Both the position numbers and the translations under genes were made by a program. A DNA stretch of 64,000 nt from the IMG/VR virus record IMGVR_UViG_3300020473_000015; one strand, written 5' to 3'. The first letter of the stretch is position 1, and each line of letters opens with the position of its first letter. The stretch is from a virus. Shown here piece after piece: positions 1 through 64,000 of the stretch. The notes under the pieces were generated by a model, which saw only the letters and a list, made by a program, of their open reading frames with translations, was not told the DNA's origin and did no database searches.

Positions 1-1
1 T

Positions 2-1270
2 GCTAAACAACCTAAAGAAGAAATATGTAATGGTTTAGATGATGACTGTGATGGGAAAGCTGATGAAGGATTAGATTGCCTCTGTACAAAACAAGATATT
101 GGCACTTTATTTAAATGTCAAGAAAGTCCTTTAGTTTGCGGAGCAGGATATAAAACATGTGAATGTGCAGATCCAAGCGATCCAACATGTTCAGAGTTAC
201 AATTAACTGAATGTTTGGCAACTTGCCATTGGTTCCCAGAAACAGTTCCGGCTGGTTCAACTTGTGATAAATATCTTGGAGAAATTAAACCGGAAGAGTG
301 TAATAACCATGATGATAACTGTAACCAACTAGTTGATGAAGATTTGTTTGCAAATTGTTATAGTGGCCCTCCGGAAACAATGCTAGTAGGTATATGTTTA
401 CCGGGGGTTATGACATGTTTAGAAGGATCGTGGGGAAATTATGATGATAATAATGATTTTATTAAGAAGCTCTGCTTAGGTGAAGTAGTGCCACAACCTG
501 AAGATATATGCAATGGTACAGATACAAACTGTGATGGTAAAATTGATGAAGATAAGGAATTAGAGCCAACAGACATTCTTTTTATTATTGATTTATCAGG
601 CTCTATGCAAGAAGAAATTAATGCTGTCACAACTGCTTTAAATAAATTTGCAACTCACTATAGCGATTCCGATGTTATAAAATGGGGCCTCGTATTTACC
701 GCATCAGCGACACCTCTTGGCGAGCGTGTTGTGCTAGCAACAGATTTAGTAGATTTTCAAACGTTTATGTCTATTTTTGAAAATTATGGATTCTCATTAA
801 TGGGTGGTGAAGAGCAAAACTACGATGCCATATATATGGCAATTCATAATTTGATCGGACCACAGGATTTGCCATACGCGTTGTCTGATTTAGAGTGGAA
901 AGGGCCTTACTCATGGTCAAATAGTCCCATAGATTCGTCACCTCCTAAAGATACTTGGAAAATAAGCTGGAGAAATGATGCAAAGCATGTGATAATTCTT
1001 TTTTCAGATGAAGAAGGGCAAACTTATCTAGAGCCAAAAATTACAGAAAATATTTTAGTCAATATGATTAATGCTGCTGATGAATTAGCTATATATGCCT
1101 TTACTCAAGATTGGCTGATAGATAGCGGAGCTTCAGACAATTATGTAGTTTTAACTCAAGCTGGAATGAAAGGTAAAGCCTATTACCTCACAATGAAGGC
1201 AATAGAGATGTACAACAATCTTCTTGAAATTCTTGATGAAACTGCTTGTGGCGGGAAAACGAATCCATGA
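2..1270 (+). CDS. 5'-partial Cys-rich (MopE-type putative metal-binding repeat) protein with C-terminal vWA domain
   Basis: The frame is open from base 2 (AKQPKEEICNGLDDDCDGKADEG...), upstream of the ORF-track start at 215. There are three C-N-x-x-D-x-x-C-D/N-x-x-x-D-E repeats and a vWA MIDAS motif ILFIIDLSGSM with downstream LFSDEE. Confidence 0.85.
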   Translation, partial: AKQPKEEICNGLDDDCDGKADEGLDCLCTKQDIGTLFKCQESPLVCGAGYKTCECADPSDPTCSELQLTECLATCHWFPETVPAGSTCDKYLGEIKPEECNNHDDNCNQLVDEDLFANCYSGPPETMLVGICLPGVMTCLEGSWGNYDDNNDFIKKLCLGEVVPQPEDICNGTDTNCDGKIDEDKELEPTDILFIIDLSGSMQEEINAVTTALNKFATHYSDSDVIKWGLVFTASATPLGERVVLATDLVDFQTFMSIFENYGFSLMGGEEQNYDAIYMAIHNLIGPQDLPYALSDLEWKGPYSWSNSPIDSSPPKDTWKISWRNDAKHVIILFSDEEGQTYLEPKITENILVNMINAADELAIYAFTQDWLIDSGASDNYVVLTQAGMKGKAYYLTMKAIEMYNNLLEILDETACGGKTNP

Positions 1271-1491
1271 GATACATCACCATCGCTAGTTTTTTAGTTG
1301 GTGTGATGATTTTAGGGTGTGAAATTGAAGATAAAATAGAAAAGGCTGCTGATAGATGTGAAGATAAAGTTGCAAAAGCATTAGAAAACATTGAAGATGC
1401 ATGTTTAACTAAAGAAGAAATTATAGAGCTTCTCTACTCTCTTAGAGATAATCCTAATACTGGTACTGATGGGGGAATATGTGATAATTGA
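1267..1491 (+). CDS. small lipoprotein with coiled coil
   Basis: ATG at 1267 overlaps the upstream TGA (ATGA). MRYITIASFLVGVMILGC is a signal peptide ending in lipobox ILGC, followed by a charged helical segment. Confidence 0.7.
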   Translation: MRYITIASFLVGVMILGCEIEDKIEKAADRCEDKVAKALENIEDACLTKEEIIELLYSLRDNPNTGTDGGICDN

Positions 1492-1520
1492 TTGACAAAC
1501 ATGTTTATATTTGATATTAT
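1492..1520 (+). promoter_or_regulatory. sigma70-type promoter (extended -10), probably leaderless
   Basis: TTGACA (1492-1497), 17 nt spacer, TGn-TATTAT (1515-1520). Predicted +1 coincides with the ATG at 1527. Confidence 0.7.
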
Positions 1521-1526
1521 ATTTAT

Positions 1527-1832
1527 ATGATAACTAATATTCTCAACACTTTGTTAATTTTTTCTCTAGTAATTTTCAGTCTCTCTGACTGTGCTACAAC
1601 AATGTACCTTGTATATGGAGAACATGCACGAGAAATTAATCCAATCCTAAAGCACGCTCTAGATATTGGCCCGTGGGCTTTTATTTTTGCAAAAATTGTT
1701 TTTACTACAATTTCTACTGTTATATTTTGGGCCTTGAAAGAGGAAAAAATAACTACCCCACTATTATTATTGTTAAATTACATTTATTTAACAGAAGTGC
1801 TTTATCAATATAAAATAATTTGTAACATCTAA
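1527..1832 (+). CDS. small membrane protein, DUF5658-like
   Basis: Three hydrophobic helices and the family-like pattern SD-x-x-TT...E-x-NP. Confidence 0.6.
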   Translation: MITNILNTLLIFSLVIFSLSDCATTMYLVYGEHAREINPILKHALDIGPWAFIFAKIVFTTISTVIFWALKEEKITTPLLLLLNYIYLTEVLYQYKIICNI

Positions 1833-1838
1833 TATAAG

Positions 1839-1851
1839 CTAACTATTTATA
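1839..1851 (+). promoter_or_regulatory. putative phage late promoter (CTAACTATTTATA)
   Basis: ACTATTTAT at 1842-1850, 4 nt before ATG 1855. The 12-mer CTAACTATTTAT is identical at 4586-4597. Confidence 0.6.
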
Positions 1852-1854
1852 TGC

Positions 1855-3552
1855 ATGAAGCATTTATTTGAGAATTGGCGCCAATATGTTAACGAGGATG
1901 TTGTAGATTTAGCCTCTCGCCGCAAAAAATCCGAAAAAGAATTTGTTTTTACAGACGCAGAACTTAATAGCCTTAATGACGCAATTGCTAGAGTTATTGA
2001 TGGCGCTAAAAAAGTTCTTGGCGCTGATGGTGAAACTCCATTCTTAAGTCCAGATTCATTAGAAAAAATTGAACTTGCACAACCAATGAGAATGGTCGCA
2101 GAGCAAACAGATGAAGAGCTTGGAATAACCCCATTTCAATCTTCACAAGCCTCTCCAGAACAAATGGCCCTTAGAAAACAATATTATGGACCAGAAGGAG
2201 AATTGACCAAAGGTGGACCTAAAGCAGTCAGAGGCTTAGAAAAAGGTTTAGGTCAAATGTCAGCAGAGGAATTTGAAGAAGCGGGATATGTTATTAAAGT
2301 TCCTCAAAGTGTTTTAAATGATTTTGGACAATTGGTTGAAAGCACAAAAGAAACCGCAGGTTTGTTTGAAGAAGCTAGAGATTGGTATCACAACATACGT
2401 GGATTGCTCGATAGAGAGACAGAGAACGACCGTGACAGCGCTTTATTAGGTCTTTTGATTGCTACCTACTCTCCACGCGCTAAGTTCGCTCTAAACCTCG
2501 CTGAAGCCGTCTTTATGTACAAAGCTGTACAAAGAGATGCACAGAATAATCCAGAAGGCTTAAGACAATATCTAGAAACATTTCCTGGATCTGAAAAAAG
2601 AGAACCAGGATCTTTTAGGGGTTTTACGGGTGCGCACAAAGTACCAAATTTCGCCCTTAATCTAGTTGCACCAAACTTAGCTGGTGAAAAAAGCGAGTTT
2701 GGAGATATTGTTTATAATGATCTCTATGAGTGGAATTCTACAATTGATACTTGGATGATAGACGCTTTTTATCCTTCGCTAAGAAAAGCATCAACAGCAA
2801 AAGAATGGGAAGGCATAAAAGGTAAATTAATGTCTAATGTAGTTTCTTATCGATATATGGCTAGATTAGTTGCAAAAGAAGCAAAAAATTTAAATTTATT
2901 GCCACATGAACTTCAAGCTTTAATTTGGGTTGCATCTCAAATTAGACAAACCGGTGAAGCAGGTTTAGGAGTGACTACACAATTTGCTTTTGATCAAATT
3001 AGAGAAGCAATAACGAACATTGCTGAGATTAATAATGATCTGCGCGCCCTTAAAGATCTAGAAGAGAAAGATTGGCTAGGTACAATTATTAGTACAATTG
3101 ATGTTGATGGTTTTGAAGAAGCAGCGAAATATCTTTTAGGAATTAAAGATGAGAAAGGGAAAATAACTACTCCCGGAATTAGGAGTATTACTGCCAGTGG
3201 AAAGAAAGGCTCAATGTTTGACTATTTCCCTGCCCCAGAGAAAGTGGAAAAACCAAAAGGGCCCAAAAAGGCTAAAAAGGCTAGCGCTCCGAAAGAAAAA
3301 GTAATGAAGCCATATGAAAATCCTGAATATGGGGATTTAAATGCGCACTATGTAATGAATAGTGTTATTCAGATGCCAACTGGTAAATTTAATAACCTAT
3401 ATGACTCCATAACTCTTTATTTGGATCCTGAATTTTCTACAGATAAAGCTGTAGAGCATATTTTAGGAAGGTTTGATCCCGAAGCGAAAGCTTCGAAAGA
3501 TTATTTTAAAGAAAATAAAATAAGAGTATTTATCCGTAAACGTTTATTATAG
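1855..3552 (+). CDS. DUF7178-like (possible HhH-GPD-fold) protein with N-terminal LFENW..E motif, probably virion-associated
   Basis: 565 aa ORF. Motifs WYH, ATYSPR...N, HKVPNF, TIDTWM and QALIWV occur in the order seen in DUF7178-type phage proteins. Confidence 0.55.
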   Translation: MKHLFENWRQYVNEDVVDLASRRKKSEKEFVFTDAELNSLNDAIARVIDGAKKVLGADGETPFLSPDSLEKIELAQPMRMVAEQTDEELGITPFQSSQASPEQMALRKQYYGPEGELTKGGPKAVRGLEKGLGQMSAEEFEEAGYVIKVPQSVLNDFGQLVESTKETAGLFEEARDWYHNIRGLLDRETENDRDSALLGLLIATYSPRAKFALNLAEAVFMYKAVQRDAQNNPEGLRQYLETFPGSEKREPGSFRGFTGAHKVPNFALNLVAPNLAGEKSEFGDIVYNDLYEWNSTIDTWMIDAFYPSLRKASTAKEWEGIKGKLMSNVVSYRYMARLVAKEAKNLNLLPHELQALIWVASQIRQTGEAGLGVTTQFAFDQIREAITNIAEINNDLRALKDLEEKDWLGTIISTIDVDGFEEAAKYLLGIKDEKGKITTPGIRSITASGKKGSMFDYFPAPEKVEKPKGPKKAKKASAPKEKVMKPYENPEYGDLNAHYVMNSVIQMPTGKFNNLYDSITLYLDPEFSTDKAVEHILGRFDPEAKASKDYFKENKIRVFIRKRLL

Positions 3553-3593
3553 AGTATGTTATTATGTAAGCATTAGATTTCTTTGGAGGGAAA

Positions 3594-4589
3594 ATGTTTG
3601 CAGATATTATTGTTGACTTACAATATGGAGATTGCGGAAAAGGAAAAGTAACACACGCTCTGTGTAAGAGGGGAAACTACACACATGTTATTAGATACAA
3701 TGGGGGATGTAATGCTGGTCATACAATCTTCCACAATGGGCATAAGTTCGTTACTCACCATATCCCTGCAGGAGTTTTTTTCAATATTAAGTCCATTATT
3801 GGCTCTGGCTGTGTACTCAATGTTAGCCAGTTTTTTAAAGAAATAAAAGAATTAGAAGATGGTGGAATTAAGACAGAAGGTCTTATTTATGTTGCAAAAA
3901 ATGCTCATATTATTACACAAGATCACCTTGATGAAGACGGGAAAGATACAGCGATTGGGACAACTAAGAGAGGAAATGGACCAGCTTATCGCGATAAGTA
4001 TGATAGAAAAGGCTTGAGAGCAAAAGACATTCCAGAACTTCGACCATATTTAATTGATCTATATGAAGAACTTCATATAAAAAATAAAGACTCAATAGTA
4101 TTATTTGAAGGCGCTCAAGGTTTTGGATTAGATATTGATTGGGGTGATTATCCTTACGTAACTTCTTCCAATTGTATTTCCGCTGCAGCATGTATGAATG
4201 CAGTTCCTCCACGAAATATTCGTCATATTTGGGGGGTGGCTAAGGCATATGAAACATATGTTGGAGCAAAAGAGTTTCAACCAAAGGGCGAAATATTTAA
4301 TAAAATCCAAGAAGTTGGTGAAGAATATGGAGCAACTACGGGCAGAAAACGTCAAGTTAATTGGATGGATATAAATTTTTTAAAAAAAGCAATTCAAATA
4401 AATGGTGTAACACATTTAGTTTTTAATAAGATGGATGTATTAACAGAAATAGAAAGTTGGTCATTGGTTGAAAATGACACGATGAAACGCTTTGATTCTG
4501 AAAAAGGCTTTACAGAATTTATTTTAAAATATCTCGTCCCCCAGAGATTACATCAAGTTCATTTTTCCCGCCATAAAGATAAGATCTAA
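3594..4589 (+). CDS. purA: adenylosuccinate synthetase (short, 331 aa)
   Basis: QYGDCGKGK, GGCNAGHT, IGTTKRGNGPAY, EGAQG, YPYVTSS, GATTGRKR and NKMD motifs. SD GGAGG upstream. Confidence 0.95.
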   Translation: MFADIIVDLQYGDCGKGKVTHALCKRGNYTHVIRYNGGCNAGHTIFHNGHKFVTHHIPAGVFFNIKSIIGSGCVLNVSQFFKEIKELEDGGIKTEGLIYVAKNAHIITQDHLDEDGKDTAIGTTKRGNGPAYRDKYDRKGLRAKDIPELRPYLIDLYEELHIKNKDSIVLFEGAQGFGLDIDWGDYPYVTSSNCISAAACMNAVPPRNIRHIWGVAKAYETYVGAKEFQPKGEIFNKIQEVGEEYGATTGRKRQVNWMDINFLKKAIQINGVTHLVFNKMDVLTEIESWSLVENDTMKRFDSEKGFTEFILKYLVPQRLHQVHFSRHKDKI

Positions 4590-4597
4590 CTATTTAT
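4586..4597 (+). promoter_or_regulatory. putative phage late promoter (CTAACTATTTAT)
   Basis: Exact copy of the 1839-1850 12-mer, 5 nt before ATG 4603, with no room for an SD. Confidence 0.6.
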
Positions 4598-4602
4598 TGC
4601 GT

Positions 4603-7305
4603 ATGAATTACGTAATAAATAATAATACTTCTTACGACCTTCAAAAATTAGAACAACTAGCAAGAGAATTTCTCCCCTTCGCTCAAAAAAGAATGGGGTT
4701 TAATAGACCTCCTGTAATTAATTTTGATTCGGATGAAGAAAACTCTTTAAACCCTCTAGGCAAAACTGGATATTATAGCCCTTCAGAAATGGCTATTACT
4801 ATAATGGTCGACAACCGACATATTAAAGATATTTTAAGATCTTTATCTCATGAATTAGTACACCACAATCAAAACTGTCGTGGAGACTTTAATAGAGAAT
4901 TTTCTACTAATCCTGGTTATGCTCAAAATAACGAATTTTTAAGAGGAATGGAAGACGAGGCTTACAGAGAGGGAAACTTTTGTTTGCGAGATTGGGAAGA
5001 TGGTATTAAATTGTCTGAAACAAAGAAGAATCAGCTTAATGAGACTATTTATAAACGTACCTTCATAAAAGGAGAGGTTAGCATGTCAACAAAACAATGG
5101 AAAGACAAAGAACTAAACAGCTTATTAATGGAAAAATGGGGATACAAACTCCCAGAAGCAGAAGAAAAATTAGAAGAAGATCTTCAACCTGCAATGAATC
5201 TTAGAGATTATAGTACTGCAGAAAAAGTTTTAGGCGAAAACGACGAAGAAGATTCCGACGAAGAAGTGACAGTAGAAGAAAGCACTAACCCTCTAAGCGT
5301 TGAAAATCGCACAAAAAACAATAAACCCGTCAAAGAATCAAAAAAAAAAAGTCTAAATAAAACAACGCTCTCCTATAGTGAAAAAATCCTACAAGAAAAA
5401 TTAAACAATAGAGATCCATTCTTTCTCTTTAACAATTGGAAATCCAATGAACCAAGTCTTTTAAAGGAATCTGGTGCTGTTGGAAAAGTTGCTAGCGAGG
5501 CTTTCGAGTGGGCCATGAAAAAGTCTGGAGGGGTTTCTGATATTGTTCCAGGTCTTGGGAAGGTTGGGAGAACCCAGTTGACGAAAGTGGACAATGCGCG
5601 AATTGATAAAATTGTTGGAGAAGGATTTGACGAGGCCCTAAAAAAAGGCAATTTAGATAAGATCAGAAATATGTGGGATAGCACTAAAAGACAATTGACT
5701 GATGATGCTCTAAAAAGTGGGGCTGGTAAAGAATTGGTAGATGACATTGTGGAGGCCTTGTCAAAAGATGCCAATGAAGTTTTTAAGAAAGCAGTAAAAA
5801 CCGACGCATTTAAAGAGATAATGGCAAAAAGTATTGCCCAAAGGGCCGATGATATCGCCACTAACAAAGAACTGTTTGAGGTGGCCGCAAACAAAATTAA
5901 AAAAAGCAATATTAAGCTCTCAAACTTAGATGAGGCAGATAGAATAGCAGCAATAAGAGGAAAACTGGGTGATGACGCGGCCGATGCCCTTGGGGACGAT
6001 GGCTTAAAGGCACTTGCAAAATCTGCAGATGACGTTGCTGATGCTGCCGATGATGCTGCTAAGGCTGCCGATGATGCTGCTAAGGCTGCCGATGATGCTG
6101 CAGAAGAAGTTGGAGGGGCCGCTGGAAAAACAGATGAGATTGCAGATGCAGGGAAGGCGGCCCAAAAAGCCGCCGATGATATGATGGATCGCGCAATGAA
6201 GTCAGCGGACGAGGTTCTTAAAAAGGGTAGAGTAAGAGCAAGATTAGATGAAAAAATTAAGGGTTGGGCAAAAGATACAGGAACCAGTAAAAAGAATTTA
6301 CGTTGGAACACTGAAGAATTTTTAAAAGGAAATCCAGGTCTTCAAAGAATTAAAGAACTTAATAAGTTTACAGATGATCAGTGGGATGAATTCATTGAAC
6401 AATTAGCCAAAAAGGAAACAAGAGGAGTCATTACTCGGTTCAGACATATTCTTAGCCAATGTAAGGGGCTTGCGAGAACTCCAGCATGCCTTACCGCTGC
6501 CAGCGTCTTGGGGGTGTTTGGTGTAGGTGCTACTGATACGTTAACGAGTGGTGAGGGAGATATTGGTGGAGGCTCTGGTGGAGGTTCTGGTGGAGGTTCT
6601 GGTGGAGGTTCTGGTGGAGGTTCTGGTGGAGGTTCTGGTGGAGGCGTTGCACCGACAGAAAAACAAAAACTAAATGACCTTTGGAGCAGGTGCCAACAAT
6701 CTAGTGGATGGGACTCAGAAGCTTGTCGAATATATCTTAGAGCTAAAAGTAATTTTGACAATAATATTGAAATAAGGGAACCATGGCCAAGTAGTGGATC
6801 TGATCGTCGGGCTGGTCGACCAACGCCGCGTGGCAAATTACCAAAAGCTGGAGATGCAGTACCGGGAATTCCCGGTGAAGTCTGGCCACATAAAAATGAG
6901 TGGGTCGGCTGGAGTTCGATGAAAGTTATAAGAAGACTCAGAGAACTTGGATTTGAATATGATAGTAGTAAAACTGCTGGTGGTTGGTGGAGAGCTTTAC
7001 CTCGTATGCACCCTGCAAGAGTGGCATATAGAACGTTCTGGAAAAAGGGCGCGGGGGCAAGAAGAAGAAAGAAGAGAAGAGACCCTCAAGAGATTGCAGC
7101 AGAGATGGACTCCAGACCTGATGCATATTGGGCCTCCGGGAAGGCAAAACACATTGTACCAAGCGAGCTAAACCCCCGAGAAAGGGCGTTAGTTCAAAAC
7201 TATACAGGAAAAACTTTCCCTGCAGGACAATCTGTAAGAAGAAGTGACTGGGCTGAAGAATTGAAAGCTGCAAAAGCAGAACATAAGAGATTTAACCCCA
7301 AATAA
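4603..7305 (+). CDS. multi-module protein: N-terminal zincin-like metallopeptidase (HELVH), acidic linker, helical repeat region, GGGS linker and basic C-terminal domain
   Basis: LSHELVHHNQ followed by a downstream EDEAY. The ATG at 4603 is preferred over the TTG at 4597. Confidence 0.75.
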   Translation: MNYVINNNTSYDLQKLEQLAREFLPFAQKRMGFNRPPVINFDSDEENSLNPLGKTGYYSPSEMAITIMVDNRHIKDILRSLSHELVHHNQNCRGDFNREFSTNPGYAQNNEFLRGMEDEAYREGNFCLRDWEDGIKLSETKKNQLNETIYKRTFIKGEVSMSTKQWKDKELNSLLMEKWGYKLPEAEEKLEEDLQPAMNLRDYSTAEKVLGENDEEDSDEEVTVEESTNPLSVENRTKNNKPVKESKKKSLNKTTLSYSEKILQEKLNNRDPFFLFNNWKSNEPSLLKESGAVGKVASEAFEWAMKKSGGVSDIVPGLGKVGRTQLTKVDNARIDKIVGEGFDEALKKGNLDKIRNMWDSTKRQLTDDALKSGAGKELVDDIVEALSKDANEVFKKAVKTDAFKEIMAKSIAQRADDIATNKELFEVAANKIKKSNIKLSNLDEADRIAAIRGKLGDDAADALGDDGLKALAKSADDVADAADDAAKAADDAAKAADDAAEEVGGAAGKTDEIADAGKAAQKAADDMMDRAMKSADEVLKKGRVRARLDEKIKGWAKDTGTSKKNLRWNTEEFLKGNPGLQRIKELNKFTDDQWDEFIEQLAKKETRGVITRFRHILSQCKGLARTPACLTAASVLGVFGVGATDTLTSGEGDIGGGSGGGSGGGSGGGSGGGSGGGSGGGVAPTEKQKLNDLWSRCQQSSGWDSEACRIYLRAKSNFDNNIEIREPWPSSGSDRRAGRPTPRGKLPKAGDAVPGIPGEVWPHKNEWVGWSSMKVIRRLRELGFEYDSSKTAGGWWRALPRMHPARVAYRTFWKKGAGARRRKKRRDPQEIAAEMDSRPDAYWASGKAKHIVPSELNPRERALVQNYTGKTFPAGQSVRRSDWAEELKAAKAEHKRFNPK
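5044..5053 (+). promoter_or_regulatory. internal putative late promoter (ACTATTTATA) followed by a strong SD
   Basis: Motif at 5044-5053, AAAGGAGAGG at 5068-5077, in-frame ATG at 5083. Confidence 0.6.
5083..7305 (+). CDS. nested in-frame product (MSTKQWKDKELNSLLMEKWGY...) lacking the peptidase domain
   Basis: Has its own promoter-like motif and SD, and is in frame with 4603..7305 (offset 480 nt). Confidence 0.6.
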   Translation: MSTKQWKDKELNSLLMEKWGYKLPEAEEKLEEDLQPAMNLRDYSTAEKVLGENDEEDSDEEVTVEESTNPLSVENRTKNNKPVKESKKKSLNKTTLSYSEKILQEKLNNRDPFFLFNNWKSNEPSLLKESGAVGKVASEAFEWAMKKSGGVSDIVPGLGKVGRTQLTKVDNARIDKIVGEGFDEALKKGNLDKIRNMWDSTKRQLTDDALKSGAGKELVDDIVEALSKDANEVFKKAVKTDAFKEIMAKSIAQRADDIATNKELFEVAANKIKKSNIKLSNLDEADRIAAIRGKLGDDAADALGDDGLKALAKSADDVADAADDAAKAADDAAKAADDAAEEVGGAAGKTDEIADAGKAAQKAADDMMDRAMKSADEVLKKGRVRARLDEKIKGWAKDTGTSKKNLRWNTEEFLKGNPGLQRIKELNKFTDDQWDEFIEQLAKKETRGVITRFRHILSQCKGLARTPACLTAASVLGVFGVGATDTLTSGEGDIGGGSGGGSGGGSGGGSGGGSGGGSGGGVAPTEKQKLNDLWSRCQQSSGWDSEACRIYLRAKSNFDNNIEIREPWPSSGSDRRAGRPTPRGKLPKAGDAVPGIPGEVWPHKNEWVGWSSMKVIRRLRELGFEYDSSKTAGGWWRALPRMHPARVAYRTFWKKGAGARRRKKRRDPQEIAAEMDSRPDAYWASGKAKHIVPSELNPRERALVQNYTGKTFPAGQSVRRSDWAEELKAAKAEHKRFNPK
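5340..5350 (+). repeat. A11 homopolymer tract
   Basis: Eleven consecutive A bases, the longest run noticed in the window. Both shifted frames stop within a few codons. Confidence 0.9.
6043..6102 (+). repeat. 21-bp coding tandem repeat (AADDAAK x ~3)
   Basis: GCTGCCGATGATGCTGCTAAG twice, plus a third partial copy. Confidence 0.9.
6565..6645 (+). repeat. 12-bp coding tandem repeat (GGGS x6 + GGG)
   Basis: GGTGGAGG(T/C)TCT x6, followed by GGTGGAGGC. Confidence 0.95.
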
Positions 7306-7317
7306 GGATAATAGACA

Positions 7318-8541
7318 ATGAAAAATTCCAAAGATCAACTAACGGAACAAGAGATAAAAAAAATAATCAAAGAAGTTCTTTTAGAAAATCCTGAATTGTT
7401 AGAAGAGTGGGGCATGCCGTCTTGGAAGGATGTTAAGCGCACCTTTAAAAGAGCACAAAATGCGCCGCGATATTGGGCTGGAAGAGCCGCCAATAAAGTC
7501 TATGACTTGACTCAGGGCCCTGCGCCCGACTCAGTATTACAAAGAGGTGGTGGAAAGGTAGATATACCAGCGAGCAAAAAAGAACAAGAAGCTCGAAGAA
7601 AATATAAACTTGCGGACAAAAAATGCGCACAGACGGGCGATCCGAAAGATTGCGCAGAAGCGAAAAAGTTGTTAAAGAAAGCACACGCCATCGCTCAAGG
7701 CGATACGCGTAAAGGCGGGTTCGAGAGAACAGAATGGCACGGCAATTGGAAAGATATAGACATTGCAGGTGGAAAGGGGATAGGATGGCGCACTAGTGGT
7801 GGGTTTACCTCAAAGGACAGATATAAGGACGAGACAGAAGACACGCTACAGACCGCTAAAGCTGCAACTGCAATTGCTGCACTTGGAGGCGCAGGGATGG
7901 TTGCTAAACTTGCCCCGGGCATGCTAGCAAAAGGGCCAACCGTTGGAAAGATAATGTCTATTAATCCCATGCAACATGTATTTAGAAAAATGGGTATGAA
8001 TGAAAAATTTGCATCTATTGCAACACTTTTGTTTGATGCTGGTATTGGATTTTCTGAACAGTGGTTTTGCGGATTGAACATTAAAGGAGTTAGAATATAT
8101 GACGATATTTTAAAACATGTAGATCCAGTGCACTATCTTGCCATAATTCCATTGCAGAGGGCATGGCCTGGAGGCAACACAGGGCAATTATTCAGTAGAG
8201 ATATAAAATTTGGCGGGAATGTACCAATTGACTGGACTAATGAAAAGCAAGTGAATTCATTATATGACCATATCAATCAATCAATGATGAATGATGAAGA
8301 TCGAGAAGCTGCTAGAAACCTCAGAGACGATATTACACAGAAAGTTGCACAGTTAAATCGCCTTGCACAAGAAGAAAATATGTGCCCAAAGGCTTATGAA
8401 AAATTGATGCAAATTAAAGGCGCGCAAGAAGAATTAGCAAAAATTATTGGAAAGAATATAGAAAAAGAGACAGAAAAAAATCAGAAAGATTTAGATAAAA
8501 GAAAAAATATTCTGAAAAGACTGAAGGGCAATAACCAATAA
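7318..8541 (+). CDS. hypothetical protein, probably head-associated, with hydrophobic Ala/Gly segment
   Basis: 407 aa. N-terminal LTEQEIKKIIKEVLLE..LLEE motif and central AATAIAALGGAGMVAKLAPG. Confidence 0.7.
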   Translation: MKNSKDQLTEQEIKKIIKEVLLENPELLEEWGMPSWKDVKRTFKRAQNAPRYWAGRAANKVYDLTQGPAPDSVLQRGGGKVDIPASKKEQEARRKYKLADKKCAQTGDPKDCAEAKKLLKKAHAIAQGDTRKGGFERTEWHGNWKDIDIAGGKGIGWRTSGGFTSKDRYKDETEDTLQTAKAATAIAALGGAGMVAKLAPGMLAKGPTVGKIMSINPMQHVFRKMGMNEKFASIATLLFDAGIGFSEQWFCGLNIKGVRIYDDILKHVDPVHYLAIIPLQRAWPGGNTGQLFSRDIKFGGNVPIDWTNEKQVNSLYDHINQSMMNDEDREAARNLRDDITQKVAQLNRLAQEENMCPKAYEKLMQIKGAQEELAKIIGKNIEKETEKNQKDLDKRKNILKRLKGNNQ

Positions 8542-8550
8542 GAGGATAAA

Positions 8551-11334
8551 ATGGGCACATCAGGACACATGCAACACCCTTTTGACATTCCAAGTGTCAA
8601 AACAGGACAAGACTTAATAAATTATTTCGAGAGAATTGTAGAACATCTTTCTGCAAATCCCGGAAGTGTTAAATTCGATGGCATTAATGTAAGCTTTAAA
8701 TTAGTTGATGATGAATCCACTCCAACTGGAAAAGACTTCAGAATGGATCGTGGAACTTCCGCACCAGAATCAGTTATAGGAATGACGGCAGCAGATGCAT
8801 ATAAAAAGTGGCCTGAAGGTCATGGAATGCCCCCAGCAATAGATGAACTCTTAAAAATATTTAATGAAGCGCTGCCACTAATTGAGCCAGAATTAAAAGC
8901 TTTAGGAATGTGGGATGATCCTACAAAATATTTCAATACCGAATATATGAAGAAGGGCAGAACAAACGTTGTTGAATACGGTGAAAAAATATTAGCTCTT
9001 CATGGTGTAAATCAGTTTTATGAAAAGAAAGCACAAGCCCATAGAATTAAAAAAGGCATTGGAATGGATCGCCCAGGTTTAGAAAGACCAATTGATCCAG
9101 AAACTGGAAAGCCAACAAAACATGGAAGCACAGAAGTTCCTTATGATAGCGGAGTTTTACAATCTATTATTGAAAAAGTAAAACCAATTGCAGAACAACA
9201 TGAAGTTAGTTTAGTTGGAGATGTATCAACTGAGATATCTGCAGAAGTTGATTTTTCTGAAACGTTAAGTAAGCCATTTACGATAAATATGACAGACACA
9301 GAAAGCGAAACTCACTCTTTAGGCGAGTGGCTTTCTTCTGCTGTTAATCCTTTTGATGCTAAAGTACAAAAGCGTGATGGTAAACAAGCATGGGCAATAA
9401 GTAAAGAGATTTATTTTGCTGTTTTAAATGGTGTTCCCCTCATGGAAATGTTGGAGACTCCAGAAGACGTTAAAACGGCCATTAACGGCGCTCTTTTCAA
9501 TCATGCGACCCATGAGTTGGGTATGGACGTTAAACGCGCTTCAACAAGCTCTAAAGGCGGTTTAGAGGGTCATGAAGGTATTGTGATTAGAGGCATCGAT
9601 GATAGACCTGTGAAAGTCACTGGAGATTTTATTGTAAAAGGCGCTGGTGGAGCAATAAAGGATAAAATTAAAGCCTCCAAAGAAAAAGAGACTCTTGCTG
9701 AAATTGCAGATGAGCCGATAGATTTAGAATTTGAGATAGGAGATAATTTCGAAGAAGAGCCTGTTGAAAGAAAAATGGTCGCAATTTATCCTGGTAGATT
9801 TCAGCCTATGGGAAGACATCATGCTGAAGTCTATAAAGCTTTGCTAAATGATGAAAGATTTGATGATGTTTTCATATCGACGTCAGATAAAGTTGAGATG
9901 CCGAAGTCTCCATTCAATTTTAAAGAAAAGCAAGAAATTGCTGCTGGGCATGATATAGACCCATCTAAAATTGTACAAACTAAAAATCCCTACAATGCAG
10001 TTGAAATAACTAACAGTCTCGATCCTGAAACTGTTGTTGTTTATTTTGTGGGATGTAAAGATATGGATGCTGATCCAAACGTTTGTGATGGTACAAAACC
10101 AAGATTCCCTAGAGAAAGCTTGGGAGGAATGACTAAAAAAGGCACACCAAGATATTTTAGAGCTTTTGAGGATGAAGAAGATTTTAAAGGAGTGAAAGAT
10201 CATGCTTATATAGCTGTTGCTCCTCACATAGAAATTGAAATTCCAGAGCTTGGTGAGATGTCTGGTACGACAATAAGACAAGCGCTTCAAACAGCAGAGC
10301 CTGAAAAATTTGAAAGCATTATGGGATTCTATGATCCTGTTGTATATGATATGATTAAATCAAAGTTAAACTCTGAGCAAGAAGAATTACAGGAGGTTTC
10401 CCAGTTGCCTCTGGGTATCTTTCTTGGGTTAATTGAAGAAGTATTAAATGAAGTTGATCCAGTTGCGATGTATGGAGCGAATATTGCTAATGTTCCGGAA
10501 GTAGCATATAAATCTTATGGCACCAAGCAAGAACTAAATGAGATATACAGTGAAGATTATTCAGAAAAAGAATCTAGAGAAAATTTATTTGATGAACAAT
10601 ATCAAGAAGCTGTTGATGAAAGTGAATATAAACAAAAATATTATGATTTATTTATATCACAGCAAGATGCTAAGAAAATGTTGGATACATTAAATAATTC
10701 CTTCCCCGATTGGAAAGATCAAGAAGTATTACCTAGTGAATTTGACGATATCGAAGAAAAACTACATAAAGATGATTTGTGGAATGTTATCAAAGACACA
10801 AAATTATCAGATGGGGATATAACTTATAAAGAAATTTTGAATAAAAATGCTTTTGCCAACGCAACTAGGGAAAATGCACGATGGATTCAAGGCCCTAGAG
10901 AAATGCTACAAGACGAAGAAAAGATATATGGTGGGCGTGATCGAAATGCTCAAACTTATCCTTCTGAAAAAAGGGCTGTCTGGGCATGGAGCGTCGAAGG
11001 AAGAGGAAATTATTTAGGCTTTTCTCCAAAAGATATGGTAAAGGCCTCCAAAAGATACATTTATCCATATGCCAAATATTATATAAAATATTTTATGGAA
11101 GAATTATTTGAAGTTGTTGATGACACTATCAAAAATATGGATGCATATGCTAGCTTCCTATCTGATATATGGCATAAAATGAGTGATACCCCAATTGAGC
11201 AAAAAGAAGATTTAGAGGAAATATCTGCCATGGGAGCAGGAGCAGTAGAAGGTGGTGGCAGAACAGATGAACAAGAGGGGTTAATTAGAGAGGTTGAAGA
11301 CTATTTATATAAGCTATTAGGAGTCACAGAATGA
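8551..11334 (+). CDS. fusion of a ligase-fold (KxDG) nucleotidyltransferase domain, a HIGH-superfamily cytidylyltransferase-like domain and an acidic C-terminal module
   Basis: VKFDG (8668-8682), NTEY, HEGIVI (9571) and VKVTG match ligase motifs I, III, IV and V. IYPGRFQPMGRHH (9784-9822) and MSGTTIR match HUP-fold nucleotidyltransferase motifs. SD GAGGA. Confidence 0.75.
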   Translation: MGTSGHMQHPFDIPSVKTGQDLINYFERIVEHLSANPGSVKFDGINVSFKLVDDESTPTGKDFRMDRGTSAPESVIGMTAADAYKKWPEGHGMPPAIDELLKIFNEALPLIEPELKALGMWDDPTKYFNTEYMKKGRTNVVEYGEKILALHGVNQFYEKKAQAHRIKKGIGMDRPGLERPIDPETGKPTKHGSTEVPYDSGVLQSIIEKVKPIAEQHEVSLVGDVSTEISAEVDFSETLSKPFTINMTDTESETHSLGEWLSSAVNPFDAKVQKRDGKQAWAISKEIYFAVLNGVPLMEMLETPEDVKTAINGALFNHATHELGMDVKRASTSSKGGLEGHEGIVIRGIDDRPVKVTGDFIVKGAGGAIKDKIKASKEKETLAEIADEPIDLEFEIGDNFEEEPVERKMVAIYPGRFQPMGRHHAEVYKALLNDERFDDVFISTSDKVEMPKSPFNFKEKQEIAAGHDIDPSKIVQTKNPYNAVEITNSLDPETVVVYFVGCKDMDADPNVCDGTKPRFPRESLGGMTKKGTPRYFRAFEDEEDFKGVKDHAYIAVAPHIEIEIPELGEMSGTTIRQALQTAEPEKFESIMGFYDPVVYDMIKSKLNSEQEELQEVSQLPLGIFLGLIEEVLNEVDPVAMYGANIANVPEVAYKSYGTKQELNEIYSEDYSEKESRENLFDEQYQEAVDESEYKQKYYDLFISQQDAKKMLDTLNNSFPDWKDQEVLPSEFDDIEEKLHKDDLWNVIKDTKLSDGDITYKEILNKNAFANATRENARWIQGPREMLQDEEKIYGGRDRNAQTYPSEKRAVWAWSVEGRGNYLGFSPKDMVKASKRYIYPYAKYYIKYFMEELFEVVDDTIKNMDAYASFLSDIWHKMSDTPIEQKEDLEEISAMGAGAVEGGGRTDEQEGLIREVEDYLYKLLGVTE
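11300..11309 (+). promoter_or_regulatory. putative phage late promoter (ACTATTTATA)
   Basis: Lies inside the 3' end of the upstream gene, followed by SD AGGAG and ATG 11331. Confidence 0.6.
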
Positions 11335-12101
11335 ACCCACAAGAACAACAGTTAAGATTATTAATCCGTGAAGGCATGCGTATTGTTAAAAATAAAAGAG
11401 ATGCGCAGCTTTTAGAAGAGCAAAGATTGAGAAAAATTATTAGAGGCCTTATTTCTGAAGTATCTAAGAAAACTGCAGTTGCTGATAAAGTTGTTCATAA
11501 AAATACTGGTATAAATAAATTAGATGCACTTCTTAAACGCATCATTACTCAAATTGAAGATGCATACACTAATTTGTCTTCTAGTGAAGAAGAGAGAAAA
11601 TCATTTAGATACCACTTCTTAGTTAATTTTAAAAATCTGTTAGCTCCGGTCGATGCAAATAGAGATGCACCTAATAGAGAAAAGATGGCACTAGCAGAAC
11701 AAGATTTTAAAGTAGGTGTTGAACAGGATGATGTGACTAGCGAACCAGATCCAGATAAATTTCTACCCTCAAGACCTCAAGATATTGAAGCAGCAAAGGC
11801 TGAAGAGGAGGAGGAAGGAAAAACGTTTGAAAAATTAGACTCTTCCGACCCTTATGTTAGACAAGGCGCCGAAGCAGCAGAGACCGCTCTAAACGATGTA
11901 GAGACTCAAATTGTTAATTCATACGAGGGACTTATCGTACCAGAGGACGCAGCTGCATTCAAAGATTGGGGCTTAACTAATCTTAAATTGTACTTTGATA
12001 TGTTTGAAGATGAAATGACTAGTGATGTTGGAGAGGAACCAGAAAGTCCTGATTATCCTGCTGGAGATGATACTTTAAAAGAAGTAATATATGATATATA
12101 A
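11331..12101 (+). CDS. acidic hypothetical protein, probably head-associated
   Basis: 256 aa, with two N-terminal LRxxIR..E helices (QLRLLIRE, RLRKIIRGLISE). Confidence 0.75.
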   Translation: MNPQEQQLRLLIREGMRIVKNKRDAQLLEEQRLRKIIRGLISEVSKKTAVADKVVHKNTGINKLDALLKRIITQIEDAYTNLSSSEEERKSFRYHFLVNFKNLLAPVDANRDAPNREKMALAEQDFKVGVEQDDVTSEPDPDKFLPSRPQDIEAAKAEEEEEGKTFEKLDSSDPYVRQGAEAAETALNDVETQIVNSYEGLIVPEDAAAFKDWGLTNLKLYFDMFEDEMTSDVGEEPESPDYPAGDDTLKEVIYDI

Positions 12102-12197
12102 TATATAAGTATTTTTTATTAATTAATTTATTAATATTATTAGTAAGTTATAATTAACTATAAAAATATTATATCATATTCAATAATTAAATTTAAG
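12102..12197. other. extremely AT-rich intergenic island
   Basis: Hand count gives 7 G/C in 96 nt. Contains the inverted repeat AGTTA-TAAT-TAACT (12146-12159), which overlaps a TATAAT. Confidence 0.8.
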
Positions 12198-12560
12198 ATG
12201 GCTTGGAAAAAGAAAAGAAGACTTTCTGGTAAAAACGCTCACTATAGCGTATCTAAAGTTTTAAGAAAAAAACAATTATCCTCAGAAGAATTTGAACTGA
12301 TGTTGAATTCACTCTCCTTAGAAGATGTCATCGCACTCAAACTGGAATTATCTACAAAACCATTTGGTGGAAAATGTTTTGGTATACCTATTTGGCATTC
12401 CACCAGAGAGATCGTACAAGATGCCATGTTAAAAATGGCCCTTTCTACCACTAGATCTAAAAGAGAAGGGGCAAGATTTTTAGGTTTACTTCCTAATGAT
12501 TTCAGACATTTATTAAAAAAATATAATACAGAAAACTTTTTTGAAGAAAGCGATGAATAA
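12198..12560 (+). CDS. fis: Fis-like nucleoid/transcription regulator
   Basis: LEDVIALKL..FGG..IWHSTREIVQDAMLKMALSTTRSKREGARFLGL...LLKKY aligns by eye with the four helices and HTH of E. coli Fis ([46 protein letters not shown]...KLKKY). Confidence 0.65.
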   Translation: MAWKKKRRLSGKNAHYSVSKVLRKKQLSSEEFELMLNSLSLEDVIALKLELSTKPFGGKCFGIPIWHSTREIVQDAMLKMALSTTRSKREGARFLGLLPNDFRHLLKKYNTENFFEESDE

Positions 12561-12563
12561 TTA

Positions 12564-12592
12564 TTGCATATTGTTGTAATATATAATATAAT
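12564..12592 (+). promoter_or_regulatory. sigma70-type promoter of tmRNA
   Basis: TTGCAT (12564-12569), 17 nt spacer, TATAAT (12587-12592). Leaves a leader of about 12 nt before the mature 5' end. Confidence 0.8.
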
Positions 12593-12610
12593 AATGCAGT
12601 ACTTTGACAT

Positions 12611-12990
12611 GGGGGTGAAACGGTTTCGACAGAGAGTTGAGATATTGGCGTGCAAGACTGTGTAAGTAGCACAGTAAAAATACTTAAATTTTATAAATGC
12701 CAACGATAATGTTGAATTTGATTATGCACTAGCTGCTTAATCGGAAGTTTTTAGTAACTTTCTTAAGAAATACTAAACGTTTCCAGTTTTAAGAAAAACT
12801 GGTGGTACGCGTAGCGGGAATTAGATTATATAGGAAACTATATATTTTTTGGTAGCCAACACCTTAAGATTGGTAAATGGATACCCTGATTCGATCAGGT
12901 GGCTGATACTTGGGCGGTTAAGTGTCTATTCTTGTGAACGACGGCAATGTTAATGCTTTTTGGACTCGGGTTCGACTCCCGACACCTCCA
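12611..12990 (+). ncRNA. ssrA: tmRNA (one-piece)
   Basis: 5' GGGGGTGAAACGGTTTCGAC. 3' T-arm CGGGTTCGACTCCCG, then CACCTCC-A, giving an acceptor stem with the G3:U70 Ala identity pair. pk1 stems ACTGTG/CACAGT and AAGTA/TACTT. CCA is not encoded. Confidence 0.97.
12699..12740 (+). other. tmRNA tag reading frame ANDNVEFDYALAA*
   Basis: ATAAAT precedes the resume codon GCC. The tag ends YALAA-TAA, a canonical ClpXP-type degron. Confidence 0.95.
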
Positions 12991-13011
12991 CTAAATTAAA
13001 AAGGAAATAAT

Positions 13012-13284
13012 ATGTCGACAGAAACAACTACTAAAACATGGAAAACAATTGCGCAATTTGACACCTATAATCAAGCTGATGATTATAGAAATAATATCAT
13101 GAGTGATCATGAGCTTGTAAAAGTCAAACGTGGCAAAGATACATATAGAGTTAAAATATGGAATCCCCCAGTTATAAAAGAAGAAACTAAAAAGGTTAAA
13201 AATAAATTCAAAAAAGGTGATAATAATAACCGGAGGAGAAAAAATGACAACAAAAAGATTCGCAATGGATCGGAACAACAATAA
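13012..13284 (+). CDS. hypothetical protein with basic tail
   Basis: 90 aa ORF with SD AAGGA, directly after tmRNA. Confidence 0.7.
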   Translation: MSTETTTKTWKTIAQFDTYNQADDYRNNIMSDHELVKVKRGKDTYRVKIWNPPVIKEETKKVKNKFKKGDNNNRRRKNDNKKIRNGSEQQ

Positions 13285-13456
13285 ATTATTTATTGGAAGT
13301 ACAGTCAAATACAAGTCAAATTTATTTTTAGTTGAAGATATAGATTATTTATCGTGGAATACAAACCAATACTTAACACTGTCTTCTGTAAAAAATAAAA
13401 ACAAGAAATTACAATTTATTTCTCCAAATGAAGTGAGGGTTATTTATAAACTATGA
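13244..13456 (+). CDS. small beta-rich hypothetical protein (possible SH3/KOW-like)
   Basis: Strong SD GGAGGAG (13232-13238) before ATG 13244. Pattern D-x-N-x-x-x-L-x-x-G-x-x-V. Confidence 0.65.
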   Translation: MTTKRFAMDRNNNKLFIGSTVKYKSNLFLVEDIDYLSWNTNQYLTLSSVKNKNKKLQFISPNEVRVIYKL

Positions 13457-14538
13457 AAAAGAATGTTTTAATAATTGGTACAGGTACAATTGGTGAGCCA
13501 TTAATTGGTTTGTTAGCGGATCTCAAAGATGAGTTTAATATTAATGTATTTTTTCACAAAAGAACACCATTAGTAGATGAATATGCAAAAGTGGAAAGCT
13601 TATGTGATAGGGGAGCTAAATTAACCGTTGATCAAGAAAAGTGGAATGAATTTTTACAACTCAGACATAAACCAAATTTTAATTTTGAGAGGGCGCTTAG
13701 TATTGCAAATGTGGTGATTGATTGTACTCCATCTGGAAACGATAATAAAGAAAGAAATTATCTACCTATTGTTAAAGAAGAAGAGAATTTTGGTTGTGGA
13801 AAAAGAAAAAGAATATTTATTGCACAAGGAAGCGAAAAAGGTTTTGGACTGCCATATGCATATGGAATTAACGATTCTGCTTTAGTTAGATCTACACCAA
13901 ATTTTGTACAAGTTGTAAGTTGTAATACTCATAATATATGCAGTATATTAAAGAGTCTTTCTCCAGAATTAGATACAATTATTGATTCTGATTTCACTTG
14001 CATAAGAAGGGCGAATGATATTAGTCAAAATGGTAGTTTCATTGCTTCCCCGCAGGTTGGAGGCCATCCGGATAATACTTTTGGTACTCATCATGCTAGA
14101 GACGCATCGAGAGTCTTAGAAACAATGTATTATAATTTACCAATCTATTCAAGTGCTATGAAGATCAACTCACAATATATGCACACAATTAGATTTAATG
14201 TTACATTAGCTGGACATCATGATAAACAAAGCGTCGAGCATATGTTTAGAGAAAACCCATTTATTGCGCTAACATACAAAAACCTAGCTAATAAAGTATT
14301 TTCTTTTGGTAGGGATCATGGATATTATGGAAGAATATTTAATCAGGCCGTGATATCACTACCCTCTTTGGGGGTAACTAGTTTGGGTGGGACAACCAAA
14401 GTAACAGGCTTTTGTTTTACCCCTCAAGACGGAAACTCTTTATTAAGTAGTATTGCTGCAGCCTTATATGGATTGTATGGTAAAGACTATGAAGAAAAGA
14501 TGAAAGTACTCAACAAACATCTTTTTTCGGAGATTTAG
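13453..14538 (+). CDS. class II (archaeal-type) glyceraldehyde-3-phosphate dehydrogenase homolog
   Basis: IIGTGTIG Rossmann motif, VIDCTPSG, QVVSCNT (catalytic Cys), IRRAND, HHARD and YMH follow the class II GAPDH motif order. Confidence 0.8.
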   Translation: MKKNVLIIGTGTIGEPLIGLLADLKDEFNINVFFHKRTPLVDEYAKVESLCDRGAKLTVDQEKWNEFLQLRHKPNFNFERALSIANVVIDCTPSGNDNKERNYLPIVKEEENFGCGKRKRIFIAQGSEKGFGLPYAYGINDSALVRSTPNFVQVVSCNTHNICSILKSLSPELDTIIDSDFTCIRRANDISQNGSFIASPQVGGHPDNTFGTHHARDASRVLETMYYNLPIYSSAMKINSQYMHTIRFNVTLAGHHDKQSVEHMFRENPFIALTYKNLANKVFSFGRDHGYYGRIFNQAVISLPSLGVTSLGGTTKVTGFCFTPQDGNSLLSSIAAALYGLYGKDYEEKMKVLNKHLFSEI

Positions 14539-14539
14539 G

Positions 14540-14866
14540 GTGAAGTATTCATATGATTACATATGTGAACCACGAAGAATAACAATACAAGCTAAAAGTA
14601 CGCCTCACAATAGTAAAGGAATTACTATTACTTTTTTTGTCGATGATAAAGAAGCACATACAATATATTCACAACTTAGCACTTACTCTCCCACACAAAG
14701 CGATATTAGTGAACATGTTGCCAAATATTGCAGCAGAATAAAGAGATTAACAGAAGAGAAAATTCAAAATGAGTGCGATGAAGATAATATCATGCGTATG
14801 CTTTATGTTAAAAGGTTCTTAACAAAGGTTCAAAAGAAATCTGGTACAACTATATGGAAACTATAA
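14540..14866 (+). CDS. hypothetical protein
   Basis: 108 aa, GTG start with SD GGAG, abutting the GAPDH stop. Confidence 0.55.
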   Translation: MKYSYDYICEPRRITIQAKSTPHNSKGITITFFVDDKEAHTIYSQLSTYSPTQSDISEHVAKYCSRIKRLTEEKIQNECDEDNIMRMLYVKRFLTKVQKKSGTTIWKL

Positions 14867-15613
14867 ATCAGAGTACTTCTTTATACCTTCTCTTATAAAT
14901 TTACTTAAAACTTTAAATCGTGGACCTAATGTTACTGTTGGAAATCTTATATGTAAAGAGTGAATTATCCCAACCAATTCAAAATTGTTATTCAGCACCA
15001 TTGATCCTGATGAACCACCAGCAGCTGGAATAGAATACATTGCACACCCATGAAAAGAAACACCATTATAGCGACCTTCCAAAATGGGCACCATACCTTC
15101 ATTAAATATACCTGCAGGGGCAGCAATATTAAAAAGCTTTGCGCCTGGAAGTGGTTTATTGAGGGCTAATTTTACGGGAGGTTTTTTTAAGTTTTCTGCA
15201 TAAAGCATGCATATATCATTTTGCCTTAAACTGTCTCTTTTTACTATTTTTGCTTCAAATTCCTCTCCAGTTAGTGTTGTTAAAATTAATTTTTGTTTTG
15301 TTCTGGGGCTTGATGGCCTACAGACATGATCTGCTGTTATAACTAAGCTTCCATTTACAGTATTATAGACTACGAATGCGGATCCGCTCGATGCTCCACC
15401 GCTATTAATAATAACACACTCTTCCTTTTCATCGGTTGTGTAGCAGTATTCATAATACTCTTTTGCTAAAATGTGTAGAAATGAATCTCTTGGTAAATAT
15501 TTTACAGTCCTTTCTGTATTATAGTTGTAGCCTATGGGTGTAGAATTAATACTAAGTGAGCATGTGGACATCATTAGCGAAATCATAAACAATGATATTA
15601 TTTTTAATTTCAT
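14861..15613 (-). CDS. secreted trypsin-like (S1) serine protease
   Basis: Catalytic triad motifs ITADHVC, NDIC and GGSSGS. N-terminal signal peptide ending in Cys (possible lipoprotein). Confidence 0.9.
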   Translation of the reverse strand: MKLKIISLFMISLMMSTCSLSINSTPIGYNYNTERTVKYLPRDSFLHILAKEYYEYCYTTDEKEECVIINSGGASSGSAFVVYNTVNGSLVITADHVCRPSSPRTKQKLILTTLTGEEFEAKIVKRDSLRQNDICMLYAENLKKPPVKLALNKPLPGAKLFNIAAPAGIFNEGMVPILEGRYNGVSFHGCAMYSIPAAGGSSGSMVLNNNFELVGIIHSLHIRFPTVTLGPRFKVLSKFIREGIKKYSDL

Positions 15614-16080
15614 TTTTTGTTCTCCACTTCTTTTAGTCTTAATCTATACTCTACGACAGTTTTTTTATCAACTATCTTTTCTTTGTATTCCGCTAAGACT
15701 TTATATCCAGTAATTGTTAGCCTCGCTAGTGTATTTTCTGCATTATGCACTGTTCTTCCGGACACTACATCCACAATAAAGCCTATTGCGCTATTCACTA
15801 GTCTGGCTCTGTCATCTTTTTTAAAATCTTTTAGTTTATATGATTTATCTTCTTTGTGTTTATTCTCCATCCAAACAATTGTTTCTGCGACTAATGGTAG
15901 GAATGTTTTATTTGTTTTTTTGTCTTGCTGTTCGGTTATTTCGTATAATAAGCCTTTAATTGTTGCTAAGTGATCATCTTTTAGCTTAAAACATTCATTC
16001 TCGCAATATACAATCTCTGCTTTGGAAGTTGTTGAAAAAACTAAGGAAAGTAAGATAGCCATCAATGCTGATGTTCTCAT
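15610..16080 (-). CDS. secreted hypothetical protein
   Basis: Signal peptide MRTSALMAILLSLVFSTTSKA, SD GGAGG, 4-nt overlap with the protease gene. Confidence 0.75.
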   Translation of the reverse strand: MRTSALMAILLSLVFSTTSKAEIVYCENECFKLKDDHLATIKGLLYEITEQQDKKTNKTFLPLVAETIVWMENKHKEDKSYKLKDFKKDDRARLVNSAIGFIVDVVSGRTVHNAENTLARLTITGYKVLAEYKEKIVDKKTVVEYRLRLKEVENKK

Positions 16081-16156
16081 GTTTTTAAAACCTCCATTAA
16101 TAACTATGAATCAGGATAACAAAACAGAAGTTCTTTTTCATATTAACTTGGTAAGG

Positions 16157-16165
16157 ACTATTTAT
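16157..16165 (+). promoter_or_regulatory. putative phage late promoter (ACTATTTAT)
   Basis: Intergenic, 29 nt before the phoH ATG, with SD GGAG in between. Confidence 0.55.
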
Positions 16166-16194
16166 TATGTGTGTAATAAGAGAATCGGAGTTAC

Positions 16195-17505
16195 ATGGCA
16201 AAAAAAACTTATATACTAGATACTAGTGTTTATCTAACAGATGCAAATGCATTAACATCTTTCCAAAACAATGATATTGTTATTCCATTTAAAGTTTTGG
16301 AAGAGGTGGACAATCATAAAAAAAGACAAGACGGCGTTGGAACAAACGCTAGAAGCTTTATACGAAAGCTAGACTCTTTACGCGATAAGGGCTCACTTCA
16401 TACGGGCGTTCGAATAGAGAAGGGCAAGGGAATACTTTTTGTAAAGTCTCCCGAAACGAGCCCATTAGATATGACCGTTGCTGATAATGAAATCATTGTC
16501 ACCGCTCTTGAAGAAAAAAATAATAATCCTAAGAGAAAAGTAATTGTTGTGTCGAGAGACATAAATATGAGAGTTAAATGTGATGCTCTCGGCTTGATGA
16601 CAGAGGATTACATTGTTGGGCAGGTTGTAAAAGATACACAGCAGCTTTATGGTGGATTCAAAACACATTTAGTGGACGATCAAATAATCGATCAATTCTA
16701 CGCCGGAGAAAAAATATATTTAGAAAAAGAAGATATCACACTCTTTCCAAATCATTATATTCTGCTTGTCTCTAGTTCAAATGATAAAAAGACTGCATTA
16801 GCAAGGTTTTATGATTATTCTAAACCTCTTAAAAGAATTAACGGAGAATTTAAAAAAGGAGTTTGGGGAGTTAAGCCAAGAAACAAAGAGCAAAACTTCT
16901 CTTTAGACTTACTAATGGATCCAGATGTACAAATTGTTACATTAGTGGGCAAAGCTGGAAGTGGAAAAACTCTTTTGGCAATTGCCGCAGGATTGGCTCA
17001 AGTGGTTGAAAACGATAAAATAACGCAATACAAGAGGCTCATAGTATCTAGACCAATTCAGCCATTAGGAAAGGACATTGGATATCTTCCAGGTACGATG
17101 GAAGAGAAGATGACACCATGGCTAGCACCAATTCAAGACAACTTACGACACTTAATGGGCAACGACAAAGAAACCCTCAGAATGTATACACAGCAGGGCA
17201 CAATAGAGATCGAAGCACTAACATATATAAGAGGTCGCTCCATATCAAATGCTTTTATTATAATTGATGAGGCTCAGAACTTGACAGCACATGAATTAAA
17301 GACTATAATTACAAGAGTAGGAGAAAACACAAAAGTGGTTTTAACCGGAGATATTGATCAGATCGATAATGTATATGTTGATGAAACATCGAATGGATTA
17401 GCATATGCTGTAGAAAAATTTAAAGTTCATGATGTCTCTGGCCACGTCACTCTAGTAAAAGGCGAGCGATCAAAGGTCGCAACACTAGCAGCAAAAATTC
17501 TTTAA
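16195..17505 (+). CDS. phoH: PIN-domain PhoH-family ATPase
   Basis: PIN motifs ILDTSV..D and SRDINMR. P-loop GKAGSGKT, plus IRGRS, IIDEAQN and GDIDQID. Confidence 0.95.
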   Translation: MAKKTYILDTSVYLTDANALTSFQNNDIVIPFKVLEEVDNHKKRQDGVGTNARSFIRKLDSLRDKGSLHTGVRIEKGKGILFVKSPETSPLDMTVADNEIIVTALEEKNNNPKRKVIVVSRDINMRVKCDALGLMTEDYIVGQVVKDTQQLYGGFKTHLVDDQIIDQFYAGEKIYLEKEDITLFPNHYILLVSSSNDKKTALARFYDYSKPLKRINGEFKKGVWGVKPRNKEQNFSLDLLMDPDVQIVTLVGKAGSGKTLLAIAAGLAQVVENDKITQYKRLIVSRPIQPLGKDIGYLPGTMEEKMTPWLAPIQDNLRHLMGNDKETLRMYTQQGTIEIEALTYIRGRSISNAFIIIDEAQNLTAHELKTIITRVGENTKVVLTGDIDQIDNVYVDETSNGLAYAVEKFKVHDVSGHVTLVKGERSKVATLAAKIL

Positions 17506-17512
17506 AAAAATA

Positions 17513-17541
17513 TTGACAAATAAAATATAATAGTATATTAT
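17513..17541 (+). promoter_or_regulatory. sigma70-type promoter
   Basis: TTGACA (17513-17518), 17 nt spacer, TATTAT (17536-17541), followed by SD AAGGAG. Confidence 0.75.
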
Positions 17542-17559
17542 TGAAAAGGAGAATATAAT

Positions 17560-17964
17560 ATGAGTATTAATTTATTCAAAATTTTAAGCAACGTAAAGGA
17601 GAATGCCACTAGATATTGTCTAGGGTTAATTTTTCTTGTTTTTGGGTTGAACGGGTTTTTTAACTTTTTTTCAACATCAACACCACCGCAAGATGCACAT
17701 GCATTTTTGGGTGGCTTGGCCGCAGCGCCGTATTTCTTTCCCCTTCTGAAAGGCTTAGAGGCGCTCTGCGGCTTAGGTTTATTGTTGGGTCGACATGTCA
17801 AGCTAGCCCTCGTTGCGTTGGCACCAATTGTCGTTAATGTGGTGTTATTTCATGCATTTTTTGATCTAAGTGTTAATTCTGTAGTTGTACCTGCAGTTGT
17901 AGTATTGCTTTATGTACAACTTCTATGGAAGCACAAAGAAGATCTAAAGGTATTGGTGGACTAA
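17560..17964 (+). CDS. DoxX-family membrane protein
   Basis: RYCLGLIFLVFGLNGF, YFFPLLKGLE and LAPIVVNVVLFH. Four TM helices. Confidence 0.85.
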   Translation: MSINLFKILSNVKENATRYCLGLIFLVFGLNGFFNFFSTSTPPQDAHAFLGGLAAAPYFFPLLKGLEALCGLGLLLGRHVKLALVALAPIVVNVVLFHAFFDLSVNSVVVPAVVVLLYVQLLWKHKEDLKVLVD

Positions 17965-17965
17965 T

Positions 17966-18229
17966 ATGGACATTAATGATAATCCCGATCTTCTTAAACC
18001 AGTGGAAAAGTCTAATGAGCTAAAAGAGTGGCTAGTTGATTATGTTGGAAATACAGTTGATCCTGAAAATGGAGAAGTTAACGTAGAAATGATTATAAAA
18101 GTGGTTGCGGAACAGTTTCCAGAATTCCTTTTAGCTGTCGCTGAAGAAAATTTTATTCGAGGCTATCAGCAAGCGATATATGATTTTGATGAAGGAGAAA
18201 AGCTAATGAAAAAGGATGGCATTATTTAG
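17966..18229 (+). CDS. hypothetical protein
   Basis: 87 aa ORF packed between its neighbours. Confidence 0.75.
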   Translation: MDINDNPDLLKPVEKSNELKEWLVDYVGNTVDPENGEVNVEMIIKVVAEQFPEFLLAVAEENFIRGYQQAIYDFDEGEKLMKKDGII

Positions 18230-18922
18230 ATGAGAGATTACATTATTGAAAGTAGTAATCAAGCAAAAAGAAATAGTCGAGAACGACATATTTATGGGGA
18301 TAAGCTGGTCTTCTTAAAGGACCAGCTTCCCTATAATTTTGATCTTCAACATGTTTTAGATACAATTGAGGAGCTTATTCCTAAAAGTTTTTTCGAAAAT
18401 ATCGATGCGATATACGTAGGAAACTTTAGAGATCTAGATAGTGGCGATACACCTTTTAATGCAAAATATAAAGATGGTGCCTTATATATAACAAACAATC
18501 AAGAAAATGAGAATGATATGGTAGATGATATTATTCATGAAGTTGCTCACGCTGTTGAAGAACGTTATAATGAAGCCATCTATTCTGATAATGAATTAAA
18601 AAGAGAATTTCTTTCGAAACGAAAATTTCTTTATGATATTCTAGAACAAGAAGGATATGAACCAGATCCAGCCAAATTTAATGATACTGAATATAATAAA
18701 TATTTTGATTATTATTTATACAACATCGTTGAATATCCGACTTTAGAGAGTTTCATCGTTGGTTTATTTTATTCTCCGTATGCTGTAACAAGCATTAACG
18801 AGTACTTTGCTAATGGTTTTGAGAATTATTTTCTTAGAGATGTGAACTATTTAAAGAGTATAAGTCCTGTATTATATAATAAAATTAATAATATAGTAGA
18901 AGATTTAGAATATGAAAATTAA
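18230..18922 (+). CDS. zincin-like metallopeptidase
   Basis: IIHEVAHAVEE with a distal EYFANGFE third-ligand motif. Confidence 0.7.
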   Translation: MRDYIIESSNQAKRNSRERHIYGDKLVFLKDQLPYNFDLQHVLDTIEELIPKSFFENIDAIYVGNFRDLDSGDTPFNAKYKDGALYITNNQENENDMVDDIIHEVAHAVEERYNEAIYSDNELKREFLSKRKFLYDILEQEGYEPDPAKFNDTEYNKYFDYYLYNIVEYPTLESFIVGLFYSPYAVTSINEYFANGFENYFLRDVNYLKSISPVLYNKINNIVEDLEYEN

Positions 18923-18933
18923 GGAGAAACAAA

Positions 18934-19308
18934 GTGCAAATTAAATTTTTAGATGATACAACTGTTACAGTCACAGTAAAACTAGCTTGGGAAGATAAAC
19001 GCCCTGCAAATCCTGTAGTTGTGAGAAAAGAATCTGTTGTTGCTGATTTTTCTGCAGAAAATCCCTTATATATCGTTAAAGATATCAAAGGCCCCAGTAA
19101 AATTTGTAATTTTAGAAGAGAGGAAGATTCTCGCGGGGAGTGGACTTTAAGAGTTGAAAAGAAAAGAAAAACAACAGCTAAGAAAACAACAGCTAAGAAA
19201 ACAACAGCAACAGCTAAGAAAACAACAGCAACGGCTAAGAAAACAACAGCTAAAAAGGCTGCTATAGCTAAACCCGTATCCGCAGAAGCTAACAAGAAAG
19301 AGGTATAG
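18934..19308 (+). CDS. protein with histone H1-like Lys/Thr/Ala tail
   Basis: GTG start with SD AAGGAG, and C-terminal KKTTA repeats. Confidence 0.75.
   Translation: MQIKFLDDTTVTVTVKLAWEDKRPANPVVVRKESVVADFSAENPLYIVKDIKGPSKICNFRREEDSRGEWTLRVEKKRKTTAKKTTAKKTTATAKKTTATAKKTTAKKAAIAKPVSAEANKKEV
19168..19257 (+). repeat. coding repeat AAAACAACAGC(AACRGC)TAAR x5 (KTTAK / KTTATAK)
   Basis: Two 15-bp units, two 21-bp units, then one more 15-bp unit. Confidence 0.9.
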
Positions 19309-20085
19309 ATGCCACACATTTCCTTTTCAGAATTAAAAATATGGAATGATTGCCCTTGGAAACACAAATTAGTCTATTTGGATAAGATTGCTGGCTTTAA
19401 AGGAAATGAACATACCGCTTTTGGTACTGCAATGCACTCCACGTGTGAACAATTGGTGGAAAATAATATCTCTAATGCAAAGGACTATTTTCAAAAAGAG
19501 TTCCTAAAAGAATTAAAAAATCTACCAGAAGACTTAGAACTAAATAAAAAATTAGTTAGTGATATGCGCACTCAAGGGGTAACGTTGGTTGATCACGTGC
19601 TTCCTGCAATAAAAGAATATTTTGGCAAATATACTCTTGTTTCTGTTGAAGAAAAACTGTTCGAACCAATTGAAGATTTTGAAGGATACAACTTTAAAGG
19701 ATTTGTGGATTTAGTTGTTAAAACTTCGGATGGAAAGAGTCATATTATAGATTGGAAAACCTGTTCTTGGGGATGGGACACCAGAAGAAAATCTGAAAAA
19801 ATGACAACTTACCAATTAACACTCTATAAACACTTCTTTGGATTAAAACACAATATAGATCCTAAAAACCTAGAGACTCATTTTGCGCTTTTGAAAAGAA
19901 CTGCAAAGAAAAATAATGTTGAATTTTTTAGAGTTACAAGTGGAAATAAAAAAACTGAAAATGCACTTAAATTATTGAATAAAGCCCTCTATAATGTAGA
20001 TAATAAGAAGCATATTAAAAATCGCCTTTCTTGCCATGGCAAATTTGGCGCATGCGAATTTTATAATACACAACATTGTAGATAA
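19309..20085 (+). CDS. PD-(D/E)XK exonuclease, Cas4/RecB-like with Fe-S cysteines
   Basis: GFVDLV, IIDWKT and QLTLY. One N-terminal Cys (DCPW) and three C-terminal Cys (CHGKFGACEFYNTQHC). Confidence 0.85.
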   Translation: MPHISFSELKIWNDCPWKHKLVYLDKIAGFKGNEHTAFGTAMHSTCEQLVENNISNAKDYFQKEFLKELKNLPEDLELNKKLVSDMRTQGVTLVDHVLPAIKEYFGKYTLVSVEEKLFEPIEDFEGYNFKGFVDLVVKTSDGKSHIIDWKTCSWGWDTRRKSEKMTTYQLTLYKHFFGLKHNIDPKNLETHFALLKRTAKKNNVEFFRVTSGNKKTENALKLLNKALYNVDNKKHIKNRLSCHGKFGACEFYNTQHCR

Positions 20086-20094
20086 GGGGAAACC

Positions 20095-21363
20095 TTGGAA
20101 AATCAAAAGAAGATCAAAGTCCTAACACTTAGTGACATGCCTTTTGCTCCATCCGGAGTGGGAACACAAACAAAATATATGATTGAGGCTATGCTAAAAA
20201 CTGGAAAATATAAATTTTTTAGTTTAGGCGGTGCAATAAAACATGAAAACTACCAGCCAATAAAAACTGAAGAATGGGGTGACGATTGGATCACGATGCC
20301 AGTTAAAGGCTATGGAAATCCTGATTTAATTCGTTCTATTATTAGACAAGAGAAACCTGATATTCTTTGGTTTATGACTGATCCTAGATTTTGGGGATGG
20401 TTGTGGGAAATGGAAAACGAGATTAGACCATTAATACCTATGGTTTACTACCATGTTTGGGATAACAAACCCTATCCCACATATAATAAAAAATGGTATG
20501 ATTCTAATGATTTTATTGCATGCATTTCTAAAGTGACGCATGATGTTGTAAAAAATGTCACTCCAGATGTTAAGTCTATTTATTTACCGCACGCAGTTGA
20601 TTCTAAAGTGTTTACAAAGCATGACGAAGAAGATGTTATAGAGTTTACCAAAAGTTCTTTTGGTGATAAATATGATGAGAATAAATTTATCTTTTTCTGG
20701 AACAATAGGAATGCAAGAAGAAAACAAAGTGGAAGTTTATTGTTTTGGTTTAAGACGTTCTTGGATAAAGTTGGGCACGATAAAGCTACTTTAATAATGC
20801 ATACCGAAGTGCACGACCCTCATGGCCAAGATCTAGAGGCTATAGTCGAGAATTTGGGCTTGACAAACAAAGAAGTGCTTTTTTCACGCACTAAAGTCGA
20901 CCCTACAGTATTATCATTAATGTATAATATGGCAGACTGTACAATTAACATTTCTGATGCTGAAGGTTTTGGATTAGCAACTTTAGAATCTCTATCATGC
21001 GAAACTCCAATTCTTGTAAATATGACCGGTGGCTTACAAGAACAAGTGACAGACGGAAAAGAATGGTTTGGAGTTGGCTTAGAACCAACGTCAAAAGCTA
21101 TTATAGGTTCACAAGAAATTCCATTTATTTATGAAGATCGCTTATCTGAGGAAGCTGTTGTTGGTGCAATGTTAAAAATATATAACATGACAAAAGAAGA
21201 GAGAAAAGAGCTAGGAAGAAAGGGCAGAGAGCATGTCATGAAAAATTATAATTTTGAAAACTTCTGTGAATCATGGGATAAAACACTTACGATGATACAT
21301 GAAGAGATGGGCTCGTGGGGCAACAGGCGAGGATATAAAACTTGGGAGTTGAAGGAATTATAA
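20095..21363 (+). CDS. glycosyltransferase family 4 (GT-B)
   Basis: PSGVG, NRNARRK and SDAEGFGLATLES. TTG start with SD AAGGGG. Confidence 0.9.
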   Translation: MENQKKIKVLTLSDMPFAPSGVGTQTKYMIEAMLKTGKYKFFSLGGAIKHENYQPIKTEEWGDDWITMPVKGYGNPDLIRSIIRQEKPDILWFMTDPRFWGWLWEMENEIRPLIPMVYYHVWDNKPYPTYNKKWYDSNDFIACISKVTHDVVKNVTPDVKSIYLPHAVDSKVFTKHDEEDVIEFTKSSFGDKYDENKFIFFWNNRNARRKQSGSLLFWFKTFLDKVGHDKATLIMHTEVHDPHGQDLEAIVENLGLTNKEVLFSRTKVDPTVLSLMYNMADCTINISDAEGFGLATLESLSCETPILVNMTGGLQEQVTDGKEWFGVGLEPTSKAIIGSQEIPFIYEDRLSEEAVVGAMLKIYNMTKEERKELGRKGREHVMKNYNFENFCESWDKTLTMIHEEMGSWGNRRGYKTWELKEL

Positions 21364-22622
21364 TGAAGAAAAAAGTAATAGTCAGGGGACCAGTTTTAAC
21401 GCGGTCAGGTTATGGCGAACATGCAAGATTTGTTTTGAGATCTTTGAGACAAGTAGAAGATCAGTTAGATATTTATATTCACCCTGTTCCATGGGGAAAA
21501 ACCGGATGGATTTATGAGGACAATGAAGAAAGAAGGTGGTTTGACGATTTAATTAAAAAAACTGCAATCTACCAAAATCAATCTCAAGGAAAACCTCATT
21601 TTGATATGAGCATACAAGTGACAATACCTAATGAGTGGCAAAAGATGGCCCCTGTCAACATTGGCGTAACTGCAGGTATTGAAACTAATAGAGTGGCTCC
21701 TGTGTGGCTTGAGAAGGCCAACATGATGGATAAGGTTATAACTATCTCTGAACACTCAAAATATTCTTTTATGAATACAGTTTATGAAGGAATTGATAAA
21801 CATACAGGCCTAAAAGCAGTACTGAAATGCCGCAAGGAGATTGAAATTGTACATTACCCAGTTAAAAACTTCGAAGAAGTTGATCTAAATTTAAATTTAA
21901 GCACTGATTTTAATTTTTTAGCGGTTGCTCAATGGGGCCCAAGAAAAAATTTAGAGAATACTATTAAATGGTTTGTTGAAGAATTTATCGACAACCCAAA
22001 TGTTGGACTAGTAGTCAAAGCCTTTATGCAAGGCAACTCTATTAGAGATAGGCATGAATTAACAAAAAGATTTACAAATTTTTTAAAGCAGTATGAAAAT
22101 AGAAAATGCAAGATTTATCTTCTCCATGGAGACATGAAAGATCAAGAAATGCACTCTCTTTATAAACACCCCAAGATTAAAGCGCTGGTTTCTTTGACTC
22201 ACGGTGAAGGCTTTGGTTTACCCCTTTTTGAGGCTGCTTATTCTGGACTTCCAGTACTGGCTCCTGAGTGGAGTGGTCACATAGATTTTCTTTGTGCACC
22301 AAAAAAGAATAAAAAAACTGGTAACGAAAAACTTAAGCCTCATTTTGCTAGAATTGACTACGATTTATCTCCTATTCCAGAACATGCAGTTTGGGAGGGA
22401 GTTTTAGAAAAGGGATCTTTATGGTGCTATCCAAAACAAGGTTCATATAAAATGAAGCTTCGAGAGGTTTATAAAGAGTATGGCAGATTTAAGAAGCAAG
22501 CAAAAGACCTACAGAAGTGGGTGGCAGAAAATTTTGAAGAGAAAAAACAATATGAGAAGTTTTTCTCTTTTATAAATCCTGGGGGTGAGAGTGACGTCTC
22601 AAGCGACATTATTATATTATAA
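21363..22622 (+). CDS. glycosyltransferase family 4 (GT-B)
   Basis: TRSGYG, PRKN and THGEGFGLPLFEA. ATG overlaps the upstream TAA. Confidence 0.9.
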   Translation: MKKKVIVRGPVLTRSGYGEHARFVLRSLRQVEDQLDIYIHPVPWGKTGWIYEDNEERRWFDDLIKKTAIYQNQSQGKPHFDMSIQVTIPNEWQKMAPVNIGVTAGIETNRVAPVWLEKANMMDKVITISEHSKYSFMNTVYEGIDKHTGLKAVLKCRKEIEIVHYPVKNFEEVDLNLNLSTDFNFLAVAQWGPRKNLENTIKWFVEEFIDNPNVGLVVKAFMQGNSIRDRHELTKRFTNFLKQYENRKCKIYLLHGDMKDQEMHSLYKHPKIKALVSLTHGEGFGLPLFEAAYSGLPVLAPEWSGHIDFLCAPKKNKKTGNEKLKPHFARIDYDLSPIPEHAVWEGVLEKGSLWCYPKQGSYKMKLREVYKEYGRFKKQAKDLQKWVAENFEEKKQYEKFFSFINPGGESDVSSDIIIL

Positions 22623-23661
22623 TTGCAACTTGTTTGAAAATGAAGATTTTGTTATAACAAATAAATTTTTTGTCGAACAAGAAGAATTATTATGTAAAAA
22701 TTACACACCAACAGAATCTGTTTTTAAAAAAATATCTGTTAAATATAGCTGTGAATGGATTCAGAGCGACATGTGGGATGTTAATTTATCGGCGGTTTTA
22801 ATACCTATTAAAGATAATAAAGAATTAATAAAATTTACTATTTCCAATTTGAAAGAAAACGATATACATAAAAATTCTAATATTATAATAATTGACGACC
22901 GGTCCGAAGAAAATATTAAATCAATTGCCCTTGAAAATAACTTATCGTATTTAAGAGTTGATAATGACAAAGGATTTAATTTTTCTATGTTAAATAACAT
23001 AGCAGCAAAAATTTGTTATGAACTTGGCGTTAAAGATATTATTCTTTGGAACTCTGATCTGTGGTGTGTTAAGAAAGAATGGTTTTTGTTGCTTTTAGAG
23101 AAGCATAGAAATGAGCACTCCACAATATCTGGATCAAAACTAGTTTACCCTCCTTCTGAAATGTCTTTAAATGAAGAAGAAGATACAGAAAACATCAGAT
23201 CGTTCTTCCCTAACATGATTAATGGCAGATGGAGGGAAACAATACAATTTGGTGGATCTGGGTGGTTCACCATGGAGCCACGCACAAGTCCGGTATCCAT
23301 TTCTCCAATACATTGTTTTAGATTTTGTGATATCACAGACAATAGAGTTAATTGTGATAAAGGAGAAAGTTTTGTGACAGGAGCTTTACAAGTTATAGAT
23401 TTAAAATGGTTTATAGATGCGGGCGGCTTAAATCCAAGTTTATCAAAAAATTTTCAAGACGTTGATATATGCTTAAAGGCCATAAAAAACAATAAGAAGA
23501 TATTTTATTTTGGAAAAAACATGTATTTTTATCACGATGAATCAGCCTCTTTAGCCAAGGGGGGCAAACATGATGATCAGCTTTTTTCTGATCATGTTTT
23601 ATTTGGTAAGATATGGAATAAACATATATACAAATTAGTTTTGGGTATTGATAAATTTTAG
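22585..23661 (+). CDS. glycosyltransferase family 2 (start uncertain)
   Basis: IIIIDDRS, GFNFSMLNN, WNSD, VTGA and FQDVDIC. Confidence 0.8.
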   Translation: MRVTSQATLLYYNCNLFENEDFVITNKFFVEQEELLCKNYTPTESVFKKISVKYSCEWIQSDMWDVNLSAVLIPIKDNKELIKFTISNLKENDIHKNSNIIIIDDRSEENIKSIALENNLSYLRVDNDKGFNFSMLNNIAAKICYELGVKDIILWNSDLWCVKKEWFLLLLEKHRNEHSTISGSKLVYPPSEMSLNEEEDTENIRSFFPNMINGRWRETIQFGGSGWFTMEPRTSPVSISPIHCFRFCDITDNRVNCDKGESFVTGALQVIDLKWFIDAGGLNPSLSKNFQDVDICLKAIKNNKKIFYFGKNMYFYHDESASLAKGGKHDDQLFSDHVLFGKIWNKHIYKLVLGIDKF

Positions 23662-23727
23662 TTTTATAATAAAAAAGAAAAGAAAAAAGTTGTGGAATGG
23701 GAATATTGCTGGGATAATTTTTTAATT

Positions 23728-24264
23728 ATGGATTTGTCACATTATAAGCTTTTTAAATTAAATAAATTTTTTGATCATCGTGGTTATTTCTTCGAAAATT
23801 TTTCAAAGAATCTTTACGAAGTCTTTAAAGAGGAGAATATTTCTTTTGTACAAGACAACACCTCCTTCTCCAAAAAAGGAACTATTCGTGGACTACATTA
23901 TCAGTGGGACGACCCAATGGGTAAATTAATTCAAGTACTCAAGGGAGAGATAGTTGATTATATAGTGGACATTAGAGCAAATTCCTCTCAATTTGGCAAA
24001 GTTTATGACTTTAGATTAACAGAAGAAGACGAATATATACTCTGGGTACCTCCTGGCTATGCACACGGTTTTGAGGCAAAAAAAGATTCCATTGTTCAAT
24101 ATAAATGCTCATCTTTCTATAATCCATATGGCGAAGGGGGGATTAACTTCTTTGATAAAGATTTAAACATTTCAAGAAAAGGTGATAAAATAATACCAAT
24201 AATGTCGGAAAAAGATACAAAAGCGCAAACGTTTGCTGAATACAAATCAAATCCGAAGTTTTAA
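23728..24264 (+). CDS. rfbC: dTDP-4-dehydrorhamnose 3,5-epimerase
   Basis: DHRGYFFE, VQDN, IRGLHYQ and WVPPGYAHGF. ATG 23728 is preferred to the track GTG. Confidence 0.92.
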   Translation: MDLSHYKLFKLNKFFDHRGYFFENFSKNLYEVFKEENISFVQDNTSFSKKGTIRGLHYQWDDPMGKLIQVLKGEIVDYIVDIRANSSQFGKVYDFRLTEEDEYILWVPPGYAHGFEAKKDSIVQYKCSSFYNPYGEGGINFFDKDLNISRKGDKIIPIMSEKDTKAQTFAEYKSNPKF

Positions 24265-24284
24265 TTTATCTTATCGAGGTCTTA

Positions 24285-25172
24285 ATGAAAATTCTTGTTA
24301 CAGGTGGTCGCGGCTTTATTGGAAGCCACTTTGTTGAAATGGCTTTAGAAAAAGGTCACACTGTCATAGATTATGACAAAATGGGTTACGCCTCAAATAA
24401 ACATTTACCTTGGGACAATCACGAGAGATATTCTTTTGAAAAAGTTGATATATCAGAAGTGGAGTATATTCCATCCTGTGATATCATTGTAAACTTTGCC
24501 GCAGAAAGTCACGTAGACAATTCTATCAAAAGTTCCGAGGTTTTTGTTAAAAGTAATATTCTTGGGGTTTATAACCTTCTTGAACTTGTTAAAGGTAAAC
24601 CCTCCTATGACCGTCCTTTGTTTTTTCATATTAGTACTGATGAGGTTTATGGAGATACTTTAGATGGCTCTTTCACTGAAAAGGATATTTTAAAGCCATC
24701 AAACCCCTATTCAGCAACAAAAGCCTCTGCAGAGATGTTAGTTTTGTCTTATGCAAGAACTTATGATATCGAATACATGATTACTAGAAGTAGCAACAAC
24801 TATGGTGAAAGGCAATTCGAAGAAAAACTAATTCCCAAATGTATCTCTTCTATCCAAAGTGGCAAATCAATTCCAATTCATGGCGATGGTAGCTATGTTA
24901 GAGATTGGACTTATGTTAGAGATAATGTAAGCGCTATTTTTGCTCTTATTGAAAGTGGATGCAAAAATGATATTTTCAATATTGCAGCGGAAAATCATAT
25001 GACCAACTTACAAGTCGCAGAGCAAGTGATTGATTGGCTTGGTGAAGGTAAATATGAGTTTGTTGAAAATCGTTGGGGCCAAGACCTTCGCTATTCAGTT
25101 TCATCTGCAAAGTTGAGAGAGAAAACAGGATGGAAACCTGTTTATGAGAGCGGCCTACACAAGTGGTTTTAA
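24285..25172 (+). CDS. rfbB: dTDP-glucose 4,6-dehydratase
   Basis: VTGGRGFIG, NFAAESHVDNS, HISTDEVYG, NPYSATKA and SNNYG. Confidence 0.93.
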   Translation: MKILVTGGRGFIGSHFVEMALEKGHTVIDYDKMGYASNKHLPWDNHERYSFEKVDISEVEYIPSCDIIVNFAAESHVDNSIKSSEVFVKSNILGVYNLLELVKGKPSYDRPLFFHISTDEVYGDTLDGSFTEKDILKPSNPYSATKASAEMLVLSYARTYDIEYMITRSSNNYGERQFEEKLIPKCISSIQSGKSIPIHGDGSYVRDWTYVRDNVSAIFALIESGCKNDIFNIAAENHMTNLQVAEQVIDWLGEGKYEFVENRWGQDLRYSVSSAKLREKTGWKPVYESGLHKWF

Positions 25173-25864
25173 AAGATAAAAGTTTTTTTATCACTGGCGG
25201 CAGTGGAACTCTTGGCAGGGAATTACAAGAAGTCCTCACAGAAAGAAATCTTCCCTTTAAAGCACCATCTTCAAGAGAGTGTGATATATTAGATAAAGAT
25301 AGGCTTGAATCATTTATCAACAATTTCGAGGAGGTGGTACATTGTGCCGCAGCCACAAATGTCAGAGAAATAGAAAAAAATCCCAACAATGCATATAAAA
25401 CAAATGTAATTGGTACAATAAACGTTATAGAGGTTTGCAAAAAACTCAATAAAAAATTAATTTTTATTTCAACTGATTATGTATTTGATGGCAATAAAGG
25501 CAATTATTCTATTAATGATTTAATAAACCCTTTAAGTAAATACGCCAAAACAAAAGCCGCCGCCGAACTCTTGGTTAGAACTTATGACAACTCTCTCGTC
25601 ATCAGAACTAGTTTTTTTGGACATTATTTTCCATATGAAAAGGCCTTCACTGATCAATGGAGTTCAAAAGATTATGTTGATATAATAGCGCCAAAAATAG
25701 TTGATACTATTATGTTAAATGAACTTGGCATTGCACACGTTGGTTCTCGCAGAAGAAGTATATTTGAAATTGCTAGCGAAAGAAACGAACTTGTTAAACC
25801 GGCTGAGAGAATAGAGGTGAATATTTTAATTCCAAGAGATACAAGTTTAAATTGTAAAAAGTAA
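25163..25864 (+). CDS. rfbD: dTDP-4-dehydrorhamnose reductase-like SDR
   Basis: ITGGSGTLG, HCAAAT, ISTDYVFDG and YAKTK. Confidence 0.85.
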   Translation: MVLKDKSFFITGGSGTLGRELQEVLTERNLPFKAPSSRECDILDKDRLESFINNFEEVVHCAAATNVREIEKNPNNAYKTNVIGTINVIEVCKKLNKKLIFISTDYVFDGNKGNYSINDLINPLSKYAKTKAAAELLVRTYDNSLVIRTSFFGHYFPYEKAFTDQWSSKDYVDIIAPKIVDTIMLNELGIAHVGSRRRSIFEIASERNELVKPAERIEVNILIPRDTSLNCKK

Positions 25865-25868
25865 AACG

Positions 25869-26513
25869 ATGAATATGAAAAAAACAACAATTTTAATACC
25901 CGCTAGAAGAAACTCAAAAGGTCTTCCATTTAAGAATAGAAAACTGTTCCACTTCACTTTGAATTCAATTCCAGAAACTTATCTTGATAATGTTTTAGTA
26001 TCTACTGATGATGAATGGATCATCCAAGAGTGTGAAAATAATAATATAAAATATCACATAAGAAAATCTGAAACCTCTGGTGATCTTGCAAGCACTAAAT
26101 TTGTTATAGAGGAAATGATTGAACAATTGAGAGAAAGAGTAATTATGCTTTATCTGACCTATCCGGAAAGAACTTGGAAAAACGTTTTAGATTGCTTATC
26201 TTTCTATGAAGAGAATAATGGCAGAAGTCTATTGTGCAAAAAACAATTAAAAACATCGCCTTTCCTTATGATGTATGATTATGGGATTAAAGGAAAGCAA
26301 ATAATAGAACACGACCTCTACAGACGCCAGGATTACCCAGAATGCTTTGAAATAAGCCATTTTATTAGCATTTTTAGTAAAAAAGAACTAAAGAATTTGA
26401 ATAATAACTTGTATAATAAAGATACTATTTTTTATTCAATTAACGATGTTGTTGATATTGACCTAATTCAAGATCTAGATGAGTATAATAAAAAAAACAA
26501 AAATAATCGCTGA
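25869..26513 (+). CDS. neuA: acylneuraminate (CMP-nonulosonate) cytidylyltransferase
   Basis: IPARRNSKGLPFKN, VSTDD and RRQD. Confidence 0.8.
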   Translation: MNMKKTTILIPARRNSKGLPFKNRKLFHFTLNSIPETYLDNVLVSTDDEWIIQECENNNIKYHIRKSETSGDLASTKFVIEEMIEQLRERVIMLYLTYPERTWKNVLDCLSFYEENNGRSLLCKKQLKTSPFLMMYDYGIKGKQIIEHDLYRRQDYPECFEISHFISIFSKKELKNLNNNLYNKDTIFYSINDVVDIDLIQDLDEYNKKNKNNR

Positions 26514-27309
26514 AATAGGCATCAATCACAATGGTGATACAGAATTAGCAAAACGATTAATCGACGCTGCGATATTATCAGGATGTGATTATGCTAAATT
26601 TCAAAAGCGAACCCCAGACATTTGCGTACCAGAAGCGCAAAAGAATAAACTAAGAGAAACGCCATGGGGAAAAATTAAATACATAGATTACAAAAAAAAG
26701 ATAGAATTTGAGAAACAAGAATATGATGAGTTGTTTGATTACGTCAAAGACAAACCAATTGAGATTTTCTCATCAGTTTGGGATAAACCATCTGTCGATT
26801 TTATGAAAAACTATGGTGGCCCTATGAAGATAGGATCTGCGCTCATTACTGATTTGGAGCTTTGTAAACATGCAAGAAACAACACCGATCTTCTGATTAT
26901 AAGCACAGGTATGAGTACCGAAAAAGAGATAGAAGACTGTATTAATGCTTGTAATCCAGATGTCGTAATGCATACAAACTCAACTTATCCGACACCGGTC
27001 GAAGAAATCAATTTAAGTTACATCAATTGGCTTCAAAACAAATGGACAAATAAGGAGATTGGATATTCTGGACATGAGTATGGTCTAGTTACAACCTTTG
27101 CGTCCGTGGCCATGGGATGTACTTGGGTTGAAAGACATTTGACATTAGATAGGACAATGTGGGGATCTGATCACCTAGCCTCTGTTGAGCCACAAGGTTT
27201 TATGAAACTTGTTAAAGGTATCAGAGACATAGAAAAGTCTATGGGGCAGAGTGGACCTAGAGTTTGCCGCGGCAGCGAATTAAGCAAGCGAGAAAGTTTG
27301 AGAAAATGA
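26479..27309 (+). CDS. neuB: N-acetylneuraminate/nonulosonate synthase family (no C-terminal AFP/SAF domain)
   Basis: IAEIGINHNG, AKFQKR, STYP, GYSGHE and ERHLTLD. 276 aa. Confidence 0.9.
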   Translation: MSIIKKTKIIAEIGINHNGDTELAKRLIDAAILSGCDYAKFQKRTPDICVPEAQKNKLRETPWGKIKYIDYKKKIEFEKQEYDELFDYVKDKPIEIFSSVWDKPSVDFMKNYGGPMKIGSALITDLELCKHARNNTDLLIISTGMSTEKEIEDCINACNPDVVMHTNSTYPTPVEEINLSYINWLQNKWTNKEIGYSGHEYGLVTTFASVAMGCTWVERHLTLDRTMWGSDHLASVEPQGFMKLVKGIRDIEKSMGQSGPRVCRGSELSKRESLRK

Positions 27310-27965
27310 ACTTAGAGTTAAAAGAAAACGGGTTCATAGTAATCCCAGGCGTATTTCAGTCCGAGCAAATTAAAGAAATGAGATCTTTATGCTATCAGTA
27401 CTTTAGTGACGGGGGCGGCTTTAAAAATGCTGGTGGACACGCAAAGCCGGATTGGATTAAAGAATCTAATTTAAAAAAAGTACTTGACCTTTATCAAGTT
27501 GAAAACATAAGAAATATTATAACTGAAAATGTTGGCGAAGAAGTTCATTTTATAGGACACAACGATCTTCATTTAAATAGAAGTGTAGGGTGGCACAAGG
27601 ATCGTTTAAACGGCGAAACTAGAAAATTTGAAGTCAACTCACCATGGGAAAAAGTAGATGGTGAAACAATGAAGATTTATAAAGTTAATTTATATCTTCA
27701 GGATCATAGTAACAACAACGATGGCTTTACAGTAAGGGTTGGTAGCCACTCATCTCCAAATATGAATGAAGGCCATATCAAACAGATTTATCCAAATCTT
27801 GGAGATATTATCCTATTCGACCAGAGAATTACACATATGGCTAAATGGTCTGGTGGTTATAATCGCTTTTTAATTTGTATGGGGTTCGGTGTTAAAAACT
27901 GTTTTTTTGAACAGTTCAAAAAAGGAACAGAGTTCAGACAAAATAAACAAAATGGAATTTTATAA
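27306..27965 (+). CDS. 2OG-Fe(II) dioxygenase, PhyH-like
   Basis: WHKD iron motif and GDIILFDQRITH. ATG overlaps the neuB TGA. Confidence 0.75.
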   Translation: MNLELKENGFIVIPGVFQSEQIKEMRSLCYQYFSDGGGFKNAGGHAKPDWIKESNLKKVLDLYQVENIRNIITENVGEEVHFIGHNDLHLNRSVGWHKDRLNGETRKFEVNSPWEKVDGETMKIYKVNLYLQDHSNNNDGFTVRVGSHSSPNMNEGHIKQIYPNLGDIILFDQRITHMAKWSGGYNRFLICMGFGVKNCFFEQFKKGTEFRQNKQNGIL

Positions 27966-28964
27966 ATGAAGAAGGCTTTGCACATATATGCAGTGAATGG
28001 AAAAGCAAATTCTGGTGATTTTTTTCTGGGACCGGCAACAAAATTTAGATTTGAAAAGATAGTAGGAGAATCTATTACTTGGTCAAATTTTGACGTAAGG
28101 ATCAAAGTCACGGAAAAGGAAATTTCACATTTTAATAAATTTGATTACATTGTCCTCGGCGGTGGAGGCTTATTTTTACCAGACACAAATCCAAATATGA
28201 CTTCATGTTGGCAATGGGCATGCCCCGCCGAAATTATGAAGAAAATAACTACAGAAGTCCACATAGTCAGTGTTGGGTGGAACCATTTTTATGGTCAAGA
28301 TATCACAATGCCAGATAGAGGCAGCAACAAAAGCAACCCTAAAAGATTACAAATTTTCAAAAATAACATAGAAACTTTACTACAAATTAGCCAAAGTTTT
28401 ACTATGAGACATAAAGGTGATGTTGAAGAGTTGAAGAAGATAATCGACCCAGAATTACATGATAAAGTTCAATTTGCTTTTTGTCCTGTTGTGGAGTTCA
28501 TTGAGTCTAAATACAAAAAAGATTTTAAATCTGGAGAGTTAATCGCTTTTGAAATAAAAGATGATAGACCAAATAGGCGTTATTATAAGAAAAGTAGAAA
28601 GGAATTTTACTTAGAATTACTTCAGTTTATAAAGCATTTAATTGATTCTGGAGAGAAAATAGCTGTAATGTCTCACGACGGCAGTGCTTCTTTCGCAAGG
28701 TTTTTACAGAGTCAGAAAATTCCATTTGCTTATTTAAATAATACAGTTGCCAATCAGGATAAAATAATAGAAAATTATTCAAAGGTTAAAAAACTGTTCT
28801 GCACGGCCGGTCACAGTCAGATGACTGCTTATGCTTTAGGGTTGAATTTCTATAGTTTGATAACTCATGATAAATTAAAGTTTTTTCTTGAAGATAATAA
28901 TATGCTGTTGGAGAATAATTTTTGCTTAGTAAATGAGCAAAAATTAACTGAAAAATATAAATGA
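27966..28964 (+). CDS. polysaccharide pyruvyl transferase-like protein
   Basis: NSGDFFLG, IVLGGGGLF, MRH and GHS. Confidence 0.7.
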   Translation: MKKALHIYAVNGKANSGDFFLGPATKFRFEKIVGESITWSNFDVRIKVTEKEISHFNKFDYIVLGGGGLFLPDTNPNMTSCWQWACPAEIMKKITTEVHIVSVGWNHFYGQDITMPDRGSNKSNPKRLQIFKNNIETLLQISQSFTMRHKGDVEELKKIIDPELHDKVQFAFCPVVEFIESKYKKDFKSGELIAFEIKDDRPNRRYYKKSRKEFYLELLQFIKHLIDSGEKIAVMSHDGSASFARFLQSQKIPFAYLNNTVANQDKIIENYSKVKKLFCTAGHSQMTAYALGLNFYSLITHDKLKFFLEDNNMLLENNFCLVNEQKLTEKYK

Positions 28965-29995
28965 TAAATTACGTTCAAAATAAAAGAATTGATTCCGATT
29001 TGTTTTCTAAGTTTCTATTTGACAGCCACAAGACAAATCAATTTACGAATAATGGTCCTGCTAAATTTATTTTAGAGAAGAAGCTAGAAGAGATTCTAGA
29101 AATAGATGACGATAGGGCTGTTTTATGTACAACCAATGGGACGCTAGCATGGCATGCCATTTATCTTTTTTTGCGGAAACAAAATCATGAATATAGAATG
29201 GTTACGCCATCTTTTACTTTTCCTTCTTGTGCTAGCACTCTTAATAAAATTAAAATCTTAGATATTGATGAAAAAACATACACTTTGCCACTAACAGAAA
29301 AAAATTTGATTGAAAATGATGTTTTTGTTATTACAAATTTATTTGGAACTTATCCAAAGAATCTTGAAGATTGGATTGGTTCTTGTAAAAAAATGAACAA
29401 AGTTTTAATCTTTGATAACGCCTCTTCTCCCATGACAAAGGTTGATGGTGTTAATATATGTAACTTTGGTGATTTTTCTTTTGGTTCGCTACATCATACA
29501 AAATTTTTAGGATTTGGTGAAGGGGGTTTTATTGTTCTAAAAAAGGATCTCTATCAAGAGTTTGAAAAAATTCTTGGTTTTGGGTTTTCAAAAACCGCTA
29601 TAAAAAGAAAATATGATAAGTTTAGTTCAAATTTAAAAATGTCTGATATCTCTGCCGCAGCAATATTACAACATATTGAAAGATACAAAATTGAAGATTA
29701 TAAACGAGTTCAAAGTCGACTTGTTAAGGGTGTTGAAAATTTAAACAATGTCGAGATTTTTAATTTTTCCGAAGGTGTCGTTTATGGAAACTTACCTATA
29801 ATTTATAATGACAAGTTTGATATTGATTTTTTCAGGATTAATGGTGTTGAGGCACAAAAATACTACTATCCCTTGAGAGAGCATAAGAATTCTTTAAACC
29901 TTTTTGATAGAATGATAAACATTCCACTACATTCAGATCTGAATGAGTGTCAGATTGATAAAATTGTAAATCTGGTTAAGAGATCAATAAAATGA
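28961..29995 (+). CDS. DegT/DnrJ/EryC1/StrS PLP-dependent sugar aminotransferase
   Basis: NGTLA, PSFTF, DNASS, SLHHTK (PLP Lys) and GEGG. Confidence 0.88.
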   Translation: MINYVQNKRIDSDLFSKFLFDSHKTNQFTNNGPAKFILEKKLEEILEIDDDRAVLCTTNGTLAWHAIYLFLRKQNHEYRMVTPSFTFPSCASTLNKIKILDIDEKTYTLPLTEKNLIENDVFVITNLFGTYPKNLEDWIGSCKKMNKVLIFDNASSPMTKVDGVNICNFGDFSFGSLHHTKFLGFGEGGFIVLKKDLYQEFEKILGFGFSKTAIKRKYDKFSSNLKMSDISAAAILQHIERYKIEDYKRVQSRLVKGVENLNNVEIFNFSEGVVYGNLPIIYNDKFDIDFFRINGVEAQKYYYPLREHKNSLNLFDRMINIPLHSDLNECQIDKIVNLVKRSIK

Positions 29996-30657
29996 AAACA
30001 ATTGCCGTATGTCAGCCTTATTTTGCGCCACACCTTGCCTACTTTCAGTTAATAAACGCTGTTGATGTTTTTGTTTCATATGATGATGTTAATTATATCA
30101 CTAGAGGGTGGATAAACAGAAACAAATTAACTATAAACAAGAAAGAGAAGATATTTACGATTCCTGTCAAAAAACAAAGCTCGTTTAGTAAAATTAATCA
30201 AATTGAAGTAGATTGGGAAAATAGAGAAATAAATAAATTATTAAAAACTGTAAATATGTCATATAGTAAAAGCAAGTATAGAGAACAGATTTTTAATTTA
30301 TTGGAAGAGATATTTTATGAAAAACCAAGATTTATATCTGATCTTTCTCTTAAATCACTAAAGGTATTTTCTGATTACTTAGAGATACAAACTTGCTTTA
30401 AAGTTTCGTCTCATGAGAATTATGTGAAGACGGGAGACAGAGTTAAAAACTTGATAAATATATGCCATGCAGAAAAAGCTAGCAGCTATATAAATTCAAT
30501 AGGTGGGACAAGTTTATACAGAAAAGAAGAATTTGCTGAACATGGGTTGAATCTAGGATTTCTGAGTGGTTTGAGCGGCCTGTCGATAATTGATGTCTGT
30601 ATGAATAACAGTATCGAAGAAATAAAAAAACAACTTCAACAATACACATTGGTCTAA
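29992..30657 (+). CDS. WbqC-family protein
   Basis: QPYFAPHLAYFQLI and DDVNY..RGWINRN. Confidence 0.88.
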   Translation: MKTIAVCQPYFAPHLAYFQLINAVDVFVSYDDVNYITRGWINRNKLTINKKEKIFTIPVKKQSSFSKINQIEVDWENREINKLLKTVNMSYSKSKYREQIFNLLEEIFYEKPRFISDLSLKSLKVFSDYLEIQTCFKVSSHENYVKTGDRVKNLINICHAEKASSYINSIGGTSLYRKEEFAEHGLNLGFLSGLSGLSIIDVCMNNSIEEIKKQLQQYTLV

Positions 30658-30659
30658 AA

Positions 30660-31421
30660 ATGAAAAAATATATTCGCCCTTTGGATATGAAAAACTTAAA
30701 AGAAAACGATTTGATTCAAAAAGTCAAAAGCGCTTGGGGAGATTGTTATACAATCTATTATATTTTTAACGTTTCTAAAGAAATAGATTGGGTTTTGATG
30801 TACGAAAATCTTGCTAGCACTCTTGGAGAGATAAGAACTTGCCACCCAGTAAACAACAAGGAAACAAAGTTTTCAAAATCAAGAGATATAAAATATGAAG
30901 CGGGGGTAAATCATTATTTTGCTTCTAACATTAGACAACCTTTGCATAATGATTATGCATATTATGAAAGTAGCCAAGCCCCAGATTGGTTAATGTTGTA
31001 TTGTCTTGAGAAACCAGACTTTGGCGGCAAGACACACATTCTGTCTCTCAAAACTTTAGTTAAAATTTTGAATAGTTATAACCCTGAGTTGCTAGAAAAA
31101 ATAAAGATTGATGTCACTTGGAAATACAACGGACAAGATGGAGATAAGATTCATAAAAAGCCCATCTACAATGGTCAGTTCATAAATTGGAATTACTGGC
31201 AAATAAATCACAATCTAAATGATAAAGCTGTTGTGGAAGTTAAAGAAGAGTTCTTTAGTTTTCTTGAAAATGTTATAGTTGGAGGTTCAATGTATGATCA
31301 CTCAGTAGATTGGGCTGAAGGTGATTGTATTATTTTTAATGATAAGGTGAATTTACACTGCAGAGACGCATTTTTGGGCAACAGATGGTTAAAAGATCAT
31401 GCCTTTTTTGGCCAAACATAA
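30660..31421 (+). CDS. TauD/TfdA-like 2OG-Fe(II) dioxygenase
   Basis: PLHND, LYC, GGKT and WAEGDCIIFND..LHCR. Confidence 0.8.
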   Translation: MKKYIRPLDMKNLKENDLIQKVKSAWGDCYTIYYIFNVSKEIDWVLMYENLASTLGEIRTCHPVNNKETKFSKSRDIKYEAGVNHYFASNIRQPLHNDYAYYESSQAPDWLMLYCLEKPDFGGKTHILSLKTLVKILNSYNPELLEKIKIDVTWKYNGQDGDKIHKKPIYNGQFINWNYWQINHNLNDKAVVEVKEEFFSFLENVIVGGSMYDHSVDWAEGDCIIFNDKVNLHCRDAFLGNRWLKDHAFFGQT

Positions 31422-31442
31422 ATGAATAAGGAATTTTAAATT

Positions 31443-32153
31443 ATGAAAATAGATAAAAATGGACTCAAACGGACATTTGAAATTAGTGTAAATACCTCTA
31501 AAGCGATGTTGGGAAGTGATGATCCTAATTTTAAAAGAATACATCATAATAACCATCATGTTCTTTTGTATATAAAAGATTATATTATGAAAGATAAATG
31601 CAAATCTTATTTTGAAATAGGGACACATTTTGGACATAGCTTATGTAGCCTTTTGCAAAGCAAGTACAAAAGTAAATTTGTTAGTTGTGACTTGTTCCTT
31701 AAGGGCTATTCAATTGCCAATGATTGTAAAGTGGAAAATGTTGAATCACTAGCTATAAACAATTCAAAACAATTTAATAAAAACGACTATGAATGCATTA
31801 TTTTAAAAGGTAATTCTCACTCACCAGAAATGTTAAATAGAGTCTCTGCAGAGTTTCCCAATGGTATAGATCTGTTATTTATAGATGGAGACCATAGAAA
31901 AAAACCAGTTATAGCAGATTTTGAAATGTATTTTCCTCTTGTCAACTCAGGAGGATATGTTGTTTTTGATGATTATTTGCCATTCGAATGGAATGGTAGA
32001 AAAAGAGAATGCCCTATCGCAATAGATTATCTTGTAGAAAAAAATAAAGATAAACTAGAAATTATTGGATTGATAGATGATATTGTTGGGTGTAATAAAT
32101 TGAAGGGGCTTTCCGAGACAAAAAATTGTGACTTTATTGTGAGAAAAAAATGA
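31443..32153 (+). CDS. class I SAM-dependent methyltransferase (Methyltransf_24-like)
   Basis: EIGTHFGHS, DLLFIDGDH and GGYVVFDDY. Confidence 0.85.
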   Translation: MKIDKNGLKRTFEISVNTSKAMLGSDDPNFKRIHHNNHHVLLYIKDYIMKDKCKSYFEIGTHFGHSLCSLLQSKYKSKFVSCDLFLKGYSIANDCKVENVESLAINNSKQFNKNDYECIILKGNSHSPEMLNRVSAEFPNGIDLLFIDGDHRKKPVIADFEMYFPLVNSGGYVVFDDYLPFEWNGRKRECPIAIDYLVEKNKDKLEIIGLIDDIVGCNKLKGLSETKNCDFIVRKK

Positions 32154-33022
32154 TAAATATTATAATTCCATGTACACCGAACTATGAAAACAAGAGAATA
32201 ATAAACACTGTATCAAAAAAAATTGATATAGTGTCCCAATTTATAATCCTTTGTAATTCAATTAAAAAAAATTGGAACTTTGATTATAAAATAAATTTAT
32301 TTTACAATAAAAAATATTCTTTTAGTGATAATGATTTAAGTAGAATTACTAAATTGGATATTGATGTTTATCCTATCACTCCAGATTATAAAAAAACCCC
32401 CTATATGGTTAGGTGTAACGCCTTGTGCGAAAATCTTAAAAATAAAGGTACTCATAGATTACTCTTAGATTGTGATACTATAGCCTTAAGTAATCCAAGA
32501 TTCAATTTAAATTGCGACTGGCAAGCCATGTTTGCTGGTTCTGTAATCGACAGCGCTTTTTATAATCGCATAAATACAAGATATAACTATAATTTAGATT
32601 TAAAAAATAAAATAAAAGGCAAGTTATTTCAAAAATATATTGAGGATGTTGAGAACAAAAAAAAATATAAATATAAAAACTTTTTTCCACATTTCAACGC
32701 AGGTGCTATTTTATTGAAAGAAGAGTTGTGTGCACACTTCAAAGAGCTTGTAGTCCCATCTTATGAGATATCTAACGACCTCGCCCTTCCAGAAAACATT
32801 AGACACATAGGCGTTCAGTATGCCGCTTCTTTCGCTTTGATGAAGATTTCTAACAATTGGGAGCCTTTTGAGCCCGGATTTAATTATTTAGTAAAATCTT
32901 ACGATGCTGATGAATTTGGAAAAGATAAAATTCAACTTTTACACTATTGTGGCACTGGGGGTTATAAAGTGGCTTATAAATACTTTAAAGAACAAATTGA
33001 TTGTTTGACTAAAATTTTATAA
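32150..33022 (+). CDS. GT-A glycosyltransferase-like protein (GT8-like)
   Basis: LLDCDT (DxD), FNAG and HY motifs. Confidence 0.6.
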   Translation: MINIIIPCTPNYENKRIINTVSKKIDIVSQFIILCNSIKKNWNFDYKINLFYNKKYSFSDNDLSRITKLDIDVYPITPDYKKTPYMVRCNALCENLKNKGTHRLLLDCDTIALSNPRFNLNCDWQAMFAGSVIDSAFYNRINTRYNYNLDLKNKIKGKLFQKYIEDVENKKKYKYKNFFPHFNAGAILLKEELCAHFKELVVPSYEISNDLALPENIRHIGVQYAASFALMKISNNWEPFEPGFNYLVKSYDADEFGKDKIQLLHYCGTGGYKVAYKYFKEQIDCLTKIL

Positions 33023-33048
33023 TTATTTTTATAAAAAGGGGAATTGAT

Positions 33049-33690
33049 ATGGGTGAATATAACAACATTATAAGAAAAGCCAAAGTTGGTGGTTACTATA
33101 CAAGAACCACATTGGTTTACGATGTTCATTTGGGGTGGTTAATGAGTTATGTCGCAAATCGTGGAAAAATCAAGATGATAGAGTGTGGCGTAGCAAGGGG
33201 TGGATGTTTAGCATTGTGTCATTACGCTAATCCAGAAATGGAAATTTTTGGTCTTGATTCATGGGAGCCGATGCCCAATATAACAGACAGGGATGATGCT
33301 AAAAAATGCCAGCCATGGGTGGGCACCAAGACTAGTGGAAAAATAGAAGATGTGCAAAAATCATATGATTTATTGGGCGCTTCATCTAAAAATTTAACTT
33401 TAATAAAAGGCTGGATAAAAGATACAATACCAAAAAATTTAGATCTTTTTGAGAATCTAGATATTCTCAGAATAGATACTGATTTTTACGAATCAATTAT
33501 TTTTACTTTACAAGCACTTTATCCAAAAGTTAAGTCTGGGGGTTTAATCATACTTGATGATTGGCATTTTAATCCAAAAGGCGTCCAAGGGGCAGTTAAT
33601 GATTTTTTTCAATCAAACAACATAAACCCTGCAATCAACAAACACCACACTGATAAAAAAGTCGGTCCAGCTTGGTTTTATAAAGGATAA
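33049..33690 (+). CDS. TylF/MycF-family sugar O-methyltransferase
   Basis: ECGVARGG, GWIKDT, LRIDTDFYES and GGLIILDDW. Confidence 0.88.
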   Translation: MGEYNNIIRKAKVGGYYTRTTLVYDVHLGWLMSYVANRGKIKMIECGVARGGCLALCHYANPEMEIFGLDSWEPMPNITDRDDAKKCQPWVGTKTSGKIEDVQKSYDLLGASSKNLTLIKGWIKDTIPKNLDLFENLDILRIDTDFYESIIFTLQALYPKVKSGGLIILDDWHFNPKGVQGAVNDFFQSNNINPAINKHHTDKKVGPAWFYKG

Positions 33691-33696
33691 AGATAT

Positions 33697-33996
33697 ATGA
33701 TTATTTATGTTGATATTGATGAAACCATTTGTAAATCACCTCCGACCATGGATTATTCCTTGGCAGTGCCAATTCCCTCTAGAATAGAAAAGATTAACAA
33801 ACTCTATGACGAAGGAAATACAATAGTTTATTGGACAGCAAGAGGTACCGGATCTGGAATCGACTGGAGAGAAATAACTGAAAAACAATTTCAAGCATGG
33901 GGAGTTAAATACCACGAGCTTATCCTTAAGAAGCCTATTTATGACCTGTTTATAGATGATAAAAACATTAACTCTGAGAGGTTTTTTGATGAATAA
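33697..33996 (+). CDS. capless HAD-superfamily phosphatase (capsule-biosynthesis type)
   Basis: YVDIDETIC, WTARG and KP.YD.FIDDK. Confidence 0.85.
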   Translation: MIIYVDIDETICKSPPTMDYSLAVPIPSRIEKINKLYDEGNTIVYWTARGTGSGIDWREITEKQFQAWGVKYHELILKKPIYDLFIDDKNINSERFFDE

Positions 33997-34687
33997 TATT
34001 ACAGAATTTAAAAACAAACACAAAGGACAAGATATTTGGGTTATAGCTGCTGGGCCAACCATGAACTATATTGAGCCATCATTCTTTGAGAATAAAATAA
34101 CAGTAGGTCTCAACAGGGTTAGTATTAAGTTTGATTGTGATTATCTAGTTGCAAAAGACGGTAGAGGATTTGATCTCGTTAAAGAAATAATTTCTAATAA
34201 AACAAAATTAATATTTTCTAAACACGAGAGTGGCAACCCTCACCAAAATCTTAATAAGTACGATGGCGAATGCTGGTTTTTTGACCATCCAGCAAAACCA
34301 GAAGAAAAGCCTGATCTATCCTGTATAAAAGAGGGTGGAGATAGAATAGTTGTAAGTTATTCTACAATAACTAGCGCAGTGCACTTAGCGGCTTATATGG
34401 GGGCATCAAATATTATTTTATGTGGGCACGATTGTGGAACTATTGATGGAAACTCAACCATTGATGGATATTATGACAAAATTAAACCTCATCACGGAAC
34501 AGATGCGGCGTATGTTTCTTGGCTGTCTCAAATAGAAAATCACACAACTATCGTCTCTCTAGCTTTAAAACAATTTTATGGTTGTAATATTCATTCTTTA
34601 AATCCTTTCATAAATTTTAATCTTGAAGGTCACAAATATATTCCAAGTAATACATCGCACATTTTACAAAGAAACTTAACTAAATAA
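33989..34687 (+). CDS. DUF115 / Maf-like (MptE-like) protein
   Basis: KNKHKGQDIWVIAAGPT, GLN, LAAYMGASNIILCGHD and LNPF. Confidence 0.75.
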   Translation: MNNITEFKNKHKGQDIWVIAAGPTMNYIEPSFFENKITVGLNRVSIKFDCDYLVAKDGRGFDLVKEIISNKTKLIFSKHESGNPHQNLNKYDGECWFFDHPAKPEEKPDLSCIKEGGDRIVVSYSTITSAVHLAAYMGASNIILCGHDCGTIDGNSTIDGYYDKIKPHHGTDAAYVSWLSQIENHTTIVSLALKQFYGCNIHSLNPFINFNLEGHKYIPSNTSHILQRNLTK

Positions 34688-34704
34688 TTTTAATTATTTG
34701 CATG

Positions 34705-34734
34705 AAGATGTTATAATCTAAGATGTTATAATCT
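34705..34734 (+). repeat. perfect 15-bp tandem duplication AAGATGTTATAATCT, each copy containing an extended -10 box
   Basis: Copies at 34705-34719 and 34720-34734, each with TG-T-TATAAT. Confidence 0.85.
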
Positions 34735-34770
34735 AAAAAATCTATAAAACATATTTTAAGGAGAATAAAT

Positions 34771-35046
34771 ATGACTGAGCTACAACACACAAATTTATCA
34801 AAACAAGCTGTTGGTGCCGTAATGATGGCACTACAAAAGAGCTTGATGGAACAATCTGATATTGTCCCAGTTTTAGAGAGCTTTAAAATGACAAGCTCGC
34901 CCGAAGGATTAGTGGTATTAAACCCACCAATTGTTAAATTTAATGACGAGTTTGAAGAAAATTTACAACAAAGTCTTGAATTTGATGTAGTTGGTGAACA
35001 ACCTTCAGAGACACGCGTTGATCCATTCCAGACAAGAAAAGATTAA
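34771..35046 (+). CDS. hypothetical protein
   Basis: 91 aa with SD AAGGAG. Confidence 0.8.
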   Translation: MTELQHTNLSKQAVGAVMMALQKSLMEQSDIVPVLESFKMTSSPEGLVVLNPPIVKFNDEFEENLQQSLEFDVVGEQPSETRVDPFQTRKD

Positions 35047-35048
35047 AC

Positions 35049-35300
35049 ATGCCCATATATCTATATGCATGTGACGATTGTTATGGCGAATGGAAAGAAA
35101 GCCATAGCATGACCGAAGAAGTAGAAGAATGCCAATGGTGTGAGTCTAAAAACATTTATAGAAAGCCTAGTTTGTTTTGCAATCTTTCAAAACAGAAAGA
35201 AAATAGAAAACAAAAAGTTGGCTCACACGTTAAAGAATTTATCAAAGATTCTAAAGACGCACTTAAAGAACATAAGAAGGAACTAGAAGAAGCAAGATGA
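35049..35300 (+). CDS. FmdB-family zinc-ribbon protein
   Basis: MPIYLYACDDC...CQWC. Confidence 0.8.
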   Translation: MPIYLYACDDCYGEWKESHSMTEEVEECQWCESKNIYRKPSLFCNLSKQKENRKQKVGSHVKEFIKDSKDALKEHKKELEEAR

Positions 35301-35593
35301 TTGAAATATTGTTAGCAGTATCTATTGTTATAATCATAATGTTAGTTTGGTATATAGTACAATTGCTTAGGCGATTTCTTAATATATCAGAAGAACTAGA
35401 GGGGTTATTTGTTAGCTTAGAAGAATACTCACAGCATGTTGACATTGTTTACAATCTAGAAAGATTTTATGGAGATACAACCTTAGAAAATCTCCTAAGA
35501 CATTCGCAAAACCTCTCCGAAAGAGCAAAGAATTTTAGGGCCACTTATGATGTTAATTATACAGAAGAGGAATACGACGAGGAAAATGAATAG
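35297..35593 (+). CDS. single-pass membrane coiled-coil protein
   Basis: N-terminal hydrophobic helix followed by a heptad-like acidic region. Confidence 0.75.
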   Translation: MIEILLAVSIVIIIMLVWYIVQLLRRFLNISEELEGLFVSLEEYSQHVDIVYNLERFYGDTTLENLLRHSQNLSERAKNFRATYDVNYTEEEYDEENE

Positions 35594-35596
35594 TTT

Positions 35597-36286
35597 ATGG
35601 CCCGAAAAAGAAAAAATCAATACTTTACCAAAGTACACGAACAAGCAATATTAGATTATTGTCTAACCAACGATCCAAAAACAAGAAATGAATTATATAA
35701 CACTCTCATTGGACCAGCCTTTAACGAGATGGTTGATAAGATAGTTTATACGTATAAATTTACCAATCTGCCTAATATAGATTACTTAAAAGAAGATTGC
35801 AAAAATTGGCTTGTAACCATATTAGATAAATATGATGCGAACAGAGGATCAAAAGCATTTTCTTATTTTAGTGTTATAACTAAGAATTGGTTTATTCATA
35901 AGGTCAAAAAAACATCACAGCAATATAGGCGCGAAGTATTAATTGAAAAATATTGTATTTCTAACGACGAAGATATTAATAACAATCACCCTCTAGTCAT
36001 CTATAACACATCGATGCAAGATGCAATTAAAAAAGAATTTTGGGGATTTTTCAAAGAACATGTTGATGTGTGGGAAACACAAGCCACTAGACCAAATGAT
36101 AAGAAAGTTATACAGGCTGTTAAGATCCTTTTTGAAGAGTCCGAAAATATAGAAATTTTTAATAAGAAGGCTATTTACCTATATATAAGGGAAATTACTG
36201 GCTTGAATACAAAGCAAGTTGTAAGTTCTTTAAACAAGATAAGAGTTAAATATAGGGATTTTAAAAAGAAATGGGACGACGAATAG
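35597..36286 (+). CDS. phage sigma factor, T4 gp55-like (late transcription)
   Basis: N-terminal QYFTK..E and sigma region 2-like LDKYDANRGSKAFSYFSVITKNWFI. 229 aa. Confidence 0.75.
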   Translation: MARKRKNQYFTKVHEQAILDYCLTNDPKTRNELYNTLIGPAFNEMVDKIVYTYKFTNLPNIDYLKEDCKNWLVTILDKYDANRGSKAFSYFSVITKNWFIHKVKKTSQQYRREVLIEKYCISNDEDINNNHPLVIYNTSMQDAIKKEFWGFFKEHVDVWETQATRPNDKKVIQAVKILFEESENIEIFNKKAIYLYIREITGLNTKQVVSSLNKIRVKYRDFKKKWDDE

Positions 36287-36576
36287 AAGATGTTAATGAT
36301 TATATTGAAGAATCAATAAAAAATATTAGAGATGATCGATCTGTAACAAGCACCCTCTTAACTGATCTCTTACTAGAGATGAAAAAGACTTCAGATCTTG
36401 AAAACCACAGACAATTAGGCCTTATCGCCTCCAAATACGTTGAAACACTTCAGCGCTCTAATGAGCAGTTAGTTAAAATTACTGCAATATTAAACAAGAG
36501 ACAAGATAATTCGGTAGAGTTAAATGATGAAGACAAAGAAGAACTCTTCAACTTAATACAAGGTGGAGAAAAATAA
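36271..36576 (+). CDS. helical hypothetical protein
   Basis: 101 aa, overlapping the sigma gene by 16 nt. Confidence 0.75.
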   Translation: MGRRIEDVNDYIEESIKNIRDDRSVTSTLLTDLLLEMKKTSDLENHRQLGLIASKYVETLQRSNEQLVKITAILNKRQDNSVELNDEDKEELFNLIQGGEK

Positions 36577-36579
36577 CGA

Positions 36580-39500
36580 ATGGGATATGATGTTCTAAAC
36601 CTTCCACCAGGATATCTTAATGAATTTGATGTGGATGATGTGGATCAAGAGAGCATTGATTTTCAATCAGAGTCTCCCCAGTCTATACTTCAGCGTATAA
36701 AAGATAAAGTTTTTAGCACTAATAAATTTAAAAATTCCCATTCATTGATAGGAATATTGTTGAGGGCAGATAATAAATATTCAGGTCCAGATTGTACGGC
36801 ACAAGATCTTGCAATACAAGGTACACTCAAACCGGGTAAAAAAAAATATAGACTAGACACTTATAAAATTAGGGTACCTGAACTACACTTTATGCTAGCA
36901 GTGCCGAGAAATCTTAAAAAACCAGACAAAAATGATAAACTTATTATTGATTCTTACCCAACGATACAAGCAATTGATACTAGAGTGCAGAAATTTGGAG
37001 TAAGCCCTGGCGACTTAGTGAGAGTTGTATTTGGAAATGCTGGTTCTATGACAAGAATATATTATGCAGGACCATTAGATCCCGGTAATGTTGGAATTAC
37101 AGCTAGGCAATATAAAGATTGTGTTGACCCTTGTATAAAAAAATATCGTGGTGGTGGCTCAACTGGTGATTGTATTGGAAAAAATATAAATTTAGCTGCT
37201 CTTGATAAAGCTACGCCGCTAGCTACAGGCCAAGGCCATACCAAAGACGAAATCATTAACGAAAGCGGATCTTCTTGGCTTGAAGAAATTTTGAAGGATA
37301 ATGCAAACGCTTTCCCTGGTTTAAAATATATTTCTAAATTTTCAGGAAATGGACACGATGACAATGTTGAGATGAAAGATGGTGTGGGGAGAAATACATT
37401 TATTTTTATGCCTAAAGGTGTCGATCCCAAACAAAATTTAGAAATAATATACTTTTTTCATGATAATAATAAATTTTCACCAAATTCAGACACCGAGTGG
37501 AAAAAGATGGGCACCACGTTCACAAAGATGGTGAAAAAGGATAAAAAATTCAATGGTGGAAGGCGAAACATTATTTTTGTTGTCCCTGAGATGCTGTGGT
37601 CTGCTGAAAAAATGTCCAAACCGGGAATTGGTTATAAAAGAATTCAAAGTCAGTCCTCCGCATATAGGGGCGAAAAATTGGCAAGATATAAAGATCGCCA
37701 TTGTCATGCATGGGGCCTTAAACAGCCCGTCTGGGCCGATAACCACAAACTCTTTGTAGGGGGATACGAAGGTAAAGAACCAAAAGGTAAAGGAGACTTT
37801 AAACAGTTCGTCACTGAGGTTAATAAAGTACTAAAAGAAAAATTCAATGTTGATCAAGCTAAAGTACAAAAAATTACTTTAGCTGCTGAACGTTATGGAG
37901 GCGCCGCAATATCAAATCTCGCCCGAAACGGTCTATTAGGTAGTAGTGGCCCACTTGGAGACAAATTAGGAAAAATACAATTATTTCATGCTGATTATAG
38001 CGGCCATGAAAATAATCATTATCATGATAACGATTTATTAGATATTGTTAGCAATGTTAATACAAAAAACGTAGAAATTGAGGTACATCTATCATCTGAC
38101 GGAACTAATCTTGCATCTGAACTACCAAGAAAAGCTTTTGCTGCATTTTTAGGCAAAATATCTTCTCTAACTCAAGAATGGATATCAGACAATAGTGAAA
38201 ATTTATCTGATACATCTAAAGCGGTAATAGATTTGCTTGATGAATATAAAGGCCAATTAAATTTCATAGGTAAACCAACAACACAAAATGTTCAAAGTCT
38301 CAAAGAACAATATAACGCTGGCCGTGAATTTATTAAGTCTAATAAAAATCGCACATTAAGACTTTCAGGCCCATGGGCATTTGTTATTTTTAGGGGAGTA
38401 GCTGCCAAACCTAGCATCGATTGGATATCCTGGTTGGAAGATACAAATGTTCCGACTGCAATTGCATCTAGCGAAATTACAAAAGAAAAGAAAAACGTTA
38501 TAGTTCTTGAAAACTCAAAATTTACCGATCAGGACAAAAAAGCTTTTTCAAAATTTAAGGGGAAAGTATTATTATATAACTCCAAGTGGGGCGCCGACGA
38601 TACAGCTCAATTAAAAGGAAAAACAGCTATTGTAGTACCACAAGGCGCCAATTTATCGGAACCGTATGAATTAATATTTTATTTTCACGGCATCACCAAA
38701 GGAAAGCCGTCTCCAACAAATTGGCGTTCACATGCAGACGGTTTTCACACCGCAATCCAAGCACAACTGAATAAAATGGTTACTGTTCAAAAAAGAAATG
38801 TAGTGTATGTAACCACACAACATAATGCCCATACTGAGATGAAAGCAGAAAAAGCAACATTTGGAAAAGAAAACCAACATTCCCAAGACTTTAAAACCTT
38901 CCTTAAGGATGTAGTAGAAAAAATAAAAGGTAAAGATAATGTGAGTCCACAAGAAGGCTTAGGGGGCTCCGCAAACCCTGAATTTATAACTCTTAAATCA
39001 TTTTCGGGAGGATATTACCCAGTTAGGGCAATTGTTAGCGCCATGACAAACAATAAAATTGCTGGCCACACACTTCAAAGAATAGACTATTTTGATTCGT
39101 TATATGGTCCTAAAGCATATAAGGATGTTTTTGAGAAAATATTCGTTGATCAAAAAAGCTCTTTCAACCCAGGCGTCGATTTTGAAATGCAAGTATATGC
39201 TCACGATACTAGCACAACCGCTGATCCGAACGCAGGAAAGGGAACATGGCAATATGTAAAGCAATTTTATAAGAAAGATGGCTGCGGTAAATTTAATGGT
39301 TGTGCTGAGATAAAGGATGGAGAGGTAGAGGCTAAACTATCAAAACTTGATGGCTTATATTTGGAACAACAAAAAAGTAATCACAAGTACGGAATAGTCA
39401 ACAAGTTTGCAGCAAAGTCACTCTTAGACGCATCAAAAACACCCAAATTTAACCCAATTAAACCCAAAAGTGCTGCAGAAACGATAAAAGCAGCTGATAT

Positions 39501-40617
39501 TCCTGTTGCTTATGATGAGGAAGGCAATGCCTTCAACCATAAAGGTGAACAATTATCCGACTCTTTTGATCTGGAAAAACCTCAATTAAAGTGTGATAAA
39601 GGGCAACTTGACAAGCACAGGCCAAAAACAAAGCCCCCCACAAAAGATGAAGATTGTAGAAAAAAATGTAAAGAAGAGTTAACAACTGGCGCCACAGGCA
39701 CAACGCCCAAGGAAACGAAAGGTGATGTTAATTGTGAAACAAATCCTCTAGGGTTGCTAGACTATGGAAGAAAGAGCGATTTTAATAAGGGCTTAAAAAT
39801 AACTGCAGCCACGACCCCCAAAAGTTGGGGTAAACCAATAATTGGAAGATTTATAAAAAATGTTCTAGAAAACGAAATTTGGACTAGTTTAAACGAGCAA
39901 AACGCCCAATATCCACAAAAAGATGGAAAGACATTACAATGGATTATTAGAGATATATCACCAAAATGGGCCAACGGCATTGATATGATACGTGGACATG
40001 GATCACATAGAGAGGGAATTGATTTTGACATGAATTTGCCTGTCGACTGGGTGAATTCAAAACCAGGAACAAAACAGCCCAAGAGATTTCAGGAACATAC
40101 CGTCAAGGGCGATATTCGTGTAGATTATGATAAATGTATTGCTATGGCGCTATTAACCATCAAACAGCCCGGAATGGCAAATTCAATGTGTTTATGCGGA
40201 GTTAAATCTGTAGAAGGCAAACAAACGCCGCAATGGTATTTTAAAAAATATATTTTACGAAGATGTGATGAGATTATTAACGGAGTTTATGACCAATCTA
40301 TAGAAAGCGGAGGTAGTGGAATGTTACGAGAACCTAATCCAGCATTTAAGAGCTTGTTTTCAGGATTCAATGAGACAACAAAGAAAAAGATTAATAGTTT
40401 TTTCCTTTCTGAGCCTAATCACGAGGATCATTTCCACTTCAGGCTTGGCACTAAAACAGGGAGTCACCAGAAAAAATGGCCCGATAAAGCACTAGAACAA
40501 CTTAAGAACAATGGCTGCGACTATAAAGGGCCACACCCTAAATCTAGGCTGAAGTGGCGAGAGTACGTCGCGCAGCATGGTTATGAGAAACAATCATCAT
40601 TTAAAAGTAAAAAATAA
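36580..40617 (+). CDS. baseplate-associated multi-enzyme protein: N-terminal hub/OB-like region, two alpha/beta-hydrolase-like domains and a C-terminal MepA/LAS-type peptidoglycan endopeptidase
   Basis: IYFFHD..TLAAERYGG and IFYFHG..TLKSFSGG..FDSLYG. RDIS..GHGSHREGIDFD..HEDHFHFR. Located immediately before the spike and baseplate genes. Confidence 0.7.
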   Translation: MGYDVLNLPPGYLNEFDVDDVDQESIDFQSESPQSILQRIKDKVFSTNKFKNSHSLIGILLRADNKYSGPDCTAQDLAIQGTLKPGKKKYRLDTYKIRVPELHFMLAVPRNLKKPDKNDKLIIDSYPTIQAIDTRVQKFGVSPGDLVRVVFGNAGSMTRIYYAGPLDPGNVGITARQYKDCVDPCIKKYRGGGSTGDCIGKNINLAALDKATPLATGQGHTKDEIINESGSSWLEEILKDNANAFPGLKYISKFSGNGHDDNVEMKDGVGRNTFIFMPKGVDPKQNLEIIYFFHDNNKFSPNSDTEWKKMGTTFTKMVKKDKKFNGGRRNIIFVVPEMLWSAEKMSKPGIGYKRIQSQSSAYRGEKLARYKDRHCHAWGLKQPVWADNHKLFVGGYEGKEPKGKGDFKQFVTEVNKVLKEKFNVDQAKVQKITLAAERYGGAAISNLARNGLLGSSGPLGDKLGKIQLFHADYSGHENNHYHDNDLLDIVSNVNTKNVEIEVHLSSDGTNLASELPRKAFAAFLGKISSLTQEWISDNSENLSDTSKAVIDLLDEYKGQLNFIGKPTTQNVQSLKEQYNAGREFIKSNKNRTLRLSGPWAFVIFRGVAAKPSIDWISWLEDTNVPTAIASSEITKEKKNVIVLENSKFTDQDKKAFSKFKGKVLLYNSKWGADDTAQLKGKTAIVVPQGANLSEPYELIFYFHGITKGKPSPTNWRSHADGFHTAIQAQLNKMVTVQKRNVVYVTTQHNAHTEMKAEKATFGKENQHSQDFKTFLKDVVEKIKGKDNVSPQEGLGGSANPEFITLKSFSGGYYPVRAIVSAMTNNKIAGHTLQRIDYFDSLYGPKAYKDVFEKIFVDQKSSFNPGVDFEMQVYAHDTSTTADPNAGKGTWQYVKQFYKKDGCGKFNGCAEIKDGEVEAKLSKLDGLYLEQQKSNHKYGIVNKFAAKSLLDASKTPKFNPIKPKSAAETIKAADIPVAYDEEGNAFNHKGEQLSDSFDLEKPQLKCDKGQLDKHRPKTKPPTKDEDCRKKCKEELTTGATGTTPKETKGDVNCETNPLGLLDYGRKSDFNKGLKITAATTPKSWGKPIIGRFIKNVLENEIWTSLNEQNAQYPQKDGKTLQWIIRDISPKWANGIDMIRGHGSHREGIDFDMNLPVDWVNSKPGTKQPKRFQEHTVKGDIRVDYDKCIAMALLTIKQPGMANSMCLCGVKSVEGKQTPQWYFKKYILRRCDEIINGVYDQSIESGGSGMLREPNPAFKSLFSGFNETTKKKINSFFLSEPNHEDHFHFRLGTKTGSHQKKWPDKALEQLKNNGCDYKGPHPKSRLKWREYVAQHGYEKQSSFKSKK

Positions 40618-40639
40618 TAATGGTATAAGGAGATTATAG

Positions 40640-41635
40640 ATGAGAGGACCACTTAGAAATCCTAAATTGGCTGGAGAAACAAAGGGCAGAAATTACGATA
40701 AAGATGAGTTGGTATATCACATGGGTATCGACGGCGATCCAAATTATTATTATACTCCTGAATTAAATAAGCCACCATTTGGAGAGGTAAATCTGGAAGG
40801 AGTTTACGGCTCTGGTGTCCGTACTGGACCCGATAGAATGAATGAGCGAACTGATCCCTCTACTGGCGAACAGTCTCAATTTGGCGGCGGCTTTGGCGCC
40901 GTTGGCGCATATGGTTGCTCCGCGGTGGATATATATGCAGGATTGGCATCTCACCACACAGCGAGAGGAAAAGTACCAGAGACCCCAGTTAATCCAAGTT
41001 CAGAAAAAGACGCTGCCAGGGTTTATGTTTCTCAAATGTGTGATGTAGATGATATGTTTGGTTTTCCAGATGGAAATCTCGGAAATATAAAATCAAAATC
41101 TGCAGTGGTTGCCAAGGCAGATCAAATACGAATAGAAGGTAGAGAAGGTGTTAAAATTGTTTCAGGGGTTGACATTAAAAACTCTAAAGACGAATATATT
41201 AGATCGGTACCGCCTATTAATCTGATTGCAGGTGGAAATGTTGGAGAGGATAAAATGCACCCAATCCCAAAGGGCAACAATTTGCTTACAGCGCTAGATG
41301 ATATTGTCGACAATATTAATGAATTGAGTGCTATTTTAGATAATTTTTTAATGTTTCAGCATAAGTTTAATACTGCATTGATGTCCCACAAGCATCCTTC
41401 TCCGACTGCTATAGGCATCTCACAAGCCGCGGTAGGCACCCCTACTGCTCTGTGCGGAGGTCAGACGCTAATATCTATGGATTGCGCCGCAGCCGGTTTC
41501 AATGCGCTTGTTAGCGGCTTGTCATGCAAGAAGGATTTAATGCTGCACACAATGCGAAACCAAGGAGTGAAGGTCAGTAGACTTGCTAGATATAGCAACA
41601 AATTTATTAATAGTAGAAGCGTTTATACAAGTTAA
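40640..41635 (+). CDS. baseplate central spike / gp5 C-terminal-like protein
   Basis: SAVVAKADQIRIEGREGVKIV beta-repeat, PKGNNL and an H-x-H metal-tip motif (SHKHP). Supported by gene context. Confidence 0.6.
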   Translation: MRGPLRNPKLAGETKGRNYDKDELVYHMGIDGDPNYYYTPELNKPPFGEVNLEGVYGSGVRTGPDRMNERTDPSTGEQSQFGGGFGAVGAYGCSAVDIYAGLASHHTARGKVPETPVNPSSEKDAARVYVSQMCDVDDMFGFPDGNLGNIKSKSAVVAKADQIRIEGREGVKIVSGVDIKNSKDEYIRSVPPINLIAGGNVGEDKMHPIPKGNNLLTALDDIVDNINELSAILDNFLMFQHKFNTALMSHKHPSPTAIGISQAAVGTPTALCGGQTLISMDCAAAGFNALVSGLSCKKDLMLHTMRNQGVKVSRLARYSNKFINSRSVYTS

Positions 41636-41652
41636 AAAGAAAGAGGCTTAAA

Positions 41653-44600
41653 ATGGCAATTGGCAAATTAGAAAAAGAAATTGAAAAAATATGGAATAGA
41701 TTAAAAGACGAACCAGAAAAAGGCTGGGTTAAATCTGAAAAGAAATATTTTCAAGACAAGGCTGCAGAAACAATCTACAATCCAGATTTAGCTACTTTTA
41801 CAGCCAGCAGTCTCGATATAATAGATAAAAATTGGCCAAAGGAAGGTTGGCCAACTCAGGTGAGTAAATTAAAAAGCTATTATGGAATAGGCCCTTCTGT
41901 GTCAAAAAGCACGCGTGGCACCAATGCAAACGAAAATAGAAATATGGGAGAAAAGCAACATTGGTGGGAAAAAACTAATGCACACATATCAGAAGATAAT
42001 AAATATTATGTAGTACCAGTATTATTTAAAAACATTACTAGTAATAAACACTTAATTGATTACAAAGGTCCCGATGGAAAATATAAAATTGGCTCTCCAT
42101 CGGAAGAAGGAACGCTACTACACAAAGAAACAGAATTTAGTGATTTGTGTAAAAAAGTGGCGCTTAAAAAATTAAAAAAAGATTTACACAAAGCAATGTC
42201 CAATAAACAAATTGAAGATTGGTACAAACAATATGCAATAATACCATCTGACATTAATGTGCCAAGATCTGTCAACCCTCAAACAAATCAGCCCGATATA
42301 GTTACAATAACAAATTCTTGGCGAATCGTCCCTAGAAAGCCGGAATATCAAAACTTATTTGTTAAAGTTTTATTTGATAAGGGCTGGGTAGATTCACTGC
42401 CCCCTGAAGTCGACCCAACCATAGATTATGCAAATACAAATAGAGAAGTGTTGATATTATTAAAAGATTTAAAACAATATCTTACAAATATGACAACCAT
42501 CTTATATCATTTTGACACACAGATGCACAATGCATGGATAGAGAACGGCGTAGAAAGCTCTTTCCAAGGAAAATGTGTTAGTGAACAAATTGGTAAAATA
42601 TATGGCATATTAAGTGACCTTATGGTTAAAAATGGAAAAGCACCTTTAGAGCCGGTATTTGTTTCAAAGAGCTTGGACATGTCTGAAAACGGTGCCTTTC
42701 AATTTGGCTTTACAAAAGATTACGATCTCCAATATATAGCTTTTAGTGATGTTGCGGATTGTCTTTGCGAAGAAGATGTGAACATGAATGCATATGCCCT
42801 TAGAGAAGGCCTCTTAGAAATGAAGATGGCTGGCCCATTTGCAAACAGAACAGTTAATAATTTTATTCATAAATTACCAGATATTAATAGAAGATATTCA
42901 AAATATATAAAAGGTGTCGACAAAGTAAATAATGATTTGTTTGGAACGCAACAATCATATCTTAAGTTTATTAACACATATGTTTATCCAACGCCTGAAA
43001 CAAGCTTTCAAGGCGCTGGCGAGGCAACAAATTTTGAAAAAATGTGGCTTGGTACAATGGCTACGTTTGATGAGTTAAAAAATCCACTTTGGAAAGATGC
43101 CCTTTTTACTGGAAAATATGTAAAAGATCCCCTTCAGCTTATGAGCCCAGAGGTTAAAAACATGATTGTTGGTGCGTCAAATGCCACATATATAACCACT
43201 GGCGATTCTGTAATGATGAAGGCACTAACGGATGATTTAAAATCAATAACGGCTTTATATGATAAATTGCTGCATAAAATACCGATATCCGAACTTTTAA
43301 AAGTGGCCGGAAAAATGATTTTTCAATGTCTAGGTCCAGACGTCAAACGAAAAATATGTAAGGTAATATTAAAGACCATTCCCATAGGTGAATTAAGGAT
43401 GGTTCTTTATCCGTGCCTTCGAAATGTTGAAAATGGAGATCTTGCAATTGCAAAATTAGAAGAAATGGTCACAGGTCGCACCGGAGAAGTTTACAAGATC
43501 GCATCATCTAGATATCCAGATAAATTCCCTGCCAATGCTGATCAATGGACACAAGCCCAAGCGCTAGCATCCATGACTTCAATGTATTGTTCTGATCCCT
43601 ATATGCAAAAAAAGCTTGGAAGATCTCCCGACGACTTTAATGATGAGTTGGCTGCTTGGGCTGATACCGAAGCTACAGATGCCATTTGCAGCTGCGTGAT
43701 ACAACTATATGGGCCTATTGGTGAAATATTAGAGCAAGCGCAAGAGGTCGCAGACGATGTTATTGATGGGATGATGTCTTCTTCTAAGAAAAAGGCATAT
43801 AATCTAGAAAGAGAAGCAACTTTAGCTATAGATAGAATGTTGAATCCCATTAAACGTTATTTAGATGGCGGTAATATGATGAAAGATCTTGCTGATGCGT
43901 TTGTAAAGGGCCTTCAAGACATGGCTATGTCTCTTGTTTATGCAACTGTCATGGTGCTAATAAAATATGTTAAGGATCAAGTACTTGGTAGCTTAACTAG
44001 AGATTTGTGTAATTCTCCAAACGGTTCTCCTTTTGGATTTACAGGCCCAGGCGATTGGCTGAGAAACTCTACAATCTATAAAGATAAGGATCAACAGCAA
44101 GTTTGGGATGTTATGAAGAATTTTGAGGCAAAACATTTTTTCAATGCTGATATTCAAGGCGCCTTTGACACTAGCCGTTGGGACAAACTATCTTTTGCGT
44201 TTTCACCAAGCGAGTTTAAAAGAATGTTTGCAAATCCTTGCGCAGACACATCTTTTACTAAAGAACTTGAAATTGTTTCTGATATTTTCACACCAGACAA
44301 AACTAAAGCGGAAATGGAAGAAAACTTTCCAGGAGAATCAGTTGATGCAATTGCTGCACAAGTTGGTTACGATCCAACAAGAAAAAATCAATTTTACAAT
44401 CATGACGGTACAACAGTCAATTTAGAGGGACTCATTACTACAAACCAAGCACGCGATTTTATGGTTGAGGTTGGCTCCCATATTGATCCAAACATAATTG
44501 AGGATGCACAAGCACAATATCATCAGTATTCTAATGCATGGGCTGAATTGTGCTTGCCGGGAATTCCGGAAGAATTGTCAAAAACGATTGACCCAGAAGA

Positions 44601-47600
44601 TATTAAGAAGATAATACTTTCAGATGAAGAAGATTTAGGAAAAGATTTTGAAAAAATTATGGCACTCCTAGAGCCCGAGATGATGAAAAATAAATATCCT
44701 CCTTTATTTTGTGGCCCCTGCGCACCAAATCAAGTTGGAATGAAGCCGATAATGGATAGCCAAACTCACCCATCACAACTGTTTATGCATCAGAGATTAA
44801 ATGATCATACATATCAAATAATTGATGATGTTTTTAATAACAATTTATCTGCTTACAAGCCAATCATTAATGAAGTTGGAGATATGGGAATTATTAATAC
44901 TTTGATTAGTAAAATTCCATCTAATGAAGAAATAGATCCAAAACAAGCAGCTAGTAAATATGGTGAATTTTTTGGTGATATGCTTCAATCTGTAGGAACT
45001 GACCCTAAATATCAAAACACTCCCAACAAAAGCGTTGCAGAAAAACTTAAAAACACTATATCAAAAATTACAGCTGATAATAACTTTTTAGGACAGATAT
45101 ACACTTATAATCCCGATAAAGGTATTGCTGTTTTTAATTATGATATACCTAACTCCTCTATTGAATTATTCCTAGTTATCAATCTTTCTAATGAGTCTTA
45201 TAATTTTAGAGGCGACGTTACTATTACGCCCCCGCAGATTAAACTTATTTCTTATAACGCTGGGATGAAAGAATATTCGTTCCCTCATGATGATGCTCCC
45301 ATGGAAGATTATAATGAGGATGATGTTGGATTTGAGCTTTTCGATTATTGGACCGAGAATCCTTCCGGAAATCAAAGTGAAATAGTGCCAACTATGATGG
45401 CTAAGGGGCTGCTTGAGGGAACATCCCAGTCTATTTTTAATGCCGTATATCCACTTGCTGTGAGTTTAATGTTGGAAACGGTTTGGAATAATACGACACA
45501 TAATGAATTGTTTTTATCTAAAAACTTCAATGCGATGCCACTGACTAACGAAGAAGTTAAAAGCAAGTGCGCTGAGACTAGCATTACGCCCTTATTAGAC
45601 CCAGAAGGAACTAAGCAGGATATAGATGATATGCGAAAAGTTTTGGAGTGTGTCACCAGCATGTTTGCTAAACCTGATGCTCTTCAAATTGCTAATTTAT
45701 TTGGCCTGTATAAATCATTAATAAAGGTTTGTGTTACTGAAGAAATTCTTAAAGTATTTTTTATGTACTCTTTTGCAAAGTTAAGTGACATCATTGAAAG
45801 TGATCATTATATGCGATTGTTGGTAGATAATGTTAAAAATTCAGTTGAGAGTGTAATGGCTTCAGGCTTTGAGGAGCTTAAAGAATATTGTTCTAAGTTA
45901 GTTAATGCTAGGTTAAAATTGGTAGATGAGAGCGAGCTAGAAAACAAAACAGAACAAGAGAAAGCAGAGTTCTTAAGAACTAAAGATCCTGATGAAAGCT
46001 TGAATATGATTATCACAGAATGTGCACTAGAAGTAGATAAATTATTCGATACTAGAGTAAAAGATCATATTAATGATGAGTGGAAGAATTTGTTTATGAG
46101 TTTGGATGACATCGATAGCAAAGATCCTCAATCTTACCTCAAAAATAACCTTTTTCAGTATGCTATTAATCCGCGAATGATGATGGATAGCAAATATCCT
46201 GCTAGAAAATACATTTATTCTAATGGCAACGGCCCAGCCACACTTGGATATCAACTAGAATCTGGAAAGCTGCCATCATTTGAATTGGCCTCTGATAATT
46301 TGGACGCCTATCATTACGGGTATCCTGAACAAATATATCGCCCACTTCCAGTTAATACATTCGGCGGCCTATATTTTGAGCCATATGTACGAATGACTTC
46401 AAAACTCGAAATCAATGATTATCAAGCGCACCCTGCAGGGTCAGGCGAAAATGTTCCTAAAGATAACATGCTTACCATATGGCAAGACGGGGAAGCAGTT
46501 CAAGTTGTGGAAAAAGTTAGTTCTATATTATCAGAGAGCGAACAGGCATATTTTAAAATATTTTGGTCCCGCTTTAAATCAGCATATGCTCATTGGGATA
46601 AAGCAACATTTCGAGACACACTGGATACCAATATTAAAGAAGCGTCGTCCCACAGTGGTGAAAGGGAGGTGTTTGATAATTTAAATTCTAATGGTCAAAC
46701 TAAAGATCTTTGGCTTCGCAATACTGATGTTGGTTCTAATCAGCAAGATCCAAATGCTAGTTGGCCGCGCGGCGCCGGAACTGCGTTTTATCAAACAAAA
46801 CATGGCATTGGCGACACAGAAACTGTAAAACACATACATCAATTTCTTGGATCACTTATAGATAAAATAGATGCTGAAATGCACGATCATAACGTTTTGG
46901 TTTTCTGGCGAGCGGACGACACTAGATCAACTTTCTTGGAATTTTTTGACCTGTTTTTTTCTGTTTGCAATATTCTTGGTACGCCATACGATGTAGCACC
47001 AGACGACGAATCTAAGGCCCATGGTTTGAAAAATTCTATGAAGGCTTATATTGATCAAAGATCTATTTTTACAAATATTGTAAGTTCTTATAAATTTAAT
47101 CATCCTTCTCCGGACACTACAAATTCATACGCAGGGAAAGGAACATTTGGTTACGCGAACATCACAGGAGATGAAGGCTGGGCAGATGCATATTATTATT
47201 GGCAACATTATCCATACGGAGTGATTCCAAGCGCAAGAATACATTTTTTGAATAGAGGCGTTATTAATTTCAACACTTTTTATAAATCTTATTGGGGCCT
47301 AGCTAATAATTTTGAAAAAATGAAAAAGAACAATGCTACGCTTTCAAATGCGCGTGGAACAGATGATTACCAAAGTATATCAACAATTGACTTATTTGCC
47401 AATTCTAAAAATACGATATTTGGGATTGGCGACACAATAGATGCTGGCGTAGATATTCCGACATGGGAAAGCATATCCGATAGCGCAAAAGCCGAATGGC
47501 TTAAAAAGTATGAAGAAACAGGCAACGAAGAATATGCATTTAAAGCACAAGATGGCTACGGTTATTGGAAAGGTTCAGATTTTCTCAATAACTCAAATGT

Positions 47601-49107
47601 CAATTCTAAAGAGTTTATGATCTCCATACAAGATTTTTTGGTTAAGCACAAATTTCCAGACATGGAACTCCCGGATCTTTCACCCGACAACCCCAACGCC
47701 GTCATCACAGGGTCCTGGAAAAATATGCTTATTGATAATGCGCTATCAAAGAATGCCAAACAAATTTGTTCTTTTTACAATTGGCTTAGATCGATTTTTA
47801 TTGAATCTCCTTTTGATGAATGGTTTGATTTTAATCTTGGTATGAGGCTTAATTTGGTAATACCATATGAAGACAACACCAATTTGAAAGATTATGTGTC
47901 TCAATATATTAAAAATAACATTGATTCGCTAACTGGCTTCGACAATCTTCCTGATGAACTTAAAGAAGTCGCAAAAAATGATAGAAATTATAATCTAGAT
48001 AAAGTTTTTCTCCTCTCCCAACCGAAACCCGGTTCGCCCATTGAAGATATTTCTGGAATTCGTTGGCTGTGTTTGCCACTGGAAGTGGTTGAATATAACT
48101 TAAGAGATTATTGGCAAGAAATACATGAAAAATATGGCGTCAGCGAAATCGGCAAAACTCGACCAGGACACATAATAGCTTCGAAAATTAAAGAGGCTGA
48201 GAAAAAAACGAATGGTAAATATGACTCTACTGTTCCAGATAGTCCATGGCACATAATTATGAAAAATATTGTAGAGTTGGGCTTCGGAAATATTCAGGAT
48301 CCTGGAGTTGGGTATAAATATGATTTCTGCCGCGGCGGCGATAAAGGTCTAGAGGTTGCTGGGGCCTTACAACAGAATTTTTTCAAAAATGTGCATGCAC
48401 CTATGAAAATAAACACTTCTTTCATGTCACCTCATAAAACGACTGAAAAATATTATGTATCAGATGTAGATGAGTCTAACATTATGCGCCCAACTTTATG
48501 GTCTGCCTGTAGATTAATTCAAACTGCATTAGCACAAGGTCTACGTACAGGCGCCACAAGCTCTGAGCCAAACCCAATAAGAAAAGAAGTGCTTGATAGA
48601 TTAAAATTTGAATTACTCAATAAGGTAATAAAGGATAATAATAAATATTTAAATGAACTGTTACCAGTTGAGGAGGCTGTTTTTACAACAGCAATGGTGT
48701 ATCGCTATTCTATTGTAAGCGCATATCCGTCGCTCCAAGACTTGTTTTTGCCAACAAAAAAATTAATTAATTCTTTTATTGTTCAAATGTTAAAGACAAT
48801 AGAAGGAGACTACACATATGTTAATGAAGTACTTGAGGGCATGGACTCTCAGGAAAAATTAAATACAAGTTCTCCATCACCAGATTCTATTGCTAAAATA
48901 TTTTTTGAATTAATAGTTCAAATGGCTGCAAACACTGTCGATCCTACTTGGAAGACTCCTTGGTTTATGCCGGGACCATTAACTCCAATTGGCGCCATCG
49001 CAAAAGGTATTTCTATGGATTGGGGTAAAGATGGAAAAAAAGAAGAAAAGGAAACACTTGCAGGTGATGAGTGTGAAGATAAAGAGGCAGCAGAAACAGA
49101 AGCTTAG
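41653..49107 (+). CDS. giant hypothetical protein (2484 aa), probably structural
   Basis: Uninterrupted 7.45 kb ORF with SD GAGG, between the spike and gp25-like genes. Confidence 0.85.
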   Translation: MAIGKLEKEIEKIWNRLKDEPEKGWVKSEKKYFQDKAAETIYNPDLATFTASSLDIIDKNWPKEGWPTQVSKLKSYYGIGPSVSKSTRGTNANENRNMGEKQHWWEKTNAHISEDNKYYVVPVLFKNITSNKHLIDYKGPDGKYKIGSPSEEGTLLHKETEFSDLCKKVALKKLKKDLHKAMSNKQIEDWYKQYAIIPSDINVPRSVNPQTNQPDIVTITNSWRIVPRKPEYQNLFVKVLFDKGWVDSLPPEVDPTIDYANTNREVLILLKDLKQYLTNMTTILYHFDTQMHNAWIENGVESSFQGKCVSEQIGKIYGILSDLMVKNGKAPLEPVFVSKSLDMSENGAFQFGFTKDYDLQYIAFSDVADCLCEEDVNMNAYALREGLLEMKMAGPFANRTVNNFIHKLPDINRRYSKYIKGVDKVNNDLFGTQQSYLKFINTYVYPTPETSFQGAGEATNFEKMWLGTMATFDELKNPLWKDALFTGKYVKDPLQLMSPEVKNMIVGASNATYITTGDSVMMKALTDDLKSITALYDKLLHKIPISELLKVAGKMIFQCLGPDVKRKICKVILKTIPIGELRMVLYPCLRNVENGDLAIAKLEEMVTGRTGEVYKIASSRYPDKFPANADQWTQAQALASMTSMYCSDPYMQKKLGRSPDDFNDELAAWADTEATDAICSCVIQLYGPIGEILEQAQEVADDVIDGMMSSSKKKAYNLEREATLAIDRMLNPIKRYLDGGNMMKDLADAFVKGLQDMAMSLVYATVMVLIKYVKDQVLGSLTRDLCNSPNGSPFGFTGPGDWLRNSTIYKDKDQQQVWDVMKNFEAKHFFNADIQGAFDTSRWDKLSFAFSPSEFKRMFANPCADTSFTKELEIVSDIFTPDKTKAEMEENFPGESVDAIAAQVGYDPTRKNQFYNHDGTTVNLEGLITTNQARDFMVEVGSHIDPNIIEDAQAQYHQYSNAWAELCLPGIPEELSKTIDPEDIKKIILSDEEDLGKDFEKIMALLEPEMMKNKYPPLFCGPCAPNQVGMKPIMDSQTHPSQLFMHQRLNDHTYQIIDDVFNNNLSAYKPIINEVGDMGIINTLISKIPSNEEIDPKQAASKYGEFFGDMLQSVGTDPKYQNTPNKSVAEKLKNTISKITADNNFLGQIYTYNPDKGIAVFNYDIPNSSIELFLVINLSNESYNFRGDVTITPPQIKLISYNAGMKEYSFPHDDAPMEDYNEDDVGFELFDYWTENPSGNQSEIVPTMMAKGLLEGTSQSIFNAVYPLAVSLMLETVWNNTTHNELFLSKNFNAMPLTNEEVKSKCAETSITPLLDPEGTKQDIDDMRKVLECVTSMFAKPDALQIANLFGLYKSLIKVCVTEEILKVFFMYSFAKLSDIIESDHYMRLLVDNVKNSVESVMASGFEELKEYCSKLVNARLKLVDESELENKTEQEKAEFLRTKDPDESLNMIITECALEVDKLFDTRVKDHINDEWKNLFMSLDDIDSKDPQSYLKNNLFQYAINPRMMMDSKYPARKYIYSNGNGPATLGYQLESGKLPSFELASDNLDAYHYGYPEQIYRPLPVNTFGGLYFEPYVRMTSKLEINDYQAHPAGSGENVPKDNMLTIWQDGEAVQVVEKVSSILSESEQAYFKIFWSRFKSAYAHWDKATFRDTLDTNIKEASSHSGEREVFDNLNSNGQTKDLWLRNTDVGSNQQDPNASWPRGAGTAFYQTKHGIGDTETVKHIHQFLGSLIDKIDAEMHDHNVLVFWRADDTRSTFLEFFDLFFSVCNILGTPYDVAPDDESKAHGLKNSMKAYIDQRSIFTNIVSSYKFNHPSPDTTNSYAGKGTFGYANITGDEGWADAYYYWQHYPYGVIPSARIHFLNRGVINFNTFYKSYWGLANNFEKMKKNNATLSNARGTDDYQSISTIDLFANSKNTIFGIGDTIDAGVDIPTWESISDSAKAEWLKKYEETGNEEYAFKAQDGYGYWKGSDFLNNSNVNSKEFMISIQDFLVKHKFPDMELPDLSPDNPNAVITGSWKNMLIDNALSKNAKQICSFYNWLRSIFIESPFDEWFDFNLGMRLNLVIPYEDNTNLKDYVSQYIKNNIDSLTGFDNLPDELKEVAKNDRNYNLDKVFLLSQPKPGSPIEDISGIRWLCLPLEVVEYNLRDYWQEIHEKYGVSEIGKTRPGHIIASKIKEAEKKTNGKYDSTVPDSPWHIIMKNIVELGFGNIQDPGVGYKYDFCRGGDKGLEVAGALQQNFFKNVHAPMKINTSFMSPHKTTEKYYVSDVDESNIMRPTLWSACRLIQTALAQGLRTGATSSEPNPIRKEVLDRLKFELLNKVIKDNNKYLNELLPVEEAVFTTAMVYRYSIVSAYPSLQDLFLPTKKLINSFIVQMLKTIEGDYTYVNEVLEGMDSQEKLNTSSPSPDSIAKIFFELIVQMAANTVDPTWKTPWFMPGPLTPIGAIAKGISMDWGKDGKKEEKETLAGDECEDKEAAETEA

Positions 49108-49183
49108 AAATATATTAATGAGGGTGGAGATTTTATAATAAAAATATATTTTTTATTCTAATTACATAAAAGGAGATTCAAAT

Positions 49184-49582
49184 ATGGCAACCGGTTATGC
49201 TCCAAAATTGCCCCTACAATATGATGAAATAGACGGCTTCTATAAAATGAACAAAACAGTGGGTGATGTTATTAAGCAAAATATTAAGATGGTTGTTTTA
49301 ACATCTCCTGGTGAAAGGATGATGAACCCAGAGTTTGGAGTGGGATTGCGCAATTACTTATTTAACCCAGAGGCATCAGATGTTTTCGTAAATTTAAAAG
49401 ATAGGATCAACCAACAATTAGAAAAGTATGTTCCTTATGCGAGAATAATAAACATACAAAGAATAAGTTTGCAAGATATTCCAGGGGAACCAGACCCAAC
49501 AAATTCAATGGGAGTACAGCTAATATATACAGTGCCAAATGCAGGGATAAGTGATTCGCTTACTATTACTTTTAAGAATTAA
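49184..49582 (+). CDS. baseplate wedge protein, gp25/GPW family
   Basis: QNIKMVVLTSPGERMMNPEFGVGLRNYLF. Confidence 0.92.
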   Translation: MATGYAPKLPLQYDEIDGFYKMNKTVGDVIKQNIKMVVLTSPGERMMNPEFGVGLRNYLFNPEASDVFVNLKDRINQQLEKYVPYARIINIQRISLQDIPGEPDPTNSMGVQLIYTVPNAGISDSLTITFKN

Positions 49583-49589
49583 ATTATCT

Positions 49590-49600
49590 ACTTATTTATA
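49590..49600 (+). promoter_or_regulatory. variant putative late promoter (ACTTATTTATA)
   Basis: Intergenic, followed by SD GAGGA and ATG 49620. Confidence 0.45.
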
Positions 49601-49619
49601 AAGAGGATTTGTTAAAAAT

Positions 49620-51416
49620 ATGGCAACAAAAAAACCAGCAATAAATTATACAAATAGGGATTTTCAATCAATACGGGCTGATCTAGAATCTTATGTTAGG
49701 AGATATTATCCGGACAATTATAGGGATTTTACCGAAGCATCTTTCGGGGCAATGATGCTGGACACAGTTGCTTACGTTGGAGATATGTTGTCTTTTTATA
49801 CCGATTACCAAGCAAATGAATCTTTTCTAGATACAGCAATTGAATATGACAATGTATTAAAATTAAGTCGCCAGATGGGTTATAGATATAGTCCTTATCC
49901 ATCTTCTTTCGGCGTATGTGATTTTTATATCACAGTCCCTGTAGAAGCTGGCTCACAGTCTCCAGATGAAAATTATATGCCCATACTTCGAAAGGGTTCA
50001 ACCTTTCTTTCATCCGGTGGTTCTGTTTTTTCACTCTTAGAAGATGTGAATTTCGCACTTAGTGAAAATCCAATAGTTGTGGCAAATCAAGATGTGGATA
50101 CGGGCAATCCCTCTACATATGCCGTCCGCGCTGCAGGCCAAGTTGTTTCTGGGGAGTTGGCAGTACAAGAAGTACAGGTATCGTCATATACTCCATTTTT
50201 AAGAATAGGGCTCGTTGGCGAAAATATAAGTGAAGTAGTATCAGTATTTGATGATAAAGGAAATCAATATTTCGAGGTAGATTACTTAAGTCAAGATGTT
50301 TTATACGTTTCTGTTATAAATAGAAACTCTAATAATAGTACAGTACCTTATATTCTTAAACCTGTGTCTGTTTCCCGTCGCTTTAGAGTTGATTCAACGC
50401 CTGACGGCCTTTATTTACAGTTTGGCCAAGGAAGCGAAGAAACTCCTGTTGAAGTGAAAGATCCATCAGAAGTAATATTACAATTGCACGGTAAAGACCA
50501 CGTTTCAGACACTTCATTTGACCCTTCAATTTTAAATCAAACTGATAATTTAGGTGTAGCTCCGTCAAACACAACCTTGACGATCATTTATAGAATAAAC
50601 AGGGAAGAAAATGTAAATGCAGCTGCACAAACAATAACGAGAATTGGTACTGTAGACTTTTCCTTTCCAGCAGACCAGCAAGGCCAATTAAGTGAAACAA
50701 AGATTGACGACGTTACAACTAGTTTGGCTGTATTAAATGAAGATCCTATTATTGGCGATGTGGGTGTTATAAGCACTGATGAAATTAAAGAGCGCGCCCG
50801 AGCCAATTTTGCATCTCAATATAGAGCAGTTACCAAACAAGACTACATAGGCATTGCTTATAATATGCCGTCAAAATATGGGAAATTTAAAAGAGTCGCT
50901 TTGGAATTAGATTCAGACTCTTATAATCAGAGAAATTTAAATTATTATGTCATATCAGAGGACATTGATGGATTTTTAGCTACTTCAAACAACACTCTTA
51001 AAAACAATTTAAAAACGTGGATAAATCAATATAAGATGATAAATGATACGATTGATGTTTTGGATGCTAAGATATGTAATGTTGGCATAGAATATAAAAT
51101 TGTTCCATTTCCTGGTACAAACAAATATGATCTTCTTGTTGAGGCGAATACAACTTTAAGAGATGCCTTCACTAAAGATTTTTATATCGGGGAACCAATA
51201 ATAGTTACTGATATATACCAAATATTAAAATCGGTACCTAATTTGTTAGATGTTGTTGATGTTCAATTAACTGTAAAATCTGGTGCAAATTATGCCGACT
51301 CTCCAATATCTATAGGAGACGCACTTTCTGCAGATGGAAGATTTTTATTCCCCCCTTCAGATACTATTTTTGAATTTAAGTATCCAGATTTAGATATTGG
51401 AGGCACGATACAGTAA
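49620..51416 (+). CDS. baseplate wedge protein, gp6/baseplate-J-like
   Basis: NYTNRDFQSIRADL, YVGDMLSFY.D.QANE.FL.TA and RAVTKQDY. Follows gp25. Confidence 0.88.
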   Translation: MATKKPAINYTNRDFQSIRADLESYVRRYYPDNYRDFTEASFGAMMLDTVAYVGDMLSFYTDYQANESFLDTAIEYDNVLKLSRQMGYRYSPYPSSFGVCDFYITVPVEAGSQSPDENYMPILRKGSTFLSSGGSVFSLLEDVNFALSENPIVVANQDVDTGNPSTYAVRAAGQVVSGELAVQEVQVSSYTPFLRIGLVGENISEVVSVFDDKGNQYFEVDYLSQDVLYVSVINRNSNNSTVPYILKPVSVSRRFRVDSTPDGLYLQFGQGSEETPVEVKDPSEVILQLHGKDHVSDTSFDPSILNQTDNLGVAPSNTTLTIIYRINREENVNAAAQTITRIGTVDFSFPADQQGQLSETKIDDVTTSLAVLNEDPIIGDVGVISTDEIKERARANFASQYRAVTKQDYIGIAYNMPSKYGKFKRVALELDSDSYNQRNLNYYVISEDIDGFLATSNNTLKNNLKTWINQYKMINDTIDVLDAKICNVGIEYKIVPFPGTNKYDLLVEANTTLRDAFTKDFYIGEPIIVTDIYQILKSVPNLLDVVDVQLTVKSGANYADSPISIGDALSADGRFLFPPSDTIFEFKYPDLDIGGTIQ

Positions 51417-52909
51417 TGGCGATTAAAAGATACTTTGCAGACGCAGACAATACAATAACCAACGCATATAAAGCCAATTTAACCGAACGTGGTGTTAGTG
51501 GAAATATGGGGCAATCTGATATTTTGGAAACTTTTTCCATTTATGCTCAAGCATCAACAGCATCATCTGAATTCTCAAGAATATTAATTAAGTTTCCAGC
51601 AACTGGGTCAACGTCTGAATATATGTCATATGATAGAGAGCAGGGAAACATTCCTGCTTCTGGAAGTGTTTCATTTTATTTAAGAATGTTTAATGCTAGA
51701 CACTCTCAAACAACTCCTAAGAATTTCGACTTAATTGTTTCTGCTGTGTCACAATCATGGTCTGAAGGTGATGGCCTAGACATGGAAAACTATTCAGACG
51801 AGGATGAATCTAACTGGATATCAGCAGTTGCATCTAGTAGTGCAGGAGCAGGCACCTGGACTACGGAAGGTGGAGATTATTTAACAGACTCTTCTTCATC
51901 CTTTACAGCATCTTTCGACAAAGGTTTTGAAGATATGGAATTAGACATCACTCCTCTAGTTGAACAATGGATTAATAGTTCTGGAAATGTTCTGGGTTCA
52001 AAGTCAAATTATGGCGTCGGGGTGAAACTATCTTCCGCAGAAGAAGATGCAACTACTTCATATTATACTAAAAAATTCTTTGCAAGGGGATCTCAATACT
52101 TCTTTAAAAGGCCATATATTGAAGCACGGTGGGACTCATCCAAAAAAGACGATAGAGGAAACTTTTATTACAGTAGCTCATTAGCTCCTGCTGCCGATAA
52201 TTTGAACACTCTTTATCTCTATAATAATGTTAGAGGTCAATTAAAAAATATTCCTGCAATTGGAACTGGCAGTATTTTAGTGAGTTTATATTCTGGATCT
52301 GCTGACAACACTGAGCCTTATGGATCAAAATTGGTATTATCTGGAGACGCCACCAATGCTACGGGAAGTTATAATTCTACTGGAATATATGAATGTTCTT
52401 TAGCATTTACTGGATCCACCTCTTTAACCAAAGTTTTTGATGTGTGGCACAGCGGCGGCGTTGAATATTTTACCGGCACTATTGAGCCAAAAAGCTTAAC
52501 TCAATATTGGCCCGGAGAATCTACAAACCCAAATAAACAATTTGTTAGTCATATATCTAATTTAAAGCCAGTTTATTCTGTACAAAATACGAATGCTAGA
52601 TTTAGGCTTTATACTAGAAAAAAAGATTGGAGCCCAACTATTTACACAGTGTCCTCAAATGAGGCACAGGTAGATTTAGTGGAGGATGTTTACTATAAAG
52701 TCTATCGAGTACATGATGACCTAGATGTAATCACTTATGGTACGGGAAGCGATAATCACACTAGAGTTTCATTTGATGCCAATGGAAGTTATTTTGACTT
52801 AGATATGTCTTTATTAGAAGCAGATAACGTATATGCAATACAGTTTGTATATTATTTAAACTCCCAATATGTTGAGCAGTCTGAAGAATTTAAGTTTAGG
52901 GTAGAATAG
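51416..52909 (+). CDS. Ser/Thr-rich virion structural protein (beta-sandwich domains)
   Basis: 497 aa, translationally coupled to the gp6-like gene. Confidence 0.7.
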   Translation: MAIKRYFADADNTITNAYKANLTERGVSGNMGQSDILETFSIYAQASTASSEFSRILIKFPATGSTSEYMSYDREQGNIPASGSVSFYLRMFNARHSQTTPKNFDLIVSAVSQSWSEGDGLDMENYSDEDESNWISAVASSSAGAGTWTTEGGDYLTDSSSSFTASFDKGFEDMELDITPLVEQWINSSGNVLGSKSNYGVGVKLSSAEEDATTSYYTKKFFARGSQYFFKRPYIEARWDSSKKDDRGNFYYSSSLAPAADNLNTLYLYNNVRGQLKNIPAIGTGSILVSLYSGSADNTEPYGSKLVLSGDATNATGSYNSTGIYECSLAFTGSTSLTKVFDVWHSGGVEYFTGTIEPKSLTQYWPGESTNPNKQFVSHISNLKPVYSVQNTNARFRLYTRKKDWSPTIYTVSSNEAQVDLVEDVYYKVYRVHDDLDVITYGTGSDNHTRVSFDANGSYFDLDMSLLEADNVYAIQFVYYLNSQYVEQSEEFKFRVE

Positions 52910-52910
52910 T

Positions 52911-55900
52911 ATGCCTATAGATTATAAAAAACTTTACCAAAGTCATGACATAATTTTAACAAATGCAAATCCGGATAATTTAGTCGAAAATGGCACTTTA
53001 GAGTCAGTTGATTATTTAAGAAATTATTTTAAAAGCAGAGAGCGTTATAAGCCCCCTGTAGACTTTTCCAAGCTTAAGAATTTTGCAAGATTTGGCTCTG
53101 CAAAGAAATATTATGTTGACGCTTTTGATAGAATTGCAGAAACTTATCCCTATGACGGATCCCTAAAAGAGAGAATAGATTGGGAATTAAGTTCTTCATA
53201 TTTTGATCTATATGTTTTTGATCAAGTATATCCTAGAAGCAATGGATATGTCACCATTTCGGCTGAAGGTTGGGGAACTCAAGCTGCATCTTCAGATCAC
53301 TATGGCGCCACCGCAACCTCTTCATATGAATATATTTTTATAAAAGGTGGGCCTCACGGATCACAAAGATCAAAAGATAAAGATATCACTGATATAACTG
53401 GCGATTATAAGAGTGGCTATGCCAACATTTGGGAGCCTGCAAAAAACAGAGAATCGAATTTAAAAATTGGTGGCATCGACGGAAATACAGTAGAATTCTG
53501 GATGAAAAAATCAGAGTTTGTTACTTCTAAAACCGGACGAGAAGTTATATTTGATGCCGCTACTTCTGATTATGATTATACTAGTTCAAACTACGGACGA
53601 CTGAGAGTTGAATTAACCGGTACAACTTCGGATTGCCCCATTGCCGTTACGTGGTTATCGGGTACCACCGGACCTAACCTTAGTGGTTTCCAAGGATCCA
53701 CCGTAACAACAAGTTCTATTGCTGATGGTAATTGGCACCATTATGCGATTACGCTTGAAAACAGCGGCACTTCAGCTGTTATGAAATTATATTTCGATGG
53801 TGTTTGCAACGGCGAACGCACACTTCCCAATTCTGCAATTGGTGACGTTAATGGTAATATTAATGCCACGATTGGCTCTTTGATTACTAACCCTTCCGGG
53901 ACTACACAGCCAACAAAAGGTTGGGGTAAATTATCGGGATCATTAGACGAATTTAGATTTTGGAAGGACACAAGAACCTCTCCAGAAGTCTTAAGATATA
54001 TGATTGAGCCGGTCGGAGGTGGTACAAACACTGATGACGCAAATACTTCTTTAGGAGTATATTATAAATTTAATGAGGGTATAACCTCAGTGAACTCAAC
54101 AGACCAAACTGTTTTAGATTATTCTGGAAGAATTAGTAATGGTACATTTGTTGGATACAATTCTTCAGCAAGAAATGTTGGTTCTGCGATGGTCAGTTCT
54201 GGGTTGGTAGATACAGAATTTAAAGATCCTATTTTATATACTACTCATCCAGATGTAGAGTCGATCTTAGAAACAAAAAAGAAAGAGGGAGAAATTCATG
54301 ACTTTGGTAATAATGCAGCCATATATCATTCGTTACCTGCGTGGATTACCGAAGAAGACGAAGATAAACAATATTCACCTCTCAAAAATTTAACTCAAAT
54401 TGTAGGCTCTTATTTTGATTCATTAGCTGAACAAATTAATTCTATACCACAACTTAAGCACAAAACATATTTAAGTTCAAGCCACAAACCTGCACCATTT
54501 AACGACAGACTTTTAAATTCAATAGGGTTTGATTATTTTCCAGAACTTTTTTCTGACGCAACTGAATTAGAATATTTTAGAAGTAGAAACGATAGATCTC
54601 TATTTGAGAAAAAACTATATGATGTTAAAAACAGAATTTATCAAAACATTTATAACAACATCATTTATATTAACAAAACGAAAGGTACAGAAAAATCTTT
54701 TAGAAACTTAATCCATTGTTTTGGCTTGGGCGATGAAATATATCGTATCAATACATATGGTAATCGCGTCACATATACTCTCAAGGACAATTATAAGTCC
54801 ATAGCTGAGTTTAAAAAATATGTAAACTTTGGTTTAACAGGAAGCTCAGAAGCTACAGTTTTCCCACACTCTGCGAGTTCAAATTCTAACTCTAAAGCAA
54901 TTATATCCGCTTCATATGGCACAACTGATTATTTAGGCTTTACGATGGAGTCTGAAGTTCATTTCCCAATTAGGCATTCATTAGCCGACTCAAACACCGT
55001 TGCAACGACAGACGAGGGCCCAAGTCGACAATTTAGAACTTATATACCATTTACTACTGCTTCTCTGTTTGGTATGCATCAAGTCGGTGATTCTGCCACT
55101 GGAAACAATTTAACTTGGGCTTCAACCGATCAGGCAAACTTTCAAGTTTTTGCTGTAAAAGCTAGCGATTATTCACAGCGCGCCCAATTCGTTTTAACTG
55201 GAACTAGTGATTCTGTTATCGGCGCCCTTAATTTAACAAGTAGTTATATTGATGATGTATTCGATGATACTCGTTGGACATTTTCTGTTTCAGTTAAGCC
55301 AAACTCAAATACCACTGCGGATTTGGCTGTTGGGTCTTCTGCATCTTTTGCCACGATGGGTTACACAGTAGAATTTTATGGCGTAGAAAAAATAGTAGAT
55401 TATGTTAAAAATGAATTTCATGTATCTGGAACTATCACCGCTGATCAAGGAAGTAAATTTTTAAATTATCCGAAAGCTCCATATATTGGAGCCCACAGAA
55501 CAAACTTTTCTGGTACGCTATTAAAAAAAGCTGATGGAAATATTTCATCAACTAGAGTTTGGTATAGTCATTTACCGACTGGCACCATAAAACAACATCA
55601 TCAAGATGTAAAGAACTTTGGTGTCGATCACCCATATAGAAGTACATATTTATATCCAACTCAACTAGATGGTATAAAAATACCTACAATTGATACACTA
55701 GTTCTAAATTGGACTTTTGATACTGTTACTGGCTCTGACTCTAGCGGAGAATTTATTGGCGAAGACTATTCTTCCGGCTCTGCAGAAAAAGTGTCTAAAT
55801 ACGGCGAGTTTGGAGAACTAGTTGGCAAACAATATTTACCGAAAGGATTTAATTTTCCAGCGAGTTCGGCTCTTCCAATAAATAAGAAATTTATTAGCTC

Positions 55901-58900
55901 TGGTAAAAAGCAATTACCAGAAATGATAAATAGCTCAGATATGGTCAATATATTAACAGACGACGACAGGTTCTTTAATAAAGTTGACTTATTGAGGCCC
56001 ACAAATTATTACACTTCAATTGAAAAGAGTATGTATCAAACTATCTCTGATGAGATGGTGAAGATGTTCTCATCTATTAAAGATTTCAATAATCTTGTCG
56101 GAGAACCTGTTAATAAATATCGCCATGAATATAAAGATATGGAAAAGCTTCGCCAATTGTTTTATGAAAGAGTTGGTAATACTCCAGATTTAGATAAATA
56201 TGTTGATTTTTACAAGTGGGTTGACATAACATTAGATACACTTTTGGGTTATTTAGTGCCAGCATCTTCTGATATGGGAGATAGATATGGTTCAAATATT
56301 CGTACAATGGTGGAAAACACAGTACTTCACAGAAATAAATATAAGTGGCAATATCCAACTTTTGAAGACAAAACACCAGATATTGAAGGAAATATTCTTG
56401 GAATCAACGAGCTTCTTTATAATTGGGAATTTGGCTTTCATCCATTAAATTCTGAGGACAATAAATGTTTGTGGTGGAAAGAGCGCGCCGAACGAGGCGA
56501 TGCCCTAACTAGTGGTGACACAAATGTCGACAGCAACAAGCAAACAATGCTCGATTCTATTATCAATGAAACAAATGCGACTGCTCCAACGTTGGGCTCT
56601 AGAGACACCTCTACAGGCGCAATTAGCACTTATCAAGGCTCTACATACGTTACTAGAAGATTAGCAAAGCCGCTAAGATTAAAAGTAGACGAATCACCAG
56701 TATATAAACAAAGCCCAAGTATGTATTCGAATAAGAATCCTGGCTTTTTTGATGCTATTAATAAGTTTAAAGAAGGGGATGAATACGGAATTGTACAAGT
56801 AAACAGCGAAGACGTGGAGAGCTTCAAGGATTGTAATGACGACCTTGCACTAAACAATGGAAAGAGAAAATACACATTTGCAGCAAAAAGTAAAATTGGT
56901 GGTGGTACGTTCTCAGATAGTGACAACTACAAGGGCCAAAAAATATTACCATTTAATTTATATAGTGGATCATTTACTGGTGGTGTGAAAGACACAATAA
57001 GTGATGGCTTTATGGAAGGTGCAGATATTACGAATCTCCATATGGACATATATGGCCCAGATTATGAAGTGCCAGTACAGGGCGCATTTACAGAGAAATT
57101 TGTTGGTGGGCGCCCCCATAGGCACATATTCAGTAATCTTAGGCCCAACAATTCATCACCAGATGGAATTGATGATCGACCAGAAGGTTGGAAATTGATT
57201 TTATCTTCCAGTATTTTAAAACTTGTAAATTCTGATTCTGGTAGCGCTAACACTCCGAAATCTCCATATTTTAGAGAAGAATATGCAAAACGCCCTGTAA
57301 ATATTAAAAATATTAAGATGACAACCGGCTCATCAGCTGATGTTGCAGGTCGACCCGATATTGTTTTAAACACAACCAATATAGGAAATTATACGGACAA
57401 TTATGAAGTTGTTATGACCAATGGCCGATCTATAAACAATAGATATCTTGCAGAAGCTCCGGATGGTCTTCCAACAACATATACTGATTCTACTGCAGTT
57501 TCTGGTGTTGTTGACTTCGCTATGCCACGAAGAGATTTAACAGGAAGTTCAAAGTCGATTATAGTTAACCGTTTTTCTGCCCCTGGAGATCCTGCAACAA
57601 TGGGTCAAGGAATGCTTGATCCCGCCGCAGGTGAATACAGTGTATATAATTCCTTGATATGGAGAAACCTAAGTGTGAGAATGCCACTAGATGAGTGGTA
57701 TACCAATCATGCAAATCAATTTGGCTTTTATAGTGACACACAAGTGTCTTCAGCATATGTTCTGGCTGGCGAAACTTATCCTGGTGGAAATAGTACAGTT
57801 TCTTCTGCTGACTATAGCGGAACAGGGTCATTTCACAAAGTTAATAGAAATCCGAAAAAAGTAAAGAAATATTCTTCTGCCACTAGTACAAGCAGTTTCG
57901 CTGATGATACTGTTTATGATAACTGGTTTGTACAACATCCAATCCCAAGAACAGACTTGCAGTATGCATGGATCACCGCGAGCGTTATTAACGGCTATAG
58001 TGGCGCCGCCCTATATGATTATGAGCAACCAGACTTTAGCAATGCAAGCCTAGCTTCTACAGACATTACATTTTGTAGCGCAAGTGATGTAGTTTCTATT
58101 GCTGAAACTGGCTCCAGCATATATCGTTATTTTGGTCAAGATAAGAATTCTAATTTTCCACTATCTGATCAGTCTCCATATACGGGCACTATATTTACTG
58201 ATTTTGTCGGCTTAAATACCATTGTGTATGAGCCCATCACGTCATCTGAAAATAACCTAGGTTGGCCTCATAATAGTTGGGATGGTGCCAACTCAACTTA
58301 CATAAACCCAAACACTCCCAAGTCTGCAAGCTCCGGCCTAGGTCAGTATGTTCCAAGGGCTGCGAGCAATGCCGCAGTTTTAAACAGCATTATCCTAAAT
58401 CGTCAAGGCCCTTACGGCTGGCCATCATGGAAACAAATTAGAGGCGCTCAACATCCTGTAATGCGCTATAATTACAAAAATAATTTACAAACGTTTAAGA
58501 AATTAGGAACTATTGTTGAGAACAATGGCGCTATAGCAGCATCTTGGACAACTATATCTCAAAGTGAGCCGCCAATCACTTCGAAGTTCTGGCCACTTAA
58601 ATATAATTTTGATTACAAGACTTCGCTGGGTAATGTCGGCACAACTAATATGTGGACTTCATATGGCAATGAAAAATCATATTTCACCTCACCACCAGAT
58701 CCGAACATTACAGGCCTCACTAATTTGAATAATTCGAATTTAGTATGGTCGAAAGCTGGCCAAGTTGGAGAAACTTTGCAAGATGCTGATAATCAAATAT
58801 TGGCATATGATACCATGAAAAAATATTTATTGTGGAACACTCCAGAATATATCAATGGAAGTGCAAACCCGATAGAAACATTTCACAAATTAGAGATAGT

Positions 58901-61900
58901 CGAAACGGTTTTCCCAAGAGAGCACTACACTTATAGAGCGATTGTGCGACAACGTGAAAACTTTTCTAATAATTTCTGGAGAGATTCACGTTCAGAAAGA
59001 AATACGACTACAATCAACTCTCAGGGTTTCGAAGCAACAGCTTCAGGCAAGGATCCAGCTAGCATGTGGAGCTTAGATAGTCGAGCAGATCTTAGCAGTA
59101 CTAGTGCTGTTCCTGTAGGCTCGGGATCAGAAGGAGAGCTTCAGAATTCTTATAGTATTTTTTATAGCGGAAGCGATAAAAGCACTGTTCGAGCCGCTGC
59201 CACATATAACAGAAGAATACAAGAAAAAATAGATGGAGTTACATACTTTCTGGGCGACACACAATGGGAGGCTGGCGAACAGTCTGGTTATAACCCTTCT
59301 TATGACACTTATTCAGAATTTGTTCAAGATGTTCGAACCTTGGGTAAAGATTATGGTATAGTTCCGGAATATAGATTGAGCGAGCACATGGAATACCATG
59401 TTGTTGACAAGGCTTCTGATGGCGGCTTTTTTGCAAAAAATCCAAGCTGGCTGTCTCTTGCTGGCGCGACAATTTCAAGCAGTAATGATCCGGATCATGA
59501 CAATATATATGGAGAGGGCTCATTTTATACGGTATATGCGAACAGTGATTTCATGAAATATTTTGAGCCAATTAACACAGACTTTAATGCTGTTGGTATG
59601 CCAACCCGACTTAAGCTTAAATGCAGTGCAATTACTAAATTTCTTCCATATGATGGGTTTTACCCTTCAGAGAGAACGGTGCAATTGGCAGAAATATTTA
59701 GTCAATCTTTTGGCCCAAATGCGACATTAATGGGAACAGACGCAAACTGGAAAACTCTTCTTACTCCATTTTTTGCTCCTGGTATAATGTACAATTCAAT
59801 CAAATCTGGTATAGCTGTTGATTATCCAGTTTTTGATGAACCCCCGTCTAGCGTTTCTAGGGTAATTTTATCTGATTTTGATAAGCGTATTCCATTTGAG
59901 GCGATAGTTGATCCTGATTATTGGTTGTCTGGTTTAGGAACAATACACGATACAGAGCCCGATTCGAACCATGGTGCAATAGTTAGTAGTGGAAGTTTCG
60001 GAGCTTCCTCAAATAACCTTTTTAAATATGCGATTAACAACTTCATGGCTGAAGCGCCCCGCTTTTTCTTAGGCGGTACGGACGGTTATAATGGTAATCC
60101 ATATGGACCACTAACCACTTTTGCTTCAAAGCCGACACAAGAAGGAACGGTCGAAGGGGTCGAAATGGATCCTCTAGGCGGCAAAGCAGAAGGAAATTTC
60201 ATTTACTTCGAAGCAAATAAGTCTTATAAAATGAGGATAGTTTGCAGACATTCAAAAATAAACACTTTAGAGGCCATTAATAAAAATCCTGACTATCTAG
60301 ACGGCACTGCTTCATATATATGGAACGAGCCAACTATTATGATGTATAACAGAGCGTTTAACCGCTCAGATACATCAGAATATGCGGATTTATACTATGA
60401 TCTTAATAGTGGAGATCCTGAATCAGCAATTGGCATGCACCACGCACCTATTTATGGGTCGTCTTTTGGTCCACCGGTTTCGCAAGTCACCAGCTCTACT
60501 GATGGAAGTCAGACGGCTGGAGGATTTGAACCATATACTCCACCATATTATAATGGTTATAGCCATATAGAAATAACATATACACCAGAATATGCAGGCT
60601 ACAAAACAATATCTGACGTCTTATCAGATGTTTCAGCCTCATACCACAGGGTGACTTTGCAAAGTGGTTCTAACGCTTCAAGGGCCCGTGACCAAGCAAT
60701 GCACCTCTCTTCATCAGTTAATTGGAGACAAGTAGTAACAGAAGGGGGCAAAACTAGGTGGGTTATTCAACCAAAATGGGAGTCTCCAATATTGGACTTT
60801 AAAGAAAGTTCAATTACATTGCCAACAGTTGGTTCTGGTTCTGTAGCTAAGGGGATGTGGCATCAATACGGCTCATTGCCTCGTGCTGGCGCAGGAGTGT
60901 TTCTTGAAATACAATCACCTTCAAACACCGAAATTGGAGATAGCGTTGGAGATCTCGCTGATAAACTAGGTTTCAGCACAAATACGTCGAAACAATTAGG
61001 CCAAATTCCATCTAGTGGAAAAACTGTGAAGGAAGCAGTTGTTGCTATTCCATTTTATAAAAATTTCTGGGGCCAGAGAACGTTCTTTCATTTGAATAGA
61101 AAAACCATTAACTGGGCAATTGCAAAAATGGGCGGTGGTTATACAACAGATGAAGACTACATGTCAGCGAATAGTTTAAATGATTATGATTGGGTGTATA
61201 AACCATCCGGAACGGTTGTTGATATGGTCAAATCAATGTATAAATATTCTCTTCCTCCAAGCATTAATTTCTTGTTGCAGAAAGATAAGGCGCCATTTTC
61301 CATGGTCTTCTTTGAGTTTGATCACCATTTCACACAAGATGATCTGGTAAAAATGTGGCAGGGTATATTACCATCAGAAGATAGAAAAGATGCTGCTAGT
61401 GGCGTGCAGCACGCAGTTTCTGAAATTGAATTTGATATGAACTTATTATCCGGTCGCGAAGCTCTATATAGTGAGAACCCCGATCCAAGTACTTATAAGG
61501 GGTGGGACTTATTAAATGCCGTACCTGGAAATAAAACTGGAGATTTAGGATTTCCAACAGACATTCAATGGATGGTTTTTAAAGTTAAACAAAAAGCGGC
61601 ATCGCACTACTATAGCTTAACTGCAGATAGAATGGATGATTATGGAAGCCCAACATTGAATTATTTATTAGACCCAACTCCTTTGTCATTCCTTCCACAA
61701 TTTAAGTTTTGGGAAACTGGCGCCATGAGTTTATTGTCTACAGTTGAAAAAGCAGAAAATATTTATCGATATAATTGGCCTTACGATTTCTTCTCTCTAG
61801 TTGAGTTGGCAAAAATTGATAAAACAATTGTTATGGAACAAAGAAAAGAAATTCCTGACACTTTCCCAAATATAGGAAGTTTAGTTGATCTACTTCCAGA

Positions 61901-62288
61901 TTTGAATATGAATTTTATACCATTTTTTGATAGTGTAACGTCAGTTGATCCAAATATTTTAAGAGGGCCATATCCTACTGAAGATTTTATGGATGGATCA
62001 GGTTTACCGGGATGGACTAAATTTCCTGAATGGGTACCCGATATCAGCCCTGTAGATTTAGGTCGAAACCCTGAACGTACACAGGCAGAAAGAAATAGGC
62101 AAAATCGAGAAAACACTTTTGATCAAAACATACTGCAATCGTTTTCAGCTACTCAATTTGTGAGTTTACAGGCTCAAAATATAGCAAATAGTGCTTTACA
62201 GCCAAATTATCTACAAGGCACAATAGATAAGAGCATTGATATCAATACTGCTAAAGGCACACAAAAAAAAGATAAGCCTAATTATTAA
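52911..62288 (+). CDS. giant virion protein (3125 aa) with LamG/ConA-like domain and baseplate wedge (gp7-like) segment
   Basis: TVEFWMK, DGNWHHYAIT, LYFDG and GSLDEFRFW (LamG-like). KTKGTEKSFRNLIHCFG resembles the wedge/tail-I motif. Confidence 0.8.
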   Translation: MPIDYKKLYQSHDIILTNANPDNLVENGTLESVDYLRNYFKSRERYKPPVDFSKLKNFARFGSAKKYYVDAFDRIAETYPYDGSLKERIDWELSSSYFDLYVFDQVYPRSNGYVTISAEGWGTQAASSDHYGATATSSYEYIFIKGGPHGSQRSKDKDITDITGDYKSGYANIWEPAKNRESNLKIGGIDGNTVEFWMKKSEFVTSKTGREVIFDAATSDYDYTSSNYGRLRVELTGTTSDCPIAVTWLSGTTGPNLSGFQGSTVTTSSIADGNWHHYAITLENSGTSAVMKLYFDGVCNGERTLPNSAIGDVNGNINATIGSLITNPSGTTQPTKGWGKLSGSLDEFRFWKDTRTSPEVLRYMIEPVGGGTNTDDANTSLGVYYKFNEGITSVNSTDQTVLDYSGRISNGTFVGYNSSARNVGSAMVSSGLVDTEFKDPILYTTHPDVESILETKKKEGEIHDFGNNAAIYHSLPAWITEEDEDKQYSPLKNLTQIVGSYFDSLAEQINSIPQLKHKTYLSSSHKPAPFNDRLLNSIGFDYFPELFSDATELEYFRSRNDRSLFEKKLYDVKNRIYQNIYNNIIYINKTKGTEKSFRNLIHCFGLGDEIYRINTYGNRVTYTLKDNYKSIAEFKKYVNFGLTGSSEATVFPHSASSNSNSKAIISASYGTTDYLGFTMESEVHFPIRHSLADSNTVATTDEGPSRQFRTYIPFTTASLFGMHQVGDSATGNNLTWASTDQANFQVFAVKASDYSQRAQFVLTGTSDSVIGALNLTSSYIDDVFDDTRWTFSVSVKPNSNTTADLAVGSSASFATMGYTVEFYGVEKIVDYVKNEFHVSGTITADQGSKFLNYPKAPYIGAHRTNFSGTLLKKADGNISSTRVWYSHLPTGTIKQHHQDVKNFGVDHPYRSTYLYPTQLDGIKIPTIDTLVLNWTFDTVTGSDSSGEFIGEDYSSGSAEKVSKYGEFGELVGKQYLPKGFNFPASSALPINKKFISSGKKQLPEMINSSDMVNILTDDDRFFNKVDLLRPTNYYTSIEKSMYQTISDEMVKMFSSIKDFNNLVGEPVNKYRHEYKDMEKLRQLFYERVGNTPDLDKYVDFYKWVDITLDTLLGYLVPASSDMGDRYGSNIRTMVENTVLHRNKYKWQYPTFEDKTPDIEGNILGINELLYNWEFGFHPLNSEDNKCLWWKERAERGDALTSGDTNVDSNKQTMLDSIINETNATAPTLGSRDTSTGAISTYQGSTYVTRRLAKPLRLKVDESPVYKQSPSMYSNKNPGFFDAINKFKEGDEYGIVQVNSEDVESFKDCNDDLALNNGKRKYTFAAKSKIGGGTFSDSDNYKGQKILPFNLYSGSFTGGVKDTISDGFMEGADITNLHMDIYGPDYEVPVQGAFTEKFVGGRPHRHIFSNLRPNNSSPDGIDDRPEGWKLILSSSILKLVNSDSGSANTPKSPYFREEYAKRPVNIKNIKMTTGSSADVAGRPDIVLNTTNIGNYTDNYEVVMTNGRSINNRYLAEAPDGLPTTYTDSTAVSGVVDFAMPRRDLTGSSKSIIVNRFSAPGDPATMGQGMLDPAAGEYSVYNSLIWRNLSVRMPLDEWYTNHANQFGFYSDTQVSSAYVLAGETYPGGNSTVSSADYSGTGSFHKVNRNPKKVKKYSSATSTSSFADDTVYDNWFVQHPIPRTDLQYAWITASVINGYSGAALYDYEQPDFSNASLASTDITFCSASDVVSIAETGSSIYRYFGQDKNSNFPLSDQSPYTGTIFTDFVGLNTIVYEPITSSENNLGWPHNSWDGANSTYINPNTPKSASSGLGQYVPRAASNAAVLNSIILNRQGPYGWPSWKQIRGAQHPVMRYNYKNNLQTFKKLGTIVENNGAIAASWTTISQSEPPITSKFWPLKYNFDYKTSLGNVGTTNMWTSYGNEKSYFTSPPDPNITGLTNLNNSNLVWSKAGQVGETLQDADNQILAYDTMKKYLLWNTPEYINGSANPIETFHKLEIVETVFPREHYTYRAIVRQRENFSNNFWRDSRSERNTTTINSQGFEATASGKDPASMWSLDSRADLSSTSAVPVGSGSEGELQNSYSIFYSGSDKSTVRAAATYNRRIQEKIDGVTYFLGDTQWEAGEQSGYNPSYDTYSEFVQDVRTLGKDYGIVPEYRLSEHMEYHVVDKASDGGFFAKNPSWLSLAGATISSSNDPDHDNIYGEGSFYTVYANSDFMKYFEPINTDFNAVGMPTRLKLKCSAITKFLPYDGFYPSERTVQLAEIFSQSFGPNATLMGTDANWKTLLTPFFAPGIMYNSIKSGIAVDYPVFDEPPSSVSRVILSDFDKRIPFEAIVDPDYWLSGLGTIHDTEPDSNHGAIVSSGSFGASSNNLFKYAINNFMAEAPRFFLGGTDGYNGNPYGPLTTFASKPTQEGTVEGVEMDPLGGKAEGNFIYFEANKSYKMRIVCRHSKINTLEAINKNPDYLDGTASYIWNEPTIMMYNRAFNRSDTSEYADLYYDLNSGDPESAIGMHHAPIYGSSFGPPVSQVTSSTDGSQTAGGFEPYTPPYYNGYSHIEITYTPEYAGYKTISDVLSDVSASYHRVTLQSGSNASRARDQAMHLSSSVNWRQVVTEGGKTRWVIQPKWESPILDFKESSITLPTVGSGSVAKGMWHQYGSLPRAGAGVFLEIQSPSNTEIGDSVGDLADKLGFSTNTSKQLGQIPSSGKTVKEAVVAIPFYKNFWGQRTFFHLNRKTINWAIAKMGGGYTTDEDYMSANSLNDYDWVYKPSGTVVDMVKSMYKYSLPPSINFLLQKDKAPFSMVFFEFDHHFTQDDLVKMWQGILPSEDRKDAASGVQHAVSEIEFDMNLLSGREALYSENPDPSTYKGWDLLNAVPGNKTGDLGFPTDIQWMVFKVKQKAASHYYSLTADRMDDYGSPTLNYLLDPTPLSFLPQFKFWETGAMSLLSTVEKAENIYRYNWPYDFFSLVELAKIDKTIVMEQRKEIPDTFPNIGSLVDLLPDLNMNFIPFFDSVTSVDPNILRGPYPTEDFMDGSGLPGWTKFPEWVPDISPVDLGRNPERTQAERNRQNRENTFDQNILQSFSATQFVSLQAQNIANSALQPNYLQGTIDKSIDINTAKGTQKKDKPNY

Positions 62289-62301
62289 GAAGGATATTTA
62301 G

Positions 62302-63363
62302 ATGACATTTGCAAACCAAAAAGAAGAAACACTTAATTTAGAACTCACATCTTATGGTAGGTATCTATTATCTCTTGGGAAGTTTAAGCCACATCAATAT
62401 GCCTTCTTTGACGATGATATTATATATGATAGGCAGTTTGTTGGCACCGGCTCATCAGATAAACCAACGGAATTACAAAACGACATTGAGGGTAGAATAC
62501 AAGAAGAAACCCCCAGGCTTAAGCCACAGAGCATATATAGGGGCGCTGAAGTTGGAGTGTTTTCTGAAAATGCAGCCCACGTAAATAATTTGATGCCCGG
62601 TGTTGTAGCTGCGTCGGAGAAAAAGTCAGCCGACTTTTTATTGGAGACTGCAGACTCTTCTTATATATATTCTGAGCCTCTTGGCAACTCTGCCTTTAAT
62701 TCAAATAATGTAGCAGCTTGGGACATAGCTTTTTATAAGAATTATTTGAATAGCGCAACGATGGCATGGACAGGCTCAAATGATGTTATACCCACGACTT
62801 TCATTCCGCAGTTAAATTCAAACATACAATATGAAGCACACTTTTATCCACCTGATCCAGATTACAAGTGGGAAGATGAGCCACCGCAATATTTATATGA
62901 TTTTGCAGACGAAAATGTGGCTGGAAATTTAGAAATTTATGATAATTTGAATATTCCATATAAGTTAGATGGGAATAGTGGTTATATAACTGTTTTTGAT
63001 GATTACGCTGTATTAAAAGTGGAAGAGGCAAATACAGATTTTGAAAAAGAAAACTTTGAGGTAGAAGTTTTTTTAGTAGAATCTGAAGCTGTTAATAACA
63101 ACCCGGAAGTGCTTTCTAAATTGTATTTTTATGATGGTCTTGGTGATCCAACTAAAAAGCATATTGAATATTTTTTCCAAATAGAGGTTGATTTCGAAAT
63201 CGATGAAGAAGAATTTTGCGACCTTCGCGGAAATAAAGAAAAAGTTAAAAATATTTACACAGATAATATATTTAATTGTTCTGGTGAAGGTACATTAGGT
63301 TTAGGTCAAGCAAATATTTATGGTACTGCGGAAAATCAAGAGATAGGAGATGTGTGTGACTAA
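62302..63363 (+). CDS. acidic virion structural protein
   Basis: 353 aa, LELTSYGRYLLS..YAFFDDDIIYD, in structural context. Confidence 0.7.
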   Translation: MTFANQKEETLNLELTSYGRYLLSLGKFKPHQYAFFDDDIIYDRQFVGTGSSDKPTELQNDIEGRIQEETPRLKPQSIYRGAEVGVFSENAAHVNNLMPGVVAASEKKSADFLLETADSSYIYSEPLGNSAFNSNNVAAWDIAFYKNYLNSATMAWTGSNDVIPTTFIPQLNSNIQYEAHFYPPDPDYKWEDEPPQYLYDFADENVAGNLEIYDNLNIPYKLDGNSGYITVFDDYAVLKVEEANTDFEKENFEVEVFLVESEAVNNNPEVLSKLYFYDGLGDPTKKHIEYFFQIEVDFEIDEEEFCDLRGNKEKVKNIYTDNIFNCSGEGTLGLGQANIYGTAENQEIGDVCD

Positions 63364-64000
63364 TGGCAAACTTTAATTTCAATGGAATAACAGACCCTAT
63401 ATTACCAAGCGTATACATCAATAAGATCACTTTAGATGGTGCCGAAGCAGCGCTTAATAAAATAGCTGCTAACAAAAATTCTGTAATAGATGCACATATT
63501 GCAGAGGAAAACGTTGCGGGTTATGTAGCAAAGGAAGGAGATTATTCTGCTCCAAAATTAATTGTTACATATGATTTGCTTCTAGAAGTTGAAGATATAT
63601 ATGATGATATTATTGAATCATCATTTGTCAGCGATATTTTTAAGCACATCAATTTACATGTTGTAACTCTCAAGGGGACAAGAGGCAAACAAGCGTATAG
63701 ACATCTCTTAAAGACTGATACCGGTAAATTTAGCGAAAAGTTAACCATAAGTCGCTTGATTCATGGCGCTCCAGGTTTTCTGGGATTAAAGAACACTGGC
63801 ATATGGCCAACAATCGGCGCTGGCACAAAGTTGATTTCAGACACAGACTTTAAATATAGTAAAAAAACCTTAGACAATATTATTGAAAACCAGCATATAC
63901 CAGCCAATAAAGACACTTTGGCGACAAGCCTGCAATATGGGCGAGATTTTATTAAACAGAAATATCAACATATTATGCCAGATGGCAGAACAATTTATAA
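63363..64000 (+). CDS. 3'-partial hypothetical (probably structural) protein
   Basis: ATG overlaps the upstream TAA, and the frame is open to the window end (MANFNFNGITDPILPSVYINKITL...). Absent from the ORF track because it has no stop. Confidence 0.8.
   Translation, partial: MANFNFNGITDPILPSVYINKITLDGAEAALNKIAANKNSVIDAHIAEENVAGYVAKEGDYSAPKLIVTYDLLLEVEDIYDDIIESSFVSDIFKHINLHVVTLKGTRGKQAYRHLLKTDTGKFSEKLTISRLIHGAPGFLGLKNTGIWPTIGAGTKLISDTDFKYSKKTLDNIIENQHIPANKDTLATSLQYGRDFIKQKYQHIMPDGRTIY

Follow-up and report, generated by a model that had tools for sequence, protein, structure and literature searches.

In bacteriophage T4 the capsid-targeting sequence reads MKTYQEFIAE (PMC8442874), and the gp21 protease cleaves after L/I-x-E, the Alt protein being trimmed at both of its ends (PMC9026906). 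Among other phages, LC-MS of virions purified with CsCl showed the cytidylyltransferase of S-SZBM1 (S-SZBM1_140) to be present (PMC9146016), and a cytidylyltransferase, ORF154, putatively a distant homologue of the family described here, is virion-associated in S-CREM2 (PMC10665884). DUF6267 (PF19782), on which no literature was found, occurs in 464 cultured phage records, mostly of marine cyanomyophages, and has at least 7,995 matches overall.

The open reading frame described here lies in a stretch of viral DNA of 64,000 nucleotides, which was analysed as a whole and is called the window below. It encodes a modular protein, probably a polyprotein, of a marine T4-like phage, in which a ligase-like (N) domain and a NMNAT/PPAT-like (M) domain are joined; this pair is widespread in ocean phages and has never been characterised. 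The main parts of the locus are the following:

8551..11334, plus strand: whole open reading frame P0001, 927 aa, made up of ligase-like domain, linker, NMNAT/PPAT-like domain, acidic variable tail and conserved C-terminal peptide
8554..9645, plus strand: predicted ligase-like covalent nucleotidyltransferase domain, aa 2-365
9772..10386, plus strand: predicted HIGH-superfamily nucleotidylyltransferase domain (NMNAT/NaMNAT/PPAT-like), aa 408-612, from AF2, Foldseek, profile and PHROG 395
10453..11211, plus strand: variable acidic tail, which differs in length and content among relatives and is substituted by SET, Amidase_2 or other modules in some of them
11331..12101, plus strand: next open reading frame, 256 aa, with an ATGA overlap with the former one

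The sequence-only reading had covered 8551-10380. The frame continues to 11334 (927 aa), so that this earlier end omits a 315-residue tail and takes in the first 610 residues only. The motifs quoted in that reading (KFDG, NTEY, HEGIVI, VKV, PGRFQPMGRHH and SGTTIR) are all found within this one open frame, and they are not chance strings, since their key residues are conserved across the alignments of relatives. Asp and Glu together make up 21% of the tail (aa 613-927). In a 72%-identical relative (contig L007, ORF 10001-12844, 947 aa) the next open reading frame is fused in frame to the orthologue of the target, therefore it is regarded as part of the same modular block. The tmRNA reported in the vicinity is real (12611-12991, ARAGORN; Rfam 112.3 bits) and is situated 1.3 kb from the end of the frame, to which it is tied by proximity alone. 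A Pfam search of the whole protein gave no match at E<1, and megablast of 22 kb against cultured phages gave none either. The T4 late-promoter motif TATAAATA occurred at 18 sites versus 10 expected, none of them upstream of the block genes on the plus strand. A neighbouring adenylosuccinate-synthetase gene was considered as PurZ and rejected, being far closer to PurA.

The N domain starts with a G-x-x-G-H6-M-x-H9-P-F-D12 element and, judged from its modelled fold and conserved residues, is likely an active and very divergent enzyme of the covalent (lysyl-NMP) nucleotidyltransferase superfamily, with a fold nearest to RNA ligases such as T4 Rnl1. Its motifs are located as follows:

8671..8682, plus strand: motif I, KFDG at aa 41; K41 is the predicted nucleotidyl-accepting lysine
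8935..9012, plus strand: motif III (N129-x-E131; NTEY at aa 129, 8935-8946) and the motif IIIa strand (...L-H151-G)
9571..9624, plus strand: motif IV, E342-G343-I-V-I-R (HEGIVI at aa 341, 9571-9588), and motif V, K355-V-T-G (VKV at aa 354, from 9610)

K41, D43, G44 and N46 do not vary in alignments of 31-60 relatives, where E131, E342, G343 and K355 reach a conservation of at least 90%; motif V has one lysine, not two. In the model of the domain (pLDDT 92.7) motifs III, IIIa, IV and V follow each other in order on the beta-strands of the nucleotide pocket, E131 being on strand 126-133, H151 on 146-157, E342/G343 on 343-346 and K355 on 354-356. An alpha/beta subdomain of about 170 aa (aa ~160-330) is inserted between motifs IIIa and IV. 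The domain has neither an OB domain nor a Rnl1-type C-terminal domain; it ends near aa 365, where the linker and the second enzyme follow. The fold was assigned on the basis of VIA-align and BFVD: T4 Rnl1 was the closest fold, with a DNA ligase within 1 Z unit, and Foldseek against BFVD matched the RM378 RNA ligase at 4.4e-4. The N-terminal ligase/capping fold claimed earlier is upheld by this fold comparison together with the order of the motifs. At the level of sequence profiles the ligase and capping Pfam models PF09511, PF09414, PF01068, PF01331 and PF01653 gave no match to the protein at E<1, and PF09414 touched only two of 60 relatives (E 0.046). When the N family was compared by hhalign with the single T4 Rnl1 sequence, E was 0.43; with the Rnl1 family profile motif III/IIIa alone was aligned (probability 8%, P=0.004-0.007), pairing E131 with E159 of T4 Rnl1, and the global mode gave nothing useful.

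The second domain is, on the strength of its model and signatures, likely an active NMNAT/PPAT-type adenylyltransferase. Two signatures define it:

9790..9822, plus strand: PGRFQPMGRHH, aa 414-424, a variant of the (H/T)xGH signature with invariant H424
10261..10278, plus strand: SGTTIR, aa 571-576, the ISxTxxR-type second signature with invariant R576

Across the relatives of this domain P419 is invariant as well. Its AF2 model (pLDDT 92.5) matched 5llt_A in the PDB at 1.8e-5 by Foldseek and also 1k4k, 3k9w, 2r5w and others, all with probability 1.0; these matches, at 1.8e-5 and weaker, are NaMNAT, NMNAT and PPAT enzymes. The family profile retrieved the same PDB groups (NaMNAT 8aih at 1.4e-4), and PHROG 395 matched the protein at 1.5e-3. 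PF01467 found no match in the target protein, although it matched 21 of 60 relatives (best 6.9e-10), and the single-sequence search of the PDB returned weak PPAT matches only (E 0.8). The HIGH-type fold is upheld by the model and the Foldseek and profile matches, as that of a HIGH/HUP nucleotidylyltransferase of the NMNAT/PPAT branch. Foldseek had been proposed as a check for each domain: against the PDB it was positive for the second domain and found nothing below E 0.04 for the N domain, for which the support came via BFVD. The non-canonical GRHH (G421-R-H-H424, where the last His alone matches the canonical signature) is fixed in the clade of the target but is no hallmark of the system: GxHH occurs in about 55 of 120 relatives and HxGH in the remainder, the latter being retained by the sister clades. 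Since this ligase-like domain is also found fused to second domains with HxGH, GRHH is a lineage variant.

The two domains form one evolutionary unit, fused in either order or encoded by neighbouring genes. Among 255 family proteins 177 have the N-to-M and 35 the M-to-N order, and 43 contain N alone; in one contig (L033) the domains are separate, overlapping adjacent genes, and the cultured Microcystis phage Mel-JY01, on which no literature was found, has the M-to-N form (WWT39297.1). In the ocean viromes there are at least 972 close homologues and 379 clusters at 50% identity; no informative cluster name was found among the NCBI-sourced relatives. SET, Amidase_2, GNAT, DUF192 and the anti-Thoeris Tad3 are fused to the family in relatives, and these are typical effector modules.

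The strongest contextual signal, which the sequence-only reading had overlooked, is given by the L/I-x-E junctions and the T4-like capsid-targeting leaders. Where the N domain is not terminal, [LIV][LIV]-x-E stands directly before G-G-x-x-G-H-M in 61 of 65 cases, and 154 other family proteins start with M-G-x-x-(x)-G-H-M, which is the same mature end. This hydrophobic-hydrophobic-x-Glu before GG..GHM, described here as new, suggests a T4 prohead-protease-type site. Furthermore, the short leaders of relatives (MISFKNYTLLQE, MQTFKQFVHE, MSSFEKLIAE) resemble the T4 capsid-targeting sequence. The corresponding candidate sites of the target are the following:

9694..9702, plus strand: L382-A-E384 in the inter-domain linker, candidate protease cut at a conserved L/I-x-E position
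10429..10452, plus strand: L-I-E-E630 and V-L-N-E634, double-hydrophobic-x-E sites just past the second domain
11212..11256, plus strand: L-E-E890 then I-S-A-M-G-A-G-A-V-E-G-G, resembling the capsid-protein propeptide junction of a related phage
11281..11331, plus strand: C-terminal peptide, L-I-R-E914 then V-E-D-Y-L-Y-K-L-L-G, possibly a propeptide of the C-terminus or an element for targeting

Matches to these sites have to be read with the shortness of L/I-x-E in mind. L/I/V/M-x-E is present in 143 of 169 N-to-M linkers, the close relatives reading TLAE, VISE, LISE or TLTE at the position of E384. The E630 site is found in 66, the E634 site in 45 and the C-terminal E914 peptide in 67 of 120 relatives. 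The gp23-type capsid protein which the E890 junction resembles (L-L-R-E then A-S-T-M-A-G-G-D-V-E-G) belongs to a complete 72% relative (G001), not to the genome of the target, and the match was noticed post hoc; the hexapeptide of this junction is the only such one in any window ORF of at least 80 aa, and it recurs in the family. The same relative (190.6 kb, orthologue 72% identical) encodes a Peptidase_S77 (6e-25), i.e. a gp21-type protease, which is also present in a related genome (G002). The virion-detected cytidylyltransferase of S-SZBM1 is a distant homologue which is matched at 8.5e-12 by the family profile where this covers the M domain, and its leader reads MRFRQFIIE. The conserved prohead-protease-type junctions and the capsid-targeting leaders suggest that the apparent fusion is a polyprotein, which is cut up and packaged.

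The folds of both domains, the conservation of their catalytic residues and of the junction motifs, the linkage of the domains and the protease of a close relative were observed directly. Packaging, cleavage, substrates and biological role we infer, and we read the protein as a capsid-delivered, protease-processed enzyme pair with a probability of about 0.6. Besides the short motif and the post hoc match named above, and the single lysine of motif V, the following counts against this reading: the target protein has no N-terminal leader and starts with MGTSGHM, the ligase-like partner S-SZBM1_141 is absent from the 30 virion proteins listed for S-SZBM1 (PMC9146016), and the homologous gene pair of cyanomyophages stands among replication genes, not head genes.

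According to the capsid-delivery reading the polyprotein would be made late and incorporated into the prohead, where a T4 gp21-type head protease might cut it between modules, on the C-terminal side of L/I-x-E (at E384, E629/630/634, E890 and E914). As Alt and the internal proteins of T4 do, the enzymes would then be carried inside the capsid and pass into the host together with the DNA, so as to be active from the first stage of infection; their most plausible targets would be nucleic-acid ends and/or adenylylated cofactors, in counter-defence. K41 is expected to attack the alpha-phosphate of ATP (or NAD+) to give the enzyme-AMP, from which AMP may be passed to a 5'-phosphate end before the end is sealed; the second domain would transfer the AMP moiety of ATP to a small molecule that bears a phosphate. 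In a bolder form, offered tentatively, marine T4-like phages, including cyanomyophages via DUF6267, would inject a capsid-carried pair, in which a new clade of lysine-nucleotidyl transferases is active only once its exact N-terminus has been generated, either through loss of Met or through the head protease, and the NMNAT-like partner makes or recycles the nucleotide donor; the pair could act in the first moments, for example by sealing ends or restoring NAD-type cofactors against host defences.

A cytoplasmic, unprocessed bifunctional enzyme, in line with the proposal of the sequence-only reading, has to be weighed against this, with an RNA-repair ligase rejoining host-cleaved tRNA or mRNA, a partner regenerating NAD+ or cofactors, and L/I-x-E having a structural role. 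The closest fold is indeed that of a tRNA-repair ligase, T4 Rnl1, the N domain resembles RNA ligases in lacking an OB domain, its partner is NMNAT-like, a tmRNA is nearby, and Tad3 fused in one relative ties the family to NAD-related conflicts. Nevertheless this enzyme seems unlikely to us, because it leaves unexplained hhxE-GG before the non-terminal N domains versus the 154 proteins starting at that Gly, the T4-CTS-like leaders on separately encoded domains and the virion detection of a homologue; additionally, the tRNA-binding C-terminal domain of Rnl1 type is absent, and no PNK, 2H, Tpt1 or Nampt appears in the Pfam annotations within about 10 kb.

Still less probable is that the N domain is the nick-sealing DNA ligase of the phage, serving replication or recombination, with its AMP donor possibly NAD+ or another dinucleotide from the partner domain. 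G001 and G002 have no match to PF01068, PF01653, PF09511 and PF09414 (for PF09511 the control gave no match anywhere), so the target family is their only detectable ligase-fold protein; DUF6267 and cytidylyltransferase genes stand beside uvsX, gp41, mazG and nrdB in S-PM2 and S-SZBM1, and NAD-dependent ligases consume an NMNAT product. Against this stand the lack of an OB fold or other known DNA-clamping domain, the leaders and protease sites, for which a replication enzyme would have no use, the fusion to effector-type modules (SET, GNAT, Amidase_2, Tad3), and a fold closest to RNA ligases, even if a DNA ligase is within 1 Z unit. A catalytically dead N domain, with a structural or scaffold-binding role in bringing the adenylyltransferase and other cargo into the head, would suit its being the module most often shared among very diverse architectures, the missing second lysine of motif V and the unusually large insert, but it is very improbable, since K41, D43 and G44 do not vary and E131, E342/G343 and K355 hardly vary across 379 clusters of 50% identity, as is expected of an active site rather than of a scaffold.

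Among the homologues of the target family and the members of DUF6267 no function has been assigned. Placing the N domain in the ligase superfamily, with K41 as the probable catalytic residue, gives testable chemistry to a large set of 'hypothetical' and 'cytidylyltransferase' genes, and the regularities of junctions and leaders offer a simple rule for predicting head-cargo proteins of marine phages; if this rule is true, the T4 internal-protein/Alt paradigm would reach to phages from the environment and take in nucleotide-transfer enzymes as well. Having neither an OB nor any other known specificity domain, such a ligase-fold enzyme might in addition be attractive as a tool.

Compared with the known systems, the spacing from E227 to K240 in T4 Rnl1 is 13 residues, and it is the same from the motif IV Glu to the motif V Lys of the target. 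In contrast to Rnl1 and its superfamily, the target is matched by no Pfam ligase model, has the insert of ~170 aa between motifs IIIa and IV, carries its H6-x-x-H9-x-x-D12 element at a constant spacing from the mature N-terminus, and has a single motif V lysine; the C-terminal tRNA domain of Rnl1 and an OB fold are both missing. The second domain shares the Rossmann-type HUP fold, G-x-F-x-P...H and S-x-T-x-x-R with NadD, NadM, archaeal NMNAT and CoaD; unlike them it reads G-R-H-H, the first His being lost and the Gly replaced by His, and its identity to solved NMNAT/PPAT-type enzymes is 11-19%.

DUF6267 is a candidate sister family, as suggested by the motifs and the partner in common and by a fold match in BFVD. 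Its gene is next to or fused with a 'cytidylyltransferase', and it has the same obligatory HIGH-nucleotidyltransferase partner; its size (~376 positions), H6..H9..D12 numbering and single-Lys motif V are those of the target, and K-W-D-G in motif I and E-G-F-V in motif IV are shared with the target family, whereas motif III has Asp instead of Glu. By Foldseek against BFVD the N domain model matched the S-PM2 protein at 1.3e-5, and the protein-language-model neighbours of the target carry DUF6267; the Pfam model of DUF6267 found no match in the target protein, G001 or Mel-JY01, and hhalign of DUF6267 against the target's family was not significant.

Many effector domains in one polypeptide are likewise seen in the 'polyvalent proteins' (Iyer et al. 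2017, PMC5512222); a term search of that paper brought up no ligase-fold module and no HIGH nucleotidyltransferase. The T4 head-packaged proteins differ from the target, which has no N-terminal leader and for which packaging is proposed, but T4 IPI-III and Alt share with the target family the CTS-like leaders ending in L/I-x-E, the junctions between modules and the trimming signals at both ends.

The motifs on which the sequence-only reading was built were all recovered where it had placed them, within one open reading frame (window 8551-11334, + strand) of 927 amino acids, comprising a ligase-like N domain (residues 2-365) and an NMNAT/PPAT-like M domain (residues 408-612). The window comes from a T4-like, marine metagenomic myophage: it encodes PhoH, glycosyltransferases, a tmRNA and a protein of the baseplate wedge. 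Cultured phages gave no match to it at the nucleotide level, and the target protein is also found on Tara Oceans contigs, the longest of which reach 180 kb. In a close relative, the capsid protein has its nearest counterparts in Flavobacterium phage immuto, Microcystis phage Mel-JY01 and Rhodothermus phage RM378. The phage-encoded tmRNA (window 12611-12991, Rfam 112.3 bits, tag peptide ANDNVEFDYALAA) keeps its position downstream of a 120-aa ORF in related contigs. Window 36580-62288 contains three giant ORFs (1345, 2484 and 3125 aa), which adjoin baseplate wedge genes and presumably encode tail fibre or host-recognition proteins; the 1345-aa one, the only one scanned, had no PHROG match. The ORF leaving the 5' end of the window (2-1270) combines Cys-rich repeats with a D-x-S-x-S stretch like that of von Willebrand A domains, which is unusual for a phage, and its full 710-aa version in a relative (L035) gave a weak MopE-type Cu-binding match.

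No curated sequence model matched the N domain. The whole protein has at least 972 homologues, and an exhaustive search with residues 1-400 yielded 379 clusters (50% identity), of which 193 fall below 1e-30. In the family alignments Lys41, Asp43, Gly44, Asn46 and Asn139 are invariant, while Glu131, His151, Glu342, Gly343 and Lys355, and likewise the N-terminal element G5-H6-M7-x-H9-P10-F11, are conserved to at least 90%; judged from these alignments, the pattern is that of ligases. Foldseek of the AlphaFold2 model (60-sequence alignment, pLDDT 92.7, pTM 0.87) against the PDB found nothing significant, although its weak rows are rich in ligases. When 48,161 chains were searched exhaustively with VIA-align, ranks 1-28 went exclusively to covalent nucleotidyltransferases. 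T4 RNA ligase 1 (Rnl1) was the closest fold, followed by Prochlorococcus marinus DNA ligase (Pmar-Lig), archaeal Rnl3, trypanosome editing ligase, fungal Trl1 and T4 Rnl2, and after these by DNA ligases and capping enzymes. Profile-profile comparison with the Rnl1 family aligned only motif III-IIIa (Glu131 with Rnl1 Glu159; P 0.004-0.007, probability at most 8%); the motif IV Glu and motif V Lys stand 13 residues apart in both families. Unlike known ligases, the N domain has an alpha/beta insert of about 170 residues between motifs IIIa and IV, a single lysine in motif V and an extra N-terminal His-His-Asp element, and it lacks both the OB domain and the Rnl1 C-terminal domain. It very probably belongs to the covalent nucleotidyltransferase superfamily, as a divergent, unannotated clade.

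That the second domain is a HIGH-type nucleotidyltransferase was borne out by its model (pLDDT 92.5), which matched NaMNAT, NMNAT and PPAT structures at probability 1.0; the family profile detected NaMNAT (1.4e-4) and PPAT (2e-4) in the PDB, and Pfam CTP_transf_like matched 21 of 60 relatives. The non-canonical signature is also real: G-R-H-H stands where H-x-G-H is expected. Of the 120 closest relatives about 55 share this form, which appears as G-I-H-H in the cultured phage Mel-JY01. In the remaining relatives the signature is G-G-F-K-P-P-H-x-G-H, and identity across the domain is only about 22%. Since Pro419, His424 and Arg576 are invariant, the M domain is probably an active enzyme.

Both domains belong to one unit. 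Purpose-built HMMs classified 255 family proteins, with the N-to-M order in 177, M-to-N in 35 (the order of Mel-JY01 and of a 484-kb uncultured phage) and N alone in 43; in a T4-like phage contig with UvsY and SegE (L033) they are separate genes with an ATGA overlap. In relatives, SET, Amidase_2, GNAT, DUF192, DUF6934, DUF5661 and the anti-Thoeris Tad3 occur as inserts or appendages; a 72%-identical relative has the orthologue and that of the next window gene joined in one reading frame. The metagenomic relative P0223 (1053 aa) unites the ligase-like domain in one polypeptide with a HIGH nucleotidyltransferase, DUF5661 and a Tad3 domain (PF25185, 2.6e-23), which ties the enzyme pair physically and directly to a known anti-defence module. 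A 902-aa protein (window 4597-7305) combines an H-E-L-V-H-H (HExxH, zincin-like) module with a (GGS)n run and a long region rich in Ala, Asp and Lys; phage immuto (L030) has the same HExxH module fused to pol-beta-like and HIGH nucleotidyltransferases in one 907-aa ORF.

Protein-language-model neighbours pointed to DUF6267 (PF19782), found in 464 cultured phage records, mostly cyanomyophages. The cyanophage proteins adjoining or fused to a cytidylyltransferase are DUF6267 (S-SZBM1_141, 3.7e-130; S-PM2 p138/p139). S-PM2p138 and p139 (AJ630128 103025-104804) are halves of one DUF6267-plus-cytidylyltransferase gene split by the original annotation, the BFVD entry of re-sequenced S-PM2 being one 591-aa protein. 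DUF6267 shares the layout of the N domain (H6, H9 and D12 from the N-terminus, motif I K-W-D-G, motif IV E-G-F-V, a single motif V Lys). The Pfam model did not detect the window family and hhalign of the two families was not significant; by fold, layout and partner, they are probable sister families.

The termini suggest how the pair might be delivered. T4 prohead protease gp21 cuts after L/I-x-E, and both termini of T4 Alt undergo trimming (PMC9026906). Of the 65 proteins in which the N domain follows other sequence, 61 have hydrophobic-hydrophobic-x-Glu directly before G-G-x-x-G-H-M; another 154 proteins start M-G-x-x-(x)-G-H-M, and therefore all would share one N-terminus once Met is removed. 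Short family leaders (MISFKNYTLLQE, MNTFEEYFLLE, MITFKQYLLNE), that of a separately encoded M domain (MQTFKQFVHE) and that of a small ORF adjoining separately encoded domains (MSSFEKLIAE) resemble the T4 capsid-targeting sequence MKTYQEFIAE (PMC8442874). The target's own N-terminus has no leader; its candidate sites, the first three from sequence conservation, are:

E384: conserved L/I-x-E site in the linker
E630/E634: conserved sites after the M domain
E914: conserved site near the end
Residues 888-902: putative capsid-junction mimic, L-E-E then I-S-A-M-G-A-G-A-V-E-G-G

The last closely resembles the capsid-protein propeptide junction of a related complete genome (G001; 190.6 kb, CheckV 100%), L-L-R-E then A-S-T-M-A-G-G-D-V-E-G; this genome and a second one (G002) encode Peptidase_S77 and gp23 homologues. 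The + strand genes of window 1855-12101 form a block with tight packing, in which ORF 1855 begins M-K-H-L-F-E-N-W-R-Q-Y-V-N-E; the leader M-K-x-L-F-E-N-W-R-x-Y-x-x-E recurs on this ORF and on three proteins at the locus of the 72%-identical relative, and looks like a capsid-targeting leader peculiar to this phage lineage, one that marks the block as genes for head cargo. The block also holds a short (331 aa) adenylosuccinate synthetase (window 3594-4589), labelled PurZ-like in PHROGs; PurA structures are far closer (2e-59) than PurZ ones (1e-18 to 9e-12), and it is probably a PurA-type auxiliary gene rather than a sign of a 2-aminoadenine genome.

The S-SZBM1 cytidylyltransferase, which hits the family profile in its M-domain portion (8.5e-12) and begins MRFRQFIIE, was detected by LC-MS (2 peptides) in CsCl-purified virions (PMC9146016); a protein named as a cytidylyltransferase in S-CREM2 is also listed as virion-associated (PMC10665884). 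Against packaging, the ligase-like partner S-SZBM1_141 is absent from the 30 virion proteins listed for S-SZBM1 (PMC9146016), and the protease-type motifs are short.

Both folds carry intact catalytic signatures. The N domain would perform lysyl-AMP chemistry on 5'-phosphate ends and the M domain would transfer adenylyl to a phosphorylated small molecule; no gene up to about 10 kb away hints at a pathway. What the sequence-only reading had observed was confirmed, and its interpretation, a two-step nucleotide-handling enzyme perhaps serving counter-defence, is supported in part. A role of the N domain in nick sealing or replication stays alive as a rival, since G001 and G002 have no other recognisable DNA or RNA ligase and in cyanomyophages the homologous pair sits among replication genes. 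Taken together, the evidence is most economically read as a capsid-delivered, protease-processed enzyme pair; the probability of packaging and processing is put at about 0.6, and confidence in the folds is higher.

Phage polyvalent proteins are described as mosaics rich in effectors (PMC5512222, PMC9503650), and the family has this architecture; a term search of the 2017 paper (PMC5512222) turned up neither a ligase-fold nor a HIGH nucleotidyltransferase domain type. Here a divergent clade from one known enzyme superfamily is combined with an enzyme of known type, and the delivery architecture, too, is of a known kind; new and testable are the combination and its abundance.
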